From the NCBI GenBank assembly GCA_021838945.1, contig JAKCCH010000004.1, positions 1-63,363 on the forward strand: 63,363 nt of DNA, given 5' to 3'. Positions 1 to 63,363 of this stretch are shown piece by piece. A program made the position numbers and the translations under genes. The stretch's first letter is position 1. Every line of letters begins with the position of its first letter. This DNA comes from Actinomycetes bacterium (lineage in GTDB: Bacteria; Actinomycetota; Acidimicrobiia; Acidimicrobiales; Bog-793). The notes below the pieces were generated by a model that ran no database searches, was not told where the DNA came from, and worked only from the letters and a program-made list of their open reading frames with translations.

Positions 1-1
1 A

Positions 2-139
2 GCCTCTTCGAGCCCCGTCCACGTCTCGGGCAGGTCGGTGGTCGTCCTGCAGCGGATCGACCAGCCCGACGAGGATTCCGGCGTGGCGCCGTACCCGCTC
101 GTCGGCTTGCAGGAGTCTGTTCCGGGAGAGGCGACCTAG
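2..139 (+). CDS. glgX: 3' fragment of a gene entering the window, probably glycogen debranching enzyme GlgX
   Basis: Frame 2 is open from base 2 to TAG 137-139 and reads ...PVHVSGRSVVVLQRID..., resembling the GlgX C-terminal 'RSVVVL.R' motif. It converges on glgB in a glycogen gene context. Confidence 0.5.
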   Translation, partial: ASSSPVHVSGRSVVVLQRIDQPDEDSGVAPYPLVGLQESVPGEAT

Positions 140-2076
140 GACGATGCGCTCTGCGTCGCGCTTTCGTCTGCGAGGAGCAGTACCCCGAGTGGCGGCAGCC
201 GCAGCGAGACGCTCTGGCTGTAGCCGTGCGATGCGCGCTCGTCTGAGCCGACCCGTCCGAGGTTCCCGACCCCGCTGCCGCCGTACTCGCCGGCATCGGT
301 GTTGAGCAGCTCGGTCCAGGCGCCGGGCGCGGGTACCCCGATCCGGTAGCCGTCACGGGGGACGGGGGTCAGGTTCGCCACCACGAGGACGCTCCCCGTC
401 GTGCCGCGGCGGAACCAGGCGAGTACGTCGTTCTCGACGTCGTCGGCGACGACCCATGCGAAGCCGGCGGGGTCGAAGTCGGTCCCGTGCAACGGCTCGA
501 GCTCGCAATACGAGCGGTTGAGGTCGCCGACGAGACGAGCGATGCCGGCGTGGTCTGGATGCTCGAGGAGCGACCATTCGAGCTCGTCCTCGTGGGACCA
601 CTCTCGCCAGGTTGCGAGCTCACCACCCATGAACAGGAGCGACTTGCCGGGCTGGAACGCCTGCATCGCGAGCAGGGTGCGCAGGTTGGCCCGTCGCTGC
701 CAGTCGTCACCTGGCATCTTGGACGCGAGCGAACGCTTGCCGTGCACGACCTCGTCGTGGCTGAGAGGGAGCACGAAGCGCTCGGTGAAGGCGTAGAGGC
801 CCCGGAACGTGAGCTCGCCGTAGTGGTAGCGGCGATGGACCGGCTCGCGCTCGATGTGCAGAAGGGTGTCGTGCATCCAGCCCATGTCCCACTTCATCGA
901 GAAGCCGAGCCCGCCCTCCGACGTCGCCCTGCTCACGCCCGGCCACGCCGTCGACTCCTCGGCGACGGTCAGCACGCCTGGGAAGCGCTCGTGAAGAGAG
1001 TTGTTCAGGCTGCGCAGGAACTCCACGGCATCGAGGTTCTCGCGCCCCCCGTACCGGTTCGGCACCCACGCCCCGGGCTTGCGCGAGTAGTCGAGGTAGA
1101 GCATCGACGCGACGGCGTCGACTCGCAAGCCGTCGACGTGGTAGCGGTCGCACCAGAACCAGGCGCTCGACACGAGGAAGCTGCGCACCTCGTGGCGCGA
1201 GTAGTTGAACTCGTAGCTGCCCCAGTCAGGGTGCTTGCGCCGGCGCGGGTCCTCGTGCTCGTACAGCCGGGTGCCGTCGAAGTCGCCGAGGGAGTACTCG
1301 TCGGTGGCGAAGTGCGACGGCACCCAGTCGAGGATGACTCCGATGCCGCGCTGATGCAGGTGGTCCACGAACTCCATGAACTCCGTCGGAGTGCCGTACC
1401 GGGCGGTCGGCGCGAAGAACCCGGTCGTCTGGTAGCCCCAGGACCCGTAGTAGGGGTGCTCCATGACCGGCAGCAGCTCGACATGGGTGAAGCCGAGCCG
1501 CTCGACGTGATCGGCGAGCAGCGGAGCCAGCTCGCGGTAGTTGTAGAACGCGCCGTCCGGTTTGCGCCGCCAGGACCCGAGGTGGACCTCGTATATCGCC
1601 ATCGGCTCGGTCGGCTGTTGGCGGAGCTCGCGTTGCGACATCCACTCGGCGTCGCGCCATTCGTGAGACAGGTCGGCGACGACGGACGCCGACGCCGGCG
1701 GGCACTCCGTCGCGAAGGCGTACGGGTCGGCCTTGTCCCGGGGACGGCCCGACCTCGGCTCGATGCGGTACTTGTAGCAGGTCCCGGCCACCGCGCCGGA
1801 CACCTCGCCTGCCCAGAGGCCGGAGGAGCCCTCGGGCTCGAGCGCGTCGGCTCCCGGCTGCCAGCCGTTGCCGTCATGGATCACCGACACCGCCCGGGCG
1901 TTCGGCGCCCAGACGGCGAAGGACGTGGCCTGGCTCGTCCGTGGGTGCGCACCGAGGCGGTCGTAGGCCTGGAAGAAGCGTCCCTCGTTGAAGAGGTGGA
2001 CGTCCGCCGGCCCGAGCACCGGCTCGAGCCGCTGATGCTGTCGGGGCACGTCCGAGGAATTACCCCCGGCGGCCAT
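136..2076 (-). CDS. glgB: 1,4-alpha-glucan branching enzyme (GH13)
   Basis: Motifs FAVWAPNA, IYEVHLGSW, GFTHVELLPVMEHP, DGLRVDAVASMLYLDYSR, AEESTAW, LSHDEVVHGK. Confidence 0.97.
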   Translation of the reverse strand: MAAGGNSSDVPRQHQRLEPVLGPADVHLFNEGRFFQAYDRLGAHPRTSQATSFAVWAPNARAVSVIHDGNGWQPGADALEPEGSSGLWAGEVSGAVAGTCYKYRIEPRSGRPRDKADPYAFATECPPASASVVADLSHEWRDAEWMSQRELRQQPTEPMAIYEVHLGSWRRKPDGAFYNYRELAPLLADHVERLGFTHVELLPVMEHPYYGSWGYQTTGFFAPTARYGTPTEFMEFVDHLHQRGIGVILDWVPSHFATDEYSLGDFDGTRLYEHEDPRRRKHPDWGSYEFNYSRHEVRSFLVSSAWFWCDRYHVDGLRVDAVASMLYLDYSRKPGAWVPNRYGGRENLDAVEFLRSLNNSLHERFPGVLTVAEESTAWPGVSRATSEGGLGFSMKWDMGWMHDTLLHIEREPVHRRYHYGELTFRGLYAFTERFVLPLSHDEVVHGKRSLASKMPGDDWQRRANLRTLLAMQAFQPGKSLLFMGGELATWREWSHEDELEWSLLEHPDHAGIARLVGDLNRSYCELEPLHGTDFDPAGFAWVVADDVENDVLAWFRRGTTGSVLVVANLTPVPRDGYRIGVPAPGAWTELLNTDAGEYGGSGVGNLGRVGSDERASHGYSQSVSLRLPPLGVLLLADESATQSASS

Positions 2077-4240
2077 CGCCTACCTCCGCTCTCCCCGCAC
2101 CGATCGCCCGGTCGGCAGCATGACGAGCCGCCGCGTCGAGCCGCGCTTGCGCCAGCCCGCCGAGGGTGTGTCGCAGCCGCGGGTCCACCGCCATCTCGTC
2201 CAGGCTCGCTGCGAGCGGTCGCTCGAAGTTGGCGTGCTCGTCCGTCGTGCCCGGCACGTTCTGTGGATCGAGCTCGCCCCAGCAGTCCTCCACGTTGACG
2301 ACCACGATCCCCGCGTCGGACTGGCCGAGCTCTGCCACGAGCGCGGCGTGCACGGCGATGGCGTCTGCAGAGTCGTCCTCGGCCAGCAGCTCCGAGGCGA
2401 TGAGGCGGTCGACGAGCGTCTCGCGAGCGCGGCGCCGCCTGAGGAGGTCATCGGAGACTTGCTCTTCGGACACGAGTCCCAGGCCCGAGCGGTCGCCGAT
2501 GTCCCGCCCGGCGAACCAGCCCGCGAAGGTCGCCGTGTCGTGTGTGTCGACGAAGGCGGCCGAACCGGGCCGGGGAGCGAGCGGCTCCATCGGGTGAGCG
2601 CGCTCGCACTCGAGGTCGAAGACGGCCACGTGCATGCCGGCGATGCCATGGGAGGCAAGAGACTCCGTCAACGACGGCTCCACCGTCCCGAGGTCCTCAC
2701 CCATGAGGGCGGTGCCGCCCCGCCATGCCTCGAGAGCGCACAGCGCGAGCGCGTCCTCGAGGTGGTAGCGCACATAGGCGCCGTCGGAGGCGGGGTTGCC
2801 GTCCGGGATCCACCAGAGCCTGGACAGACCCATGACGTGATCGAGGCGCAGGACCGAAGCATGCCGGCACAGGTGCCGCAGCGCGCCACCGGTCACGGCG
2901 TATCCCGAGCGCCGCTCGCTCTCGGGGTGGAGCGGCCGGAAACCCCAGTCCTGGCCACCGGGGAAGAAGTGGTCGGGCGGTGCCCCGATGGTGGCGCCGC
3001 TTGCGAAGGACTCCGGGTGGGCCCACGGGTCGAAGCCGCCTGCCTGGCAGCCGACAGGCAGGTCGAGCATCAGCCCGACGCCCTTCGCGGCGAGAGCGGC
3101 GGCCACCTCGGCCATCTGCTGGTCCATCGCGAATTGAGCGAAGACGTGCGCCGCCACGGCGGACGCGTCCACCTCCCCTTCGCCGATGAGACCGCGGCGC
3201 CAGCTCGATGGCCAACGCCTTAAGTCCGTTCCGCGCACCTCGGCCGCTGCCCGGAACCGGGCGTACACGAGAACGTCCGGGCGCCCGGCGACGAAGGCCC
3301 GGAACTGCTCGAGGCGCCTCCCGCCCACCGCTTCGATCTGCGCAGCCGCCGCTTCCAGGAGCGGACGCAGGGCTGCCGCACGGCGCCCGGGGTCAAAGAG
3401 CGGCCGAGCAGCCGAGCTCGGGCGGCGGAGGACCGCGGCAACGGGGTCCTGTGCGTCGTAGCCGGCCAGCTCCTCGATGCGCCGCCAATCGAGATAGCCC
3501 TCGTTCCACCACTGCCGCGAGATGGGGGAGTACGGGCTCGATCGACCCGCCGGCTCGTCGGACCGTGACCAGTCGGCGAGCAAGGGCAGCGTCGCCACGC
3601 AGGCCGCCCCGTCGCGGGCCGCGAGCCGCCCGAAGCGCTCGAGGCAGGTGAGGTCGGCGACTCCACCGTCGTCGGCGAAGAGCCCGTACGCCGGCGCGAA
3701 GAGGCCCCACGAGAACGGGCCGACCGGGCGGACACGGGACGGAGCCGAGATCACGGTGACCTCGTCGGGCTCCGGCGCGTCCCGCCCCGGGGCGCTGCGC
3801 CCTTCCCGTCGCCTGCCGGCGGTGTGACCGGCGACGACGAGCTGATGGAGCCCGAAGGGGAGCGACTCGCTCGCGACGACGCTGGAGGACCCGTTGCGCA
3901 CCTCCACGCGCACGCGCCCTTTCGGCTCGGTGCCGTCCTCCAGCGCCAGCTCGGCCGAGACCGCTTGGCGAGCGTCGGCGGGAGCGACCGGGAGGTCGGG
4001 GAGGCGACCGTCCCAGGCGACCACGACGGGAGGCAGCTCGATCTCGCCTGCGGTCGCCCGAGCCCGCTCGCCGTCGAGCACGGCAACGGCGTCGTCGAAG
4101 GACTCGAGTGGCTCGCCGAGGGCTGCCAACACCGCGAGCAGCGTCTCGTCGGAGACGTGCCGCAGCCTGCCGAACGCGTCGACGTAGGCATCCTCCACGC
4201 CGTGCAAGCGCGCGAGCCGCTGCAACGGCGGCGGGATCAC
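2060..4240 (-). CDS. malQ: 4-alpha-glucanotransferase (amylomaltase, GH77)
   Basis: Motifs SPYSPISR, DLPVG, GAPPD.F...GQDWG, LRLDHVMGL.RLWWIP, GEDLGTV, THDTAT, QNVPGT. Confidence 0.93.
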   Translation of the reverse strand: MIPPPLQRLARLHGVEDAYVDAFGRLRHVSDETLLAVLAALGEPLESFDDAVAVLDGERARATAGEIELPPVVVAWDGRLPDLPVAPADARQAVSAELALEDGTEPKGRVRVEVRNGSSSVVASESLPFGLHQLVVAGHTAGRRREGRSAPGRDAPEPDEVTVISAPSRVRPVGPFSWGLFAPAYGLFADDGGVADLTCLERFGRLAARDGAACVATLPLLADWSRSDEPAGRSSPYSPISRQWWNEGYLDWRRIEELAGYDAQDPVAAVLRRPSSAARPLFDPGRRAAALRPLLEAAAAQIEAVGGRRLEQFRAFVAGRPDVLVYARFRAAAEVRGTDLRRWPSSWRRGLIGEGEVDASAVAAHVFAQFAMDQQMAEVAAALAAKGVGLMLDLPVGCQAGGFDPWAHPESFASGATIGAPPDHFFPGGQDWGFRPLHPESERRSGYAVTGGALRHLCRHASVLRLDHVMGLSRLWWIPDGNPASDGAYVRYHLEDALALCALEAWRGGTALMGEDLGTVEPSLTESLASHGIAGMHVAVFDLECERAHPMEPLAPRPGSAAFVDTHDTATFAGWFAGRDIGDRSGLGLVSEEQVSDDLLRRRRARETLVDRLIASELLAEDDSADAIAVHAALVAELGQSDAGIVVVNVEDCWGELDPQNVPGTTDEHANFERPLAASLDEMAVDPRLRHTLGGLAQARLDAAARHAADRAIGAGRAEVGDGRRG

Positions 4241-7200
4241 GGCCCGTCCTGCCGGTCAGCGTGGAGCAGCGAGCGCAGGCCGAGCAGCGGCACGTGGACC
4301 CACTCGGGGCGGTTCCCGAGCTCGTAGCGCATCTCATAGAGCGCCTTCTCGAGAAGGTGGGCGCGAAGGTCCACGGCGAAGTCCTCCGGCTCGGGCAACA
4401 GTCCGGTCTCGTCGGCGATGGGCAGGTAGCCCTGCAGGAAGGCGACCGAAGCCCAGTAGGCCCAGCGGTTGGCGGTCCGGTCGTACGCCTCGATGCCGGC
4501 CGGGTCGTCTCCCTGGAGCACGCCCCGCGACACGACGTCGTCGACGGCGCTCTCGCCGGCGTACTGGTACGACCGCAGCATGCCGGCGACGTCGCGCATC
4601 GGCGAGCGCTTCAGCCGGCGCTCGGCGAAGGTCCGCGCCGGCTCGCCCTCGAAGTCCACGAACAAGAAGTCGCGTCCGGTGAACAGGACCTGGCCGAGGT
4701 GCAGGTCGCCATGAACTCGTATCCGGCATCCGGAGCGGATCTCGAGCACGCCCTGGAAGGCTTGCAGCAGCACCTCTTCGTTGGCTTGCAGGTCGTCGAG
4801 GAGGGCGCGGTCCCGCTCGTTGAGCAGCGACGCCCGTTGCCGGGCGAGCGACAGCGTGCGGCGGGCAGCGGAGCGCATCGACTGATATGCCGACCGCTGC
4901 GTCATCGGCGTGACGGGCTCCGGTCGGAAGGCGGATCCACCGGCTGGTGAGGACAGAGCGACGTGCAGCTCGGCGGTCCGCCTGCCGAGCAGCTCGGCCG
5001 CTCCGAGGCTCTCGGCCATCTCGGTCTCGACGATCTCGGGGATGACGAGCGAGCGGATCCCGGCGTGGAACCCGCCCGGACGGATGGGCTCGAGCGGCAC
5101 ATAGGTGCCACCGCCTTCCTCGACGTGCTGCTCGAGGAAGTTGGCGGCAGCCCGCAGCGTCGCCGTCCACGCGTCCGACTCGTTCTGCACGAACTCGTGG
5201 ATGACGGCGATGGCCGTTCCCGGGCCCTGCCCGGGGAGCAGCTCGATCGAACCGAGCAGAGGCGCCACGGTCGCGCCGACCGAGGTGAGCAGGCGGCCGA
5301 GCTCGATCTCGGGATGCGGTCCCGGTTCGAGCCGGCGGAGCGTCTTCACGATCGCGCGCGTCCCGTCGGGATCGCCGACGACGATCGAGGTGTTCGACTG
5401 CTCGGCGGCGGAGACCCGCGCAGGCGCCCGTGGCCCGGTCTGCACCGTGGCGAGCTCGGTCGCCCGGGCCGCGACCGGGATGCCGGTGATGCGGTATCCG
5501 GCGTCGGCGTGGCGACGCCGGCGGCCTGCGACGAGCTCGACGAGCGCCTTCCCGAAGGCCGGGCGGAAGTGGGCGTCGATGAGGAGGCCCGGCTCACCGC
5601 CCGGTCCGGTCGTGAAGGCGAGCACGGCTTCGGGGTGATCCTGGGCGATGTCGCTCGCGGGCTCACCCGTCAGGTGCGCCATCGCCACGAGGTAGCGGTC
5701 CGGCTCGCCGTCGAGGTACTCCACGTTGACGACGACGATCTCCGCCCGCTCGACCTCGTCCTCGAGGGGCAGGGGCACTCGGGTGACGATGCTCGCCGTC
5801 TGTATCCTGCGGTCCTTCGCCCCGAACCAGCGGCGGGTGCGCAGGATGGTCGGCAGCGCGGCCTCCACCCGCCTGTTGGCCTCGCCGTCGAGGACCCTCC
5901 ACCACTGCTGGGGCACACGCAGCGACGGGAGGGAGACGGTGGCGGTCTGCGTCTCTGCCGATGGGCTGCCGAGCGACAGCCAGTAGAACGAGTGCGGGCC
6001 GAGCGTGACGAGGTAGGGAAGCTCGCCGATCATCGGGAACGCCCGTTGCCCGAAGAGCTCGCGCGGGACGACCCCGCGATGGGAGGACAGGTCGAGCTCG
6101 ACGTACTCGGCGAAACGGGAGAGGTTCGCCACCACGAGCACCCGCTCGTCCTCGTCGTGGCGGACGAAGGCCAGCACCCGCGGGTTGTCCGAGGCGACGA
6201 AGTCCATCCGGCCGCGTCCGAACACCGGGTGGCGCTTGCGGAGCGCTATCAGGCGGCGGAGCCACCTCAGCAGCGAGTCAGGGTTGTCCAGCTGGGCCGC
6301 CACGTTGACCGACTCGAAGTGGCACTGGGGGTCGATGTTGACCGGCAGGAACAGCCGCTGCGGGTTCGCGGAGGAGAACCCGGCGTTGCGATCGGCGTTC
6401 CACTGCATCGGGGTCCGGACGGAATTGCGGTCGCCGAGGTAGACGTTGTCACCCATGCCGATCTCGTCGCCGTAGTAGAGGACGGGCGTGCCCGGCATGG
6501 ACATGAGGAGCCCGTGCATGAGCTCGCTCTTTTGTCGGTGGAACTGCAACAACGGTGCGAGGCGCCTCCGGATGCCGAGGTTGATCCGCATGACGGGATC
6601 ACGGGCGTAGGAGCGGTACATGTAGTCGCGCTCCTCGTCGGTGACCATCTCGAGCGTCAGCTCGTCGTGGTTGCGCAGGAAGAGGGCCCACTGGGTGCCG
6701 GCGGGGGTCTCCGGGGTCTGCTGGAGGATGTCGATGATCGGAAAGCGGTCCTCCATGCGAAGCCCCATGAACAGCCGCGGCATCAGCGGGAAGTGGAAGG
6801 CCATGTGGCACTCGTCGCCCTTGCCGAAGTAGGCGCTCGCGTCCTCGGGCCACTGGTTCGCCTCGGCGAGGAGCATCCTGCCTGCGAAACGGTCGTCGAC
6901 GTGACGCCTCAGCTCGCGCAGGAAGTCGTGCGTCTCCGGCAGGTTCTCGCAGTCGGTGCCTTCGCGCTCGTAGAGGTAGGGGACGGCGTCGAGGCGGAGG
7001 CCGTCCACACCGAGGCGGAGCCAGAAGTCGACCGTCCGCAAGACCGCCCGCCGCACGGCGGGGTTGCGGAAGTTGAGGTCGGGTTGGTGCGAGTAGAAGC
7101 GGTGCCAGAAGTACGCCTTCGCCACCGGGTCCCATGCCCAGTTCGACTGCTCGAAGTCCTGGAAGATGATGCGAGCCTGCTGGTATCGGTCGGGTGTGTC

Positions 7201-7632
7201 GCTCCACACGTAGAAGTCGCGGTAGCTGCTCCCCGCCGGGGCGGTGCGCGCCCGCTGGAACCACGGGTGCTGGTCGCTCGTGTGGTTGAGCACGAGCTCG
7301 GTGATCACTCGCATGTCCCGCCGGTGAGCCTCATCGACGAAGCGCCTGAAGTCCGAGAGCGTCCCGTAGTCAGGGTGGATCGCGGTGTAGTCGGCGATGT
7401 CGTAGCCGTCGTCTTTCAGCGGTGACGGGTAGAACGGCAGGAGCCAGAGGGCGGTCACGCCGAGCTGGTGGAGGTAGTCGAGGTGCTGGGTGAGCCCTGG
7501 GAAGTCGCCCCGGCCGTCGCCATTCGAGTCGGCGAATGCCCTGACGTGCAGCTCGTAGATGACAGCGTCCTTGTACCAGTCCTGCTGCGCGCCCGGGACC
7601 AAGCTCGAGGCGCTGCTGCTCCAGGTGCTCAC
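4237..7632 (-). CDS. treS: Trehalose synthase-maltokinase (TreS-Pep2) fusion
   Basis: N-terminal GH13 TreS (WYKDAVIYELHVRAF, FYSHQPDLN, RLDAVPYL, AEANQWPED, FLRNHDELTLEMV). C-terminal maltokinase (EQSNTS, HGDLHLGQVL, DFEGEP, SPMRDVAGMLRS). Confidence 0.96.
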   Translation of the reverse strand: MSTWSSSASSLVPGAQQDWYKDAVIYELHVRAFADSNGDGRGDFPGLTQHLDYLHQLGVTALWLLPFYPSPLKDDGYDIADYTAIHPDYGTLSDFRRFVDEAHRRDMRVITELVLNHTSDQHPWFQRARTAPAGSSYRDFYVWSDTPDRYQQARIIFQDFEQSNWAWDPVAKAYFWHRFYSHQPDLNFRNPAVRRAVLRTVDFWLRLGVDGLRLDAVPYLYEREGTDCENLPETHDFLRELRRHVDDRFAGRMLLAEANQWPEDASAYFGKGDECHMAFHFPLMPRLFMGLRMEDRFPIIDILQQTPETPAGTQWALFLRNHDELTLEMVTDEERDYMYRSYARDPVMRINLGIRRRLAPLLQFHRQKSELMHGLLMSMPGTPVLYYGDEIGMGDNVYLGDRNSVRTPMQWNADRNAGFSSANPQRLFLPVNIDPQCHFESVNVAAQLDNPDSLLRWLRRLIALRKRHPVFGRGRMDFVASDNPRVLAFVRHDEDERVLVVANLSRFAEYVELDLSSHRGVVPRELFGQRAFPMIGELPYLVTLGPHSFYWLSLGSPSAETQTATVSLPSLRVPQQWWRVLDGEANRRVEAALPTILRTRRWFGAKDRRIQTASIVTRVPLPLEDEVERAEIVVVNVEYLDGEPDRYLVAMAHLTGEPASDIAQDHPEAVLAFTTGPGGEPGLLIDAHFRPAFGKALVELVAGRRRRHADAGYRITGIPVAARATELATVQTGPRAPARVSAAEQSNTSIVVGDPDGTRAIVKTLRRLEPGPHPEIELGRLLTSVGATVAPLLGSIELLPGQGPGTAIAVIHEFVQNESDAWTATLRAAANFLEQHVEEGGGTYVPLEPIRPGGFHAGIRSLVIPEIVETEMAESLGAAELLGRRTAELHVALSSPAGGSAFRPEPVTPMTQRSAYQSMRSAARRTLSLARQRASLLNERDRALLDDLQANEEVLLQAFQGVLEIRSGCRIRVHGDLHLGQVLFTGRDFLFVDFEGEPARTFAERRLKRSPMRDVAGMLRSYQYAGESAVDDVVSRGVLQGDDPAGIEAYDRTANRWAYWASVAFLQGYLPIADETGLLPEPEDFAVDLRAHLLEKALYEMRYELGNRPEWVHVPLLGLRSLLHADRQDGP

Positions 7633-9614
7633 GCCAGGCCCTCTACGGCGAGGAGGTGCGCAGGGATGCCGGATGGGTCGAGCTTGACGAAGTTGGTGCC
7701 CGCCTCCCAGACGTAGCGCTCGTCGTTCAGGGCATCGTGGACGATGAATCGGTCTCCGTCGGAGAGGCCGAGCGCACCGGGGTCGAGCGACACGAAGCCG
7801 GACTGGGTCCAGCGCCAGTCGAGGTTGACCACTCCGAGGACGGTGTCGCCCAGGCGACGCTTCGACCAGCAGATGATCCGGTCGTTGTCACAATGGTGGA
7901 ACGTGAGCCCTTCGTTGCGCTGGAGAGCCGGGTGCGCGTGCCGCGCGGCGTTGATGCGGGCGACGAGCTCCGCGAGCGAAGAGGGGTCGCCCAGGTCGTG
8001 ATGGTGCACCTGGTACTTCTCGGAGTCCTTGTACTCCTCGGATCCCGGGCCGGCCGGCTCGTCCCACTGGAGCTCGTACACAGGTCCGTAGATCCCGTAG
8101 TTCGAGGACAGCCCGGCTGCGAGGACGAGGCGCGCGATGAAGCTCGGCCTCCCACCGTGCTGGAGGCTGCGCGCCAGGATGTCGGGGGTGTTCGGCCACA
8201 CGTTCGGTCGGAAGTACTTGACACCTGGTTCCGAGGTGAGCTCGCGGAAGTACTCCTCGATCTCCCATCGCTCGTCGCGCCATGTGAAGTACGTGTAGGA
8301 CTGGTCGAACCCCGCCTTCGCGAGGCGGTGCATCACCTTCGGGCGGGTGAACGCCTCGGACAGGAAGATGACACCCGGGGTCTCGCGCTTGATCTCGGCG
8401 AGGAGCCACTCCCAGAAGGCGAAGGGCTTGGTGTGCGGGTTGTCGACCCGAAACACCCGGACCCCCAGGGCCACCCAGAACGCCACGACGTCCGCCAGCG
8501 CCTGCCACAGCCCATCGCGGTCGCGGGTGTGGAAGTCGATGGGGTAGATGTCCTCGTAGCGTTTCGGCGGGTTCTCGGCACAGGCGATCGTGCCGTCGGG
8601 GCGATGCCGGAACCAGTCGGGGTGCTCCGTCACCCATGGGTGGTCGGGCGAGCACTGGAACGCGAGGTCGAGCGCCACCTCGATGCCGCGGCGCTTCGCC
8701 TCGGCGACGAGGAGCTCGAAGTCCTCGAACGTGCCGAGCTCGGGCGCGATCGCGCTGTGGCCGCCGGCAGGCGAGCCGATCGCCCATGGGCTCCCGACGT
8801 CTTCCGGCCCGCCGACGGGGGAGTTGTCCCGGCCCTTGCGGGCCGTGACCCCGATCGGGTGGATGGGCGGCAGGTAGAGCACGTCGAAACCGAGACGGGC
8901 GATGTAGTCGAGCCGCTGCACGACGTCGTGGAGCGTGCCCGGGCGGCGCGGGTCCGGGCTCGCCGAGCGCGGGAAGAGCTCGTACCACGACGAGAAGGCG
9001 GCGATCGGCGGTGAGGCGAATCCTTTCAAGCGGAAGGTCGTCGTGCCTTCGTCAGGAAGCGGGCGGCGGGCAAGGGCAGTCCCAGCCGCGTCGACGGCAT
9101 CGAGCAGCTCGCCCGAGATGGCCTCTGTCGCCGCGCGCTCGGCGAGAGCCTGCACCATCTCCGCGTCCTCGTCGCCGGTACTCACGAGGCCCTCGGCGGC
9201 CTCCGCGAGGAGCCGGTGCGCCGTCTCACGTTCGAAGGGATCGACGGTGGCGGCGTTGAGACGGCGACGCGCATCGCGCGCCCAGGTCGCGAGGTCGTCG
9301 ACGTGGGCGGCGATCTCGATCTCGAAGGGACCGTCCGCCGTCGGCGTGACGGTGCCGGCGAAGGCGTCGTTGCCGAGGTTCTGCATGGGCGCCTCGAGCC
9401 AGCGGCGGGCTCCGACCCGGCGGAAGCGGACGAGCGCACGGACGAGGTCGTGACCATGCGTGAAGACGTCGGCTCTCACGGCAAGCGGGTCGCCGATGAT
9501 CGCCTTCGAGGGAAAGCGCCCGCCGTCGACGAGCGGCTCGGGTCGCTCGACGACCACTGCCGGAGAGGGTGGCGGCATGTAACGGATCACGGTCATGCGT
9601 TCCTCCGGAGCCAC
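7629..9614 (-). CDS. glgE: Alpha-1,4-glucan:maltose-1-phosphate maltosyltransferase
   Basis: Motifs SSWYELFPRS, YLPPIHPIG, GSPWAIG, AENPPKRYEDI, FRVDNPHTKP, FLSEAFTRP, PNTPDIL. Confidence 0.97.
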   Translation of the reverse strand: MAPEERMTVIRYMPPPSPAVVVERPEPLVDGGRFPSKAIIGDPLAVRADVFTHGHDLVRALVRFRRVGARRWLEAPMQNLGNDAFAGTVTPTADGPFEIEIAAHVDDLATWARDARRRLNAATVDPFERETAHRLLAEAAEGLVSTGDEDAEMVQALAERAATEAISGELLDAVDAAGTALARRPLPDEGTTTFRLKGFASPPIAAFSSWYELFPRSASPDPRRPGTLHDVVQRLDYIARLGFDVLYLPPIHPIGVTARKGRDNSPVGGPEDVGSPWAIGSPAGGHSAIAPELGTFEDFELLVAEAKRRGIEVALDLAFQCSPDHPWVTEHPDWFRHRPDGTIACAENPPKRYEDIYPIDFHTRDRDGLWQALADVVAFWVALGVRVFRVDNPHTKPFAFWEWLLAEIKRETPGVIFLSEAFTRPKVMHRLAKAGFDQSYTYFTWRDERWEIEEYFRELTSEPGVKYFRPNVWPNTPDILARSLQHGGRPSFIARLVLAAGLSSNYGIYGPVYELQWDEPAGPGSEEYKDSEKYQVHHHDLGDPSSLAELVARINAARHAHPALQRNEGLTFHHCDNDRIICWSKRRLGDTVLGVVNLDWRWTQSGFVSLDPGALGLSDGDRFIVHDALNDERYVWEAGTNFVKLDPSGIPAHLLAVEGLA

Positions 9615-10295
9615 TCAACGGACCCTATCGAGGTCCTCTCCGAGCGACTCGCGATCGCACAGCCAGGTCACGCGTTCCGCCGTCACCCGTGCTGCGGGGA
9701 GCGGGTCGCCCTCGAGGATGCGATGGAGCGCCTCGTGCTTGGCCTTCCCGCTCACGGTGAACACGGCGTGGCGGCAGCGCGAGATGGCGGCGAAGGTGAA
9801 CGTGAGCCGCTCGTGCTCGTTCCGCCCGGTCGGGTCGATGCTGCGCACGACGAGCCGATCTGCCGGAGCATCGAGCGCCGGGGAGCCGGGGAAGAGCGAC
9901 GCCGTGTGGCCATCGGGCCCGAGACCGAGATGGACGAGGTCGACCGGGAGGCGGCTCGCCACGAGGGCCTCATAGTCGGGTCCGCGCTCGCAGTCCATCG
10001 GGTGGAAGCCACCCACGGGCACCCGCTCGGTCAGCACCTGCCTGATCATGTTCTGGTTGGCGTCAGGGTCGTCCGGCGGGACGCACCGCTCGTCACCGAG
10101 CAGGCACTCGATGTTCTCCCAGGCGATGCCCCCGGTGCGAGCCAGGCGTTCGTAGCAGAGGCGGGCCGTGTCACCTCCCGACAGTGCCAGGGTCACCCGG
10201 CGGGCGGGCGCGGAGCGGGATGTCTCGAGGACGAGGTCCGCGAAGGCGGCGTGCACGTCGTCGACGACGAGGAGCTCTCCGTTCGGGACGTTCAC
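9615..10295 (-). CDS. pgl: 6-phosphogluconolactonase
   Basis: Motifs LALSGG, GDERCVP, LGLGPDGHTASLFP, RLTFT. Start placed at GTG 10295, just after the gnd stop. The ORF track extends to 10355. Confidence 0.9.
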   Translation of the reverse strand: MNVPNGELLVVDDVHAAFADLVLETSRSAPARRVTLALSGGDTARLCYERLARTGGIAWENIECLLGDERCVPPDDPDANQNMIRQVLTERVPVGGFHPMDCERGPDYEALVASRLPVDLVHLGLGPDGHTASLFPGSPALDAPADRLVVRSIDPTGRNEHERLTFTFAAISRCRHAVFTVSGKAKHEALHRILEGDPLPAARVTAERVTWLCDRESLGEDLDRVR

Positions 10296-10314
10296 GGCGC
10301 GGCCGGCGGCGTGC

Positions 10315-11250
10315 TCACGGGCCGGGATGAGGCTCCACGGGAGCACCCGTCTCATCGGTCTTCACAGCGTGGCCGCCGAACTGGTTGCGCAGCGCAGCGA
10401 CGAGCCGGTCGGCGAAGGACGCGTCCTGCTGGCTCTCGAAGCGGCGGTAGAGGGAGGCGGCGATGACGTACGCGGGCACCCCGCGATCGACCGCCTCGTT
10501 GACCGTCCAACGTCCCTCACCCGAGTCGACGACGTAGGGCTCGACCTGTTCGAAACCCGAGCCGGGGGAGAGCGCCCGCTCGGTCAGCTCGAGGAGCCAG
10601 GACCGCACGACCGAGCCGTAACGCCAGATCGACGCGATCTCGTGCAGGTCGAGGTCGAACTCGCTTGCGGCCGACATGATCTCGAACCCCTCGGCGTAGG
10701 CCTCCATGAGGCCGTACTCGATGCCGTTGTGCACCATCTTCACGAAGTGCCCGGCACCGGCGGGGCCGACGTGGGCGTAGCCGCCGTCGGGTGCGAGCGC
10801 GAGGAAGATCGGCTCGGCTATCGAGACGGCCTCCTTCGACCCGCCCACCATGAGGCAGTAGCCGTTGGCGAGGCCCCAGATGCCACCGGAGGTTCCAGCG
10901 TCGACGAAGTGGATGCCGCGCTTCGCGAGGCTCGCCTCCATCGGCTTGGAGTCCTTGTAGTTCGAGTTGCCGCCGTCGATGACGACGTCCCCTTCGCTCA
11001 TGAGCTCGCCGAGCCGGTCCACGGTCTTCGTCGTCGCCTCGCCGGCGGGGACCATCACCCACGCGACCCGGGGAGCTTCGAGCTGCCCGACGAGCGACTC
11101 GAGCGTGTCGGCCGTCGCGGCGCCGTACTTCGCCACGGCCTCGCGCGCCTCGGCGCCGAGGTCGAAGCCGACCACCTCGTGCCCCTTCTCGATGAGGCGG
11201 CGCGTCATGTTCGCGCCCATCTTGCCGAGCCCGATCATCCCAGTCCGCAT
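10315..11250 (-). CDS. gnd: 6-phosphogluconate dehydrogenase (decarboxylating, short YqeC-like type)
   Basis: Motifs GMIGLGKMG, DGGNS, DAGTSGG, GAGHFVKMVHNGIEYG, DSGEGRWT, LRNQFGGH. RBS GGAGG upstream. Confidence 0.95.
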   Translation of the reverse strand: MRTGMIGLGKMGANMTRRLIEKGHEVVGFDLGAEAREAVAKYGAATADTLESLVGQLEAPRVAWVMVPAGEATTKTVDRLGELMSEGDVVIDGGNSNYKDSKPMEASLAKRGIHFVDAGTSGGIWGLANGYCLMVGGSKEAVSIAEPIFLALAPDGGYAHVGPAGAGHFVKMVHNGIEYGLMEAYAEGFEIMSAASEFDLDLHEIASIWRYGSVVRSWLLELTERALSPGSGFEQVEPYVVDSGEGRWTVNEAVDRGVPAYVIAASLYRRFESQQDASFADRLVAALRNQFGGHAVKTDETGAPVEPHPGP

Positions 11251-11274
11251 GGACCCTCCTTCTGTCGAGGCGAA

Positions 11275-11328
11275 TGCTGTGAAACGACTGCTGTGAAACG
11301 ACTGCTGTCAAACGACTGCTGTCAAAGG
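11275..11328. repeat. 14-bp tandem repeat TGCTGT(G/C)AAACGAC, about 3.7 copies, in the pgi-gnd intergenic region
   Basis: Units at 11275-11288, 11289-11302 and 11303-11316, plus a partial unit at 11317-11328. Confidence 0.9.
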
Positions 11329-12695
11329 ATCGCCGCCAGGTCAGTCGTCTCGACGCGGAGCACGCGGCGTTCGTGTGCGACGAGGCTCTCGTGGTCACCG
11401 ATCGCCTGTGCGGCGATGAGGGTCCCGAAGTCGTAGCCCTTGTCCGGGATCGCCAGCTCGGCGGTGGGCGAGGGCGGGACGACCTGCACGGCGAGCACGG
11501 TGTTCGGTCCGCCCTTGTGCAGCTGGCCAGTCGAGTGGAGAAAGCGCGGTCCGTAGCCGGCCGTGACGGCCATGCCGTCGTTGGCGTCCCTGACCCGGCG
11601 CCGGAGCGACTCGAGCGCGCCGTCCTGCCCGAAGGGCAGGTATGCCTGGAGTGAGACGTAGTCACCCGGGCGGCGGTTGGAGGCGATCCAGGAGAGCACG
11701 GCCTCCGGAGCGACGGACTCGATGGCGGGGAGGGGCAGCTCGGAGAGGACGCGGTTCGTGTTGGCCTTCGACTCGGCAACGTTCGGCTCGTCGAAGGGGT
11801 CGATCCGAAGGACGTGACCGGCCACGGCGATCGCGAGCTCGAAGCGGTAGAAGTGCTCCCCGAGCTCGTGCGCCGATCCGGGCGCCACCTCGATGACGTG
11901 GCGATCCTGGCCTGCCTCGTGCTCGGTCGTCGGAACCGGGACACAGCCTCGCCCGTGCTTCCCCGTCGACTCGGCGATGAGCTGCTCGATCCACAGCCCG
12001 AAGGATGAGAACGGCTCCGTGACGACGACGGTGGCCTTGTCGCGGCCCTCGAGCGCGGCGCGACCCATGGCATCGCCGAGCTCGACCGCCTCCGTCCAGT
12101 CCGCGTCGAGGGCGCGGCCGCACAGCTCGGCCACGTCGTAACCGGCGAGGGCGGCCGGCACGGTGCCGAAGTAGGACAGGACGGAGTACCGGCCGCCGAT
12201 GTCCGGCCGGTTCGCGAACACATGGCGGACGCCGATCTCGACGGCGAGCTTCTCGAGGGGGGTCCCCGGGTCGGTGATCACGGCATAGCGCGACGGGTCC
12301 TTCACACGAGAGCGGGCATGGTCGAACAGCACGTTCGGTTCGAGGGTCGTCCCGGACTTCGAGGAGACGAGGATGAAGGCATCCTCGAGCGGGAGATCGG
12401 AGACCGTCTTCGGGTCGGTCGTGTCGCACACGACGAACCGCCGTCCGGACCACTCGCCGAGGGCGTCGCGCACGGCGGCCAGCACGGCCGGCCCGAGTGA
12501 GGATCCCCCCATCCCGAGCAGTACGACGGTGTCCTGATCGATGGAGTCGGCAAAGGAGCGCAGCCGCCGCGCGTCCCGCTCGATCTCCCGGGGGACGCCG
12601 ATCCACCCGAGGCGGTCCGCCGACACGTTCGGCTCGGGCCAGAGCGAAGCATCGCCCTCCCGGAGGCGGCTGACGAGCTCGTCGGTGCCGGCCAT
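11322..12695 (-). CDS. pgi: Glucose-6-phosphate isomerase (short form, resembling the Pgi half of Tal-Pgi fusions)
   Basis: Motifs RLGW, LLGMGGSSLG, SSKSGTTLE, ITDPGT, IGGRYSVLS, EQLIAESTGK, DPFDEPNV, GYGPRFLHSTGQLHKGG. ATG 12695 overlaps the tal stop (TGATG). Confidence 0.88.
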   Translation of the reverse strand: MAGTDELVSRLREGDASLWPEPNVSADRLGWIGVPREIERDARRLRSFADSIDQDTVVLLGMGGSSLGPAVLAAVRDALGEWSGRRFVVCDTTDPKTVSDLPLEDAFILVSSKSGTTLEPNVLFDHARSRVKDPSRYAVITDPGTPLEKLAVEIGVRHVFANRPDIGGRYSVLSYFGTVPAALAGYDVAELCGRALDADWTEAVELGDAMGRAALEGRDKATVVVTEPFSSFGLWIEQLIAESTGKHGRGCVPVPTTEHEAGQDRHVIEVAPGSAHELGEHFYRFELAIAVAGHVLRIDPFDEPNVAESKANTNRVLSELPLPAIESVAPEAVLSWIASNRRPGDYVSLQAYLPFGQDGALESLRRRVRDANDGMAVTAGYGPRFLHSTGQLHKGGPNTVLAVQVVPPSPTAELAIPDKGYDFGTLIAAQAIGDHESLVAHERRVLRVETTDLAAIL

Positions 12696-13822
12696 CAGTC
12701 CTGCCCGAGCTGGACGGCCTTGTTGCCGAGGCGCTCGGCGACCTCGTCGAAGGACTTCTCGAACGCGGTCACGCCCTCGTCCTCGAGCGTGCGTGCGACG
12801 TCGGCGAGGTCGACCCCGACTTGGCTCAGCTCGTCGAGCACCGTTCTCGCGTGGTCGAAGTCGTCGATGCTGCGGGCGACGGCGCCGTGGTCGACGAAGG
12901 CCTCGAGGGTCTGCTCGGGCATCGTGTTCACCGTGTTCGGGCCGATGAGGGTGTCCACGTACAACAGGTCCGGGTACGCGGGGTTCTTCGTGGAGGTGGA
13001 CGCCCAGAGCGGCCGCTGCACCTTCGCGCCGGCTTCGGCGAGCCGGTCCCAGCGAGGACCGCTGAACGTGCCCGTGAAGTGTTCGTAGGCAAGGCGAGCC
13101 TGGGCCACGGCCGCCTTCCCGAGCAGCCTGTGAGCCTCCGCCTCCCTCGACGTGCCCGGGTGCTCGCCGATGATCGCCTGCAGGCGGCGGTCCGTCTCGG
13201 TGTCGACCCGGCTCACGAAGAACGACGCGACCGAGGAGACCGGAGCGGGGTCGCCTCCATTCCGGACCAGCTCCTCGAGGCCGCTCAGGTATGCCTCCAT
13301 CACCTCGCCGTAGCGCTCGAGGGAGAAGATGAGGGTCACGTTGATGTTGCGGCCCTCGGCGATCATCCGGCGGATCGCAGGGATGCCGGCCTCCGTCGCC
13401 GGGATCTTCACGAGGACGTTCGGCTCGGCGATCCGCTCGTGCAGGCCCCTGGCGGCTTCGACGGTGCCCTCGGTGTCGCGTGCGAGGCTCGGCGCGACCT
13501 CGATGGAGACGAAGCCGTCCGTACCACCGCTCGAGTCGTAGACGGGCCGGAACGCTGCGAGCGCGTCCTCGACGTCTTTCACGACGAGGTCCCAGTAGGA
13601 GTCGAGGACGTTGCCGTGACGACGGTAGGACTCGGCGAACTGCTCGTCGTAGTCGTCGCCCTCCTCGATCGCCTTCGCCATGATCGTCGGGTTCGAGGTG
13701 AGCCCGCGGACACCGGACCCGATCAGCTCGCCGAGTCGCCCTCCTGTGATCCAGGACCGCTTGAGGTTGTCGATCCACGGGCTCTGCCCGCCCTGCTCGT
13801 ACAGCTCGACGAGAGAGCTCAT
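12695..13822 (-). CDS. tal: Transaldolase
   Basis: Motifs QSPWIDN, GLTSNPTI, VSIEV, NVLVKIPAT, INVTLIFS, SVASFFVSRVD, QRPLWASTS. ATG 13822 overlaps the tkt stop (ATGA). Confidence 0.95.
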   Translation of the reverse strand: MSSLVELYEQGGQSPWIDNLKRSWITGGRLGELIGSGVRGLTSNPTIMAKAIEEGDDYDEQFAESYRRHGNVLDSYWDLVVKDVEDALAAFRPVYDSSGGTDGFVSIEVAPSLARDTEGTVEAARGLHERIAEPNVLVKIPATEAGIPAIRRMIAEGRNINVTLIFSLERYGEVMEAYLSGLEELVRNGGDPAPVSSVASFFVSRVDTETDRRLQAIIGEHPGTSREAEAHRLLGKAAVAQARLAYEHFTGTFSGPRWDRLAEAGAKVQRPLWASTSTKNPAYPDLLYVDTLIGPNTVNTMPEQTLEAFVDHGAVARSIDDFDHARTVLDELSQVGVDLADVARTLEDEGVTAFEKSFDEVAERLGNKAVQLGQD

Positions 13823-15825
13823 CGCTGCTCCTTCCTGTTCGACAGCAGTGCTCTGGCCTGGGTGGCGACGTTCTCCGGCGTGAACCCGAACTCCTGCATG
13901 TTCCTCTCGCCCGGTGCCGAGGCGCCGAAGTGGTCGATCGTGACGGTCGCGTCGGCGTAGCGCGCCCAGCCGAACGATGACGCCGCCTCGACGGCGAGCG
14001 CCGGGACGCCCGGCGGCAGGACGAGAGCCCGGTACTCCGCCTCCTGTGCCTCGAACAGGTCGAAGGACGGGAGGGAGACGACGCGGGCCGACACGCCGCC
14101 GCCTGCCAACGACGAAGCGGCTGCGACACAGTGCTGCACCTCGCTGCCTGTACCGACCAGCACGATCTCGGGCTCGTCGCCGGGCTCGTCGACGAGCACG
14201 TAGCCGCCGCGCGCGACGCCGTCGCCGGCTCGCTCGGCCGTGCCTTCGAGGACCGGTACGTCTTGGCGCGTCAGCACGAGAGCCGTGAGCCCGTCCCCGT
14301 CGACGGCGACGCGCCAAGCGGCCGCGCACTCGTTCCCGTCTGCCGGCCGGATGACGCGCAGGTCGGGCATGGCGCGAAGGGAGGCAAGCTGCTCGATCGG
14401 CTGGTGGGTCGGACCGTCCTCGCCGAGGCCGACCGAGTCGTGCGTGAAGAACAGCACCGCATGCGCCTTCGACATCGCGCCGATGCGGATGGCAGGTCGG
14501 CAGTAGTCGCTGAAGGCGAAGAAGGTGCCGCCGACGGGCAGCACCCCGTTGTGGAGCGCCATGCCGTTCAGCGCGCTCGCCATCCCGAACTCGCGGATGC
14601 CGTAGTGGAGCTGCCGCCCTCCCGGGTTGCCCTTCGACATCGCGTCGTCGAGGTCGAGCTTCGTGCCCGTGTTCCCGGTGAGGTCTGCCGCGCCGACGAC
14701 GAGCCCGGGGATCCCTGGCGCGGTCTTCACGAGGACCTCGTTCACGGCCTTCCGGGTGGCGATCCGGCTGCCGGCCTCGAACGCGGGCAACGCCCCCTCC
14801 CAGCCCTTGCGACCCCTTCCCGCGAGGCATGCCTCGAGATCGGCGCGCTCGTCGTCGGCGAGCACGTCGCGGCGCTTCAGCCATGCTTCACGCGCTGGCA
14901 GCCCGCGCCGACCGGCGGCGCGGTAGTACTCGAGGACGTCGCCTGGAACGAAGAACTCCTCGTCCACCGGGAGGCCGAGCAGTTGCTTCGTGAGCCGGAT
15001 CTCGTCTTCGCCGAGGGGCTCGCCGTGGGCCTCCTTCGTGTCCGTGCGGTGCGGCGAAGGCCACCCGATGTGGCTGCGCAGGATGACGAGGGAGGGTCGC
15101 TCCGCCTCCGCCATCGCATCGCGCAGGCCGCGCTCGAGCGCGCGAAGGTCGTTCGCGACGTCGCCGAGGCGGATGACCTGCCAGCCGTAAGCCTCGAAGC
15201 GCTTCGCGACGTCGTCGTTGTAGGCGAGCTCGGTCGGGCCGTCGATCGTGATGTGGTTGTCGTCGTAGGTGAACACGAGGCGCCCGAGACCGAGATGACC
15301 GGCGAGAGAAGCCGCTTCGTGGCTGACCCCCTCCATCAGGTCGCCGTCACCACAGATGCCGAAGATGTGATGGTCGCAGATCCCGGGGCCGAAACGGTGC
15401 CGCACCACCTGCTCTGCCATCGCGAGCCCGATCGACTGCGCGAGGCCCTGGCCGAGCGGACCGGTGGTCACCTCGATCCCGGGTAGGTGATGGACTTCAG
15501 GGTGGCCAGGAGTGCGCGAGCCGAACTGGCGGAACTGGCGGAGGTCCTCGAGCTCGAGACCGAAGCCGGTCAGGTAGAGCATCGAGTACTGGAGGATCGA
15601 GGCGTGGCCGTTCGACAGGACGAAACGGTCCCGGTCGAACCAGGCCGGCTCCGAGGCGTCATAGGTCATGATCCTCGTGAAGAGGACATGTGCCAGTGGC
15701 GCGAGCGCCATCGCCGTGCCCGGGTGACCGGAGTCGGCACGTTGCGGCGCGTCCATGGCGAGGCCGCGTATGACGTTGATCGCGCGCTGCTCGAGGTCGG
15801 TGGCGTCAGTGGCGAATTCGGTCAC
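13819..15825 (-). CDS. tkt: Transketolase
   Basis: Motifs SGHPG, RDRFVLSNGHAS, TTGPLGQG, GDGDLMEG, YGIREFGM, THDSVGLGEDGPTHQP. Confidence 0.97.
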   Translation of the reverse strand: MTEFATDATDLEQRAINVIRGLAMDAPQRADSGHPGTAMALAPLAHVLFTRIMTYDASEPAWFDRDRFVLSNGHASILQYSMLYLTGFGLELEDLRQFRQFGSRTPGHPEVHHLPGIEVTTGPLGQGLAQSIGLAMAEQVVRHRFGPGICDHHIFGICGDGDLMEGVSHEAASLAGHLGLGRLVFTYDDNHITIDGPTELAYNDDVAKRFEAYGWQVIRLGDVANDLRALERGLRDAMAEAERPSLVILRSHIGWPSPHRTDTKEAHGEPLGEDEIRLTKQLLGLPVDEEFFVPGDVLEYYRAAGRRGLPAREAWLKRRDVLADDERADLEACLAGRGRKGWEGALPAFEAGSRIATRKAVNEVLVKTAPGIPGLVVGAADLTGNTGTKLDLDDAMSKGNPGGRQLHYGIREFGMASALNGMALHNGVLPVGGTFFAFSDYCRPAIRIGAMSKAHAVLFFTHDSVGLGEDGPTHQPIEQLASLRAMPDLRVIRPADGNECAAAWRVAVDGDGLTALVLTRQDVPVLEGTAERAGDGVARGGYVLVDEPGDEPEIVLVGTGSEVQHCVAAASSLAGGGVSARVVSLPSFDLFEAQEAEYRALVLPPGVPALAVEAASSFGWARYADATVTIDHFGASAPGERNMQEFGFTPENVATQARALLSNRKEQR

Positions 15826-15891
15826 CGTCGCATGCTAAGGGGTGCCGCAGGTGCCGACCGCAGCAGGTGACCCGGTGCGTTCGTCACGCGC

Positions 15892-16746
15892 TCAGCGCAG
15901 TGCCGGCGCCGACTCCTGGTCCGTGCCCGCGGTCTGCTCGCCGCCGCCCGATGCAAGAGTGGTTGCGAGCGGCCCCTCGGCTGCTGCCTCGCCGGCCGGT
16001 GCGCCGTCGGGGGTGCGCGGTCGGGCGAGCCGGACGTCGCTCAGGCGGACTGTCGCCTGCTTGGTGCGAACGAGCGCCGAGATGATCCACCAGCCCGGGT
16101 CGATCTCGTGACGCCCGAGCGCCAGCCGGGCTGACGTGGGCGCGGCGTGGTGGTTGTTGTGGAGGCCCTCTCCCGCGGTGAGCCACGCGAGCCACTGGTT
16201 GTTCCGGGCCGTGTTGTCGTAGGTCTTCTTGCCGTAGTAGTGACCGACCGCGTTCACCGCCGCGTTCAGCGAGAGGTAGATGACCACGTGGAAGCCGGCC
16301 GCCATGAGGCCCACCTGCCAGCCGAAGGCGAGGCACAGGATTGCGACGCCGATCCCGAGACCGATGAAGGCGTGGTCGTAGAGGACGCGGTCGAGGCGGT
16401 CGGGAGGGAGGTCTCTCGCGTACTTCCGGGTGTTCTCACCGTCGCGGGCGACCTTGCGGTAGAGGAAGACGTTCCCGAGCTGCACCTTCCAGAAGCCGAG
16501 GAGGAGCGGCGAATGCGGGTCGCCCTCGACGTCGGTGAACGCATGGTGCTTGCGGTGCACGGCCACCCACTGGCGCGGGCGGATCCCGGTCGTGATCCAG
16601 GTGACGAACCGGAAGACCTGTCGCACTCCCGGCGACAGCGTCAGTGCTCTGTGCGAGAGGGCACGGTGCAGGAAGATCGTCGTGCAGACGATCCCGAGCT
16701 GCGAGATGACGAAGCCGATGACGAGCGCGAGGAGTACTGGAGGCAC
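15892..16746 (-). CDS. Membrane fatty-acid (acyl-CoA/acyl-lipid delta-9-type) desaturase
   Basis: Three His boxes HRALSH, HRKHH and HNNHH, with DPHSP and GEGLHNNHH. Hydrophobic segments present. Confidence 0.9.
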   Translation of the reverse strand: MPPVLLALVIGFVISQLGIVCTTIFLHRALSHRALTLSPGVRQVFRFVTWITTGIRPRQWVAVHRKHHAFTDVEGDPHSPLLLGFWKVQLGNVFLYRKVARDGENTRKYARDLPPDRLDRVLYDHAFIGLGIGVAILCLAFGWQVGLMAAGFHVVIYLSLNAAVNAVGHYYGKKTYDNTARNNQWLAWLTAGEGLHNNHHAAPTSARLALGRHEIDPGWWIISALVRTKQATVRLSDVRLARPRTPDGAPAGEAAAEGPLATTLASGGGEQTAGTDQESAPALR

Positions 16747-16763
16747 CCCTGCACACTAACACT

Positions 16764-16785
16764 GCCTACCTGCTGGTCGGTAGGC
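16764..16785. promoter_or_regulatory. Probable TetR operator between divergent, likely leaderless promoters
   Basis: Inverted repeat GCCTACC-N8-GGTAGGC. -10 TAGTGT (minus, 16753-16758) and TACGCT (plus, 16802-16807) each lie 6 nt from a GTG start. Confidence 0.6.
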
Positions 16786-16813
16786 TGCGAGATCCCTGCA
16801 CTACGCTTGCTCG

Positions 16814-17425
16814 GTGAGCTCGACACCATCCGGTCTCGCCACGCGCGAGCTGATCTTGCGTTCGGCGTTGCACTGCTTCGCCGAGCGTGGCTACGACGGG
16901 ACCTCACTGAACGACATCGCCGGCGTGGTGGGGATCAGGCGCCAGAGCCTGCTGCACCACTTCCCCTCGAAAGAGGCGCTCTACCGCCAGGTGCTCGAGC
17001 AGTCCTTCGCCGACTGGATGGCGCGGGTCAACGGGGCGATCGACAAGCCGCGGGACGGCTGGGAGCAGGTCGACCGGGTGTTGACATCCGGGTTCCGCTT
17101 CTTCGCGGAGAGCCCGGATTTCGTGCGGCTCGTGCGACAGGAGTCCCTCGCGGGTGGCGGGCGCCTCGCGCACGAGCTCGGAGAGGCCGTGCGCCCGATG
17201 ATGAAGCGCGCCGTCGAGTTCTTCGAGCGCCAGATGGAGCTCGGGCGGTTCCGGCGCCACGACCCGGAGCAGCTGCTCCTCACCGGCTACGCCGCGCTCG
17301 CGACGTGGTTCAGCGATGTGCCGTTCCTCGAGGCCGTGCTCGGGCGGGACCCGCACGCCGAGGACGAGCTCGCGAGGCGCCTCGAGCACCTACGGACCTT
17401 CTTCAGGGCGGCGCTCGAACCGTGA
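16814..17425 (+). CDS. TetR/AcrR family transcriptional regulator
   Basis: N-terminal HTH: [33 protein letters not shown]. Confidence 0.93.
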
Positions 17426-17429
17426 GTCG

Positions 17430-17852
17430 ATGAGCCCGCTCCAGGTCCCGCCGAATTGCGACCTCACGCTCGGCATGGTGTGCCTCGACAAGTCGGAGCC
17501 GGGGCGGACGGTGTGGTCGATGCGCGCCGACGAGCGTTTCGCCAACACGGCTGGGATCCTGCAGGGAGGGTTCCTCGGCGCCTTCGCCGACTCGGCGATG
17601 GGCGCGTCCGCCGTCACCTTTGCACGGCGAGCTGCCGGCGGGAGCGCCGAGAGCCGGAAGGTCCACGTGGCGAACGCAGAGATGAAGACGAGCTTCTTGC
17701 GCCCGGTCCCGGTGGGGAGCGATCTCACGTGCGAGGCCGTCGTCGTGTCGGGGGGCGAGCGGGTGGCCTTCTGCGAGGCGACGATCACGGACGAGCAAGG
17801 ACGACTCGTCGGCCGAGCGAGTTCGACATACGTGATCAGTCCCAGGCCGTAG
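17430..17852 (+). CDS. PaaI family thioesterase (hotdog fold)
   Basis: Motifs N..GILQGG...AFADSAMG, EMKTSFLRP, TDEQGRLV..ASST. Start at ATG 17430. Confidence 0.85.
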   Translation: MSPLQVPPNCDLTLGMVCLDKSEPGRTVWSMRADERFANTAGILQGGFLGAFADSAMGASAVTFARRAAGGSAESRKVHVANAEMKTSFLRPVPVGSDLTCEAVVVSGGERVAFCEATITDEQGRLVGRASSTYVISPRP

Positions 17853-17871
17853 TTGGTAGGTTGTGCCGACG

Positions 17872-18201
17872 ATGCCACAGGCCAAGCAGAAGGCAGGCGA
17901 GACGAAGACCGAGGTCGCCGAGCTCGTTGCGCTGATCAAGGCGTACGTGTTGCAGGAGACGGTCGGCCCGCTGAAGGGGATCGGGCGCCAGCTCGCCTTC
18001 GGCTCGGCGGCAGCGTTCCTGTTCGGGCTCGCGGCGGTGCTGACGCTCGTCGCCGTCCTGCGGGCGCTCCAGACCGAGACGGGCCGCGTGTTCGCAGGCG
18101 AGTGGAGCTGGGTGCCCTACCTGCTCACGGTCGCTGCCGCCATGGTCTTGCTCGGGCTCGCAGCGGCCGTCGGGCTTCGCAAGCGATCGGAGGCGCCATG
18201 A
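17872..18201 (+). CDS. Two-TM membrane protein (actinobacterial 'phage holin family'-like)
   Basis: YVLQETVGPLKGIGR followed by two hydrophobic helices. Confidence 0.7.
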   Translation: MPQAKQKAGETKTEVAELVALIKAYVLQETVGPLKGIGRQLAFGSAAAFLFGLAAVLTLVAVLRALQTETGRVFAGEWSWVPYLLTVAAAMVLLGLAAAVGLRKRSEAP

Positions 18202-18407
18202 GCCAGCGGGTGTCGCTCGACGACATCGAGTCGAAGATGCGAGAGATCGGCGGGAGCGCGCAGGCGACGGTGACCTCAGCCACCTCGACCCCGCCGATGA
18301 TCGCCGGGGGAGCGGTCGCCGGCGTGCTCGTGATCGCCGCCATCTACGTGCTCGGGAAGCGACGGGGCCGCAAGGAGGCCCCGATCCTCGAGATCCGCCG
18401 CATTTGA
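18198..18407 (+). CDS. Small single-TM protein
   Basis: ATGA-coupled to the upstream gene with a GGAGG RBS. MSQRVSLDDIESKMREI..., then a TM helix and a basic YVLGKRRGRK tail. Confidence 0.7.
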   Translation: MSQRVSLDDIESKMREIGGSAQATVTSATSTPPMIAGGAVAGVLVIAAIYVLGKRRGRKEAPILEIRRI

Positions 18408-18447
18408 GACACGCCGCCTGGAGCGGGTCGGAGGCACCGGGGACGCC

Positions 18448-18741
18448 GTGGGAACGTTGATCGACCGCTTCACGAGGGCTGCCGTCCGAAAGGGCATCCG
18501 TCAGGGTCTGCTCGCCGGCGACGGCAAGTGGCTGGCGGCCGGCGCCGTGGCATGGCTCGTACGGTTCCTCATGAAGAAGAACGAGCCCGCGGTCGTGCTC
18601 GAGCAGCTGAAGGTGGGCGAGACGATCGTCGTCGCGAACATCGGTCCACAGCACGGGCGCGCTGCCCGTCGGGCTCGGCGCCGAGGCATCGCAGCAGCTG
18701 AGGCCGCCCCCGACGCCTCGGGCCGAGTGCCCGCTGAATGA
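18448..18741 (+). CDS. Hypothetical small protein
   Basis: Fills the gap between neighbouring genes, and its stop overlaps the trmI start. Short hydrophobic stretch WLAAGAVAWLV. Confidence 0.6.
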   Translation: MGTLIDRFTRAAVRKGIRQGLLAGDGKWLAAGAVAWLVRFLMKKNEPAVVLEQLKVGETIVVANIGPQHGRAARRARRRGIAAAEAAPDASGRVPAE

Positions 18742-19682
18742 TGGCGCCGCCGGTGGGTGGCGGCGACGGAGAGGCGGCGAGCGGGTCAGGCGGCGAGGGG
18801 CCGGAGGGGCGCCCGTTTCTCGAGGGCGAGCGCGTGCTGCTGGTCGACCGCAAGGGGAGGCGCAACCTCGTCCGGCTCAAGTCGGGGCGTGCCTACCAGT
18901 CGCACTCCGGCGTCATCGAGCACGACCGCCTGATCGGGCTCCCCGAAGGAAGCGAGGTCGAGGCGCTCACGCGTGACTCCGACCGGCGCAACCCGGCGAA
19001 GTACCTCGCCATCCGCCCCACGCTGGCGGACGTCGTGCTCAACATGCCGCGAGGCGCTCAGGTGATCTATCCGAAGGATCTCGGGTCGATCCTCATCGCC
19101 GCCGACGTGTTCCCGGGCTGCCGTGTGCTCGAGGCAGGAGTCGGTTCGGGAGCGCTCTCGATGACGCTGCTCCGGGCAGGCGCTCTCGTGACGGGCTACG
19201 AGATGCGCGAGGACTTCGCCGAGCGGGCTCGCGAGAACGTGGCAGCTGCTCTTCCCAGAGAGCCGGCCCTGCCTCCCGAGGCGCCATTTCCGTCGGCCCG
19301 CTACGTGGTCGAGATCCGCGACGTCTACGACGGCATCGACGGTGTGTTCGACCGGGTCGTCCTCGACCTCCCCGAGCCCTGGCGTGTCGTCGGGCACGCC
19401 GAGGGCGCGCTCGTGCCGGGCGGGATCCTGTGTGCCTACCTTCCGTCGATCAACCAGACGGCGGAGTTGCGCGCCGCCCTCGCCCGGAGCCGCTTCGGCC
19501 TGCCGGAGACGTTCGAGACGTTGCGGCGCACCTGGCACATCGAGGGCCGCTCCGTGCGGCCGGACCTGCGCATGGTCGGGCACACGGGGTTCATCACCAC
19601 GAGCCGGCTGCTCGGCGAGCGGGTCTCGTTCAGACCTTCGGACGAGGCTCAGGATGAGGGCGCCGAGGGACCGGACGGGTGA
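18738..19682 (+). CDS. trmI: tRNA (adenine58-N1)-methyltransferase
   Basis: Motifs MPRGAQVIYPKD, VLEAGVGSGALS, VLDLPEPW, MVGHTGF. Typical position upstream of arc. Confidence 0.93.
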   Translation: MMAPPVGGGDGEAASGSGGEGPEGRPFLEGERVLLVDRKGRRNLVRLKSGRAYQSHSGVIEHDRLIGLPEGSEVEALTRDSDRRNPAKYLAIRPTLADVVLNMPRGAQVIYPKDLGSILIAADVFPGCRVLEAGVGSGALSMTLLRAGALVTGYEMREDFAERARENVAAALPREPALPPEAPFPSARYVVEIRDVYDGIDGVFDRVVLDLPEPWRVVGHAEGALVPGGILCAYLPSINQTAELRAALARSRFGLPETFETLRRTWHIEGRSVRPDLRMVGHTGFITTSRLLGERVSFRPSDEAQDEGAEGPDG

Positions 19683-19721
19683 GAGCGGTGGATGACGTTC
19701 GACGCCAGCTGTTGAGCAGCG

Positions 19722-19958
19722 TCACTCGGTGACGATGAAGATGCACTCGCCGGGGCACTCCTCGGCGGCTTCGCCGACGGCATCTTCCAGGTCCGGTGCG
19801 ACGTCGGCCATCTGAGCCGAGCCCCCGGGATCCTTGAGGACGTTGTCGCCCTGCTTCACGTAGGCGAGGCCGTCGTCGAGCAGGGTGAAGACCGAGGGGC
19901 AGATCTCCTCACAGAGGCCGTCGCCTGTGCATAGGTCCTGGTCTATCCACACCTTCAT
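19722..19958 (-). CDS. Monocluster ferredoxin
   Basis: CTGDGLC...ECP (CxxDxxC...C). RBS AAGGAG. Confidence 0.93.
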   Translation of the reverse strand: MKVWIDQDLCTGDGLCEEICPSVFTLLDDGLAYVKQGDNVLKDPGGSAQMADVAPDLEDAVGEAAEECPGECIFIVTE

Positions 19959-20243
19959 CGACCGAATCTCTCCTTCGACACTGCCGGGGAAGCATCCGCG
20001 AGCCGGGGGCGAGCAACTGGACGCGCTCTCGCCAGTCTATGGGAGGGCGCCCCCGATCCGCACTGACGTCGCCGAAGGTAACGACGACTTGCACGAGGTG
20101 TCAAAAATATCGGGCACAAACCGACCGCCCGCCCGACACGGCGGAGGACGCCTCGAGACGTGCCGCCGGCCGGGGGTGGCCGGTGTAGGGTCCGAAACAG
20201 CGGAGAAATCAGGTCCGGATCCGCTGAGGAGGTGACCGCGACG

Positions 20244-22013
20244 ATGGGAATTCCCCGGGATCCGGCTGCACGAGGCTCGGGGGCCGACGCCGACAACGAG
20301 GAGCTCAGGCGCCGCATCGAGCAGGCCGAGGAGGAGATCGTTGAGCTACGGCGGCGGCTGCAGGAGGCTCCGCAGCGCGTGCGCGCCCTCGAGGAGCGGC
20401 TCCTCGAGGCCAAGGGCCAGCTCAGCCATGCCGCCTCACAGAACGAGAAGCTGACCTTCACCCTGCAGCAGGCGAAAGAGCACATCGCCTCGCTCCGTGA
20501 CGAGGTGGACAAGCTGACGCAGCCTCCCGCCGCCTACGGCACGTACCTCGGTGTGAACGACGACGGCACCGTGGACGTCTTCGCGAGCGGCCGGAAGATG
20601 CGCGTCGCCCTCCACCCGGACATCACCTTGGAGGAGCTGCGCAAGGGGCAGGAAGTCGTCCTCAACGAGTCGCTCAACGTGGTGCTGGCCCGCGACCCCG
20701 ACCAGGGTGGCGAGGTCGTCACGATCGCGGAGATGTTGGAGGACGGGAAGCGGGCGCTCTGCGTCGGTCGCGCCGACGAGGAGCGAGTGTCGGAGATCTC
20801 CGAGTACCTCGCAGGCGTGCGGCTGCGCGCCGGCGACTCCGTCCTCATGGACCCTCGCACCGGCCTCCTGCTCGAGAAGCTGCCGCGGCCGGAGATGGAA
20901 GAGGTCGTCCTCGAAGAGGTCCCCGACGTGAGCTACGCCGACATCGGTGGTCTCGACGACCAGATCGAAGCGATCACCGATGCCGTGGAGCTGCCCTACA
21001 TGTACCGGGAGCTCTTCTCGGAGTACAGGCTCCCGGCGCCGAAGGGAATCCTGCTGTACGGCCCGCCTGGGTGTGGCAAGACGCTCATCGCGAAGGCCGT
21101 TGCGAACTCGCTCGCGAAGAAGGTCTCGGAGCGGACCGGGAACTCGAACACGCGCAGCTACTTCCTCAACATCAAGGGACCGGAGCTGCTCAACAAGTAC
21201 GTCGGCGAGACCGAGCGCCAGATCCGGCTCGTCTTCCAGCGGGCGAGGGAGAAGGCCGAGGAGGGTGTCCCGGTCATCGTCTTCTTCGACGAGATGGACT
21301 CGCTCTTCCGAACCCGCGGGACCGGGATCAGCTCGGACATGGAGTCGACGATCGTCCCGCAGCTGCTCGCCGAGATCGACGGCGTCGAGACGCTCCGCAA
21401 CGTCATCGTGATCGGTGCCTCCAACCGGGAGGACCTGATCGACCCGGCGATCCTGCGGCCGGGACGGCTCGACGTGAAGATCAAGATCGAGCGCCCGGAC
21501 GAGCACGCCGCCGGGCAGATCTTCGCCCGCTACCTGACAGCGGAGCTGCCCCTCGACTCCTCCGATGTCTCGACACTCGGCGGCGGCGATCCTGACAAGG
21601 CCGTGAAGGTGATGATCGAGCGGACGGTGACCGAGATGTACCGGGCGGACCAGGACAACCGGTTCCTCGAGGTCACGTACCAGAACGGGGACAAGGAGAT
21701 CCTGTACTTCAAGGACTTCTCGTCGGGAGCGATGATCGAGAACATCGTGCGTCGCGCGAAGAAGCTCGCGATCAAGCGGGCCATCGCGGCGGGGGAGCGG
21801 GGGATCCGGGTGGCCGACCTCGCGGCCTCGATCAAGCAGGAGTACAAGGAGAACGAGGACCTCCCGAACACGACGAACCCGGACGACTGGGCGAAGATCT
21901 CGGGGAAGAAGGGCGAGCGGATCGTCTACGTCCGCACCCTCATCGGCCAGGGCGAGGAGGAGCCGCAGGGAGGGCGGGCGATCGAGCGGGTGGGCACGGG
22001 CCAGTACCTGTGA
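20244..22013 (+). CDS. arc: Proteasome-associated AAA+ ATPase (ARC/Mpa)
   Basis: N-terminal coiled coil, [24 protein letters not shown] and C-terminal GQYL. RBS GAGGAGGT before ATG 20244. Confidence 0.97.
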
Positions 22014-22089
22014 GCCGCCTGCGGAGAGGATGACAGGCCCGAACGACCGATGCGGCATCGCGCGCCGCGAGGTGGGGTAGCGTCCGATC

Positions 22090-23580
22090 GTGGCCATCCC
22101 GAAGGTCTGCGGTATCGAGACCGAGTACGGCGTGCACGTCGTGTCGTCGAGCGAGATGAGCCCGACGACGGCCTCCTCCCTCCTCATCAACTCCTACGTG
22201 GCACGCCTCGAACGGCGCGTGGGCTGGGATTTCGAGGACGAGTCGCCCGGCCGTGACGCACGCGGGTTCGCGCGCGAAGGCGCCATGCCGCCGGAGATCG
22301 AGACCCACCTCGTGAACGCAGTCCTCACTAACGGCGCCCGCTACTACGTCGACCACGCCCACCCCGAGTACTCCACCCCCGAGTGCTCGAACCCGCTCGA
22401 GCTCGTGTGTCACGACCGCGCCGGCGAGGTGATCCTCGCGCGGTCGATGGACGCCGCCCGCCGCCTCCTTCCTCCCGGGGAGGAGATCGTGGTGTACAAG
22501 CACAACTCGGACGGCAAGGGGAACTCCTACGGATGCCACGAGAACTACCTCGTCGACCGGGCCGTGCCCTTCTCGCGCATCGTGCAACGGCTCACACCTC
22601 ACTTCGTGAGCCGGCAGGTGTACACGGGAGCCGGCAAGATCGGCCAGGAGAACTCCGACACGCCGCACCCCGTGCCGTTCCAGCTGAGCCAGCGCTCGGA
22701 CTTCTTCGAGGAGGAAGTGGGGCTGGAGACGACCCTGAAGCGCCCGATCATCAACACGCGCGACGAACCGCATGCCGATCCGCAGAAGTACCGGCGACTC
22801 CACGTGATCGTGGGGGATGCCAACCTCGCGGAGGTGGCGACCTTCCTCAAGGTCGGCGCGACGGCGATCGTGCTCGCGATGATCGAGGACGAGTTCGACG
22901 CGGGCCGCGATCTCACCCTCGCCAACCCGGTCGCCGCCATCCGAGCGGTGTCGCACGACCCGGGCTTGCACGCCCTGGTGGAGCTCGCCGACGGGGAGCG
23001 GCTGACCGCACTCGAGCTCCAGTGGGAGCTGCTCGCTCTCGCGCGCAAGTACGCGGAGGATCGCGGGCTCGCCGTGCTCGGGGACGAGGAGGTCGGCCGC
23101 ATGGTCGTCGAGCGCTGGGAACAGGTGCTGACGGCGCTCGAGACGGACCCGGCCTCGCTCGCCGGCCAGCTCGACTGGGTGGCGAAGCTCCGGATCATCG
23201 ACGGCTACCGGGAGCGGCACGGGCTCGAGTGGACGGACCACCGCCTGGCCGCCATCGACCTGCAGTACCACGACATGCGGCCGTCGAAGTCCCTCTTCGA
23301 CAAGCTGCAGATGGAGCGTCTGGTCGATCCTGCCGACGTGGAGCGGGCGGTGACGGAGCCGCCCACGACCACTCGCGCCTACTTCCGCGGCCGTTGCCTC
23401 GCCCTGTTCGCGAAGTCGATCGTGGCTGCGAACTGGGACTCGGTGGTCTTCGACGTGGGTGCGGATCCTCTCCGGCGGGTACCGATGATGGAACCCCTCA
23501 GGGGAACAGCGGCGCACGTCGATACGTTGTTGGAGGGATGTGAGAGCCCGGCTGAGCTCGTCGAGCGGCTTGGCTCCTAG
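22090..23580 (+). CDS. dop: Pup deamidase/depupylase
   Basis: Motifs [70 protein letters not shown]. Confidence 0.95.
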   Translation: MAIPKVCGIETEYGVHVVSSSEMSPTTASSLLINSYVARLERRVGWDFEDESPGRDARGFAREGAMPPEIETHLVNAVLTNGARYYVDHAHPEYSTPECSNPLELVCHDRAGEVILARSMDAARRLLPPGEEIVVYKHNSDGKGNSYGCHENYLVDRAVPFSRIVQRLTPHFVSRQVYTGAGKIGQENSDTPHPVPFQLSQRSDFFEEEVGLETTLKRPIINTRDEPHADPQKYRRLHVIVGDANLAEVATFLKVGATAIVLAMIEDEFDAGRDLTLANPVAAIRAVSHDPGLHALVELADGERLTALELQWELLALARKYAEDRGLAVLGDEEVGRMVVERWEQVLTALETDPASLAGQLDWVAKLRIIDGYRERHGLEWTDHRLAAIDLQYHDMRPSKSLFDKLQMERLVDPADVERAVTEPPTTTRAYFRGRCLALFAKSIVAANWDSVVFDVGADPLRRVPMMEPLRGTAAHVDTLLEGCESPAELVERLGS

Positions 23581-23588
23581 GAGACGAC

Positions 23589-23789
23589 ATGGCTGAACGT
23601 GAACAGAAGCGGCGCCCGGCACCGAGCCGGGAGACGGAGACGATCGAGGAGGACGAGGCCGCAGCGTCCACCGAGCGGGGGGAGAAGCTGAAGGCGGAGA
23701 TCGACGACCTCCTCGACGAGATCGACGAGGTCCTCGAGGACAACGCCGAGGAGTTCGTCCGCAACTACGTGCAAAAGGGCGGAGAGTAG
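23589..23789 (+). CDS. pup: Prokaryotic ubiquitin-like protein Pup (C-terminal GGE)
   Basis: DDLLDEIDEVLEDNAEEFVRNYVQKGGE. Confidence 0.97.
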   Translation: MAEREQKRRPAPSRETETIEEDEAAASTERGEKLKAEIDDLLDEIDEVLEDNAEEFVRNYVQKGGE

Positions 23790-23815
23790 GCGGCCGCGCA
23801 GTAGCCTGCGGGCCG

Positions 23816-24703
23816 ATGACGCTGCCCTTCTTCTCGCCCGGGCAGGACCCGGGCTCCAGCTTCTCGGAGCTGATCCGGCGACTGCAGGTGTCCGGGCAGC
23901 TTCCAGCCAGCGCGCCGGCCGTCCAGCCCGGTGGCGCGGGCGCGAGCGTCCAGGGGCTGTCGCCGCCGGACGGGCTGAGGGGCGTGGTGCACGGCACGAC
24001 CATCGCGGCGCTGCGCTTCCAAGGCGGCATCGTCATGGCCGGAGACCGACGGGCGACCGAAGGCCACGCCATCGCCCATCGCGGGATCGAGAAGGTCTTC
24101 CCGGCCGACCGGCACTCCGCAGTCGGCATCGCCGGTGCCGCCGGGCCGGCCATCGAGATGGTGCGCCTCTTCCAGACCCAGCTCGAGCACTACGAGAAGG
24201 TCGAGGGCTCCACCCTCAGCCTGGAGGGCAAGGCGAACCAGCTCGCTCAGATGGTCAGGGCGAACCTGCCGCTCGCGATGGAGGGCATCGCCGTCGTGCC
24301 CCTTTTCGGTGGCTACGACCAGCGTCGCCGCTCCGGTCGGCTCTTCTCCTTCGACCTCGTCGGCGGCCGCTACGAAGAGCTCGAGTTCTATGCCACCGGC
24401 TCGGGTGGCCGCGACGCCCGGAACACGATCAAGCTCGGTTTCTCGCCCGAGCTCGCCGAGGACGAGGCCGTCGAGCTCCTCGTGAAGGCGCTCTACCAGG
24501 CCGCTGACGAGGACTCGGCCACGGGCGGGCCGGACCCGCTCCGGGGGATCTACCCGGTCGTGGCCGTGGTCGACGAGCACGGGTACCGCAGGTTGGAGGA
24601 CGAGGATGTGGCGGAGCGCTTCGCCGCCCTCGTCGACAGCCTGCGGCGGCCCCTACCGAATGGACCGGCCACGCCCGGTGTGGAAGGGGTGGACGCGCCA
24701 TGA
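23816..24703 (+). CDS. prcB: 20S proteasome beta subunit
   Basis: Propeptide followed by HG|TT, AGDRRAT, LEHYEKVEG..LSLEGKAN, GSGG, AADEDSATGGPD. Confidence 0.95.
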   Translation: MTLPFFSPGQDPGSSFSELIRRLQVSGQLPASAPAVQPGGAGASVQGLSPPDGLRGVVHGTTIAALRFQGGIVMAGDRRATEGHAIAHRGIEKVFPADRHSAVGIAGAAGPAIEMVRLFQTQLEHYEKVEGSTLSLEGKANQLAQMVRANLPLAMEGIAVVPLFGGYDQRRRSGRLFSFDLVGGRYEELEFYATGSGGRDARNTIKLGFSPELAEDEAVELLVKALYQAADEDSATGGPDPLRGIYPVVAVVDEHGYRRLEDEDVAERFAALVDSLRRPLPNGPATPGVEGVDAP

Positions 24704-25416
24704 GCATGCCGTTCTACGTGGCGCCCGAGCAGGTCATGAAGGACCGGGCGGAGTACGCCCAGAAGGGCATCGCCCGCGGCCGGGCTCTCGTGGCCGCCTG
24801 CTACGAACGCGGCGTCCTCATCGTCGCCGAGAACCCCTCGAAGACACTGCACAAGATCAGCGAGATCTACGACCGGGTCGCGTTCGCCGGGGTCGGCAAG
24901 TACAACGAGTTCGACCAGCTGCGCGTCGCCGGCGTCCGGCACGCGGACACGAAGGGCTACTCGTACTCACGCGAGGACGTCGACGCGCGCTCCCTCGCCA
25001 ACTTGTACGCCCAGTACCTCGGCCAGGTGTTCACCCACGAGATGAAACCGCTCGAAGTCGAGATCCTCGTGGCGGAGCTGGACCCGGCCGGGTCCGCGCA
25101 CCAGCTGTACCACATCGCCTACGACGGCACGGTTGTCGACGAGGTCGGCTTCGCATGCCTCGGCGGTGACGCTGACACGATCACCACCCGCCTCAGCTCC
25201 TCCTATCAGGAAGGCTGGACGATGCAGGAGGCGCTCGTGAATTGCGTGGCGGCGCTGGCAGGTCCCGAGCGCGGCCTCGGACCGGGAGATCTCGAAGTTG
25301 CCGTGCTCGAGCAGGGGCAGGACCGCCGCTCGTTCCGGCGCCTCCAGAACGGGGATCTCGAGGAGATGCTCGGACCAAGCGGCGAGGCGACGGCGAGCGG
25401 CGACCTCACCCCGTGA
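24700..25416 (+). CDS. prcA: 20S proteasome alpha subunit
   Basis: Motifs MPFYVAPEQVMKDRAEYA.KGIARGR, KISEIYDR, LEVAVL. Confidence 0.95.
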   Translation: MSMPFYVAPEQVMKDRAEYAQKGIARGRALVAACYERGVLIVAENPSKTLHKISEIYDRVAFAGVGKYNEFDQLRVAGVRHADTKGYSYSREDVDARSLANLYAQYLGQVFTHEMKPLEVEILVAELDPAGSAHQLYHIAYDGTVVDEVGFACLGGDADTITTRLSSSYQEGWTMQEALVNCVAALAGPERGLGPGDLEVAVLEQGQDRRSFRRLQNGDLEEMLGPSGEATASGDLTP

Positions 25417-25783
25417 TGGCGACGACGCCGACCACGAGCAGGGCGATCACGACCACGAGTGCGACGGCTGCGCCGAGCCAGCTCGTGTGTCTGGCGTAGC
25501 GCACGTCGAGGTCGACGGCTTCGACGACGAGCGTCCCGAGCGACTCGCCCGCCAGCTCGGCTTCCACGAGGTCCACGTCGACGGCGGCGTCGACAGCGTC
25601 GGCGAGCAGGATCTCCCGGCTCAGTGCGAGCTGGTCTTCGCTCACGTAGACGTCCACCGCCCCCTGCAGGGGATAGGGACCGTCCGAGACTCCGCGCAGC
25701 TCGACGAGGATGCCTTCGGCGCCGAGCCGTGCCGCGACGACACGCCCGTGGAACGAGCCCTGCACCGTCGTCAGGTGTCTCAT
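25406..25783 (-). CDS. DUF2007-like protein with C-terminal TM helix
   Basis: AARLGAEGI...[17 protein letters not shown] and a hydrophobic C-terminus. Start at ATG 25783 or 25801. Confidence 0.65.
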
Positions 25784-25827
25784 GTGACCGGTGGGTGGCA
25801 TCCGCCCCGAGGCTACCGTTGAACTCG

Positions 25828-27186
25828 ATGGAGCGCCGGATATTCGGCCTGGAGAACGAGTACGGCGTGACATGCACGCTTCGCGGGCAGCGGCGCCTCA
25901 GCCCGGACGAGGTGGCACGGTACCTGTTCCGGCGCGTCGTGAGCTGGGGACGGTCGAGCAACGTCTTCCTCGAGAACGGTGCCCGGCTCTACCTCGACGT
26001 AGGGAGCCATCCCGAATACGCGACTCCCGAGTGCGACTCCATCGAGGACCTCGTCGCCCACGACAAGGCAGGGGAGCGGATCCTCGAGAGCCTCGTTCGC
26101 TCCGCCGAGGCGCGCCTTCGCGACGAGGGGATACGCGGCGTCGTCTACCTGTTCAAGAACAACACGGACTCGGCCGGCAACTCTTACGGCTGCCACGAGA
26201 ACTACCTCACGAGCCGCCGCGACGACTTCTCGCACTATGCCCAGGTGCTGATCCCCTTCTTCGTCTCGCGGCAGATCTACGCGGGCGCCGGGAAGATCCT
26301 CCAGACGGCTCGCGGGGCGATGTTCTGCCTCTCGCAGCGAGCCGAGCACATCTGGGAGGGCGTCTCCTCGGCGACGACGCGGAGCCGCCCGATCATCAAC
26401 ACACGCGACGAGCCCCATGCCGATGCTGAGCGCTTCCGCCGGTTGCACGTGATCGTGGGTGACTCGAACATGAGCGAGTACGCCACGTTCCTCAAGGTCG
26501 GGGCGACGAGCATCCTGCTCCGGATGCTCGAGGAGCCTGGCGTCGTCTTGCGCGACCTCACGCTCGAGGATCCGATCCGAGCGATCCGGGAGATCAGCCA
26601 CGACATCACCTGTCGCCGGCCTGTGCGGCTCGCGAACGGGCGGGAGGCGAGCGCGCTCGACATCCAGAAGGAGTACCTGGGGCGCGCGATCCGCTACGAC
26701 GAGCAGCGGGGCCTCCCGCCACTCGAGCACCGCGCCCTCGAGATGTGGCAGCACTGCGTCGAGGGCATCGAGAAGGACCCGCTCAGCCTCGACCGCGAGT
26801 GCGACTGGGTCATCAAGCACCGCCTCGTCGAGGCGTTCCGGCAGCGCCACCAGCTCGCGCTCGGACACCCGCGGGTCGCGCTCCTCGATCTCCAGTACCA
26901 CGACGTCGACCGGCGCCGCGGCGTCTTCTACCTGATGCAGGCGCGCGACCAGGTTGATCGCGTGACGGACGACGACACCATCGAGCGGGCGATGGAGCAC
27001 CCGCCCGAGACGACTCGGGCACGGCTTCGCGGCGAGTTCATCCGCCGGGCGAAAGAGCGCCGGCGGGATTTCACCGTCGACTGGGTGCACCTCAAGCTGA
27101 ACGACCAGACGCAGCGGACCGTGTTGCTGAAGGACCCCTTCCGATCGCACGACGAGCGCGTCGAGCGCCTCATCGACGCGATCTGA
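25828..27186 (+). CDS. pafA: Pup--protein ligase
   Basis: Motifs [71 protein letters not shown]. Confidence 0.97.
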
Positions 27187-27207
27187 GCGTCTGTAGACTG
27201 ATCGGCC

Positions 27208-27750
27208 GTGGGCGGCCTCGACCCCGCCAAGTTGCTCGTCATCCTCGTGTTGGCCCTCGTGATCCTCGGCCCTGAACGCCTGCCGAAGGCCGCGCGGCAG
27301 ATCGGGGCGTTCTGGCGCGACTTCAACCTGTTCCGCGAGCGCCTCGAGCAGGAGGTCCGCAGCGCCTTGCCCGACGTGGATCTCCCGCCCATCCCGAGGA
27401 TGCCGGCACGTGGGATCACGGGCTATCTCACCGGCATGATGCAGGAGGCGGACCGAGGCTCCGAGGCCGGGGGAGCGGTCGAGGGTGATGTCGAAGAAGG
27501 AGGGGGTGCCGGCGAGAACCCGCCGGCCCGCTCCGAGTGGCAGCGGTCCGGCAGATCGCCGACGACCCCGCCTCCCAACGAGGGCCCGATCGTCGTGCCG
27601 AACGGCGTACCGGCCTCCTGGAGCGTGAGCGCGGCCGAGTCTCCGGGGTACGCAAGCGGGTCGTTCTTGTCGTCGGTCCCGGCCACGTCGCCGGAAGCGG
27701 TCCTCAGGGCAGAGGCGCGCCTCGACCTCGACGACCCGAGCTGGAATTAG
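27208..27750 (+). CDS. tatB: Twin-arginine translocase TatA/TatB-family subunit (TatB-like)
   Basis: N-terminal TM helix, then LGPERLPKAARQIG, an amphipathic helix and a long Pro/Gly/Ser tail. Confidence 0.8.
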   Translation: MGGLDPAKLLVILVLALVILGPERLPKAARQIGAFWRDFNLFRERLEQEVRSALPDVDLPPIPRMPARGITGYLTGMMQEADRGSEAGGAVEGDVEEGGGAGENPPARSEWQRSGRSPTTPPPNEGPIVVPNGVPASWSVSAAESPGYASGSFLSSVPATSPEAVLRAEARLDLDDPSWN

Positions 27751-27769
27751 TGCCGGCACCAAGGAGTCG

Positions 27770-28543
27770 TTGATGGCCCGGACGATGCAGCGACGCCAGG
27801 CCGCGCGCCCGTCACCCGACGCGATGACCCTCCTCGAGCATCTCGGGGAGCTGCGGCGGCGCCTCATCATCTCGCTCGTCACCTTCGTGGTCGGTGGCAT
27901 CGCCGTGTACGTCGTCTACAACCCGTTGCTCGACCTGCTCACCACGCCGTACTGCAACGCCCTGCACTCGCTCCACCGGCACATGCACGGCTGTCCGGCC
28001 CTCTTCATCACCGCCCCGCTCGAGGGGTTCACGACGCGCCTCAACGTGTGCGCGTACGGCGGCCTCGTGGTCGCGCTGCCGGTCATCCTGTACGAGCTGT
28101 GGAGATTCGTCACGCCCGGGCTGAAGACGAACGAGCGAAGGTACGCCCTTCCCTTCGTGATCTCGAGCGTGCTCCTGTTCGCCGCAGGAGCCGTCGTGGC
28201 CTTCCTCATCTACCCGAGAGCCCTGCAGTTCCTCATCTCGTCCTCCGGTCCACACGTGACGTCGATCTTCTCGCCCGCGACCTACATCTCGCTCCTCATG
28301 GCGCTTGTGCTGATCTTCGGGATCGCGTTCGAGTTCCCGGCCGTCCTCGTCGGCCTCGAGCTCGGTGGTGCCATCACGAGCAGGGGACTGCGGTCGTTCC
28401 GCCGTTGGGCGATCCTGCTCATCGTGATCTTCTCGGCCGTGATCACACCGAGCTCGGATCCCTTCTCCATGCTTGCGCTCGCCGTCCCGCTCCTCGCGTT
28501 CTACGAGGGAGCGATCGTGGTCGGCCGCGTCCTCGGCAAGTGA
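27770..28543 (+). CDS. tatC: Twin-arginine translocase subunit TatC
   Basis: Motifs MTLLEHLGELRRRL, LWRFVTPGL...ERR, FEFP, AVITPSSDP. Confidence 0.95.
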   Translation: MMARTMQRRQAARPSPDAMTLLEHLGELRRRLIISLVTFVVGGIAVYVVYNPLLDLLTTPYCNALHSLHRHMHGCPALFITAPLEGFTTRLNVCAYGGLVVALPVILYELWRFVTPGLKTNERRYALPFVISSVLLFAAGAVVAFLIYPRALQFLISSSGPHVTSIFSPATYISLLMALVLIFGIAFEFPAVLVGLELGGAITSRGLRSFRRWAILLIVIFSAVITPSSDPFSMLALAVPLLAFYEGAIVVGRVLGK

Positions 28544-30702
28544 GCCGCCCGAACCCCCTCGACCTGCGCACCGCCTTCGAGCGCTCGTACCCATACCCGC
28601 TCGATCCGTTCCAGCTGGCGGCGATGGACCTGCTCGACTCGGGGCGCTCGGTGCTCGTCACGGCGCCGACGGGTGCCGGCAAGACCGTCGTGGCGGAGTA
28701 CGCCGTCCACCGGGCCTTCGCCGAAGGCGTCCGGGCCTTCTACACGACGCCGCTCAAGGCGCTCTCGAACCAGAAGTTCGGCGACCTGGTGCGCCGGTAC
28801 GGCGCTCGTCAGGTCGGCCTCCTCACCGGCGACAACTCGATCAACGGCGAGGCGCCCGTCGTCGTCATGACGACCGAAGTGCTGCGAAACATGATCCACG
28901 CCGAACGCACCTCGCTCTCCCGTCTCGGCTATGTGGTGCTCGACGAGGTGCACTACTTGGAGGACCCGTACCGCGGCGGCGTCTGGGAGGAGGTGATCCT
29001 CGGCGCGCCGCCGGAGGTGAGGCTCGTCTGCCTGTCGGCGACGGTCGCGAACGCCGGCGACCTTGCAGCCTGGATCGGCACGGTCCGCGGTGACACGGGC
29101 ATCGTGCGGGAGGAGCGCCGCCCGGTGGCGCTCCACGACTTGTTCGCGATCGGCGACCGGAGCTCCGAGCGCATCCACCTGCTGCCGGTCTTCCTCGACG
29201 GCAAGCCGAACCCGCGCGCGATCGAGCTCGACGAGCTCATGGCGCGCCACGGGCCCCACGTGCGCCGGCCCCGATCGCGCGTGCTCCACACCACGCACGG
29301 CCGCGCTCGCTCGTACCGGCCGAGGAGAACAGAGGTGGTCGAGCGCCTCGACGAGGTCGACCTTCTCCCGGCGATCTACTTCATCTTCTCTCGCGCAGGC
29401 TGTGACGAGGCCGTGCGGTATTGCCTCGAGGAGGGCTTGAAGCTCACGACGTCAGCCGAGCGGGCGCGCATCCGCGAGATCGTCGAGGAGCACGTCGATG
29501 CGCTCTCCGACGACGACTTGAGCGTCCTTGACTACGGCCGGTTCGCGACGGCCCTCGAGTCAGGGCTCGCCCCGCACCACGCCGGCATGGTGCCGCCGTT
29601 CCGGGAGGCGGTGGAGCAGTGCTTCTCCGAGGCTCTCGTCAAGGCCGTGTTCGCGACCGAGACCCTCGCTCTCGGTATCAACATGCCTGCGCGGTCGGTC
29701 GTCATCGAGGAGCTCTCGAAGTTCTCCGGTGCCGGGCACCAGGAGCTGACTCCTGGCGAGTACACGCAGCTCACCGGAAGGGCCGGCCGGCGCGGCATCG
29801 ACGAGGTCGGCTACGCCGTCGTGCTCGCCTCGCCGTTTCACACCTTCGACGACGTGGCGCGCCTCGCGGGCGCTCCGGGGAGAGCGCTCACCTCGTCGTT
29901 CCGCCCGACGTACAACCTGGCCATCAGCTTGGTCCGGCGTTTCGAGCGTGCCGAGGCGTATCGCATCGTGACCTCGTCGTTCGCGCAGTGGCTCTCCGAG
30001 GAGGATCTCGGGGGCCAGCTGACGAGCGTGCTCGGGATGCTGGCGGACCGGGGGTACGTCCGCGGCTGGTCTGTGACGGCCGACGGCGAGATGCTGGCGG
30101 GGATCTACCACGAGGCCGATCTCCTCGTGGCCGAGAGCCTGCGGCGCGGGCTGCTCGACGGGCTGGAGCCGGCGGCGATGGCGGCGGTCGTGTCCGCCTT
30201 CTGCTTCGAGTCGCGGCGCGAGCGCGAGGGGAGCCCGGACGTCCCGCCCGGGACCGTCTCGGAGCGCCTGCTCGCCATCGGCGAAGTCGCCGAGCAGCTC
30301 GGGGAGGACGAGCGGTCGAGATCCCTGCCGCTCACGCGCGGGATCGATCCCGGCTTTGCACTGATCACCCGCGACTGGGCACGGGGAAGAGAGCTGCGAC
30401 GGGTGCTCGCCCCCGCCAGCCCGGGGCGTAAGCCCGGCCCGCGCCGCGCCGTCCGGGCCGTCATGACCGGAGGCGACTTCGTGCGCAACATGAAACAGGT
30501 CATCGACCTCCTGCGCCAGGTGGCCTCGGTCGCCCCCTCCCCGCAGACGCGTCAGGCGGCGGAAGGAGCGGCGCGGCGCCTTCTTCGCGGAGTCGTGGCG
30601 GCGTCCTCCCAGGTGACCGTGGAGGGCCCCGACACCGCCTCGGGCTCCGCCACCGAGGCGCCCGCCACGGGTATCCACGCTCGCGGCGCGAGCGCCTCGT
30701 AA
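28540..30702 (+). CDS. helY: Ski2-like DExH helicase HelY
   Basis: Motifs APTGAGKT, TTPLKALSNQK, DEVH, LSAT, ATETLALGINMPA, QLTGRAGRRGID and a DSHCT-like end. GTG 28540 is coupled to tatC. Confidence 0.93.
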   Translation: MSRPNPLDLRTAFERSYPYPLDPFQLAAMDLLDSGRSVLVTAPTGAGKTVVAEYAVHRAFAEGVRAFYTTPLKALSNQKFGDLVRRYGARQVGLLTGDNSINGEAPVVVMTTEVLRNMIHAERTSLSRLGYVVLDEVHYLEDPYRGGVWEEVILGAPPEVRLVCLSATVANAGDLAAWIGTVRGDTGIVREERRPVALHDLFAIGDRSSERIHLLPVFLDGKPNPRAIELDELMARHGPHVRRPRSRVLHTTHGRARSYRPRRTEVVERLDEVDLLPAIYFIFSRAGCDEAVRYCLEEGLKLTTSAERARIREIVEEHVDALSDDDLSVLDYGRFATALESGLAPHHAGMVPPFREAVEQCFSEALVKAVFATETLALGINMPARSVVIEELSKFSGAGHQELTPGEYTQLTGRAGRRGIDEVGYAVVLASPFHTFDDVARLAGAPGRALTSSFRPTYNLAISLVRRFERAEAYRIVTSSFAQWLSEEDLGGQLTSVLGMLADRGYVRGWSVTADGEMLAGIYHEADLLVAESLRRGLLDGLEPAAMAAVVSAFCFESRREREGSPDVPPGTVSERLLAIGEVAEQLGEDERSRSLPLTRGIDPGFALITRDWARGRELRRVLAPASPGRKPGPRRAVRAVMTGGDFVRNMKQVIDLLRQVASVAPSPQTRQAAEGAARRLLRGVVAASSQVTVEGPDTASGSATEAPATGIHARGASAS

Positions 30703-30714
30703 TCTCAGCGGGGC

Positions 30715-32382
30715 ATGTCGCTGACAGGGCCCGAGACCTTCACCGCCGACGAGCGGGCACTGCTCTCGCGGTACTTCACGAACCTCGACGGGCCGGTGTT
30801 CGCCCTCGTCAACCTGCCCGAAGTCGTGAAGGGGGCGCTCTTCGCCCGGTACTCCCGCTCGCCGAAGAGCCTGCGGCGCCTGTTCCTCGACGAATTCGTG
30901 GACGACCTCGACGTCACCGGTGACACGAGCCTCGACGCCACAGTCGGCCTGCGCCGAGCGGAGGACCTCTACGAGCGCGTGTTCAGCGAGTACGGGGACG
31001 ACTCCGTCGCCCAGCTCGGCGGCGTCCACCTCGCTTGCGAGCAGTCGTCCAACCTCCTCACGAAGATCCTCGAGCGGGGCAGGTTGATGTCGTACCTCGA
31101 GCAGTCGACCCGGTACATCCCCTATGACACGCGCCTTCCGAGCGGGCACTACCGCTACATCCGCGATCCCGCCATCCTCGATTCGCCCCTCGGCGCCCGT
31201 TACGTCGGCGAGATGGACCGCATGTTCGACACCTATGGCGAGCTCCTGCCGGTGCTGCAGGAGCACGTCGCGAAGCGCTCACCGAAGGCGAACGGAGTCT
31301 CTGCGTTCGCGCACCGTGCGGCCGTGCGTGCCGCCAGCCTCGACGCCCTGCGCGGGCTGCTGCCGGCAGGATGCCTGTCGAACGTCGGCATATACGGCAC
31401 GGGCCAGGGCTACGAGCAGCTCCTGCTCCGGATGCGGGCGCATCCGCTCCCCGAGGCCCGGCGATACGCCGAGCTGATGATCGTGGAGCTCCGCAAGGTC
31501 ATCCCTAGCTTCCTCACCCGACTCGACCGGGAGGAACGTGGGGGCGTCTGGGTCGACTACTTCCGGCGGACCGAGGAGGCGACCGCCCGCGTCGTCGGGT
31601 CCCTCTTTCCACGCCAGGTACCGCAGCCGGGAGCGTCGGTGACCCTCACCTCCTTCGACCCGGACGGCGAGGACCGTGTTCTCGCCGCCATCTGCTACGA
31701 GCACGCCAACCTGCCCGAGTCGGAGCTGCTCACCCGCGTCCGTGAGCTGCCCGCCACCGAGCGCCAGCGCCTGTTCACGTCCTACGTCGGCGAGCGCGTC
31801 AACCGCCGCCATCGCCCCGGGCGCGCCTTCGAGGCGACCACCTACCGCTTCGACGTCGTATGCGACTACGGAGCATTCCGTGACCTGCAGCGGCACCGCC
31901 TCCTCACGATCGAGTGGCAGCCGCTCGGCACCGACCTCGGATACGAGGTGCCCGAGCTTGTCGAGGAGGCCGGGCTCTCGGACCGCTACGTGGACCAGCT
32001 CGAGCGATCGAGGTCGCTCCACGACGCGCTCGCTAAGTACTTCCCCGACCAGTGCGGGTACGCCGTCGCGTTGGCCTACAACATCCGTTTCTCGATGGAG
32101 ATGAACGCGCGCGAGGCGATGCACCTCATCGAGCTCCGCTCGACGCCTCAAGGGCACCCGGCGTACCGCAAGGTCGCGACAGAGATGCACCGTCTCATCG
32201 CCGAGGAGGCCCACCACGTGGGAATCGCCGGCGCGATGTCCTTCGTCGAGCGGGCAGAGGCTGACCTCGGCCGCCTCGATGCGGAGCAGCGCGCGGAGGC
32301 AAAGGCGGCGGCACGGCAGGTGTCGGGGGCCGCAGAGGGCCGCCGGCTACGGGCGGTCCGACCGCACGGGCCGACTGCATGA
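30715..32382 (+). CDS. thyX: FAD-dependent thymidylate synthase, tandem-Thy1 long form
   Basis: Motifs ALFARYSRS, YGDDSVAQL, LEQSTRY, RDLQRHR, ELRS..QGH..YR. Confidence 0.85.
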   Translation: MSLTGPETFTADERALLSRYFTNLDGPVFALVNLPEVVKGALFARYSRSPKSLRRLFLDEFVDDLDVTGDTSLDATVGLRRAEDLYERVFSEYGDDSVAQLGGVHLACEQSSNLLTKILERGRLMSYLEQSTRYIPYDTRLPSGHYRYIRDPAILDSPLGARYVGEMDRMFDTYGELLPVLQEHVAKRSPKANGVSAFAHRAAVRAASLDALRGLLPAGCLSNVGIYGTGQGYEQLLLRMRAHPLPEARRYAELMIVELRKVIPSFLTRLDREERGGVWVDYFRRTEEATARVVGSLFPRQVPQPGASVTLTSFDPDGEDRVLAAICYEHANLPESELLTRVRELPATERQRLFTSYVGERVNRRHRPGRAFEATTYRFDVVCDYGAFRDLQRHRLLTIEWQPLGTDLGYEVPELVEEAGLSDRYVDQLERSRSLHDALAKYFPDQCGYAVALAYNIRFSMEMNAREAMHLIELRSTPQGHPAYRKVATEMHRLIAEEAHHVGIAGAMSFVERAEADLGRLDAEQRAEAKAAARQVSGAAEGRRLRAVRPHGPTA

Positions 32383-32487
32383 CGACTCTGTGACGGCGCT
32401 TGACAACGACCGGAATCGGCGCGCGCGCGCCGGGCCGGACGTCCCGAAGAGGAGCAGGCATCGTGAGCAGGGCCATTCCCGGGCCGC

Positions 32488-32516
32488 TTGACGAGTTCGC
32501 AGGCGCTCGTCATAAC
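32488..32516 (+). promoter_or_regulatory. Sigma70-like promoter upstream of the structured non-coding region
   Basis: TTGACG-N17-CATAAC. Confidence 0.45.
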
Positions 32517-32710
32517 TAGAGGGTTCCCCTCTATCCGAGGGTGCCTCCGGAGGGTTCCGGACAAGGTGCCATGGTCGTCCGGGGGGAGTTGCGAGCGGTG
32601 GGACCCAGGGGGTCGAGTAGAGAACGCCCGAGTCGTCGGGAGACCGGCGGCATCGCCCGGGCAGGCGACAGGGTGGCCCCAAAGGCGCCCCTGGGTCTCC
32701 CCACCTTTCG
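32517..32710 (+). ncRNA. Candidate structured RNA of unknown family
   Basis: Multiple nested helices, a GNRA-capped hairpin with G-U pairs, and a terminal helix followed by TTT. See findings. Confidence 0.45.
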
Positions 32711-32843
32711 AGCCCGCCCGTCACGTGTGACGGGACCCCGAACATCGTTCGTCGGGAACACGCGGGCTGACGCCGGTGTTGCCGTATAGTCATCGCGCTC
32801 CAGTCCGAGCGGCGAGAGCGTCAGGAGCGACCAAGGGAGCCCA

Positions 32844-33356
32844 ATGCCAAAGGACATCGAAGAGGACGTCGCCGGGGACGACCTCGACGAAGACGCTCTC
32901 CAGGGCGAAAGCGACATCGAGGACCTCTCCGAGGACGAGGACCTGCTCGACGAGGACGAGCTCGAGGATGACGACGAGATCGGCGAGGACGACGACGACG
33001 ACGAGCTCGCCGACGACGGGCTGAGCGAGGAGGAGGACTCCGAGGAGGGCGCCGTCCGCACCGCGACGCACACGACCGAGGGCGACGAATCGGGCAGCGA
33101 GGACGAGGACGAGGACGAGCTCGACGACGATGACGTGGAGGCGAGCCTCGACGTCATCTTGAAGGAACGCCTCGTGGTCGAGGACGAGGAGCAGGATGAC
33201 GAGGACGAGCCGGCCGATGCCGAGGACCGGGGCGACGGAAGCACGCGCGTCCTGCCGAAGCAGCCCGGCGAGTTCGTCTGCAGGTCCTGCTTCCTCGTGA
33301 AGAGCGAGACGCAGCTCGCCGATCCGAAGCGCATGCTCTGCAGGGACTGCGTCTGA
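32844..33356 (+). CDS. DUF4193-family protein with a long acidic N-terminus and C-terminal Cys4 motif
   Basis: RVLPKQPGEFVCRSCFLVK..QL......CRDC. Asp/Glu-rich region of about 130 aa. -10 TATAGT at 32785-32790. Confidence 0.8.
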   Translation: MPKDIEEDVAGDDLDEDALQGESDIEDLSEDEDLLDEDELEDDDEIGEDDDDDELADDGLSEEEDSEEGAVRTATHTTEGDESGSEDEDEDELDDDDVEASLDVILKERLVVEDEEQDDEDEPADAEDRGDGSTRVLPKQPGEFVCRSCFLVKSETQLADPKRMLCRDCV

Positions 33357-33387
33357 TCCGGCGGCGGCGCAGGTAGGGTCGAGCGGC

Positions 33388-33930
33388 GTGGCTGACGAAC
33401 GACCTGTCCACGAACGACTTCTCGACCTCGCCCTCTACGTCCCGGTCGGCATCGCGACCGCGGTCGTCGAGGAGCTGCCGAGCTTCGCGGAGAAGGGTCG
33501 CCAGCGGCTGAAGGGCCAGCTCGAGATCGCCCGCGCGATCGGCAAGTTCACAGTTGCCGAGGCGCAGCGGCGCGTCGGCAAGGCGACCGGAGCCACAGCG
33601 CGACCGCACGCCGTCGGCGACGAGCTGCGCGAGACGCCCGAGCGAGCAGTGCAACCGGGCGCACGAGGGGTCCCGAGGGAGGAAGAGGACGAAAGCACCT
33701 CTCGCCCCGGAGCCGAGGCCATCACGGGTGAGACCGCACCCGATGTCGCTTCGTTGCCCATCCCCGGCTACGACACGCTGGCGGCCTCACAGGTGGTCCA
33801 GCGCCTTGCCTCTCTCCGCCCGGACGAGCTCGACGCAGTGCGCCGTTACGAGGAGTCGACTCGTGGGCGCAGGACCATCCTCCACCGGATCGCCCAGCTC
33901 AGCTCCTCGGACGGGCGCGCGACGGCCTGA
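33388..33930 (+). CDS. Conserved actinobacterial protein, C-terminus resembling lipid-droplet-associated (Rv1109c-like) proteins
   Basis: LPIPGYDTL.ASQVV.RL..L...EL..VRRYE...RGRRTIL helical domain. Confidence 0.65.
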   Translation: MADERPVHERLLDLALYVPVGIATAVVEELPSFAEKGRQRLKGQLEIARAIGKFTVAEAQRRVGKATGATARPHAVGDELRETPERAVQPGARGVPREEEDESTSRPGAEAITGETAPDVASLPIPGYDTLAASQVVQRLASLRPDELDAVRRYEESTRGRRTILHRIAQLSSSDGRATA

Positions 33931-33937
33931 GGGCGGC

Positions 33938-34459
33938 TTGGACGTCTCGGCACGGCGAGCGGGGGACTCGGACGCCGCGCCGCTTGCCGTGCTTCGACGC
34001 ACGGCGCACGAGGCGGTTCTCTCCGAGCGATCCGGACCGTTGCACCTCCGGGTCGAACACCTGGCGTCACCGGTCGTCGGCTCCGGGGAGCACGATGCCG
34101 GGGAGCACGATGCCGGGGAGCGCGAACAGCGGCGGCCCGGGTCGGTGGAGCCTGGACCGCTCGTGGCCGTCGCCGAGATCGACGGCGTCGTCGTCGGGTT
34201 CCTCGAAGCGGAGCTTCTCGCGATCCACGGCGAGCGCCCGCTCTGCCGGGTCTCTGCCCTCTACGTAGAGCCGGCAGCGCGCGAAGTCGGTGCCGGCGAG
34301 GCACTCATGGACCTCGTGTCGAGCTGGGCGTCGGGTCGAGGAGCAGTCGGCATCGACGTGCTCGCACTCCCAGGTGCGCGTGAGGTGAAGAACTTCCTCG
34401 AGTCCGCCGGTTACGTCGCCCGGCTCATCGTGATGCACCGGCCGCTGGAAGGAGCGTGA
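33938..34459 (+). CDS. GNAT family N-acetyltransferase
   Basis: VAEIDGVVVGF, LYVEPAAREVGAGEALM, KNFLESAGY. TTG start is uncertain. Contains a 15-bp repeat (EHDAG x2). Confidence 0.8.
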   Translation: MDVSARRAGDSDAAPLAVLRRTAHEAVLSERSGPLHLRVEHLASPVVGSGEHDAGEHDAGEREQRRPGSVEPGPLVAVAEIDGVVVGFLEAELLAIHGERPLCRVSALYVEPAAREVGAGEALMDLVSSWASGRGAVGIDVLALPGAREVKNFLESAGYVARLIVMHRPLEGA

Positions 34460-34887
34460 AGCCTCTCCAGCCCGTGCTTGCCGTCGGTGCTGTCGTGCTG
34501 CACGAGGGTCGGCTCCTCCTCGTTCGGCGCATGCAGCCTCCGGCGGTCGGCGCCTGGAGCGTCCCGGGCGGGCGTGTCGAGCCGGGGGAGACGCTCACAG
34601 CTGCCGTGGCCCGCGAGGTGCTCGAGGAGACCGGGCTACTGGTCGCAGTGGACGAGCTCGTGGGCTGGGTGGAGCGGACGGGTGACGCGTACCACTTCGT
34701 GATCCTCGACTTCTTCGCCCACGTCCTCGGCGACGACCTCGAACCGGTTGCAGGCGACGATGCCGGCGAAGCTCGTTGGGTCGAGGCAGCGGACCTCGAC
34801 GAGCTACCCCTCGTCGCCGGTCTGGCGGACTTCCTCCGTGACCACGGGGTCCACCTCGGGACTGGGGGCGGGAGCGGGAAGGATTGA
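34456..34887 (+). CDS. NUDIX hydrolase
   Basis: Nudix box PGGRVEPGETLTAAVAREVLEETGL, plus AGDDA. Confidence 0.92.
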   Translation: MKPLQPVLAVGAVVLHEGRLLLVRRMQPPAVGAWSVPGGRVEPGETLTAAVAREVLEETGLLVAVDELVGWVERTGDAYHFVILDFFAHVLGDDLEPVAGDDAGEARWVEAADLDELPLVAGLADFLRDHGVHLGTGGGSGKD

Positions 34888-36345
34888 CGCAGGCTCTTCG
34901 GGCGACGGCTCTGCGACCGGCTCTGCGACCGGCTCTGCGACCGGCTCTGCAGCCCGCTCTGCCTGCGGCTCGGGCCGGCGCGGCGGCCGCGCGGGCGGGC
35001 GGGCGGCCGGATGGGGCGGTGGCGGGATCGCCATGCCGAGCAGCCTGCCGAGTGCCGGGATGCGGCTAGCTGCGGCACGTGCCTGTCGCTCCACTCCACC
35101 GTCGGGGTCCTTCGGCAGGCCGACGGGCTTCACCTGGCGCCGCACGGGTGACTGCACGGCAGCCTCGAGGAGCGAGAGCCAGCGTTCCGGGGTGGTCTCC
35201 TCGGTCATCGCCTGACCTGCAGCCTCCGCAAGAGGCTTGACGAGGGCGGCCGGGAAGCGAGCGGTCGGCTCGGGTGGCTTGGCGGACAGCCGGAGCGCCT
35301 GGAGAACCCTGCCGTCTCCGAGCGCCTGTGTCAGGTGCTGCTCCCAGTCCTGGCGCAACTTCCTGACACGGCGGTCGAGGGTCTCCCGGAGATTGCGCTC
35401 GAGCTCCCTCCCGGCCTCGTCGCGAGGTGCCGCCCCGACGACGGTGGCGCGCAGGTCACGCAGCGTGATCTCGTCAGCCTTCTCGAGGGCCGCCTCGGCC
35501 CGGTCCAGCCAGACGGCGGCTTTCACGTCGCCGAGCAACTCCTCCGCGATGGCGATGATGGGTTCGCCCGAGGCGATCGGCCGCCCCTCTTCCTTCGCCC
35601 GCTGCTGTTCGTCCGTGAGCGCTTTGCGAAGGGCCGGCAGGCCACCTGCCGCAAGCCGCTCGGCGATCGCCCGCTGCTCGGGCGTGAGCGTCTCGAAGAG
35701 GCGGTTGCGGTGGGCCGTCCCGGGCTCGAAACGCGGGGGCATCCTCCGGCCCGGCTTCCCGCTCCCGGGCTCGCCACCCGCCCCGCCAGCGTCCCGTGCC
35801 GGGCGGCCGTGGGGCGCTCTCGCGTCACCGGACGCTGTCGCGCGCGGTGGGCGCTCCTCTCCGCGGGTGCGGTCGCCACCCTCGAAGCGCCTCGACCCGT
35901 CCCGCCGGCCGCCTGCAACGGTCGAACGGCCGGCTGCATCGCCCGACCGCTCGCCGTCACGGCGGCGTGGCGTTCGCTCACCGCGCCCAGCGCGCTGGTC
36001 GGCTCCCCGCGGACCGCGTCGCTCCCCCTCGCGACCGAAGCCTCCGCGGCGCTCCGGGCGACCGGCCAGCACCGTGGTGACACCGGGCGCGGAGCGCGGG
36101 GGACCGAGGTGCTCGATGCGATTGGTCGTGTCCTCGTGCTTCTCCTTCGGAGGGATGACGGACAGCACGGTGATGCCGTCGAGCTCGACCTCCACCTCCG
36201 CCCGCAGGACGTCCCCCACCTTGGAGTGAGGTGGGAGCACCGAGATCGGCACCACGCCCCGGGGCTGGCGCGCACCGGCAGCTCGCCAGGTGTAGGTGTC
36301 GTCGTCTCGAGCGCTCGTCAGCTCGATGTCCATGCGGTTCGCCAT
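34804..36345 (-). CDS. Hypothetical protein (small beta-rich N-domain, RG-rich linker, helical C-domain)
   Basis: 513-aa ORF with natural composition. -10-like TAGCTT upstream. C-terminal AEPV repeats. Confidence 0.75.
   Translation of the reverse strand: MANRMDIELTSARDDDTYTWRAAGARQPRGVVPISVLPPHSKVGDVLRAEVEVELDGITVLSVIPPKEKHEDTTNRIEHLGPPRSAPGVTTVLAGRPERRGGFGREGERRGPRGADQRAGRGERTPRRRDGERSGDAAGRSTVAGGRRDGSRRFEGGDRTRGEERPPRATASGDARAPHGRPARDAGGAGGEPGSGKPGRRMPPRFEPGTAHRNRLFETLTPEQRAIAERLAAGGLPALRKALTDEQQRAKEEGRPIASGEPIIAIAEELLGDVKAAVWLDRAEAALEKADEITLRDLRATVVGAAPRDEAGRELERNLRETLDRRVRKLRQDWEQHLTQALGDGRVLQALRLSAKPPEPTARFPAALVKPLAEAAGQAMTEETTPERWLSLLEAAVQSPVRRQVKPVGLPKDPDGGVERQARAAASRIPALGRLLGMAIPPPPHPAARPPARPPRRPEPQAERAAEPVAEPVAEPVAEPSPEEPASILPAPAPSPEVDPVVTEEVRQTGDEG
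34907..34950. repeat. 12-bp in-frame tandem repeat GGCTCTGCGACC x3.7 (AEPV)
   Basis: Units at 34907, 34919 and 34931, plus a partial unit at 34943. Confidence 0.85.
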
Positions 36346-36427
36346 GACCCGGCCAAGCTACAGCAGCGAAGGATCGCCGCTCACCACGTCGGCTGTGCCG
36401 TCACCCTCAAAGTGGGCAAGGGACACC

Positions 36428-36664
36428 TCACCACGTGGAGTCGTCGGCGACCTTCTCTGGGTCCTCGAGGTGGGCGTCCTGGCCACCCTCGGCGTTGCCT
36501 GCCTCTTCCTCGCCGATCAGCAACTCGTCCTCGTTCCCGTATTCCTCGTCGTCGAAGTCCACCTCGCTGTCGACGCCGGACGTGTCGGCGGGTGCCGCGT
36601 CCCGAAAACCGTCCTCGGTCTCGACCACATGCTCGGTGCCGTCGAAGAGCTCTGACTCGCTCAT
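36428..36664 (-). CDS. Small highly acidic hypothetical protein
   Basis: 78 aa, Asp/Glu-rich. Fills the intergenic space, divergent from the acyl-CoA dehydrogenase. Confidence 0.55.
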   Translation of the reverse strand: MSESELFDGTEHVVETEDGFRDAAPADTSGVDSEVDFDDEEYGNEDELLIGEEEAGNAEGGQDAHLEDPEKVADDSTW

Positions 36665-36741
36665 GATCCCGTTCTATCCGGTTGGCAGTCCTCGTCGGCC
36701 TCTGCAACGCTCGGTGGAACGGCCTGATCAGAGGAGGCGAG

Positions 36742-37947
36742 ATGGACTTCGAACTGTCATCGGTGGCAGAGGAGTACCGCAAGCGGCTGCTCGAGTTCAT
36801 GGACGAGCTCGTCTACCCGAACGAGCAGACCGCCGTGGAGCAGATCGCCGAGTCCGGGAACCCTCACCACCATCCCGAGGTCGTGGAGGACCTGAAGCAA
36901 GCGGCCCGCGGTCGCGGCCTGTGGAACCTGTTCCTCCCGCACGAGACGAAGTGGACCAAGGGACTCTCGAACCTCGACTACGCGCCGCTGGCGGAGATCA
37001 CCGGCCGCTCGCCGATCGCACCCGAGGCGCTCAACTGCTCGGCGCCCGACACGGGGAACATGGAGATCCTCACGATGTTCGGGACTAGCGAGCAGCAGGA
37101 GGAGTGGCTGTACCCGCTGTTGGAGGGCGAGATCCGATCGTGTTTCGCCATGACCGAGCCTGCGGTCGCGAGCTCGGACGCCACGAACATCACCACGTCC
37201 ATCCGGACAGACGGCGACGACTACGTCATCGACGGCCGGAAGTGGTGGATCTCGGGCGCTTCGGACGAGAGGTGCAGGATCTCGATCGTCATGGGCAAGA
37301 CGGACCCGAGCGCCCCACCACATCTCCAGCAGTCGATGGTGCTCGTCCCGATGGACACACCCGGGGTGAGGGTGGTCCGCAACCTGACGGTGTTCGGCTA
37401 CGCCTCACAGGAGGGGCATTGCGAGATCGAGCTCGACTCCGTGCGGGTCCCGCGGCGGAACCTCCTCGGGGAGGAGGGGGGAGGATTCGCCATCGCCCAG
37501 GCGCGGCTCGGCCCCGGTCGGATCCACCACTGCATGCGCGCCATCGGGGCCGCCGAGCGGGCGCTCGAGATCATGTGCCGCCGCGTGCTCGACCGCCGTG
37601 CGTTCGGGGGCCCGCTCGCCGACCAGGGTGTGGTGCAGCAGTGGATCGCCGAGTCTCGCCTCGAGATCGACCAGGCGCGCTGGTACGTGCTCGCCACAGC
37701 CGATGCGATGGACCGCCACGGGAACAAGGCGGCCCGTACCGAGATCGCCGGCATCAAGGTCCTCGCGCCGAACGTCGCCCTCCGGGTGGTCGATCGCGCC
37801 ATCCAGGCGTGCGGTGGCGCGGGTGTCGGCCCTGACCTCCCGCTCGCTCGCATGTACGCGTCGCTTCGCACGCTTCGCATCGCGGATGGTCCCGACGAGG
37901 TGCACCGCCGGACTGTCGCCCGAAGGGAGCTGCGCAAGTACTCCTGA
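36742..37947 (+). CDS. Acyl-CoA dehydrogenase (ACAD10/11-like, FadE2-like)
   Basis: Motifs [64 protein letters not shown]. Confidence 0.95.
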
Positions 37948-37967
37948 GGCGGGCCCGCTCGGGCATG

Positions 37968-38035
37968 GCCGGCGGACCGGGCATCAGAGTCGCGCCGGCG
38001 AGGGATCGGCGCGGGGGCTGGCCCGGTCCGCCGGC
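37968..38035. terminator. Long GC-rich hairpin between convergent genes (probable bidirectional terminator)
   Basis: Perfect 15-bp arms GCCGGCGGACCGGGC / GCCCGGTCCGCCGGC, with an inner CGCGCCG/CGGCGCG helix. Confidence 0.65.
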
Positions 38036-38038
38036 GAT

Positions 38039-39229
38039 CTAGGTGGGGGGCTCCAGCAGGGGCAGAGGGTGAGGGCGCCCGAGGAGGTAGCCCTGTCCGA
38101 AGGAGGCGCCGAGGTCGCGCAAGGCCTCGAGCTCCCCGGGAGTCTCGATGCCCTCGGCTACGACGGTCGAGCCGATCTCGGCCGCGAACGCCACGATGGC
38201 GGCGCCGAGCGCGCGTCTTGTTGAGCTGACGTCGATGCCACGGGTGAGCTCCGTGTCGAGCTTGATCATCTCCGGGCGCAGCCGGACGATGTGCTGCATG
38301 CTCGACCAGCCAGCACCGGCGTCGTCGACCGCGATCCGCACACCGGAGCGACGGAGCGCTCCGATGCCTTCCTCGATCCTCTCGTAGTCATCCACGCGGC
38401 TGTGCTCGGTCACCTCGAGGACGATCCGGTCCGCCGGGTAGCTCCGAAGGAGCCGTTCGAGCTCGTGCGAGACGAGCGTGGCGGGGGAGAGGTTCACCGA
38501 GAGGAACGCGTGCGAGGGAACGTGGTCGAGGTGCCCGAGTGCGGTCTCGAGTGCGATCATGTCGAGGGGCAGCTGGAGCCCGACGTCCGCTGCTCGCTTG
38601 AACCAGTGGTCCGGCGGCATCGGCGGGTACAGGCGGAAGCGGGCGAGTGCCTCCGCGCCGACGAGCTTCCCGCTTCGAAGGTCGATGATCGGCTGGAGCA
38701 GCATGTCGAGATTGCCCGTCTCGACCACCCCGTTCAGGACGGCGATGGTCGCGTCGCGCTCCCGGTTCTGTCGCTCGGCCTCCTCGTGGACTACGGCGAG
38801 CTCGAGCTCGCGGTGGTAGCGCTCGGTGATGTCCTCGGAGATCCCGAGGATGAACCGGGCTTCTCCGTCGTCGCCGAAGATCGGGATCCTCTTCGTGTGC
38901 AGCACCCGCCGCCCGCGATAGCGGGTGGCCACGAACTCGGCTTCGATCTCTATCATGCGACGCTCGGCGACGACGCGGCGATCGATCGCGGCGAGGAAGT
39001 CAGCATCCTCCTTCGGGAGGATGTCGTGGTCCCGAAGCCCGACGATCTCGGCCCGTGCGTATCCGAGGAGCTCTTCGGCGGCTCGGTTCAGCCGTACGAA
39101 GCGCAGGTCGTCTGCGGACTTCACGAAGACCATGTCGGGGATGTTCTCGACGATCTGCTCGAGCATGCCGGCCTGGTCGCCGCTGTATCCGTTCACGCGC
39201 GGGTTCTCGGGCTCGACGGCCGTCGTCAT
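38039..39229 (-). CDS. PAS-EAL c-di-GMP phosphodiesterase
   Basis: PAS/PAC domain (ENIPDMVFVK...GISEDITER). EAL domain with EALAR, SVNLS, EVTE, DDAGAG, IKLD, AEGIE and GQGY. No GGDEF domain. Confidence 0.92.
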   Translation of the reverse strand: MTTAVEPENPRVNGYSGDQAGMLEQIVENIPDMVFVKSADDLRFVRLNRAAEELLGYARAEIVGLRDHDILPKEDADFLAAIDRRVVAERRMIEIEAEFVATRYRGRRVLHTKRIPIFGDDGEARFILGISEDITERYHRELELAVVHEEAERQNRERDATIAVLNGVVETGNLDMLLQPIIDLRSGKLVGAEALARFRLYPPMPPDHWFKRAADVGLQLPLDMIALETALGHLDHVPSHAFLSVNLSPATLVSHELERLLRSYPADRIVLEVTEHSRVDDYERIEEGIGALRRSGVRIAVDDAGAGWSSMQHIVRLRPEMIKLDTELTRGIDVSSTRRALGAAIVAFAAEIGSTVVAEGIETPGELEALRDLGASFGQGYLLGRPHPLPLLEPPT

Positions 39230-40710
39230 GAAGCAACCGCCGCCGGATCGGCGACGACCGCTTCGACGATGACGGCGCCGGCGGCGTCATCACGGATCAA
39301 GAAGACGAACGGGTGGTTGAAGGCGACGGCGACGGCATCGCGGCCGCCTGACACGAGTGTCGAGACAGAGCCGGTCCCACCGCCGGCGTTCGTGCCGTGC
39401 TCGTCGACACGGATGGCGACGCTCTGGCCGACCATGTCGAGAGCCGTGGGCGTGCTGGTGATGCCGCCGAAGTCGGCGCCGGTGGAGAAGGCCTGGCGCA
39501 CGCCGGCCGCTCGAAGCGCGCCGTTGCAGGATGACGCCGAGCCGAGAGACAAGCGCGGGAGCGCGAGATCGACAGTCGCCTGACGCAGCCCGGCCTCGAG
39601 GTGCGACAGCGAGGTCGGCGTCCACGAGTCGAGCATCGTCGTGAGCGACCCGGTCTCCGGCTCGATCGCGAGCGCAGAGAAACGCCCACCGGCATACGGC
39701 AGCTCGACGGCCCGCATGCCGTCGAGAGCGGCGGTCCGGAGGACGCCGCTCCAATGCATCGTCGGGACCGAGACGGTTGCGCCGCTCGCGAGGTGGAACA
39801 CGGCGGAGTGCGTCCGGCCGGGATCGAAGGCGAGCGCGCGTGACCAGCTGGCGTCGAAGTGGAACGCGTTGGCGAGCACGAACGCGGTCCTCCGAGTGAT
39901 CGATCCCGGCGGCAGCAGCGGCGGGACCCGCAGGTGGCTCACCGAGCGCACCCACGAGTTGATCGTCCTGGTCGTTGCCGCCGGGCGACCGGCGAAGTCC
40001 GCCTCCCAGATCCCTTCGCCGAAGTATCGAGCGAGGGCGTCGAGATAGGTGCCGTGCACGTGGAGGGTGCGCTCGAGGAAGAGGTAGTTGGCCTGCTCCA
40101 GCTGGACGTGGGACACCCGCTGATCGATCGTCAGCTGTTGCGAGAGCGCGTTCCAGAGCTGAGCCTGAGCAGAGGCAGACGTGCCGCCCATCCCGAGCGC
40201 CGTCGCGATCTGCGAGCCCGTCTGCCCGCGCGCTCCGAGCTCCAGCTGGACGAGGACCTCTCCGAGGCTGCTCGGGACGAGCACGACATTGCGGGTGGTT
40301 CCCGCGCTCCGATAGAGGCTGGCCGTCGTGGCGGTGAGCAGGGAGAGATCCGACCGCGCCGCCTGCCTCGCGTCCGCGAGGACGCGCGGGGTCGTCAACC
40401 GCCTCATGTGCGCTGCCAGCTCGCCGAGGAGGGGAGCATGACCGCTCGCTGCTCGACTCTGCTGCTGGCGCGCCGGTGAGGGATGGGACAGCGGGACGAG
40501 TGCTGTCACGAGCGCCGCGACAGCTGCGACCGCCGCCGCAGCTGTCGCGGCACGCCGGCGGCGGATGCGACCGGTTCCCCGCGCTCTCACGAGCTCCGGC
40601 GAGGGGAGCGCCGGAGCGAGTTCCGATGACCATGCCTCGAGTGCCCGCCGGATGCGGGCGTCCGCCACGCTGTTGCGGTCGTCAGGCGTCCTGCGTCCGC
40701 TCGCAGTCAT
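39226..40710 (-). CDS. Predicted anti-sigma factor-serpin fusion (cytoplasmic N-domain, TM helix, extracytoplasmic serpin)
   Basis: N-terminus RIRRALEAW...P...VRARG..RIRRRR plus a TM helix. Serpin motifs LGARGQT, INSWV, VLANAFHF..SW, VPTM, ELPY, ADFGGI, VDEHGT, FNHPFVFLIRD, V.DP. Start at ATG 40710. Confidence 0.85.
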   Translation of the reverse strand: MTASGRRTPDDRNSVADARIRRALEAWSSELAPALPSPELVRARGTGRIRRRRAATAAAAVAAVAALVTALVPLSHPSPARQQQSRAASGHAPLLGELAAHMRRLTTPRVLADARQAARSDLSLLTATTASLYRSAGTTRNVVLVPSSLGEVLVQLELGARGQTGSQIATALGMGGTSASAQAQLWNALSQQLTIDQRVSHVQLEQANYLFLERTLHVHGTYLDALARYFGEGIWEADFAGRPAATTRTINSWVRSVSHLRVPPLLPPGSITRRTAFVLANAFHFDASWSRALAFDPGRTHSAVFHLASGATVSVPTMHWSGVLRTAALDGMRAVELPYAGGRFSALAIEPETGSLTTMLDSWTPTSLSHLEAGLRQATVDLALPRLSLGSASSCNGALRAAGVRQAFSTGADFGGITSTPTALDMVGQSVAIRVDEHGTNAGGGTGSVSTLVSGGRDAVAVAFNHPFVFLIRDDAAGAVIVEAVVADPAAVAS

Positions 40711-41200
40711 CTGTCGCCTCCAGCGCGTCGAGAGCGGCCGAGAGGTGGAGGCGTCCACGGCTCAGCCATGACTTCACGGTGCCGATGGGGACGCCCATCT
40801 CCGTCGCGATCTCGTGACTCGTGAGGCCGAGCAGATAGTGGAGAACGAGGGCCTGCCGATGCTCGGGTGACAGGGTCGAGAGAGCGGCTGCCAGCTCGAG
40901 CCGGGAGCGGTCGCCGGGATCCTCCTCGACGACCTGCTGAGGCAAGGGTTGCTCGCTGAAGCGCCGTCTCCGCCTGTTCGAGTTCTTGGCGAGGTTGAAG
41001 GCAACTCGCCTCACCCATGCGTGCGGGTCGTCGAGGTGCGCCACGCGCTCCCAACGCGTCCATGCCCGGACATATGCCTCTTGGACGACATCGAGGGCTT
41101 CGGCGGGGTCGTTCGTGAAGGCGAAGATCTGGCGCGCGAGACGCGCGGATCCGTCGCGATAGAAGGCGTCGAAGCCTTCCGTGGAACTCGCCCCCAACAC
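40682..41200 (-). CDS. ECF RNA polymerase sigma factor (actinobacterial SigE-like)
   Basis: Region 2 DVVQEAYVRAW.RW...AWVRRVA.N. Region 4 LS.EHRQALVLHY..GL...EIA.EMG.PIGTVKS.LSRGR. Confidence 0.93.
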   Translation of the reverse strand: MLGASSTEGFDAFYRDGSARLARQIFAFTNDPAEALDVVQEAYVRAWTRWERVAHLDDPHAWVRRVAFNLAKNSNRRRRRFSEQPLPQQVVEEDPGDRSRLELAAALSTLSPEHRQALVLHYLLGLTSHEIATEMGVPIGTVKSWLSRGRLHLSAALDALEATDDCERTQDA

Positions 41201-41214
41201 TCCCCACGGTATAC

Positions 41215-41245
41215 ATCACACACGAGCGCCCCAAAAGGTTGCACC
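41215..41245 (-). promoter_or_regulatory. Putative ECF autoregulatory promoter
   Basis: Minus strand reads GTGCAACCTTTT...; GCAAC-N17-TGTG resembles the AAC...GT ECF promoter layout, just upstream of the sigma start. Confidence 0.5.
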
Positions 41246-41249
41246 TCAG

Positions 41250-41260
41250 AAAAAAAAAAA
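41250..41260. repeat. A11 homopolymer in the sigma/protease intergenic region
   Basis: 11 consecutive A residues in very GC-rich DNA. Confidence 0.9.
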
Positions 41261-41410
41261 TCTAGAGGTTTTCAGGGACTTTTCCCGGTGTCATGCTCGC
41301 AGTGCGGACGCACGCGGGGAGCTCCGGGGGTCAGCAGTGTGGCGCTCCATGCTGAAGGTCTGCCGAGGCTGTCGCGGGGGTCAGCGAACCTACAACGCAC
41401 AGGAGGGCAG

Positions 41411-42760
41411 ATGTCTCGCCATCAACTCGTCCGACCCCTCGGCTCTGCTGCCGCCGCCTTTGCCTGCATGGCGTTGTCGGTGTCGCTGCTCGCCTCGCCC
41501 GCCGGGGCACAGGAGCAGGGGGTCAGGGCGGCATCGCTGTTGCACCGGCGCTTGCCTGCGGCGGAGGTGTCGGCCACTCCGAGAGAGGTGGCGGCGGCAT
41601 CCGCGCTCGTGACGCCGGGCGACCCGCTCGGGATGTGGGAGCAGCGCATGTCGAGGGACTTCCCGGACACCTATGGAGGGCTGTACGTGGACGCGTCGGG
41701 CAACCTCGTGATCCCGACCGTCGGTGCGGCCCGAGGCTTGCGGGCATGGGCGAAGGCCAACCTCTCCGCAGTCGTGACCCAGTACCTGTCCGACGCCCTT
41801 GGTACCGGCGCGCTGCTCGGCCGGCGCACGTCTGCGGGAACCCTCGGGACCAGCCGGGCCGCCGGGGCACCGGCGCTCACCTTCACGACGGCGCGGAGGA
41901 GCCTGGCGGACCTCACGGTTCTCAAGGCCGACATCCTTGCAAACCGGCGTTTTGCCGAGGCAGGCGTCGTCGGTGCCGGGATCGACGTGAAGAACGGGGC
42001 CGTCTCGGTCACGACGACAGGCGGTTCGATCGACGCGACCCTTCGAGCGGACTACGGCTCAGAGGTGGAGACCACCGCTGCCACCAGTTCCTCGCTCGAC
42101 GCGTCGCGCACGTCCGACACGCCGCCATGGAACGGCGGCGACATGATCGGGTCCTCCTCGGGGACGCTCTGCACCTTGGGTTTCGGCATCCACGACACCG
42201 CCGGCGACACCTACTCGCTCACGGCCGGCCACTGCGGTTACAACACCTGGTACAACGTCCCGCCAAGCAGAGGCTCGCTCGATGACAGCACCCGTGTCGG
42301 CACTACGGTCTCCGGCTCGAAGTCCACCTGGGGTGTCGATGCACAGCTCGTCAGGGACAGCTCGTCGTGCATCTCCTGGGGTTCGGGCACGACGCGGTTG
42401 TTCATCACCGGTGCCGCGGATCCGCCGCAAGGCGCGACGATCTGGTCGGAGGGTTCGGTCACCGGTCAGGAGAGCGGCCGTGTTGTCACCTACGACTGGA
42501 GCGGCAACGTCGGCGGCGAGCAGCTCAGCAACCTCGACCTCACGACAGCCGCCCCGCAGCCCGGCGACAGCGGTGGCCCGGTGGTCTACCCGACCGGCTT
42601 CGGCCCCCTCGCCGGCGGCTCTGTCGTCGGCCTCATCGTCTACGCAGACGGCACGTCCGTCGGCGTGACCCAACTCATCGATGCAGAGATCTTCGACTAC
42701 TCGGTACGGCTCGGCACGAGCCTCGCGGTGAACACCTCGGCCAACGGCTACAGCTGTTGA
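41411..42760 (+). CDS. Secreted S1 (chymotrypsin-clan, alpha-lytic/streptogrisin-like) serine protease with pro-region
   Basis: RBS AGGAGG and a signal peptide ending PAGA. Catalytic motifs CTLGF...TAGHC (His), DAQLV (Asp) and GDSGGP (Ser). Confidence 0.9.
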   Translation: MSRHQLVRPLGSAAAAFACMALSVSLLASPAGAQEQGVRAASLLHRRLPAAEVSATPREVAAASALVTPGDPLGMWEQRMSRDFPDTYGGLYVDASGNLVIPTVGAARGLRAWAKANLSAVVTQYLSDALGTGALLGRRTSAGTLGTSRAAGAPALTFTTARRSLADLTVLKADILANRRFAEAGVVGAGIDVKNGAVSVTTTGGSIDATLRADYGSEVETTAATSSSLDASRTSDTPPWNGGDMIGSSSGTLCTLGFGIHDTAGDTYSLTAGHCGYNTWYNVPPSRGSLDDSTRVGTTVSGSKSTWGVDAQLVRDSSSCISWGSGTTRLFITGAADPPQGATIWSEGSVTGQESGRVVTYDWSGNVGGEQLSNLDLTTAAPQPGDSGGPVVYPTGFGPLAGGSVVGLIVYADGTSVGVTQLIDAEIFDYSVRLGTSLAVNTSANGYSC

Positions 42761-42775
42761 CCGAGCGCCGGCGGA

Positions 42776-43597
42776 TCAGTCGAGGCCGCCTGTGGCGACG
42801 GCGCCGAACGCGTCGGCGGCCGCTCGGGTGAGTGGACCCGGGGCGTGCGGCAGCTCGCGCCCGTCGAGGAGCGCGATCGGCTGGACGCCACGGGTCGTCG
42901 ACGTCAAGAACGCTTCGTCGACATCGCTCAGGCGATCACGCGGCAGGTCCCGTTCGACCGCGCCGGTGATCTCGATCACCAGCCCTCGGGTGACGCCCGC
43001 CAGGCAGCCGGCCGAGAGGGGAGGCGTGAGGAGGTCGCCTCCGATGCCGAGGAAGATGTTCGTGCCGGTTCCTTCGCAGACGTTCCCCGCCGTATTGCAC
43101 CAGAGCGCCTCTGTTGCGCCTCGCTCTGCCGCATATGCCAGGGCGACGACGTTCTCTGCGTAGGAGATCGTCTTGGCACCTGCGAGAGGCCCGCGCTCGT
43201 TCTTCGGCCACGGCGCCACGACGACCACGGCCGGTCCGGCCGGCGGGGCGGCAGCCTCGCAGGCGATCACGACCGTCGGGTCGGCTTTGCCCCTCGCCGA
43301 TCCGAGCCCCGCGTTCCCTCCTGTCACCGTGATCCGGAGCTTGCCGGCCCGGCAGCCGGCTTCGTCGACGACCATGCGCGCCGCCCTCTCGAGCTCCTCG
43401 CCAGGTGGCAGGGGCAGGCCGATGGCGGAGGCGGAGCAGGCGAGCCGCTCGAGGTGGCGGCTGAGGGCAAAAGGTCGACCGTCGCGGATGGCGATGCTCT
43501 CGAAGACGCCGTCCCCCGTCACGAGGCCGTGGTCGAACACCGACACGGTCGCTTCGGCGGCGTCCAGCATCACGCCGTTCACGTAGACCGAGGGCAC
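42776..43597 (-). CDS. PLP-dependent aminotransferase class IV (ADC lyase / D-amino-acid / branched-chain family)
   Basis: Motifs DHGL..GDGVFE, HLERL, KTISY, EGTGTN, LAGVTR, EAFLTSTTR. Confidence 0.9.
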   Translation of the reverse strand: MPSVYVNGVMLDAAEATVSVFDHGLVTGDGVFESIAIRDGRPFALSRHLERLACSASAIGLPLPPGEELERAARMVVDEAGCRAGKLRITVTGGNAGLGSARGKADPTVVIACEAAAPPAGPAVVVVAPWPKNERGPLAGAKTISYAENVVALAYAAERGATEALWCNTAGNVCEGTGTNIFLGIGGDLLTPPLSAGCLAGVTRGLVIEITGAVERDLPRDRLSDVDEAFLTSTTRGVQPIALLDGRELPHAPGPLTRAAADAFGAVATGGLD

Positions 43598-43615
43598 GGC
43601 GCCCGAGTGTACGGC

Positions 43616-44527
43616 TCAGCGCGTCCCGGGGGTCCCGGGGGCTTCGGCGGCGAGGCCGGACGCCCGCTCCGACAGTGCCGGTGAGCCGAGTCGCCCGACC
43701 AGCTCGCCGAAGCCGTCCGACGGGCCGCGCCACTCGAAAGCCTTCGTGCCGGCGACGAGCGAGTCGTCGACGCGCAGGGTGGCGAGGCTCCGGAACAGCT
43801 CGGCGAGGTCGTGATCGTCACAAAGCCGCGCCGCGAGCGTGGGCGCCGATCGCACGCGTGCCAGCACCTCGGTTGCCCAAGCCGCCGCGTCCGACGGGAT
43901 CTGTTCGAGGTGGACGTAGTGGCGGAGAACGGCGGCGGCGCTCTGCTTCCCCCATCCGGCGATCCCCGGGAAGCCGTCGGCGCTGTCGCCGACGAGCGCG
44001 AGCCAGTCCGGGATCGACTCCGGAAGGACCCCGTACTTCGCCAGCACCGCCTCTTCGTCGAGGATCGCCTTGTTCCGGCGGTCGACCTGGACGACCCGCT
44101 CGTCACGGACGCACTGAGCGAGGTCCTTATCAGGCGTCCAGATGAGGACGCGGTCGACGGCCGGATCCGACGCCGCCACGTGCGCGGCCGAAGCGAGCCC
44201 ATCGTCCGCCTCGAGCTCGTCCATGGCGAGAACGAGCAGGCCGAGCTCGCGGAGAGCGTCCTCGAGGATGGGGAACTGGGCAAGCAGTTCGGGCGCCACG
44301 CCGGCAGACGTCTTGTAGCCGGGCCAGAGGTCGTTGCGGAAGGACTCGATCCGGTGGTCCGTCGCCACGGCGAGGTGCGTGGCGCCCTCGGAGATCATGG
44401 TGAGGAGCGAGCTCACGACTCCCGTGACCGCGGTGACATCCTGGCCGTCCGCGCTCCGGCGCCTGGCCTTCTGGCCGAAGAACTGCCGGAACAGCTCGTA
44501 GGTGCCGTCGACGAGGTGGACGTCCAT
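43616..44527 (-). CDS. Stand-alone 5'-3' exonuclease / flap endonuclease
   Basis: Motifs LVDGT, SFRN...GYK, EADD, TPDKDL.Q, LVGDSADGFPG..GWG. Confidence 0.92.
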   Translation of the reverse strand: MDVHLVDGTYELFRQFFGQKARRRSADGQDVTAVTGVVSSLLTMISEGATHLAVATDHRIESFRNDLWPGYKTSAGVAPELLAQFPILEDALRELGLLVLAMDELEADDGLASAAHVAASDPAVDRVLIWTPDKDLAQCVRDERVVQVDRRNKAILDEEAVLAKYGVLPESIPDWLALVGDSADGFPGIAGWGKQSAAAVLRHYVHLEQIPSDAAAWATEVLARVRSAPTLAARLCDDHDLAELFRSLATLRVDDSLVAGTKAFEWRGPSDGFGELVGRLGSPALSERASGLAAEAPGTPGTR

Positions 44528-44625
44528 GCCTCGCGCAGCCTAAGACAAGGACCGGCGCTGCGAGAGGTGCCGGCTGACGCGGCCGTACCGTGGCCGCGCG
44601 GCCCGGAGGAGGGGAGGAGCTCTTC

Positions 44626-45591
44626 GTGAGGGCAGTCCAGGTATCGCGGCTCGAGGGTCCAGATTCGGTCGAAGTCGTCGACGTCGATCCGCCGGCGCCG
44701 CGACCGGGACACCTGCTCATCGAGACCCGCGCGATCGGCGTCAGCTTCCCGGACGTGCTCCTCACCAAGGGCGAGTACCAGATGCGACCGAGCCTGCCCT
44801 TCGTGCCGGGAGCAGAGATCGCGGGCATCGTGGCGAAAGCACCGGAGGGTTCGAGCTTCGCCGAAGGCGACCGGGTGCTGGCCTTCCCCGGGATCGGCGG
44901 CTTTGCCGAGGCAGCGACGGCCGACCCCATCTCGGTGTTCGCACTCCCCGACGACGTGTCGTACGAGGTCGCCGCCGCCCTGCCGATGAACTACTTCACC
45001 GCGCTCTTCGCCCTGACTCGGAGAGGCCAGCTGCGCCCGGGCGAGACCGTGCTCGTACACGGCGCGGCCGGCGGAGTCGGGACGGCGGCCATCCAGGTCG
45101 CGAAGGCGCTCGGCGCAACCGTGATCGGCGTCGCGTCCACCGAGGACAAGCGAGCGGTCGCCCTGCGGGCCGGGGCCGACCACGCCGTCCCCGTGGAAGG
45201 CTTCAAGGACGCCGCGAAACAGCTCACGGGGGGTAAGGGCGTCGACGTCGTGCTCGATCCCGTCGGCGGCGACCGCTTTACGGACTCGCTGCGGTCCCTC
45301 GCGACCGAGGGGCGGCTGCTCGTCATCGGCTTCACGGGCGGTGAGATCCCGACGGTGAGGGTCAACCGCCTGCTCCTCAACAACATCACCGTGGTGGGCG
45401 TCTTGTGGGGCGGGTTCTGGATCTCCCAGCCCGCTTACCTCCAGCAACAGTGGGCCGACCTGCTCCCGATGGTCGAGGATGGGCGGCTCGATCCCCCGAT
45501 CGGCGCGACGTTCCCGCTCGAGCGCGCGGCGGAGGCGCTGAAGGAGATCGGCGAGCGTCGGGCGACCGGCAAGATCCTCCTCGTCCCCTGA
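44626..45591 (+). CDS. NADPH:quinone oxidoreductase (MDR family)
   Basis: Motifs GVSFPD, PFVPGAEIAG, VLVHGAAGGVG, GVDVVLDPVGG, ATGKILL. Confidence 0.92.
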   Translation: MRAVQVSRLEGPDSVEVVDVDPPAPRPGHLLIETRAIGVSFPDVLLTKGEYQMRPSLPFVPGAEIAGIVAKAPEGSSFAEGDRVLAFPGIGGFAEAATADPISVFALPDDVSYEVAAALPMNYFTALFALTRRGQLRPGETVLVHGAAGGVGTAAIQVAKALGATVIGVASTEDKRAVALRAGADHAVPVEGFKDAAKQLTGGKGVDVVLDPVGGDRFTDSLRSLATEGRLLVIGFTGGEIPTVRVNRLLLNNITVVGVLWGGFWISQPAYLQQQWADLLPMVEDGRLDPPIGATFPLERAAEALKEIGERRATGKILLVP

Positions 45592-45606
45592 GCGGAGGGA
45601 GGTCTC

Positions 45607-47430
45607 GTGGACGCGACTGCGGAGGTGCGAGCGCCCGTCCCGGGCGCAGTCGTGCGCGTCCCGGTGACGGTGGGGGAGGCGGTACGCGCAGGCGACACCG
45701 TGGTCCTGCTCGAGGTCATGAAGATGGAGCACCCGGTGAGGACGCCGGTCGCCGGGATCGTCGAGCACGTCGCCGTCGAGCTCGGCACGTCGGTGGGCGA
45801 AGGGGATCTTCTCGTCTCTGTCGCCCCACGAGGCGACGATGAGCGAGAAGGCGAAAAGGAGCAGGTCGTCGACCTCGACGCACCGCCGAGAGCCGACTTG
45901 AGGGAAGTGCTCGAGCGGCGGCGATTCCTGCTCGACGACTCGCCGGCGCGGGTCGGGCGAGTGGCGGCGCGCCACGCGGCGGGACATCGCACGGTCCGGG
46001 AGAACCTCGAGGATCTGTTCGACGAGGCGAGCTTCGAGGAGTGGGGCGGATTCGTGGTCGCCGCCCAACGCAGCCGCCGCGAGTTGTCCGAGCTCATCGA
46101 GCGCACACCGGCAGACGGCATGGTGGCCGGGATCGGGCGGGTCGCGGGCCGTGCGGTCGCCGTCGCCGGTTACGACTACCTCGTCCTGGCGGGAACCCAG
46201 GGCGCTCGCAACCACCAGAAGAAGGACCGCCTCTTCGACATCGTGGAACGGCTCTCGACTCCGCTCGTGCTCTTGGCGGAAGGGGGAGGCGGCCGACCAG
46301 GCGACACGGACATGCCTTCCGTCGCCGGCCTCGACACGATGGCGTTCGCCCTCTTCGCCCGCTTGTCCGGACTTGTGCCGACGGTGGGGGTGGCGAACGG
46401 CTTCTGTTTCGCAGGGAATGCAGCTCTGCTCGGGTGCTGTGACGTGATCATCGCTACCGAGGACGCCTCGATCGGGATGGGTGGCCCCGCCATGATCGAA
46501 GGCGGAGGGCTCGGTGTCGTCGAGCCCGAGGACATCGGTCCGGTCTCGGTCCAGTCACCGAACGGCGTCGTCGACCTCGTGGCCTCAGACGACGCCGAAG
46601 CCGTCGGGCTCGTGAAGCAGTACCTGTCGTACTTCGATCCGGAGCCCCGACCCTGGACCTGCGCCGACCAGCGCGTCTTGCGCCACCTCGTACCCGAGCG
46701 TCGCACGGTCGTCTACGACGTCCGTCGCGTCGTGGACGTGCTCTGCGACACGGGCAGTGTGCTCGAGCTACGCCGGCACCACGGCGTCGGCATCGTGACC
46801 GCGCTGGCCCGCATCGAAGGGAGGCCCATCGGCCTGATCGCCAACGACCCGGCACATCTCGGTGGTGCCATCGACGCCGACGCCGCCGACAAGGCCGCCC
46901 GTCACGTGCAGCTGTGCGACGCCTTCGGGATCCCTCTCGTGTCGCTCTGCGACACGCCGGGATTCATGGTGGGCCCCGAGGCGGAGCGCTCGGCCCAGGT
47001 GCGGCGTTTCTCGAGGATGTTCGTGACGGCCGCGAGCATCTCGGTGCCGTACGTGACCGTCGTCCTGCGCAAGGGGTACGGTCTCGGGGCACAGGCGATG
47101 GCGGGCGGCAGCTTCCACGCTTCGCTGCTCATCGTGTCGTGGCCGACCGGGGAGTTCGGCGGCATGGGACTCGAGGGCGCGGTGAAGCTGGCCTGGAGGC
47201 GTGAGCTCGACGCGGTGGCCGACCCGGCCGAACGACAAGCGCTCTACGACAAGCTCGTCGCCTCGATGTACGAGCGCGGTCGAGCTCTCTCGATGGCGAT
47301 GCACTTCGAGATCGACGACGTGATCGACCCGGCAGACACTCGTCGGCGGATCATGAACGTGCTGGCTATTGCGCCTCCGGCTGGCCGTTCGCCCGCAAGC
47401 AAGCGGCGCCCGCTCGTCGAGCCCTTCTGA
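45607..47430 (+). CDS. Biotinyl-carrier plus carboxyltransferase domain protein
   Basis: N-terminal EVMKMEH biotinyl domain. CT motifs YDY.VLAGTQG, EGGGGRPGD, DTPGFMVG, RKGYGLG, IDDVIDPADTR. Confidence 0.88.
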   Translation: MDATAEVRAPVPGAVVRVPVTVGEAVRAGDTVVLLEVMKMEHPVRTPVAGIVEHVAVELGTSVGEGDLLVSVAPRGDDEREGEKEQVVDLDAPPRADLREVLERRRFLLDDSPARVGRVAARHAAGHRTVRENLEDLFDEASFEEWGGFVVAAQRSRRELSELIERTPADGMVAGIGRVAGRAVAVAGYDYLVLAGTQGARNHQKKDRLFDIVERLSTPLVLLAEGGGGRPGDTDMPSVAGLDTMAFALFARLSGLVPTVGVANGFCFAGNAALLGCCDVIIATEDASIGMGGPAMIEGGGLGVVEPEDIGPVSVQSPNGVVDLVASDDAEAVGLVKQYLSYFDPEPRPWTCADQRVLRHLVPERRTVVYDVRRVVDVLCDTGSVLELRRHHGVGIVTALARIEGRPIGLIANDPAHLGGAIDADAADKAARHVQLCDAFGIPLVSLCDTPGFMVGPEAERSAQVRRFSRMFVTAASISVPYVTVVLRKGYGLGAQAMAGGSFHASLLIVSWPTGEFGGMGLEGAVKLAWRRELDAVADPAERQALYDKLVASMYERGRALSMAMHFEIDDVIDPADTRRRIMNVLAIAPPAGRSPASKRRPLVEPF

Positions 47431-47434
47431 GCCG

Positions 47435-48340
47435 TCAGGGCAGCTTGTAGATCGCCTGCATCTTCTTCACGATGTCGAGACCGAGCAGGTCCTCCCCGCC
47501 GTCGGCGAGGTGGATCCCATCTGAGTCGCGAAGCGGCATCACCGAGCCGGCGACATCAGTCGTGCCGCCGTTGTACTGCCCGGACGGCGTGGCGAAGAGC
47601 TTCCACGACGAGAAGTAGGTGACCCCGGCGTGCGTGGCCGCCTGCGCCCGGTAGACGGCATCTTGCATCGCCATCTCGTGCGAGAAACGCCGCGGTTGCA
47701 TGATCGGCATGCCCACCCAGAGCACTTGGGCACCGGCGGAGGTCGCCTCGGTCATCATGGTGGCGACGCGCTGGCCGTAGGCGCGCCTCCAGAGCGGCGT
47801 GCCGTAGGTCACCAGCTGGTTCCCCTGGTAGAAGCCCTGCGGGTCGTTCCCCCCGAGGAAGACGACGACGATCTGGGGATGGACCTGCTGCAGTTCGGAC
47901 TCGAGGACGGCCGGCCAGTTGAAGTACCCGGTGTTCGCGAGGCCCGTGTCACCCTTCGCGTCTTGGACGAGGTTCACGTGCGGGTCGTTCGCGAGCGCCC
48001 ACTGCATGCCCCATCCGAGGTCGATGCCGAGCGAGTCTCCGATCTCGAGGATCGTCACCTTGCCGTTCACGGGGTGCACCGCCGACACGGTGGAGAGGGT
48101 GGTCGAGGTGGTGCTCGAGCCCGACTTGGTGTTGTTGCCGGGCGAGATCGCACCGTGATGGGGCCGGGTGGTGCCGGGGTGACCCCGAGTCGCCGCCACG
48201 CTGCCACCGCAGGCGGCCGTGGTGGCAGCGACGGTCACGAGTGCTCCGATCGACGCGATCCGCCGACTCCCGCGTAGCGTCTGGGATCGGATCCTGCGAG
48301 GTGACATCAGTGCTCCTGTTGCGAGCTCGGGACCGGACAT
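47435..48340 (-). CDS. SGNH/GDSL-like (DUF459) lipoprotein
   Basis: Lipobox-like TTAACGG and a Thr/Ser linker. GDSL, GGND and DGIH catalytic blocks. Start uncertain (48340 or 48307). Confidence 0.82.
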   Translation of the reverse strand: MSGPELATGALMSPRRIRSQTLRGSRRIASIGALVTVAATTAACGGSVAATRGHPGTTRPHHGAISPGNNTKSGSSTTSTTLSTVSAVHPVNGKVTILEIGDSLGIDLGWGMQWALANDPHVNLVQDAKGDTGLANTGYFNWPAVLESELQQVHPQIVVVFLGGNDPQGFYQGNQLVTYGTPLWRRAYGQRVATMMTEATSAGAQVLWVGMPIMQPRRFSHEMAMQDAVYRAQAATHAGVTYFSSWKLFATPSGQYNGGTTDVAGSVMPLRDSDGIHLADGGEDLLGLDIVKKMQAIYKLP

Positions 48341-48459
48341 GACGCCAAGACGGCGCCCGTGGACTCCGAGCTTGCACGTAACCATCTTGCACGAACCGTT
48401 CCGTGCGTCGACGACGGTACTCGCTCGCGTGACGAGATCAGTGGCAAGTCCTCGCCGGT

Positions 48460-48477
48460 TCCCAGGTTCCTCCAAGG
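48460..48477 (+). promoter_or_regulatory. OmpR/PhoP-type direct repeat
   Basis: TCCCAGG-N4-TCCAAGG, 11-bp period, upstream of 48499. Confidence 0.45.
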
Positions 48478-48498
48478 CTTGCTCGCAAAGCTGGCGTC

Positions 48499-48804
48499 AT
48501 GTCAGCAGCGGATCAGGACCACAGCCCAACGCCCTCGGCGCCATCTGCTCGCCGGCACCCGGCTCGGCGCGCCCGGCTCGTCGCCGGCGCCGGCAGCCTT
48601 GCGGGCATGCTCGTGATCACCGGCGTGATCGCGTCGAGCTCCCACGCGGCGTCCCATGAACAGGTCACATCCGTCGGAGGGGAGGGCGAGTCCACCGGCA
48701 CGGGCGATGCCGGCACGACCACGTCGGGCACACCGGGCGCCTCCGGCGCTCCGCAGGCATCCACTCCGTCCCAGAGCGCCAACACCGCGAGCGGTGGCAG
48801 CTGA
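48499..48804 (+). CDS. Small exported/membrane protein with a T/S/G-rich tail ending TASGGS (candidate ApbE substrate)
   Basis: Basic N-terminus, TM helix and low-complexity tail. Overlaps the apbE start. Confidence 0.7.
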   Translation: MSAADQDHSPTPSAPSARRHPARRARLVAGAGSLAGMLVITGVIASSSHAASHEQVTSVGGEGESTGTGDAGTTTSGTPGASGAPQASTPSQSANTASGGS

Positions 48805-49744
48805 GCTCACCTGGGAGGCCATGGGCACGACGGCGCATCTCATCGTCGTCGGCCCCGCTCGTCTGACGGGCCGCGGGAGGCGCCGGATCGAGGCCCTCGA
48901 GCAGCGGTGGAGCCGGTTTCGCCCGACGAGCGAGCTCAACCGGTTGAATGCTCGCGCCGGCGAGGTGACCCGCGTGTCCGAGGAGACCCGGCTCCTCGTC
49001 CAACGGTCGCTCGAGGGCTGGTGGCTCTCGGGCGGAGCCTTCGACCCGACACTGCTCGGCGATGTCGTCCGGGCGGGCTACGACCGCACCTACGAGGAGA
49101 TCGGGCCGCGCGAGCGCCAGCCGATCAGCCACTTCCGGTCAGGATGCGACGGGATCGTGCTCGAGGGCCACGACGTCCACCTACCCCCGGACGTCGGCAT
49201 CGACTCGGGCGGCATCGGCAAGGGGCTGGCGGCCGACCTCGTCGCGGCCGAGCTCATGGATGCCGGCGCCGACGGCGTGTGCTGCAACATCGGAGGTGAC
49301 CTGCGCGTCGTTGGTGTCGGACCGGATCCGGGCGGCTGGACCATCGCGGTCGAGCACGCATGGAACGGGGCCGTGCCTCTCGCCCTCGTCGGGCTGGCAG
49401 CGGGCGGCATGGCGACTTCGACCACGCTGAAGCGGCGCTGGCTCGTCGACGGCGAGCTCAGGCACCACCTGATCGACCCCCGCTCCCACCGCCCGGCCGA
49501 GAGCGGGCTCAACCACGCCACGGTCGTCGCCGGGGAGGCCTGGCGGGCCGAGATCCTCGCCAAAGCGGTCCTCGTGAACGGCGAGGAGCATCCCTTCGAC
49601 ATCGTCGGGGGGACAGGCTCGGATGTGATCGCCGTGACGGAGGACGGGAAGGTGCTTGCCACCGAGGGGTTCAGCCGCTACGTGGGAGCGACGCCCCTGC
49701 CCCGTCGAGTGGCAGGCGGCCGCGGTCCCGGGCCAGCTCCGTGA
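48794..49744 (+). CDS. apbE: FAD:protein FMN transferase (ApbE family)
   Basis: Motifs AMGT, WSRF...SEL, GAFDPT, D.GGIGKG, NIGGD, ATS, HHLIDPR. No signal peptide. Start at GTG 48794 or ATG 48821. Confidence 0.9.
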   Translation: MAAELTWEAMGTTAHLIVVGPARLTGRGRRRIEALEQRWSRFRPTSELNRLNARAGEVTRVSEETRLLVQRSLEGWWLSGGAFDPTLLGDVVRAGYDRTYEEIGPRERQPISHFRSGCDGIVLEGHDVHLPPDVGIDSGGIGKGLAADLVAAELMDAGADGVCCNIGGDLRVVGVGPDPGGWTIAVEHAWNGAVPLALVGLAAGGMATSTTLKRRWLVDGELRHHLIDPRSHRPAESGLNHATVVAGEAWRAEILAKAVLVNGEEHPFDIVGGTGSDVIAVTEDGKVLATEGFSRYVGATPLPRRVAGGRGPGPAP

Positions 49745-50285
49745 GAGCGTCGGCTCGCGCCCGCCGCGCCGTGACGGCCCGCATCACCACCAGCACCCCG
49801 GCCGCCCACGAGACGCTGTAGAAGGCGATCCGGAGCGCGGCCGAGTGACGGTCCGTGCCGGCGGCGAGGCCGTGGATCGTCGCGAAGGCGAAGAGCGGGA
49901 ACGACAGGTAATGGGTGCGCCGCCAGACTCGCCGCGGCACCACGCGCCGCAGCAGCGAGGTCACCTCGAGCGCGACGAGGAGGTACATGGCCACGATGCC
50001 CCACGCGACCGCACCGGGGCGCCATGACCCCGTCAGCGGGACGAGGACCTCGGTCAAGCCGAAGTGGGTGTAGGTGTCGAGCAGGATGGAGGAGACGTGC
50101 ACCACGACGAACACGAGCGCGCCGGCTCCGAGGAAGCGGTGCAGGTCGAGGAGCCAGGCACGACGGCGGACGGTCTCGGCGAGGCGTGTGCTCATGAAGA
50201 GCCCCCAGAGCACGCTCCCGGCGAGCAGTGCCCACGCCACGATCCCGCTCGCTCGGGACGTGTACCAGACGAGCGTGCTGTTCAT
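49671..50285 (-). CDS. Ferric reductase-like (MsrQ-like) transmembrane heme protein
   Basis: Motifs WY.SRASG, LHRFL, VHV, WRRTHY.S, IHG..AGTD (heme-ligating His residues). Confidence 0.85.
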   Translation of the reverse strand: MNSTLVWYTSRASGIVAWALLAGSVLWGLFMSTRLAETVRRRAWLLDLHRFLGAGALVFVVVHVSSILLDTYTHFGLTEVLVPLTGSWRPGAVAWGIVAMYLLVALEVTSLLRRVVPRRVWRRTHYLSFPLFAFATIHGLAAGTDRHSAALRIAFYSVSWAAGVLVVMRAVTARRARADALTELARDRGRLPLDGAGASLPRSG

Positions 50286-50308
50286 GGCCTCGAGTCTCGG
50301 GGGGAAAG

Positions 50309-50325
50309 CTCAGAACCACCTCAGA
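50309..50325 (-). promoter_or_regulatory. OmpR/MprA-type direct repeat
   Basis: CTCAGA-N5-CTCAGA, 11-bp period, upstream of the ferric reductase-like gene. Confidence 0.5.
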
Positions 50326-51814
50326 CCTTGCCGGGAAGTGCTACCGATTCGGTCGGTCCCTTTGTCTCGCCGGTCGGCAGGCGGAGCACGAACTGCGCCC
50401 CCCCGCCATCGGCGTTCGAAGCTGTGACGGAACCGCCGTGCTCATCGGCTACGGCTGCCACGATGGAGAGTCCGAGGCCCGCGCCGCCACCGGCTCTCGA
50501 CCGGTCCGCCCGCCAGAAACGGTCGAACGCCTTTGCCAGCGCCTCCTCGTCCAGTCCCGGGCCGTGATCGCGGACGGACACGACCACGTCACCTCGTTCG
50601 GCCTCGTGGCGCAGCGCGACCTCGATCGGTGAACCTGGCGGTGTGTGCCGCAAGCCGTTCGTGAGGAGGTTGGCCACAGCTTGGCGCAGGTGGGCGGCGT
50701 CGCCGAGGACGTGCACCGGTTCGGGCGCGTCGAGGAGGAGCGGGCGGCCCGGCTCGATGGCCGCCGCTGCCGAGCAGGCCTCGGCGACCACGACCGACAG
50801 GTCGACGTCTTCGCGCAGCATCTCCGGTGCCTGGTCGAGGCGGGCGAGGAGGAGCAGGTCGTCCACGAGCCGTTTCATGCGGCCGGCTTCCTCTTCGATC
50901 CGCCGCGCCACGATGGTGGGATCGGAGGACCTTTCGCCTCCCGCGATGCTCAACCGGAACAGCTCAGCGAAGCCCTGGATCGAGGTCAGCGGCGTCCGGA
51001 GCTCATGGGAGACGTCGGCGAGGAACTGCCGCAGGCGGGCCTCGGTGACGTCTCGCTCGGCGAAGGCCCTCTCGATGTCGGCGAGCATGGCGTTGAGAGC
51101 AGCACCGAGCTCGATGACCTCGGTCGGGCCTCTCTCCGGTCCGACGCGCCGGGACAGGTCGCCGCTCGCGATCGCTCGGGAGTCGAGTGCCATGTGCTCG
51201 AGAGGGCTGAGACCTCGCCGCAGGATGAGCCAGGAGCCGGCAAGCAGCACGAGGAGCAGGCCGAGGGCGGCGGCGACCTCCACGAGCAAAAGGTCGTGGA
51301 GCGTCGCGTCGATGGCCGTCGTGGGCTCGGCCAGGACGATCAAATAACCGGGAGCATGCGGGGCCGGCGAGACGAGCACGCGCCAATGGGGACCGGTCCC
51401 GCCGCTCGAGGCGGCGTCGAACAGCTTTGCCGAGCTCTCGTGACCGAGTTGCAGCAAAGAGGGGAGTCTCGGCACCCCGACCCTCCTCACGACGTCGGCA
51501 CTGGCCACGACCGTGCCCGCGGGGGAGAGGAGGGCGGCATACGAGCCAGGTGCCAGGACCGAGGTCGGGGCGGGACCGCTCCCGTACTCGCCCTGGTCAC
51601 CGCCCCCGCTCCGGCTCGTGGCACCAGGCGGGCTACCGACGTGTGCCTGCAGCTCGAGCTGCGTCGCCTCGAAGCTCTCGGATGCGCGCAGTTGCGTGTC
51701 GAGCTGTGCGTACTGGGTCGGCGCGTAGAAGGCGTAGGTCGCCAGGCCGAACGCGACGAGCCCGAGAGCGAGCAGCACCCCGAGGCTGAGCGCGAGGCGG
51801 AGACGGAGGGTCAT
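50321..51814 (-). CDS. HAMP-domain sensor histidine kinase
   Basis: Two TM helices and a HAMP domain. ADVSHELRTPLTSI, NLLTNG..H, D.GPG, GAGLGL. Confidence 0.95.
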   Translation of the reverse strand: MTLRLRLALSLGVLLALGLVAFGLATYAFYAPTQYAQLDTQLRASESFEATQLELQAHVGSPPGATSRSGGGDQGEYGSGPAPTSVLAPGSYAALLSPAGTVVASADVVRRVGVPRLPSLLQLGHESSAKLFDAASSGGTGPHWRVLVSPAPHAPGYLIVLAEPTTAIDATLHDLLLVEVAAALGLLLVLLAGSWLILRRGLSPLEHMALDSRAIASGDLSRRVGPERGPTEVIELGAALNAMLADIERAFAERDVTEARLRQFLADVSHELRTPLTSIQGFAELFRLSIAGGERSSDPTIVARRIEEEAGRMKRLVDDLLLLARLDQAPEMLREDVDLSVVVAEACSAAAAIEPGRPLLLDAPEPVHVLGDAAHLRQAVANLLTNGLRHTPPGSPIEVALRHEAERGDVVVSVRDHGPGLDEEALAKAFDRFWRADRSRAGGGAGLGLSIVAAVADEHGGSVTASNADGGGAQFVLRLPTGETKGPTESVALPGKV

Positions 51815-52545
51815 GCGCTCTCTGCCCCTCGTTGCTGCTTGGGCGGCAGGCGAAGCGAGTACCCGACGCCCCGTACCGTCTGGATGAGAGGGGGGCCGAG
51901 CACATCGAGCTTCTGGCGGAGGTAGCTCACATAGGTCTCGAGGACGCTCGCGTTCGAGGTGAACGTGTAGTCCCAGACGCGCTCCAGGATCTGCTCACGG
52001 GTGAGGACCCGGCGCGCGTTCGCGAGCAGGTAGTGGAGGAGCTTGTACTCCGTCGGCGTGAGGTCGACGACCGTCCCGCTGCGCCAGACCTCGCGGGTGT
52101 CCTCGTCGAGCACGAGATCGGCGTAGCTGAGCCGGTGCTCTCCCGGGCCGGTTCCCATGGCGCGGCGGAGCACCGCCTTCGCGCGCTCGACGAGCTCCTC
52201 GATGGAGAAGGGCTTCGTCACGTAGTCGTCGACCCCGAGCCGTAGGCCCTGGATCTTGTCGGCCGTGGCGTCACGGGCGGTGAGGAAGATGACAGGGACC
52301 CTCGTGCCTGCACCTTCGGCTTGGCGAAGACGGCGCGCCACCTCGAAGCCGTCGAGGCCTGGCAGCATCACGTCGAGGATGAGGAGGTCGGGGCGGGAAG
52401 ACTCGATCTGGTCGAGCGCGTCGCGTGAGGAGTGGAAGCGCACGGGGGCCATACCGTTGATGCGGAGGCCCATCGCGACGAGCTCGGTGATGTGCTCCTC
52501 GTCGTCGAGGACGTAGATGACGGGCCTGCCCTCGCTGTCGGGCAC
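51811..52545 (-). CDS. OmpR/PhoP family response regulator
   Basis: Motifs LDDE, LDVMLP, FLTARD, DDYVTKPF, LTPTEY, YLRQK, TVRGVGY. Confidence 0.95.
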   Translation of the reverse strand: MPDSEGRPVIYVLDDEEHITELVAMGLRINGMAPVRFHSSRDALDQIESSRPDLLILDVMLPGLDGFEVARRLRQAEGAGTRVPVIFLTARDATADKIQGLRLGVDDYVTKPFSIEELVERAKAVLRRAMGTGPGEHRLSYADLVLDEDTREVWRSGTVVDLTPTEYKLLHYLLANARRVLTREQILERVWDYTFTSNASVLETYVSYLRQKLDVLGPPLIQTVRGVGYSLRLPPKQQRGAESA

Positions 52546-52594
52546 TGACGTTTGCTCCTTCGCTGGCTCGGCGCCCCTGCTTGCTACACGTCGG

Positions 52595-53299
52595 TCAGGG
52601 TTCCGCTTGCGTGACGAGCTGGTAACCGATCCCGGGGCGGGTCCGGAGGAAGGTGCCGTGCTCGTCCCCGAGCTTCTTCCGGAGCCGGTACGCGTACTCG
52701 CGAAGGTATCGGATGTCCGACCCGTATCCGGGGCCCCAGACGGCCTCGAGGATCATGCGCTGGGTGGCGACTCGGTCATGGTTGCGAGCGAGATAAGCGA
52801 GGAAGTCGAACTCCCGCGGCGTGAGGTCGAGAGCTTCTCCCTCGAGGCGCGCCTCGTGCCGGGCAAGATCGACGGCGAGCGGCCCGGCTTCGATGGTGCT
52901 CTCGTCCGCACTGTCGGTGCCGGCAGGCGAGCCTTTCGAGCCACGGCGGAGAGCCACGCGCAGGCGCGCCTGGAGCTCGCCCATCGAGAACGGTTTGGTG
53001 ACGTAGTCGTCTGCTCCGGAGTCGAGGGCGTCGATCTTCCGGTCCTCTGTGGCGTCGGCCGACAGCACGATGATCGGCACGTCGCTCCACTCCCGGACCC
53101 GGCGGCACACCTCCACGCCGTCGAGGTCGGGCAGGCCGAGGTCGAGCACGAGGACGTCCGGGCTGTGCAGCGCAGTCTCGGACAGGCCGGTCACGCCGTT
53201 CCCCGCCGTGTGGACGACATAGCCGAGACCGGACAACCCGATCTTGAGGACGCGCAGCAGCGCAGGGTCGTCGTCGACGACGAGGACCGTCGTGCTCAC
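52595..53299 (-). CDS. kdpE: Response regulator KdpE
   Basis: Motifs VVDDD, LDLGLPD, GADDYVTKPF, LRKKL, T.PGIGY. Follows the kdpD kinase gene. Start at GTG 53299. Confidence 0.88.
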   Translation of the reverse strand: MSTTVLVVDDDPALLRVLKIGLSGLGYVVHTAGNGVTGLSETALHSPDVLVLDLGLPDLDGVEVCRRVREWSDVPIIVLSADATEDRKIDALDSGADDYVTKPFSMGELQARLRVALRRGSKGSPAGTDSADESTIEAGPLAVDLARHEARLEGEALDLTPREFDFLAYLARNHDRVATQRMILEAVWGPGYGSDIRYLREYAYRLRKKLGDEHGTFLRTRPGIGYQLVTQAEP

Positions 53300-53303
53300 G
53301 TGG

Positions 53304-54878
53304 TCAACCGCCTTCAGTGCTCGCGGCTGCGGGCACGACCAGTTTTGGTGAGAGTGGGAGCGCCATCTCCACACGCGTTCCCGGCTCGGCGTCCTCGATC
53401 CTGATCGTGCCGCCATGCGCCTCGATGAAGGACCTCGTGATCGAGAGGCCGAGACCTGTTCCGGCCGATGGCTTGTGGTCGGGATCTGCTCCCTGCTCGA
53501 AGACTTCGAACAGGCGAGCGCGGTCGCCCGCCGGGATGCCGGGGCCGCGGTCGGTGACGAGGATCCGCACGGGGCGGTCCTCACCGGTTCCGAGCTCACC
53601 GCGAAGCTCGACTGCGGTTCCTTTCGGGGCGAAACGCAGCCCGTTCTCCAACACGTTCACGAGCGCCTCGAGGAGGAGGGTGCGGTCGGCCTCGGCGACG
53701 ACCGGCTCGTCCGGCAGCACGACCTCCACGGTCGCCCCAGCCGGCCCGAGCGCCTCTGTCGCGGCGGTGAACAGCTCTTCCAGCGAGACGATGTCGCGCT
53801 CGAGCACGAGGGCACCCGCCTGGATGCGGGTCATGTCCATGAGGTTCGAGACCATGCGCTCCAGCCGGTCGGCCTGTGTCTCGATCAGACCCGCGAGCTC
53901 GTTGCGATCGTCGTCGCTGAGAGATTCCGGACTGCCGAGCAGCGCGGATGCCGACGCCTTGATCGTCGAAAGCGGTGTGCGGAGGTCGTGCGAGACGGCG
54001 CCGAACAGATAGCGGCGGTGTCGGTCCACTTGCTCGAGCAGCTCTAGTCGTACCTCGCGGTCGCGTTGTGCAGCGCGCTCGATTGCCAGCGCGATGTGAT
54101 TGGCGAAGGCTCCGAGCAGCTCTCGGCGATGCGTCGGGAGCGGACGGCCCACCACCGCGAGGAGGCCGACGATCCGGTCGGCCACGCGGAGGACCACGGC
54201 CTCGAGGACTCGGCTCTGGGCGGGATGCTCGGTCGAGACGTTGGCCGGCAGCAGGACGCGAAGGCTCGCCGGCGTGCCGGAATGTGGCAGCAGCCGATCG
54301 AGCTCGGCCGGCGAGAGTGCGCGGCCTGCGTGAGCGACGACTTCGAGACTGCTGCTCGACCCGCCGTTGTGCACGATGCTCGGCAGGAGCAGCGCGGCGC
54401 TGTCGAGGTCGAAGGCGTCGCGCACCGAGCTGACGACGATGCCGAAGAGCTCGCCCGTCGGTCGATGGCTCACGAGCAGCTCGGAGATGTCGAGCAGCTG
54501 GGCGGCGTCCTGCCGTCCCTGGCGGGCACTCGACTCCGCATGCCACAGACGGTCGACGACGCGGGAGACAAGGGCCATCACGACGGCGTAGACGACGAGG
54601 GCACCCCATTCGTCGCCGTGGGCCACGATGAGCGTGTTGTACGGGGGCAGGAAGAAGAAGTCGTAGGCGAGGAACCCGAGCAGGACAGCGGCAAGCCCCG
54701 GAACGACGCCCCCGACAGATGCGGCGATGACCACGGGGAGGACGAGGGCCAGCGCGACGACGGCGTGATCGAGATGTGTCCGGACCGGCACCATGGCAGC
54801 CGTCAAGAGGGCTGTGCCGACCACTGCGATGGCGACGCCTGTCAGCTGCCGGCGGCGAGGCATGATCCTGCTGGGCAC
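53304..54878 (-). CDS. kdpD: KdpD C-terminal part (4-TM DUF4118, GAF-like, HisKA, HATPase)
   Basis: YDFFFLPPY, VSHDLRTPL..IK, N.LENG, D.GPGI, GTGLGL. Lacks the N-terminal KdpD/Usp domains. Confidence 0.88.
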   Translation of the reverse strand: MPSRIMPRRRQLTGVAIAVVGTALLTAAMVPVRTHLDHAVVALALVLPVVIAASVGGVVPGLAAVLLGFLAYDFFFLPPYNTLIVAHGDEWGALVVYAVVMALVSRVVDRLWHAESSARQGRQDAAQLLDISELLVSHRPTGELFGIVVSSVRDAFDLDSAALLLPSIVHNGGSSSSLEVVAHAGRALSPAELDRLLPHSGTPASLRVLLPANVSTEHPAQSRVLEAVVLRVADRIVGLLAVVGRPLPTHRRELLGAFANHIALAIERAAQRDREVRLELLEQVDRHRRYLFGAVSHDLRTPLSTIKASASALLGSPESLSDDDRNELAGLIETQADRLERMVSNLMDMTRIQAGALVLERDIVSLEELFTAATEALGPAGATVEVVLPDEPVVAEADRTLLLEALVNVLENGLRFAPKGTAVELRGELGTGEDRPVRILVTDRGPGIPAGDRARLFEVFEQGADPDHKPSAGTGLGLSITRSFIEAHGGTIRIEDAEPGTRVEMALPLSPKLVVPAAASTEGG

Positions 54879-54954
54879 CGTGACCGAAGGATAGGCCCGC
54901 CGAGTCTCGTTCCTGTCGACGCCCGGCGCTGGTCCAGCTGTGCGGTCAGCTCCT

Positions 54955-55509
54955 TCAGCGACTGCCGGTGAGCTTCGCGAGAGCCATGTCCAGTTGGAAC
55001 ACGTTCACGTAGGGCGCCCCGAGAAAGCCCCAATACGCGCCGACTGTGTGCCGTTCGACCAGCTTGCGCACGGTCGCGGGGGAGAGATGGTTCGCTGCTG
55101 CCACGGCGTTCACCTGCGCATACGCATCGGCGGGCGCGATGTCGGGATCGAGGCCCGAACCGGAGCCGGTGACGAGGTCGTTCGTGGGCGTGATGCCCTC
55201 GCGGCGAAGCAGTGCTGCCTGGCTCTTCGAGAACCGGAGCAGCAGCTTCGACTTCGGTCCGTAGTTCTGCGGTCCGGATGCCATCGGATTGTCCGGGTCA
55301 GGCCGACCCTGGAACCACTTCGGTCCGGTCCAGCGCTGGCCGAGCTCGCTCGATCCGAGCACGGCTGCGCCGCGAGTGACGAGCGAGCCGTTCGCCTGGG
55401 TCTTGAAGAAGAGTTGGGCGACGCCGGTCTCGAGGAGGGGATACCCGAGCCCGAGGACGACGAAGAGGACGACCGAGAGGACGACGGCGCGCCTCAGGTG
55501 AACGAGCAT
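54955..55509 (-). CDS. kdpC: K+-transporting ATPase subunit C
   Basis: Motifs YPL..TG.AQ, QANGSL, GS...GQ, FQGRP, DLVTGSGSGLDPDI, YVNV..L. TGATG coupling to kdpB. Confidence 0.93.
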   Translation of the reverse strand: MLVHLRRAVVLSVVLFVVLGLGYPLLETGVAQLFFKTQANGSLVTRGAAVLGSSELGQRWTGPKWFQGRPDPDNPMASGPQNYGPKSKLLLRFSKSQAALLRREGITPTNDLVTGSGSGLDPDIAPADAYAQVNAVAAANHLSPATVRKLVERHTVGAYWGFLGAPYVNVFQLDMALAKLTGSR

Positions 55510-57575
55510 CAGTACCACCCCACCGCGGTCAGGAAGAGGTCGATCAGCTTGATGAAGATGAACGGCACGACGATGCCGCCGAGCCCGTAGATGAAGACGT
55601 TGCGCCGCAGGATCTGGGCCGCGTTCATCGGCCGGAACTTGACACCTCTCAGTGCGAGGGGGATCAACGCGATGATCACGAGGGCGTTGAAGATCACCGC
55701 CGAGAGCACGGCGCTCGAGGGCGAGTGCAGCTTCATGATGTTCAGAGCGTTCAACTGGGGGTACTCCGCCGCGAACAGCGCCGGGATGATGGCGAAGTAC
55801 TTCGCCACGTCGTTCGCGATGGAAAAGGTCGTGAGGGCGCCGCGCGTGATGAGCAGCTGTTTGCCGATCTCGACGATCTCGAGGAGCTTGGTCGGGTTGG
55901 AGTCGAGGTCGACCATGTTGCCGGCCTCCTTCGCCGCCGTCGTGCCCGTGTTCATCGCCACCCCGACATCGGCCTGTGCGAGCGCCGGAGCATCGTTCGT
56001 GCCGTCGCCCGTCATGGCGACGAGCTTTCCTCCCCCCTGTTCGGACTTGATGAGCTCGAGCTTGTTCTCCGGGGTTGCCTCGGCGAGGAAGTCGTCGACG
56101 CCGGCCTCCTGCGCGATGGCGGCGGCGGTGAGGGGGTTGTCGCCGGTGATCATGACGGTACGGATGCCGAGCGTTCTCATCTCGGCGAACCGCTCCCGTA
56201 TGCCTTCTTTCACGACGTCCTTGAGCTCGATCACACCGAGCACGCTCGGACCGTCTGCCACCGCCAGAGGCGTGGAGCCCGAGCGGGAGATCCGCTCCAC
56301 GAGCGGGTCGAGGTCCGGCGGGACGTGACCGCCTTGCTCCTGCACCCACTTCTTCACCGAGTCGGCAGCGCCCTTTCGGATCTTGCGTCCGTCGTAGTCG
56401 ATGCCAGACATGCGGGTGACTGCGGTGAACGGGACGAAGTCGTGCTCGCCGAGCGCGCGCTCGCGGATGTTGAAGCGCTCCTTGGCCAGCACGACGACGG
56501 AACGTCCTTCGGGCGTTTCGTCGGCAAGGGAGGCGAGCTGAGCTGCTGCTGCAAGCTCTTCCTCGGTGCGGCCGCCGACCGGCAGGAACGCAGACGCCAT
56601 CCGGTTCCCGAGCGTGATCGTGCCTGTCTTGTCGAGCAGGAGCGTCTGGGTGTCGCCGGCTGCTTCGACCGCCCGCCCCGACATGGCGAGGACGTTCCTC
56701 TGCACGAGCCGGTCCATACCGGCGATCCCGATCGCAGAGAGGAGCGCGCCGATGGTGGTCGGGATGAGGCAGACGAGCAGCGAGATCAGGACGACGACCG
56801 ACACCGTCGCGCCGGAGTAGTGACCGAAGGGCTGCAGCGCGACGACGACCGGGAGGAAGATGAGCGTGAGCGCTGCGAGGAGGATCGTGAGTGCGACCTC
56901 GTTCGGAGTCTTCTGGCGGCTGGCGCCTTCGACCAAGCCGATCATGCGGTCCATGAACGTGTGGCCCCGCTCTGCGGTGATCCGGACGACGATCCGGTCG
57001 GACAGGACACGGGTGCCTCCCGTCACGGCGGACCGGTCGCCTCCCGACTCGCGGATCACCGGTGCGGACTCTCCGGTGATGGCCGACTCGTCGACCGAGG
57101 CGATGCCCTCGACGATCTCACCGTCGGACGGGATGAGGTCCGTCGTCTCGCACACGACGAGGTCGCCCTTCGCGAGCTGCGACGCGGGTACGCGCTGCTC
57201 GGTCCCGTTTGCGAGGAGGCGGCGCGCCTCGGTCTCCGAGCGCATCTGCCGCAACGTGTCTGCCTGCGCCTTGCCGCGACCTTCTGCCATGGCCTCCGCG
57301 AAGTTGGCGAAGAGGACCGTGAGGAACAGCCAAGCGGTGATCGACCAGTCGAACAAGGTCGGGTGGGAGATCGACTCGACCAGGGTGACGACTGTGCCGA
57401 CGAGCACGACGAACATGACGGGGTTCTTGACCTGGACGCGAGGGTCCAGTTTCTTGAGGGAGCCGATGGTCGCCTGTCCGAGGATCTCGCGATCGAGCAG
57501 GCTGCGCGCTTCCGCCACACCGTGTGGCCGGCGGCGGGGCGTCGAGCTCGCCCTCTCGGCGGTGGCGAGCGACAT
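55509..57575 (-). CDS. kdpB: K+-transporting P-type ATPase subunit B
   Basis: Motifs [52 protein letters not shown]. Confidence 0.98.
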
Positions 57576-59266
57576 CAGAAGAACCTCCCGTGGATGAGCT
57601 GTTCGACGATCGGCCCGAGCGAAACCGCCGGGAAGAACGTGAGAGCGCCGATGATGAGGATCACGCCGATCACGAGGCCGGTGAACATGGGCGTGTCGGT
57701 GCGGAACGTCCCGGCCGAGGCAGGGACCACCTCCTTCTTGGCCAGCGCGCCGGCGAGCGCGAGGGCGGGGATGATGATGGCGAAACGCCCGAGCAACATG
57801 TCGATGCCGCCGATGACGTTGTAGAAGGTGGTGTTGCCGTTGAGGCCGGCAAAGGCGGAGCCGTTGTTGTTCGACTGGGACGTGAGGGCGTAGAGGATCT
57901 CGGTGAAGCCATGAGGCCCGTGGTTGAGCGGGCCCGCCCGGCCCGCCGCGGTCGCCACTGCTATACCGACGCTGACGATGACGGTGAGCGGCATCACGAG
58001 CGAGCCCAGTGCCGCCAGCTTCACCTCGGTGGCTTGGATCTTCTTTCCGAGGTACTCCGGCGTTCGCCCGACCATGAGCCCGCCGAGGAAGACGGCGATG
58101 ATGGCATAGATGAGGATCGTGTAGAGGCCGCTGCCGACCCCGCCGGGCGTGACCTCTCCGAGCATCATGCCGGTGAGCAGCATCATGCCGCCGATGGGCG
58201 TGTAGGAGTCGTTCGAACCGTCGACGCTCCCGGTTGACGTCTGCGTGGACACGATGTCGTAGAGCGCGGACTGCGAGGCACCGAAGCGGACTTCCTTGCC
58301 CTCCATGTTGCCGTTCGGCTGGTGCTTGATCCCGGCTGCTGCGACAGCCGGGTTCGGCTGCATCTCAGCCCAGGTGGCAACCCCGACCCATGTACCGAAG
58401 AGGATGACCATCGCCATGAGGAGAGCGACCCCTTGGCGGATGCTGCCGACCATCTTGCCGAACGTGTAGGTCAGCGAGACCGGGATGACGAGGATGAGGA
58501 AGTACGAGAGGAAGTTCGTGAGGCCGGTCGGGTTCTCGAACGGGGAGGCACCGTTCGCGTTGAAGTAGCCACCGCCGTTCGTGCCGAGTTGCTTGATGAC
58601 CTCCTGGGAGGCGACCGGGCCGCGTGGGATGACACCTCTCGCCCCGTTCATGAGGTTGTGGTAGCTCACGGGTCCGGCAAGGGTCTGGACGGCGCCCTCT
58701 GCGACGAAGATCACCGCGAACACGAGCGCGATCGGAAGGAGGATGTAGTAGATGCCCCTGATCGTGTCCACCCAGAAGTTGCCGATGGTGCTCGAGCCCT
58801 TGCGGGCGAAGCCGCGCACGAGCGCGATGGCGACCGCGATGCCGACAGAGGCACTGACGAAATTCTGCACGGCGAGGGTGCCCATCTGCGACAGGTACGA
58901 CATCGTCGATTCACCGGAGTAGTTCTGCCAGTTCGTGTTCGATGTGAACGAGACAGCGGTGTTCCACGACAGCCACGGGCTGACGCCGCCGAGGTGCTGT
59001 GGGTTCCCCGGCAGGTGGCCCTGCAGGCGGATCATGCCGTACACGACGAGGATGGCGACGCCCGAGTAGACGACCATGGCGCCGGCGTACCGCTGCCAGG
59101 TCTGCTCGCGATCCGGGTCGACGCCGAGAAGGCGGTACGTCGGGCGCTCCAGCCAGGCGAGGAACTTGACGCGGCCCTCGTAGACGGCGGCCATGTACGA
59201 GCCGAGGAATCGCCAGCTGAGCCCCAGCGTGACGACCAGGAGGACGATGGACCAGAAGAAGCGCAT
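57575..59266 (-). CDS. kdpA: K+-transporting ATPase subunit A
   Basis: Motifs [56 protein letters not shown] 59266 overlaps the kdpF stop. Confidence 0.97.
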
Positions 59267-59355
59267 CAGAACCACTCGGCCTTGAACATCGCCACGCCGA
59301 GGTAGGCGAACACGACGATCGAGAGCACCAGCAGGACCGCCTGCACCCAGGTCAT
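59266..59355 (-). CDS. kdpF: K+-transporting ATPase subunit F (29 aa, not in ORF track)
   Basis: Translates to MTWVQAVLLVLSIVVFAYLGVAMFKAEWF, with the KdpF-type YL..A...E.F end. TGATG overlap with kdpA. Confidence 0.88.
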   Translation of the reverse strand: MTWVQAVLLVLSIVVFAYLGVAMFKAEWF

Positions 59356-59435
59356 ACGCGCTCCAGCGCCTTGATCAGCCCCAGCATCACGACCACGAAC
59401 ACGATGGTGCTGAGGACTGCCAGGAAATCAGCCAT
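59352..59435 (-). CDS. 27-aa single-TM peptide upstream of kdpF (not in ORF track)
   Basis: Translates to MADFLAVLSTIVFVVVMLGLIKALERV. ATGA overlap with kdpF. -10 CACACT lies 6 nt upstream. Confidence 0.75.
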   Translation of the reverse strand: MADFLAVLSTIVFVVVMLGLIKALERV

Positions 59436-59441
59436 GAATCG

Positions 59442-59506
59442 AGTGTGTGCCCGAGCCGTGTGGCTGTGCCGTCAATACAGCAGCGCCGGCGTCAATTCCG
59501 CGTCAA
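59442..59506 (-). promoter_or_regulatory. kdp promoter with putative KdpE boxes
   Basis: Minus-strand TTGACGC-N4-TTGACGC (59500-59506, 59489-59495), a third TTGACGG (59469-59475), and -10 CACACT (59442-59447). Confidence 0.6.
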
Positions 59507-59528
59507 CGGCGGGGGAGGGGTGTGAGAC

Positions 59529-60749
59529 TCAGCCGCCGCTCTCCGCCTCGAGCAGCCTCATGGGCAGGTTCCGCCGCGCGATCACGTGCACGTCGACGTC
59601 GACGTCGGAGGCGAGGCGGATCACCTTCGAGACGATCGAGCCACGCGTCAGCTCCTCGAGCCGGCTGCGGCGGCTCGATCCCAGCACGATCTGGGTGATC
59701 TGGTTGGCGATGGCATAGTCCATCAGCGCTCTCGCAGCGTCGTCGCCCGCGAGCTCGCTCCAGTCGGCGTCGAGGTCCCGCGCCAAGGCCCGCAGCTCTT
59801 CGAGTCCGTGCTCGTCCCGCCTCGACTGCTCGCTCGAGGCCACGTGGACGACGTGGAGTTCGCCGCGGGCACGTGCCGCCAGCCGGGCGGCTCGCCGCAT
59901 CACGGCGGCCGTGCCCGCAGTGGCGTCCACGGCGACCATGATCCGCTCGTTGACGTCCCAGACGTCGTGGAGGTGGCGCGCACGGAGGCGTTCGAGCAGT
60001 GTCTCGTCGGTCTCATCCGCGACGAAGCGCAGAGCGAGCTCGCGGAGCGCCGTCAGGTTGTCGGTCCGGAAGAAGTGGGTGAGGGCGCTCTGAACCTTGT
60101 CCTGCGGGTAGATGTTGCCGTGTGCCATGCGGCGCCGCAGCTGCTCGGGTGAGGAGTCGATGAGCTCGAGCTGGGAGGCGGAGCGCACCACCCAGTCAGG
60201 CACCCGCTCCCTCACCTTCGTCCCGGTCATGCGCTCGACCACGTCGGCGATGGACTCGAGGTGCTGGACGTTCACGGTCGAGATGACCGCGATTCCGGAT
60301 TCGAGGATCTGGAGGACGTCCTGCCAGCGTTTCTCGTGGGGTCCGGACCCCGGGACGTTCGTGTGCGCCAGCTCGTCCACGAGGGCGACCGCAGGCCTGC
60401 GAGCGATGACGGCATCGGTGTCCATCTCTTCGAACGAGGTACCTCGGTACTCGACCCTCCTGCGCGGGATGACTTCGAGCCCTTCGGCCGCCCTGGCGGT
60501 GAACGGGCGGCTGTGGGGCTCGACGAAGCCGATCACGACGTCCGTGCCGCGCTCGAATCGCCGCTTTCCCTCGTCGAGCATCGCAACGGTCTTTCCGACG
60601 CCGGCAGCTGCACCGATGTAGATGCGGAACCGGCCGGTCGGTTCGACGCTCTCGGTCGCGTCCTCGTCGGGCGTGACCGCGCGGTGGGTGTCGTCTCGTG
60701 GCGTCACGGCGGGGGAGCAGCTCCTTCGTACCGATCCAGGGTCCATCAT
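59529..60749 (-). CDS. kdpD: KdpD N-terminal part (KdpD sensor domain plus Usp domain)
   Basis: Motifs GAAAGVGKT, DVVIG.VE.H.R, LVDELAHTN, KRWQD, TVNVQHLES, GNIY, L.ALRELAL, then a Usp domain. No TM or kinase. Start may be GTG 60707. Confidence 0.9.
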   Translation of the reverse strand: MMDPGSVRRSCSPAVTPRDDTHRAVTPDEDATESVEPTGRFRIYIGAAAGVGKTVAMLDEGKRRFERGTDVVIGFVEPHSRPFTARAAEGLEVIPRRRVEYRGTSFEEMDTDAVIARRPAVALVDELAHTNVPGSGPHEKRWQDVLQILESGIAVISTVNVQHLESIADVVERMTGTKVRERVPDWVVRSASQLELIDSSPEQLRRRMAHGNIYPQDKVQSALTHFFRTDNLTALRELALRFVADETDETLLERLRARHLHDVWDVNERIMVAVDATAGTAAVMRRAARLAARARGELHVVHVASSEQSRRDEHGLEELRALARDLDADWSELAGDDAARALMDYAIANQITQIVLGSSRRSRLEELTRGSIVSKVIRLASDVDVDVHVIARRNLPMRLLEAESGG

Positions 60750-60807
60750 GCCTGGCCGCCGACGCAGGCGGAGGACGAGCCTTCGCTCCGAGGTGCGGTG
60801 GCTCGTC

Positions 60808-60837
60808 TTGACAATAGTTGTCTAGTTACGCAATAAT
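60808..60837 (+). promoter_or_regulatory. Promoter of the ArsR gene with overlapping palindrome
   Basis: TTGACA-N18-AATAAT, 7 nt before ATG 60845. Palindrome GACAA-TAG-TTGTC at 60810-60822. Confidence 0.6.
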
Positions 60838-60844
60838 CGTGTGG

Positions 60845-61165
60845 ATGGCCGACTATGGGCAGATCGACGAATGTTTGCAGGTACTGGCCGACAGCACTCG
60901 TCGCGAGGTGGTGTCGCTCTTGTCGACCGGTGCGATGCGGGCGGGCGAGCTGGCACACGCTGCCGGCGTCACCGCGCCTTCGATGAGCCGGCACCTTCGG
61001 GTGATGCTCGCCGCCGGACTGGTCGACGACGAGCGGTCCGTGACCGACGCACGAGTCCGCTTGTTCTTTCTGCGGCGCGAGCCACTCGAGGTGGTGCGGG
61101 ACTGGCTCGGCGTTGTCATCGACGGAAGGTCGTGGACACCGGGGGAGGAGTCCGCCACGCGGTAG
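60845..61165 (+). CDS. ArsR/SmtB family transcriptional regulator
   Basis: LAD.TRR.VV.LL, AGELA, P.MSRHLRVM..AGLV. Confidence 0.88.
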   Translation: MADYGQIDECLQVLADSTRREVVSLLSTGAMRAGELAHAAGVTAPSMSRHLRVMLAAGLVDDERSVTDARVRLFFLRREPLEVVRDWLGVVIDGRSWTPGEESATR

Positions 61166-61175
61166 CCGCAGGCTT

Positions 61176-62399
61176 TCACGGATTGAAGAAGAGCCAGTTC
61201 TGCGGCGCGTACATGGCCATCGACAGGACCAGGCAGACGAGGGAAATGACGACCACCGGCGCGATCCATGCCCGTGACAGCCTCGATCCGAGCGCGAGCA
61301 CCCCGGGGAACATGGCGTACACGAGCCTCGGTGTGAGCCAGGTACCGGTGTCGAACAAGCTGATGAGGAAGACGGCGGCTGTGAAGACGAGCCACGTCCT
61401 CGGTGCGTTCGTCTTCCAGAGCGCTCGCATTCCGGCGAGGGAGATAAGCAGGCAGAGGATGGTGACGATGGCCGCCCAAGGATTCGTCCGGAGGGTCCAG
61501 AGGGTTCCCTGCGTCACGGAGATGCCGACACCCGAGTGCCAGATCGTGCGCTCGACGCGGAACCAGATGAGCGGCGTGCCGACATGAGCCCAGAGGTAGC
61601 CGTAGAAGCTTGCAGCGCCGAGAGCTGCCAGGGCGCCGGTGACGAGTGCCCTCCGTTGCTTCTCGACGAAGAAGAGCCAGGCGGAGACGGCGAGCAGTGG
61701 CGCCAGCGCCAGCGAGAAACTCGCCGTCGCGCCAAACGCCGTCAACCCGGCCGAGGCGTATCGGCGGCGTCCGAGCAGGAACAGCGTGGCGGCGACGAAT
61801 GCCAGACCGATCGGGTCTGCATAGACGAGACCGGACACGACCGACCCCGGGAACACGGCAAGGACGATCGCCGCCTGCACGGCACGGTCGTGGCCCCAGG
61901 CGTCGTTCGCGAGCAGCGCGCCGAGCACCACGAGAGCGGCGCCGCCGAGCCAGACGACGGCGATGTCGCTGTCGAGCCATGACAGACCGGTCACGAGATG
62001 CACGACGTGGCCCGTGAGCGGGAGTAGGGGGAAGAAAGCGTCCGGTCTCGCGGTGTAGAGATGCCGGCTCGTCGGATACCCGAAATGGGTGAGGACCGTG
62101 TAGAACTTCCCGTCCCAGGAACGCAACAGCAGCGATGGGCTCAAGTGATCGATCGCCGAGATGACGAACACGGCTGCGAGAAGGAGCACTCGTCCGAGAG
62201 CGAACAAGCTGAGCGACTGGCGGACGACGTCCCACGGGACGGCTCGTGGTTGCTCGGTCCTCGAGCCTGCGCGTCGCGTGAGCGACAGGTCACCTGGATC
62301 GAGCACGCCGGCCTCGGCTGCGGGTTCGGCCAAAGAGCTTCGCCTCACCACGGCACCATTGTGCAGCATCGAGCCTGAGGACCGGCCGGCCAGGCCCAC
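61176..62399 (-). CDS. GT-C mannosyltransferase-like (PIG-V family) membrane protein
   Basis: SWDG.FY...GY, AFFPLLP, FPGS, multiple TM helices, PRL...FP. The true start is probably downstream of 62399. Confidence 0.72.
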   Translation of the reverse strand: MGLAGRSSGSMLHNGAVVRRSSLAEPAAEAGVLDPGDLSLTRRAGSRTEQPRAVPWDVVRQSLSLFALGRVLLLAAVFVISAIDHLSPSLLLRSWDGKFYTVLTHFGYPTSRHLYTARPDAFFPLLPLTGHVVHLVTGLSWLDSDIAVVWLGGAALVVLGALLANDAWGHDRAVQAAIVLAVFPGSVVSGLVYADPIGLAFVAATLFLLGRRRYASAGLTAFGATASFSLALAPLLAVSAWLFFVEKQRRALVTGALAALGAASFYGYLWAHVGTPLIWFRVERTIWHSGVGISVTQGTLWTLRTNPWAAIVTILCLLISLAGMRALWKTNAPRTWLVFTAAVFLISLFDTGTWLTPRLVYAMFPGVLALGSRLSRAWIAPVVVISLVCLVLSMAMYAPQNWLFFNP

Positions 62400-62458
62400 C
62401 CGTGGCCGCGTTGCTGTCGCACTCAGGGCTGTTCGGCGTCGTGGCAGGCCCTTGTACT

Positions 62459-62486
62459 AACGCCGATAATGTCCGTTATGTAATAA
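62459..62486 (+). other. dif-like XerC/XerD recombination site
   Basis: AACGCCGATAA-TGTCCG-TTATGTAATAA (11-6-11 layout). Confidence 0.65.
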
Positions 62487-62582
62487 CATCTGCGATCGGG
62501 ACTCCGTCTGCTCCGGCGGCGTCGTCAGAGGCTTCTCACTCGCTCTCGTTCGGTGACCCTCGACGGTGCCACCATGTAGTCC

Positions 62583-63272
62583 ATGTGCACCGTCGTGGTG
62601 CGGTGGGATGCCGGCGCACCGGTGCAAGTGCTGGCCCTCCGTGACGAGCTGGTCGGCCGGGAGTTCGACGACCCTGGGAATTGGTGGCCCGATCAACCCG
62701 GTGTCGTGGGCGGACGGGATCGCTCGGCAGGTGGTACGTGGTGCGCAAGCGACCTCGAGTCGGGCAGATCAGCCCTGGTGCTCAACCGGCCAGAGCGGCG
62801 CCTCGCAGCTCCAGGCGCATCCAGTCGGGGGGTCCTCCCCTTGCTCGCCCTCGCGCATGGGCCGAGCTGGCAGACGGCGATGAAGCTGGACGGGATGGCC
62901 AGCTTCTCGTTGTTGCTCGCGACGCCGGGCAGCCTCACGTCATGGGACTTCGATGGTTCGACACTGACGCGGAGGAACCACCAGCCCGGAACCCTCATGT
63001 TCACGTCCGGCGGTGCCGAGGACGGCAAGGCCGACCGCTTCCTGTCCTCGTTCGAGTCGGCGGACTTCCCGGCCGGCTGGCACGCGATCCTCGAGGCGCT
63101 CTCCCCCACCGATGACCTGGCCTCGCTCGTCGTCAGGCACCAGCGCGACGGCCGTGTGTACGCCACGGTGTTCGGTCAGCTCTTCGAGCAGGAGCCGGGC
63201 CGACTGCACTTCGAGTACAGCCGCACACCATGGGGGAATGCGCCGTGGTCGGTGCGTGATCTGCCCGTCTAG
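62583..63272 (+). CDS. NRDE/TANGO2 family protein (Ntn-hydrolase-like)
   Basis: N-terminal MCT, LRDE...R, GGRD..AGGTW, LNR, SRG.LP. Confidence 0.85.
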   Translation: MCTVVVRWDAGAPVQVLALRDELVGREFDDPGNWWPDQPGVVGGRDRSAGGTWCASDLESGRSALVLNRPERRLAAPGASSRGVLPLLALAHGPSWQTAMKLDGMASFSLLLATPGSLTSWDFDGSTLTRRNHQPGTLMFTSGGAEDGKADRFLSSFESADFPAGWHAILEALSPTDDLASLVVRHQRDGRVYATVFGQLFEQEPGRLHFEYSRTPWGNAPWSVRDLPV

Positions 63273-63363
63273 CCGGTGCCCACATCACCCTGCAGGCTCG
63301 ACACGACGGCCGACCTCAACCGCCCGGGTCGCCCCTCGCCGGGCTCGTCACCCGCAAGATCGG

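What the first reader, a model, noticed from the sequence alone, without database searches (positions are those of the whole stretch)
38039..42760. ECF sigma / serpin-anti-sigma / PAS-EAL operon facing a secreted S1 protease: candidate protease-sensing signalling system
Seen: the ECF sigma (40682-41200) overlaps a 494-aa gene whose N-terminus has a short cytoplasmic helix, a poly-Arg stretch and a TM helix, and whose remainder is a full serpin. That gene is ATGA-coupled to a PAS-EAL gene. About 210 bp away a divergent gene encodes a secreted serine protease with an intact His/Asp/Ser triad. Established: actinobacterial SigE-like ECFs are usually followed by membrane anti-sigmas of this N-terminal style, serpins are suicide inhibitors that undergo a large S-to-R change when cleaved, and EAL domains degrade c-di-GMP. 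Inference: the serpin acts as an extracellular sensor. Protease attack on its loop would release the sigma, inducing more inhibitor, possibly the protease, and a c-di-GMP phosphodiesterase. I know of no described serpin-based anti-sigma factor.
Basis: partly seen in the sequence, partly recalled or inferred. Interest (0 to 1): 0.92.

Follow-up and report, generated by a model that had tools for sequence, protein, structure and literature searches.

The report
Membrane serpin paired with ECF sigma
An uncultured actinobacterium couples an alternative sigma factor to a membrane-anchored serpin that probably holds the sigma in check, which may let the cell sense attacking proteases directly, though no binding or signalling has been shown.

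Summary
On the minus strand an ECF sigma gene (40682-41200) overlaps by 29 nt a 494-aa gene for a cytoplasmic tail, an Arg cluster, one TM helix and a full serpin. That gene is ATGA-coupled to a PAS-EAL gene. A secreted S1E-type protease with an intact triad lies 210 bp away, divergent.

Comparative work shows that the conserved core is the sigma plus TM-serpin pair. Of 79 serpin loci from genomes, 29 have the tail+TM form. Of the 28 of these with upstream sequence, 22 have an intact sigma directly upstream and overlapping, and 4 have a sigma remnant. None of 99 signal-peptide or lipoprotein serpin loci with upstream sequence has one. The tail+TM serpins form one clade. Their sigmas fall into at least two ECF lineages, and the tail type follows the sigma. 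A conserved ECF-type promoter precedes the sigma.

The S1E protease is kept in all 4 loci of the window's subclade. PAS-EAL is found only in the nearest relatives.

Best reading (about 0.55): a sigma/anti-sigma pair whose sensor ectodomain is an inhibitory-type serpin. My literature searches found no description of this.

The parts
40682..41200 (-). ECF sigma factor, 172 aa (sigma-2 and sigma-4 domains; SigE-family by NCBIfam)
   Evidence: Pfam Sigma70_r2 5e-10 and Sigma70_r4_2 1.6e-17. TIGR02983 scores 144.6 bits against a cut-off of 141.55. PDB best hits are M. tuberculosis SigL at 3.6e-15 and SigE/SigH.
41217..41243 (-). Candidate autoregulated ECF-type promoter of the sigma-serpin-PAS-EAL operon: TGCAACC, a spacer, then GTGTG
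   Evidence: The motif TGCA[AG][CT]C-N12-18-GTGT stands directly upstream of the sigma in 9 of 9 group-A loci, with 2 off-target hits in 104,890 nt. Function is inferred.
41250..41260 (.). A11 run (a T-run on the sigma strand) just upstream of the -35 element. It is one base shorter in four other assemblies.
   Evidence: Sequence. One letter is left out at 41250 in X2, X3, X5 and X6. T-rich tracts occur at the same place in L018 and L025. Its role is unknown.
40549..40710 (-). Cytoplasmic tail of the serpin protein (residues 1-54): a short helix-like segment (DARIRRALEAW), LPSPELVRARG, then RIRRRR. This is the candidate anti-sigma segment.
   Evidence: The motif is conserved across 49 of the 150 best representative clusters. 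Sigma identity correlates with tail identity at rho 0.77. No Pfam or PDB match. Sigma binding was not tested.
40486..40548 (-). Single hydrophobic segment (residues 55-75, AATAAAAVAAVAALVTALVPL), read as an N-in/C-out TM anchor
   Evidence: Hydropathy maximum 2.25 over 19 residues. The positive cluster lies on the N-terminal side. There is no lipobox Cys, unlike the sigma-less serpins. Topology is inferred.
40321..40485 (-). Extracytoplasmic linker (residues 76-130) holding a conserved juxtamembrane segment
   Evidence: Alignment A2. Within-group identity is 0.33-0.58. Function is unknown.
39229..40320 (-). Serpin domain (residues 131-494)
   Evidence: Pfam PF00079 5e-65, profile 9-370 of 370. 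phmmer to conserpin 5cdx 2.2e-37, end to end.
39325..39402 (-). Hinge and reactive-centre loop (about residues 437-462: EHGTNAGGGTGSVSTLVSGGRDAVAV)
   Evidence: The hinge has small residues from P15 to P8, and the distal loop is variable among relatives. The P1 residue is uncertain: Val/Leu when counted from the hinge, Arg by alignment to conserpin.
38039..39229 (-). Cytoplasmic PAS-EAL protein, 396 aa, with a start that overlaps the serpin stop (ATGA)
   Evidence: Pfam EAL 3.2e-52 and PAS_4 4.6e-20. Overlap shown. It occupies the same position in L018 (56-75% identity, in three frames) and in L017 (66%).
41411..42760 (+). Divergent secreted S1E-type (streptogrisin/alpha-lytic-like) serine protease precursor, 449 aa
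   Evidence: PDB 2sfa 1.2e-13. H274, D310 and S387 are invariant. Orthologues are divergent from the sigma in L018, L025 and L104.

Best explanation
The core is a two-gene ECF sigma/anti-sigma module. The anti-sigma factor is a single-pass membrane protein with three parts:
- a 35-55-residue cytoplasmic tail, inferred to bind the sigma;
- one TM helix;
- an extracytoplasmic inhibitory-type serpin.

The sigma drives its own operon from a conserved ECF-type promoter. The operon carries sigma, serpin and, in this organism, a PAS-EAL c-di-GMP phosphodiesterase.

The proposed working is inference throughout. At rest the tail holds the sigma at the membrane while the serpin sits on the cell surface as a protease inhibitor. 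A serine protease then attacks the reactive-centre loop or the linker. This could be the cell's own neighbouring S1E enzyme or a foreign one. The ectodomain is converted or removed, and the remnant becomes a substrate for signal peptidase and/or the site-2 protease. The sigma is released. More surface serpin is made, and here c-di-GMP is lowered.

Shown: gene order, domains, conservation, the linkage statistics and the promoter motif.

Inferred: sigma binding, topology, inhibitory activity, the signal and the proteolytic relay.
For: 1. Linkage. Of 29 tail+TM serpin loci among 79 genome loci, 28 have upstream sequence. Of these, 22 have an intact sigma directly upstream on the same strand, 4 have a sigma C-terminal remnant and 2 have none. 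In the metagenome set, L104 and L105 have a full sigma, in L106 the sigma is cut by the contig end, and L107 has a remnant. No adjacent sigma was found at 49 genome loci and 50 metagenome loci of signal-peptide or lipoprotein serpins that have at least 900 nt upstream.

2. Coupling. The sigma stop and the serpin start overlap by 1-68 nt, mostly 17, at every locus measured, and SD-like GGAGG motifs precede the starts.

3. A self-contained module. The neighbours differ between loci and are mostly housekeeping genes. No other candidate anti-sigma gene is conserved.

4. One origin for the tail+TM serpins. On a tree of the serpin domain alone, the 36 such rows form one side of a branch (support 92; 1 change against a shuffled mean of 33).

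5. At least two sigma lineages. The sigmas do not form one clade (AU test p 1.1e-5). The tail type follows the sigma: helix-1 is present in group A and absent in group B.

6. Same tail, different ectodomain. The nearest non-serpin sigma relative, L184, has a +1 protein with a BNR propeller. Its tail resembles the serpin tails (Smith-Waterman z 7.1; 0 of 200 shuffles reach it).

7. Sigma identity tracks the tail. The correlation with tail identity is rho 0.77, against 0.59 for the serpin domain. Within group B the figures are 0.39 and 0.01.

8. Tails drift where the sigma is lost. At such loci the tail matches the consensus of sigma-intact loci at 0.59, against 0.75 at sigma-intact loci. The serpin domain holds at 0.84 against 0.88 (small n, related genomes).

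9. Promoter. A conserved ECF-type promoter stands directly upstream of the sigma in 9 of 9 group-A loci. A different motif stands there in 9 of 20 group-B loci.

10. Inhibitory-type hinge. The hinge GT[TDEN]A-small-small-small-[TS] is conserved and the distal loop is variable.

11. Paralogous ECF sigmas in the same genome have +1 genes with the same tail/Arg/TM plan but BNR, Kelch or unknown ectodomains.

12. The genome encodes M50 site-2 proteases.

13. Proteases are recurrent neighbours. S1E is present in 4 of 4 loci of the window's subclade. An S8 subtilase sits 10 nt after the serpin in L024 and L027. An S53 sedolisin lies three genes upstream in L025, L030, L040 and L053.
Against: - The tail matches no anti-sigma family in Pfam at E up to 5, and nothing in PDB at E up to 10.
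- In group B the tail is only about 35 residues long.
- A profile of the tails finds no other +1 protein.
- Of the 28 tail+TM loci with upstream sequence, 6 lack an intact sigma.
- The Arg cluster plus an Ala-rich hydrophobic stretch could be a long Tat/Sec-type signal or a plain signal anchor. A TM-anchored, cell-associated serpin without any sigma link is described in Bifidobacterium longum (PMC8012564, passages).
- By alignment to conserpin the loop is about 4 residues longer from the hinge to the aligned Arg. From what I recall of serpin work, this can weaken inhibition.
- No sigma-type promoter stands before the protease. The motif is not enriched in the genome (5 hits against 3 in a reversed-sequence control).
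- How loop cleavage would reach the cytoplasmic side has no precedent.
- The correlations rest on related, non-independent loci. The tail change between groups A and B is a single event.
Confidence: 0.55

Rival explanations
1. The serpin is only an effector. It is a surface-anchored or exported protease inhibitor whose gene is transcribed with, and perhaps by, the ECF sigma, but which does not bind it. The N-terminus is a signal anchor or a long Tat/Sec-type signal peptide. The sigma is controlled in some other way.
For: - The tail is in no known anti-sigma family.
- The Arg-Arg cluster followed by an Ala/Gly-rich hydrophobic stretch resembles twin-arginine signals. In group B a small-x-small 'GSA' motif follows that stretch. 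I read both by eye.
- Bifidobacterium longum has an N-terminally TM-anchored, cell-associated serpin. B. breve induces its serpin by proteases through a two-component system, not through the serpin itself (PMC8012564, passages).
- Six tail+TM loci lack an intact sigma.
Against: - The tail+TM form and the sigma go together strictly, whereas all sigma-less relatives use short lipoprotein or Sec signals.
- The part before the hydrophobic stretch is 26-73 residues long (median 42). It carries a conserved motif beyond the positive charges.
- The tail follows the sigma lineage. It is shared with a BNR-propeller +1 protein of the nearest sigma relative.
- No other anti-sigma candidate is conserved beside the pair.
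- The hydrophobic stretch scores 2.0-2.75 over 19 residues, above most of the signal peptides in the same table.
Confidence: 0.27
2. The protein is an anti-sigma factor, but the serpin does not act as a bait for foreign proteases. One possibility is that the neighbouring protease (S1E here, S8 in L024/L027) is a dedicated partner, so that consumption of the serpin reports the cell's own secreted protease activity in a homeostasis or self-immunity loop. The other is that the serpin fold serves as a non-inhibitory ligand-binding sensor.
For: - The S1E protease is kept, divergent from the sigma, in 4 of 4 loci of the window's subclade. This holds although serpin identity there falls to 35-39%.
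- In L024 and L027 an S8 subtilase follows the serpin by 10 nt, in the same operon.
- The loop is longer than in conserpin.
Against: - In most of the sigma-serpin loci whose neighbours were scanned, no protease gene was found within about 5 kb. Only selected neighbours were scanned.
- The hinge is of the inhibitory type throughout. The distal loop varies as in inhibitors that track changing targets.
- There is no sigma-type promoter before the S1E gene.
Confidence: 0.15

Closest known systems
SigV-RsiV of Bacillus subtilis (lysozyme-sensing ECF pair)
   Same: A single-pass anti-sigma factor whose ectodomain directly recognises a hydrolase that attacks the envelope. Activation is by stepwise proteolysis of the anti-sigma factor (PMC4183432, PMC5014341 and PMC6066255: titles and abstract starts seen in the listing).
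   Different: RsiV is not a serpin. The signal there is binding of lysozyme, which permits cleavage by signal peptidase. Here the ectodomain is a suicide-substrate inhibitor of proteases, the tail fits no known anti-sigma domain family, and nothing has been tested.
RpoE-RseA/DegS/RseP and SigW-RsiW: regulated intramembrane proteolysis of class I anti-sigma factors
   Same: A membrane anti-sigma factor is encoded next to an autoregulated ECF sigma. Release follows site-1 and then site-2 cleavage (PMC8103513, passages). The genome here has M50 site-2 proteases.
   Different: Those systems use dedicated membrane site-1 proteases and class I anti-sigma domains of about 80-90 residues. Here the tail is 35-55 residues. 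In size it is closer to the short class II type (CnrY, NepR) named in PMC8103513, but membership of that class could not be tested.
Bifidobacterial serpins (B. longum BL0108; B. breve serpin operon)
   Same: An actinobacterial serpin anchored by an N-terminal TM segment and kept on the cell. In B. breve, transcription is induced by proteases (PMC8012564, passages).
   Different: There the sensing goes through a neighbouring two-component system or carbohydrate control. No ECF sigma is linked to the serpin. The ECF pair mentioned in PMC10059941 lies at another locus.
Putative single-TM anti-sigma factors of actinobacterial ECF groups (ECF classification 2.0)
   Same: Position +1, one TM helix and a conserved, group-specific cytoplasmic part without a Pfam match. 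These are the criteria and the common finding of PMC7826278 (passages).
   Different: The main text of that paper has 0 occurrences of 'serpin' or 'protease inhibitor'. Its supplementary tables were closed and may list such a group.

Membership tests
ECF (group 4) sigma-70 factors | Only sigma-2 and sigma-4 domains, about 170-200 aa | tested here: met
   Sigma70_r2 and Sigma70_r4_2 only, 172 aa. TIGR02983 scores 144.6 bits against a cut-off of 141.55.
ECF (group 4) sigma-70 factors | Own operon preceded by a conserved ECF-type -35/-10 promoter (autoregulation) | tested here: inconclusive
   The motif is present directly upstream in 9 of 9 group-A loci. Transcription was not tested, and the motif is not enriched genome-wide.
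Serpins (PF00079), inhibitory type | Full serpin fold by sequence | tested here: met
   Pfam 5e-65 over profile positions 9-370 of 370. End-to-end match to conserpin at 2.2e-37.
Serpins (PF00079), inhibitory type | Hinge with small uncharged residues at P14-P9 that allows loop insertion (rule recalled from the serpin literature) | tested here: met
   The window reads G-T-N-A-G-G-G-T. Relatives read GT[TDE]A[AST][AS][AV][TS].
Serpins (PF00079), inhibitory type | Forms a covalent complex with a target protease; loop of canonical length | not testable with these tools
   The loop is about 4 residues longer than conserpin's up to the aligned Arg.
Class I anti-sigma domain (zf-HC2, RskA and similar) | Sequence match to a known anti-sigma domain family | tested here: not met
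   No such Pfam hit for residues 1-130 at E up to 5. No PDB hit for residues 1-56 at E up to 10. Other ECF sigmas of the same genome do have HxxxCxxC partners.
Putative anti-sigma factor by the operational criteria of ECF classification 2.0 | Encoded at +1 of the ECF gene, with a TM helix and a conserved cytoplasmic part | tested here: met
   Criteria as quoted from PMC7826278.
Anti-sigma factor (functional definition) | Binds its sigma and blocks it | not testable with these tools
Only indirect comparative support exists.
Cleaved Sec/Tat signal peptide (rival reading of the N-terminus) | Short n-region, moderately hydrophobic h-region and a small-x-small cleavage site | tested here: inconclusive
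   No signal-peptide predictor was on hand. The n-region is 54 residues here and 26-73 (median 42) in 49 relatives. The hydrophobic stretch is 21 residues long. A 'GSA' motif follows it in group B only.
EAL c-di-GMP phosphodiesterases | EAL domain with catalytic motifs | tested here: met
   PF00563 3.2e-52 over profile 8-236 of 236. EAL, N, E, DD, K and E motifs are visible in the translation; the motif list is recalled. The genome has 10 GGDEF matches.
S1E (streptogrisin/alpha-lytic) serine proteases | Chymotrypsin fold with a His/Asp/Ser triad and a pre-pro precursor | tested here: met
   2sfa 1.2e-13 and alpha-lytic protease 1.3e-3. The triad is invariant. Pfam Trypsin reaches only E 0.025, below its cut-off. 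The roughly 230-residue N-terminal part has no family match.

The most novel reading that the evidence does not exclude
A bacterial transmembrane receptor built on a serpin. Attack by a serine protease springs the serpin's irreversible loop-insertion change. That event, or the exposure of a juxtamembrane cleavage site that it causes, releases an ECF sigma factor. This would be the first serpin used as a signalling receptor in bacteria and the first ECF system that senses proteases directly. In this organism it would be wired to a conserved neighbouring S1E protease and to c-di-GMP breakdown.
Probability: 0.3. Interest if true: 0.85.

Novelty: new variant of a known kind. Interest (0 to 1): 0.72.

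Why it matters
ECF sigma/anti-sigma pairs are a major route of bacterial signalling, but for most groups the signal is unknown. Here the sensor domain has a very specific and well-understood biochemistry: a serpin reacts only with active proteases, and irreversibly. That makes the signal unusually easy to guess and to test with a reporter, added proteases, and hinge or P1 mutants.

If confirmed, it would give a new principle for sensing hostile or self-made proteases at the cell surface. It would also give a new physiological role for prokaryotic serpins, which public records name only 'serpin family protein' or 'serpin B'. It could further provide a compact, orthogonal protease-to-transcription switch for synthetic biology.

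The family is not a one-off. Of the 150 best cluster representatives at 50% identity, 49 show the same architecture.

Tried and rejected
- Complex prediction of the sigma with residues 1-56.
- Structure prediction of the serpin protein. It was not accepted. I tried again after 21 other calls, as the message allowed, and it was then switched off for all sessions. Fold searches were therefore not possible.
- ESM Atlas search with the N-terminal part.
- Earlier-findings look-up.

Searches that found nothing:
- The tail (residues 1-130 or 1-56) has no anti-sigma family hit in Pfam and no hit in PDB.
- A profile HMM of 77 tails, and one of 56 A-type tails, were run against all 18,350 ORFs of the own genome and 10 +1 proteins. 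Only the window's own protein scored (1e-5 and 1.6e-6). L184 reached 12.6 bits, which is background level. Tail homology to other +1 proteins therefore rests only on the Smith-Waterman shuffle test, where 6 of 10 tails were not distinguishable from shuffles (z under 2).
- The sigma-type promoter is not elsewhere. The own genome gives 5 hits against 3 in a reversed-sequence control. There is none before the protease. Within the loci it occurs only before the sigma, apart from 3 stray hits. No regulon could be defined.
- The sigma-70 promoter and terminator scan of 37700-43000 gave 0 promoters and 1 terminator-like site inside the serpin gene, within shuffle expectation.

Expression:
- No RNA holder was listed. 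The runs that hold the stretch are DNA contigs from mine-drainage and sediment metagenomes.

Neighbouring genes:
- No PAS-EAL or other recurrent gene lies downstream of the serpin in L025 or L104.
- Neighbours of L019, L022, L023, L026, L029 and L047 are housekeeping or unrelated genes.

Metagenome scan:
- The scan for closer relatives of the window's subclade gave a best identity of 39% (L104). No further locus with all four genes was found.

Literature:
- No paper joins a serpin to an anti-sigma role. Searches were 22, 51, 53 and 98; one search was too loosely worded to count.
- Supplementary tables of PMC7826278 were closed and could list such a group.

Considered and set aside:
- That groups A and B arose as independent serpin fusions. 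The serpin-domain tree puts all tail+TM serpins on one side of a branch.

Full report
**What is in the window**

On the minus strand lie three overlapping genes.
- An ECF sigma factor at 40682-41200 (172 aa). It has Sigma70_r2 and r4_2. NCBIfam TIGR02983 'SigE family' scores 144.6 bits, just over the 141.55 cut-off.
- A 494-aa gene at 39226-40710.
- A PAS-EAL gene at 38039-39229 (EAL 3.2e-52, PAS_4 4.6e-20).

The ATG at 40710 has GGAGG 6 nt upstream and lies 29 nt inside the sigma gene. The serpin stop and the PAS-EAL start share cATGAc.

The 494-aa protein reads as follows:
- a 54-residue tail (DARIRRALEAW, then LPSPELVRARG, then RIRRRR);
- a 21-residue Ala/Val-rich hydrophobic stretch;
- a linker of about 55 residues;
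- a complete serpin.

The serpin match is Pfam 5e-65 over profile 9-370 of 370, and 2.2e-37 to conserpin end to end.

The protease gene begins 210 bp from the sigma start, on the other strand, at 41411-42760. It is a pre-pro precursor of the streptogrisin/alpha-lytic type. PDB 2sfa scores 1.2e-13, and His274, Asp310 and Ser387 are invariant in three orthologues. Pfam Trypsin stays below threshold at E 0.025.

The flanking genes are housekeeping (an acyl-CoA dehydrogenase-like ORF and an aminotransferase-like ORF, read only).

The window is contig C130 of an 81%-complete, 3.04-Mb assembly. Its relatives are uncultured Acidimicrobiaceae/Acidimicrobiales (record titles).

The same 4.7 kb lies in single contigs of other assemblies from mine-drainage and sediment metagenomes. 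There are 5-6 base differences and a one-base length difference in the intergenic A-run. One of those runs may be the source of this DNA.

**The conserved unit is sigma plus TM-serpin**

Among 41 related genomes, 8 (the window's own included) have a serpin match. In 5 of the 7 relatives' loci a sigma homologue lies directly upstream.

A scan of one genome per species gave 222 relatives. The best 80 were kept, as 79 loci. Some are the same contigs as those.

I sorted these by N-terminus. 29 loci have a long tail, an Arg cluster and a strongly hydrophobic stretch without a lipobox ('type I'). 50 have short signal peptides, mostly with a lipobox Cys ('type II': Dormibacterota, Chloroflexota, Ilumatobacteraceae, Kitasatospora, Streptomyces and others).

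| Type I loci (29) | Number | Loci |
|---|---|---|
| Intact sigma immediately upstream, same strand | 22 | - |
| Only the C-terminal 40-60 residues of a sigma | 4 | L031, L032, L034, L059 |
| No sigma found | 2 | L035, L046 |
| Starts at a contig end | 1 | L041 |

Of the type II loci, 49 of 50 have at least 900 nt upstream. None has an adjacent sigma.

A metagenome scan (80 loci) gave 5 more type I loci.
- L104 and L105 have a full sigma.
- In L106 the sigma is cut by the contig end.
- L107 has a remnant, and its tail equals that of L032.
- L115 has no upstream sequence.

It also gave 75 type II loci. 50 of these have at least 900 nt upstream, and none has a sigma.

The sigma stop and the serpin start overlap at every locus measured, by 1-68 nt and mostly 17. 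L028 carries the pair twice in tandem.

The genes around the pair differ from locus to locus and are mostly metabolic.

**How large the family is**

A profile of 30 type I proteins was run against 1.84 billion cluster representatives. It found 55,006 serpins at E up to 0.001.

Of the 150 best, 49 have the same plan:
- a tail of 26-73 residues (median 42);
- at least 3 Arg/Lys just before the hydrophobic stretch;
- no lipobox;
- total length 380-520.

Their tails align to a common pattern: an acidic start, h-x-x-L-x-x-L, then W/Y-x-x-P-x-x-[LIV]-R-x-R-[AG], then the Arg cluster. Group B lacks the first helix-like part.

Sources name these proteins only 'serpin family protein' or 'serpin B' (10 clusters looked up).

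**Evidence that the tail belongs to the sigma rather than to the serpin**

1. On a FastTree tree of the serpin domain alone (170 rows, N-termini removed), the 36 type I rows form one side of a branch. Support is 92, with 1 change against a shuffled mean of 33.0, and 0 of 500 shuffles were as low. They sit next to lipoprotein serpins of Dormibacterota/Chloroflexota and Streptomycetaceae. The loci that lack an intact sigma (remnant or none) are nested among sigma-bearing ones, so the sigma was lost secondarily.

2. On a tree of 40 sigmas, the 21 serpin-linked ones need 3 changes. Holding them together costs 46.3 log-likelihood units (AU p 1.1e-5).
   - Group A sigmas (the window's group) share a starred clade with 7 sigmas that are not serpin-linked.
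   - Group B sigmas stand apart.
   - The tail differs in step with this: helix-1 is present in A and absent in B.
   - This is one event, so it is weak as statistics.

3. L184 is the non-serpin sigma nested inside group A. Its +1 protein has a BNR/Asp-box propeller.
   - Its tail resembles the A-type serpin tails. The mean top-5 Smith-Waterman score is 59.8 against 35.8 +/- 3.4 for shuffles (z 7.1; 0 of 200).
   - L185 gives z 3.7, L101 3.2 and L188 2.3.
   - The six others give z under 2: L187, L189, L097, L098, L099 and L100.
   - Profile searches did not confirm this similarity.

4. Pairwise sigma identity correlates with tail identity (rho 0.77) more than with serpin-domain identity (0.59). 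Within group B the figures are 0.39 and 0.01. The pairs are not independent, and the first 6-10 tail codons share DNA with the sigma.

5. Where the sigma is lost or truncated, the tail matches the consensus of sigma-intact loci less well. In the same synteny group it scores 0.59 against 0.75. The serpin domain holds at 0.84 against 0.88 (n = 5 and 4, related genomes).

6. Other SigE-type sigmas of the same genome are followed by proteins with the same tail/Arg/TM plan but BNR, Kelch or unassigned ectodomains. Still others have classical HxxxCxxC partners.

**Promoter**

All 9 group-A loci carry TGCA[AG][CT]C, a spacer of 12-18 nt, and GTGT[CGT] directly upstream of the sigma. In the window this is 41243 to 41217 on the minus strand. 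A T-rich tract stands just before it in the window, L018 and L025.

9 of 20 group-B loci carry a different pair, GTCAAC-N15-20-C[CT]TT[TA][AG], ending 5-18 nt before the start codon. In L032 the motif is kept although most of the sigma is gone.

No second copy stands before the protease or any other neighbour. The own genome shows no enrichment (5 hits against 3 in a control).

The only members of the regulon that can be read off are therefore the operon's own genes. These are sigma and serpin, plus PAS-EAL in the window and L018, and plus a 1317-aa S8 subtilase in L024 and L027.

**Is the serpin an inhibitor?**

The hinge is G-T-N-A-G-G-G-T in the window and GT[TDE]A[AST][AS][AV][TS] in relatives. 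It contains no charged or Pro residue. The distal loop is the least conserved part in groups A1 and A2 (identity 0.29-0.43).

The P1 residue is uncertain. Counting from the hinge gives Val/Leu, which would suit an alpha-lytic-like enzyme (recalled specificity). Alignment to conserpin puts an Arg at P1 and makes the loop about 4 residues longer.

**The protease and PAS-EAL**

The S1E protease is divergent from the sigma in the window, L018 (54% identity), L025 (40%) and L104 (42%). That is all 4 rows of the window's starred subclade.

Other protease families also recur near the pair. An S8 subtilase sits 10 nt after the serpin in L024 and L027. An S53 sedolisin-like protein lies three genes upstream in L025, L030, L040 and L053.

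In the other loci examined (L019, L022, L023, L026, L029, L047), none of the neighbours scanned was a protease.

PAS-EAL follows the serpin only in three places:
- the window;
- L018, where the match is split over three frames;
- G009:C132, where a serpin C-terminal fragment is followed by a 66%-identical PAS-EAL.

L025 and L104 have none. The genome has 10 GGDEF matches and M50 proteases.

**Most likely working**

I therefore read the pair as sigma/anti-sigma with a serpin as the sensor domain, at about 0.55.

The step from protease attack to sigma release is inference by analogy. The analogies are regulated intramembrane proteolysis (PMC8103513, passages) and RsiV, where binding of the attacking enzyme opens a signal-peptidase site (titles and abstract starts).

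Two details may bear on this and are only noted.
- Group B has a conserved GSA just after the hydrophobic stretch.
- The window's stretch is Ala-rich at its cytoplasmic end.

**Main rival**

The main rival (about 0.27) is that the serpin is only a surface or exported effector with a long signal anchor or Tat-like signal.

The Bifidobacterium precedent of a TM-anchored serpin regulated by other means keeps this alive (PMC8012564, passages).

**Novelty**

Searches for serpin with anti-sigma, ECF or sigma factor found only unrelated co-mentions. One of these was checked. The main text of the ECF re-classification has no 'serpin', and its supplements were closed.

I rate this a new variant of a known kind: an ECF/anti-sigma system with a new and mechanistically suggestive sensor domain.

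Noticed in passing
window 41250-41260: An A11 run sits between the divergent protease and sigma genes, just upstream of the candidate -35 element. It is one base shorter in four other assemblies. T-rich tracts sit at the same place in L018 and L025.
   Followed up: partly
L028:2441-7224: The sigma-serpin pair is duplicated in tandem in one Acidimicrobiaceae assembly, with identical tails and promoter motif.
   Followed up: partly
L024:6260-10213 and L027:7468-11424: A 1317-aa protein with a Peptidase_S8 domain starts 10 nt after the serpin stop. In these genomes a subtilase therefore sits in the sigma-serpin operon.
   Followed up: partly
L030:1-2670; also L025, L040, L053 (cluster 12): A sedolisin-like protein (Pro-kumamolisin activation domain plus TIG repeats) lies three genes upstream of the sigma in four loci, from both serpin groups. 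This may be shared synteny or a functional link.
   Followed up: no
L018:7500-8635: The PAS-EAL orthologue after the serpin matches in three pieces in different frames. This is either assembly frameshifts or a decaying gene.
   Followed up: no
L032:5356-5639 (same as L107): Most of the sigma gene is deleted, but the group-B promoter motif and the sigma's last 50 codons remain directly before an intact serpin gene. The serpin there would need a sigma supplied in trans.
   Followed up: partly
window 40321-40485 and alignment A2 columns about 110-125: A conserved juxtamembrane segment lies between the TM stretch and the serpin fold (group B: RIGSAYEL; group A2: GPAIQLV; window: LLGELAAH). Its function is unknown. 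It may dock on the serpin body.
   Followed up: no
own genome: G000:C115, C133, C7, C54, C137 (loci L097-L101): Several paralogous SigE-type ECF sigmas are each followed by a tail/Arg/TM protein with a BNR/Asp-box, Kelch or unassigned ectodomain.
   Followed up: partly
proteins P0024, P0034-P0037, P0042, P0052 and others: Many high-scoring representatives are 750-1375 aa long with 2-3 serpin stretches (tandem serpin domains). Some look eukaryotic from their N-termini.
   Followed up: no
L037, L039, L042, L044, L045 (cluster 8): In one group-B subclade a roughly 320-360-aa protein without any Pfam match lies directly upstream of the sigma, and the group-B promoter motif is absent. The pair may be co-transcribed with it there.
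   Followed up: no
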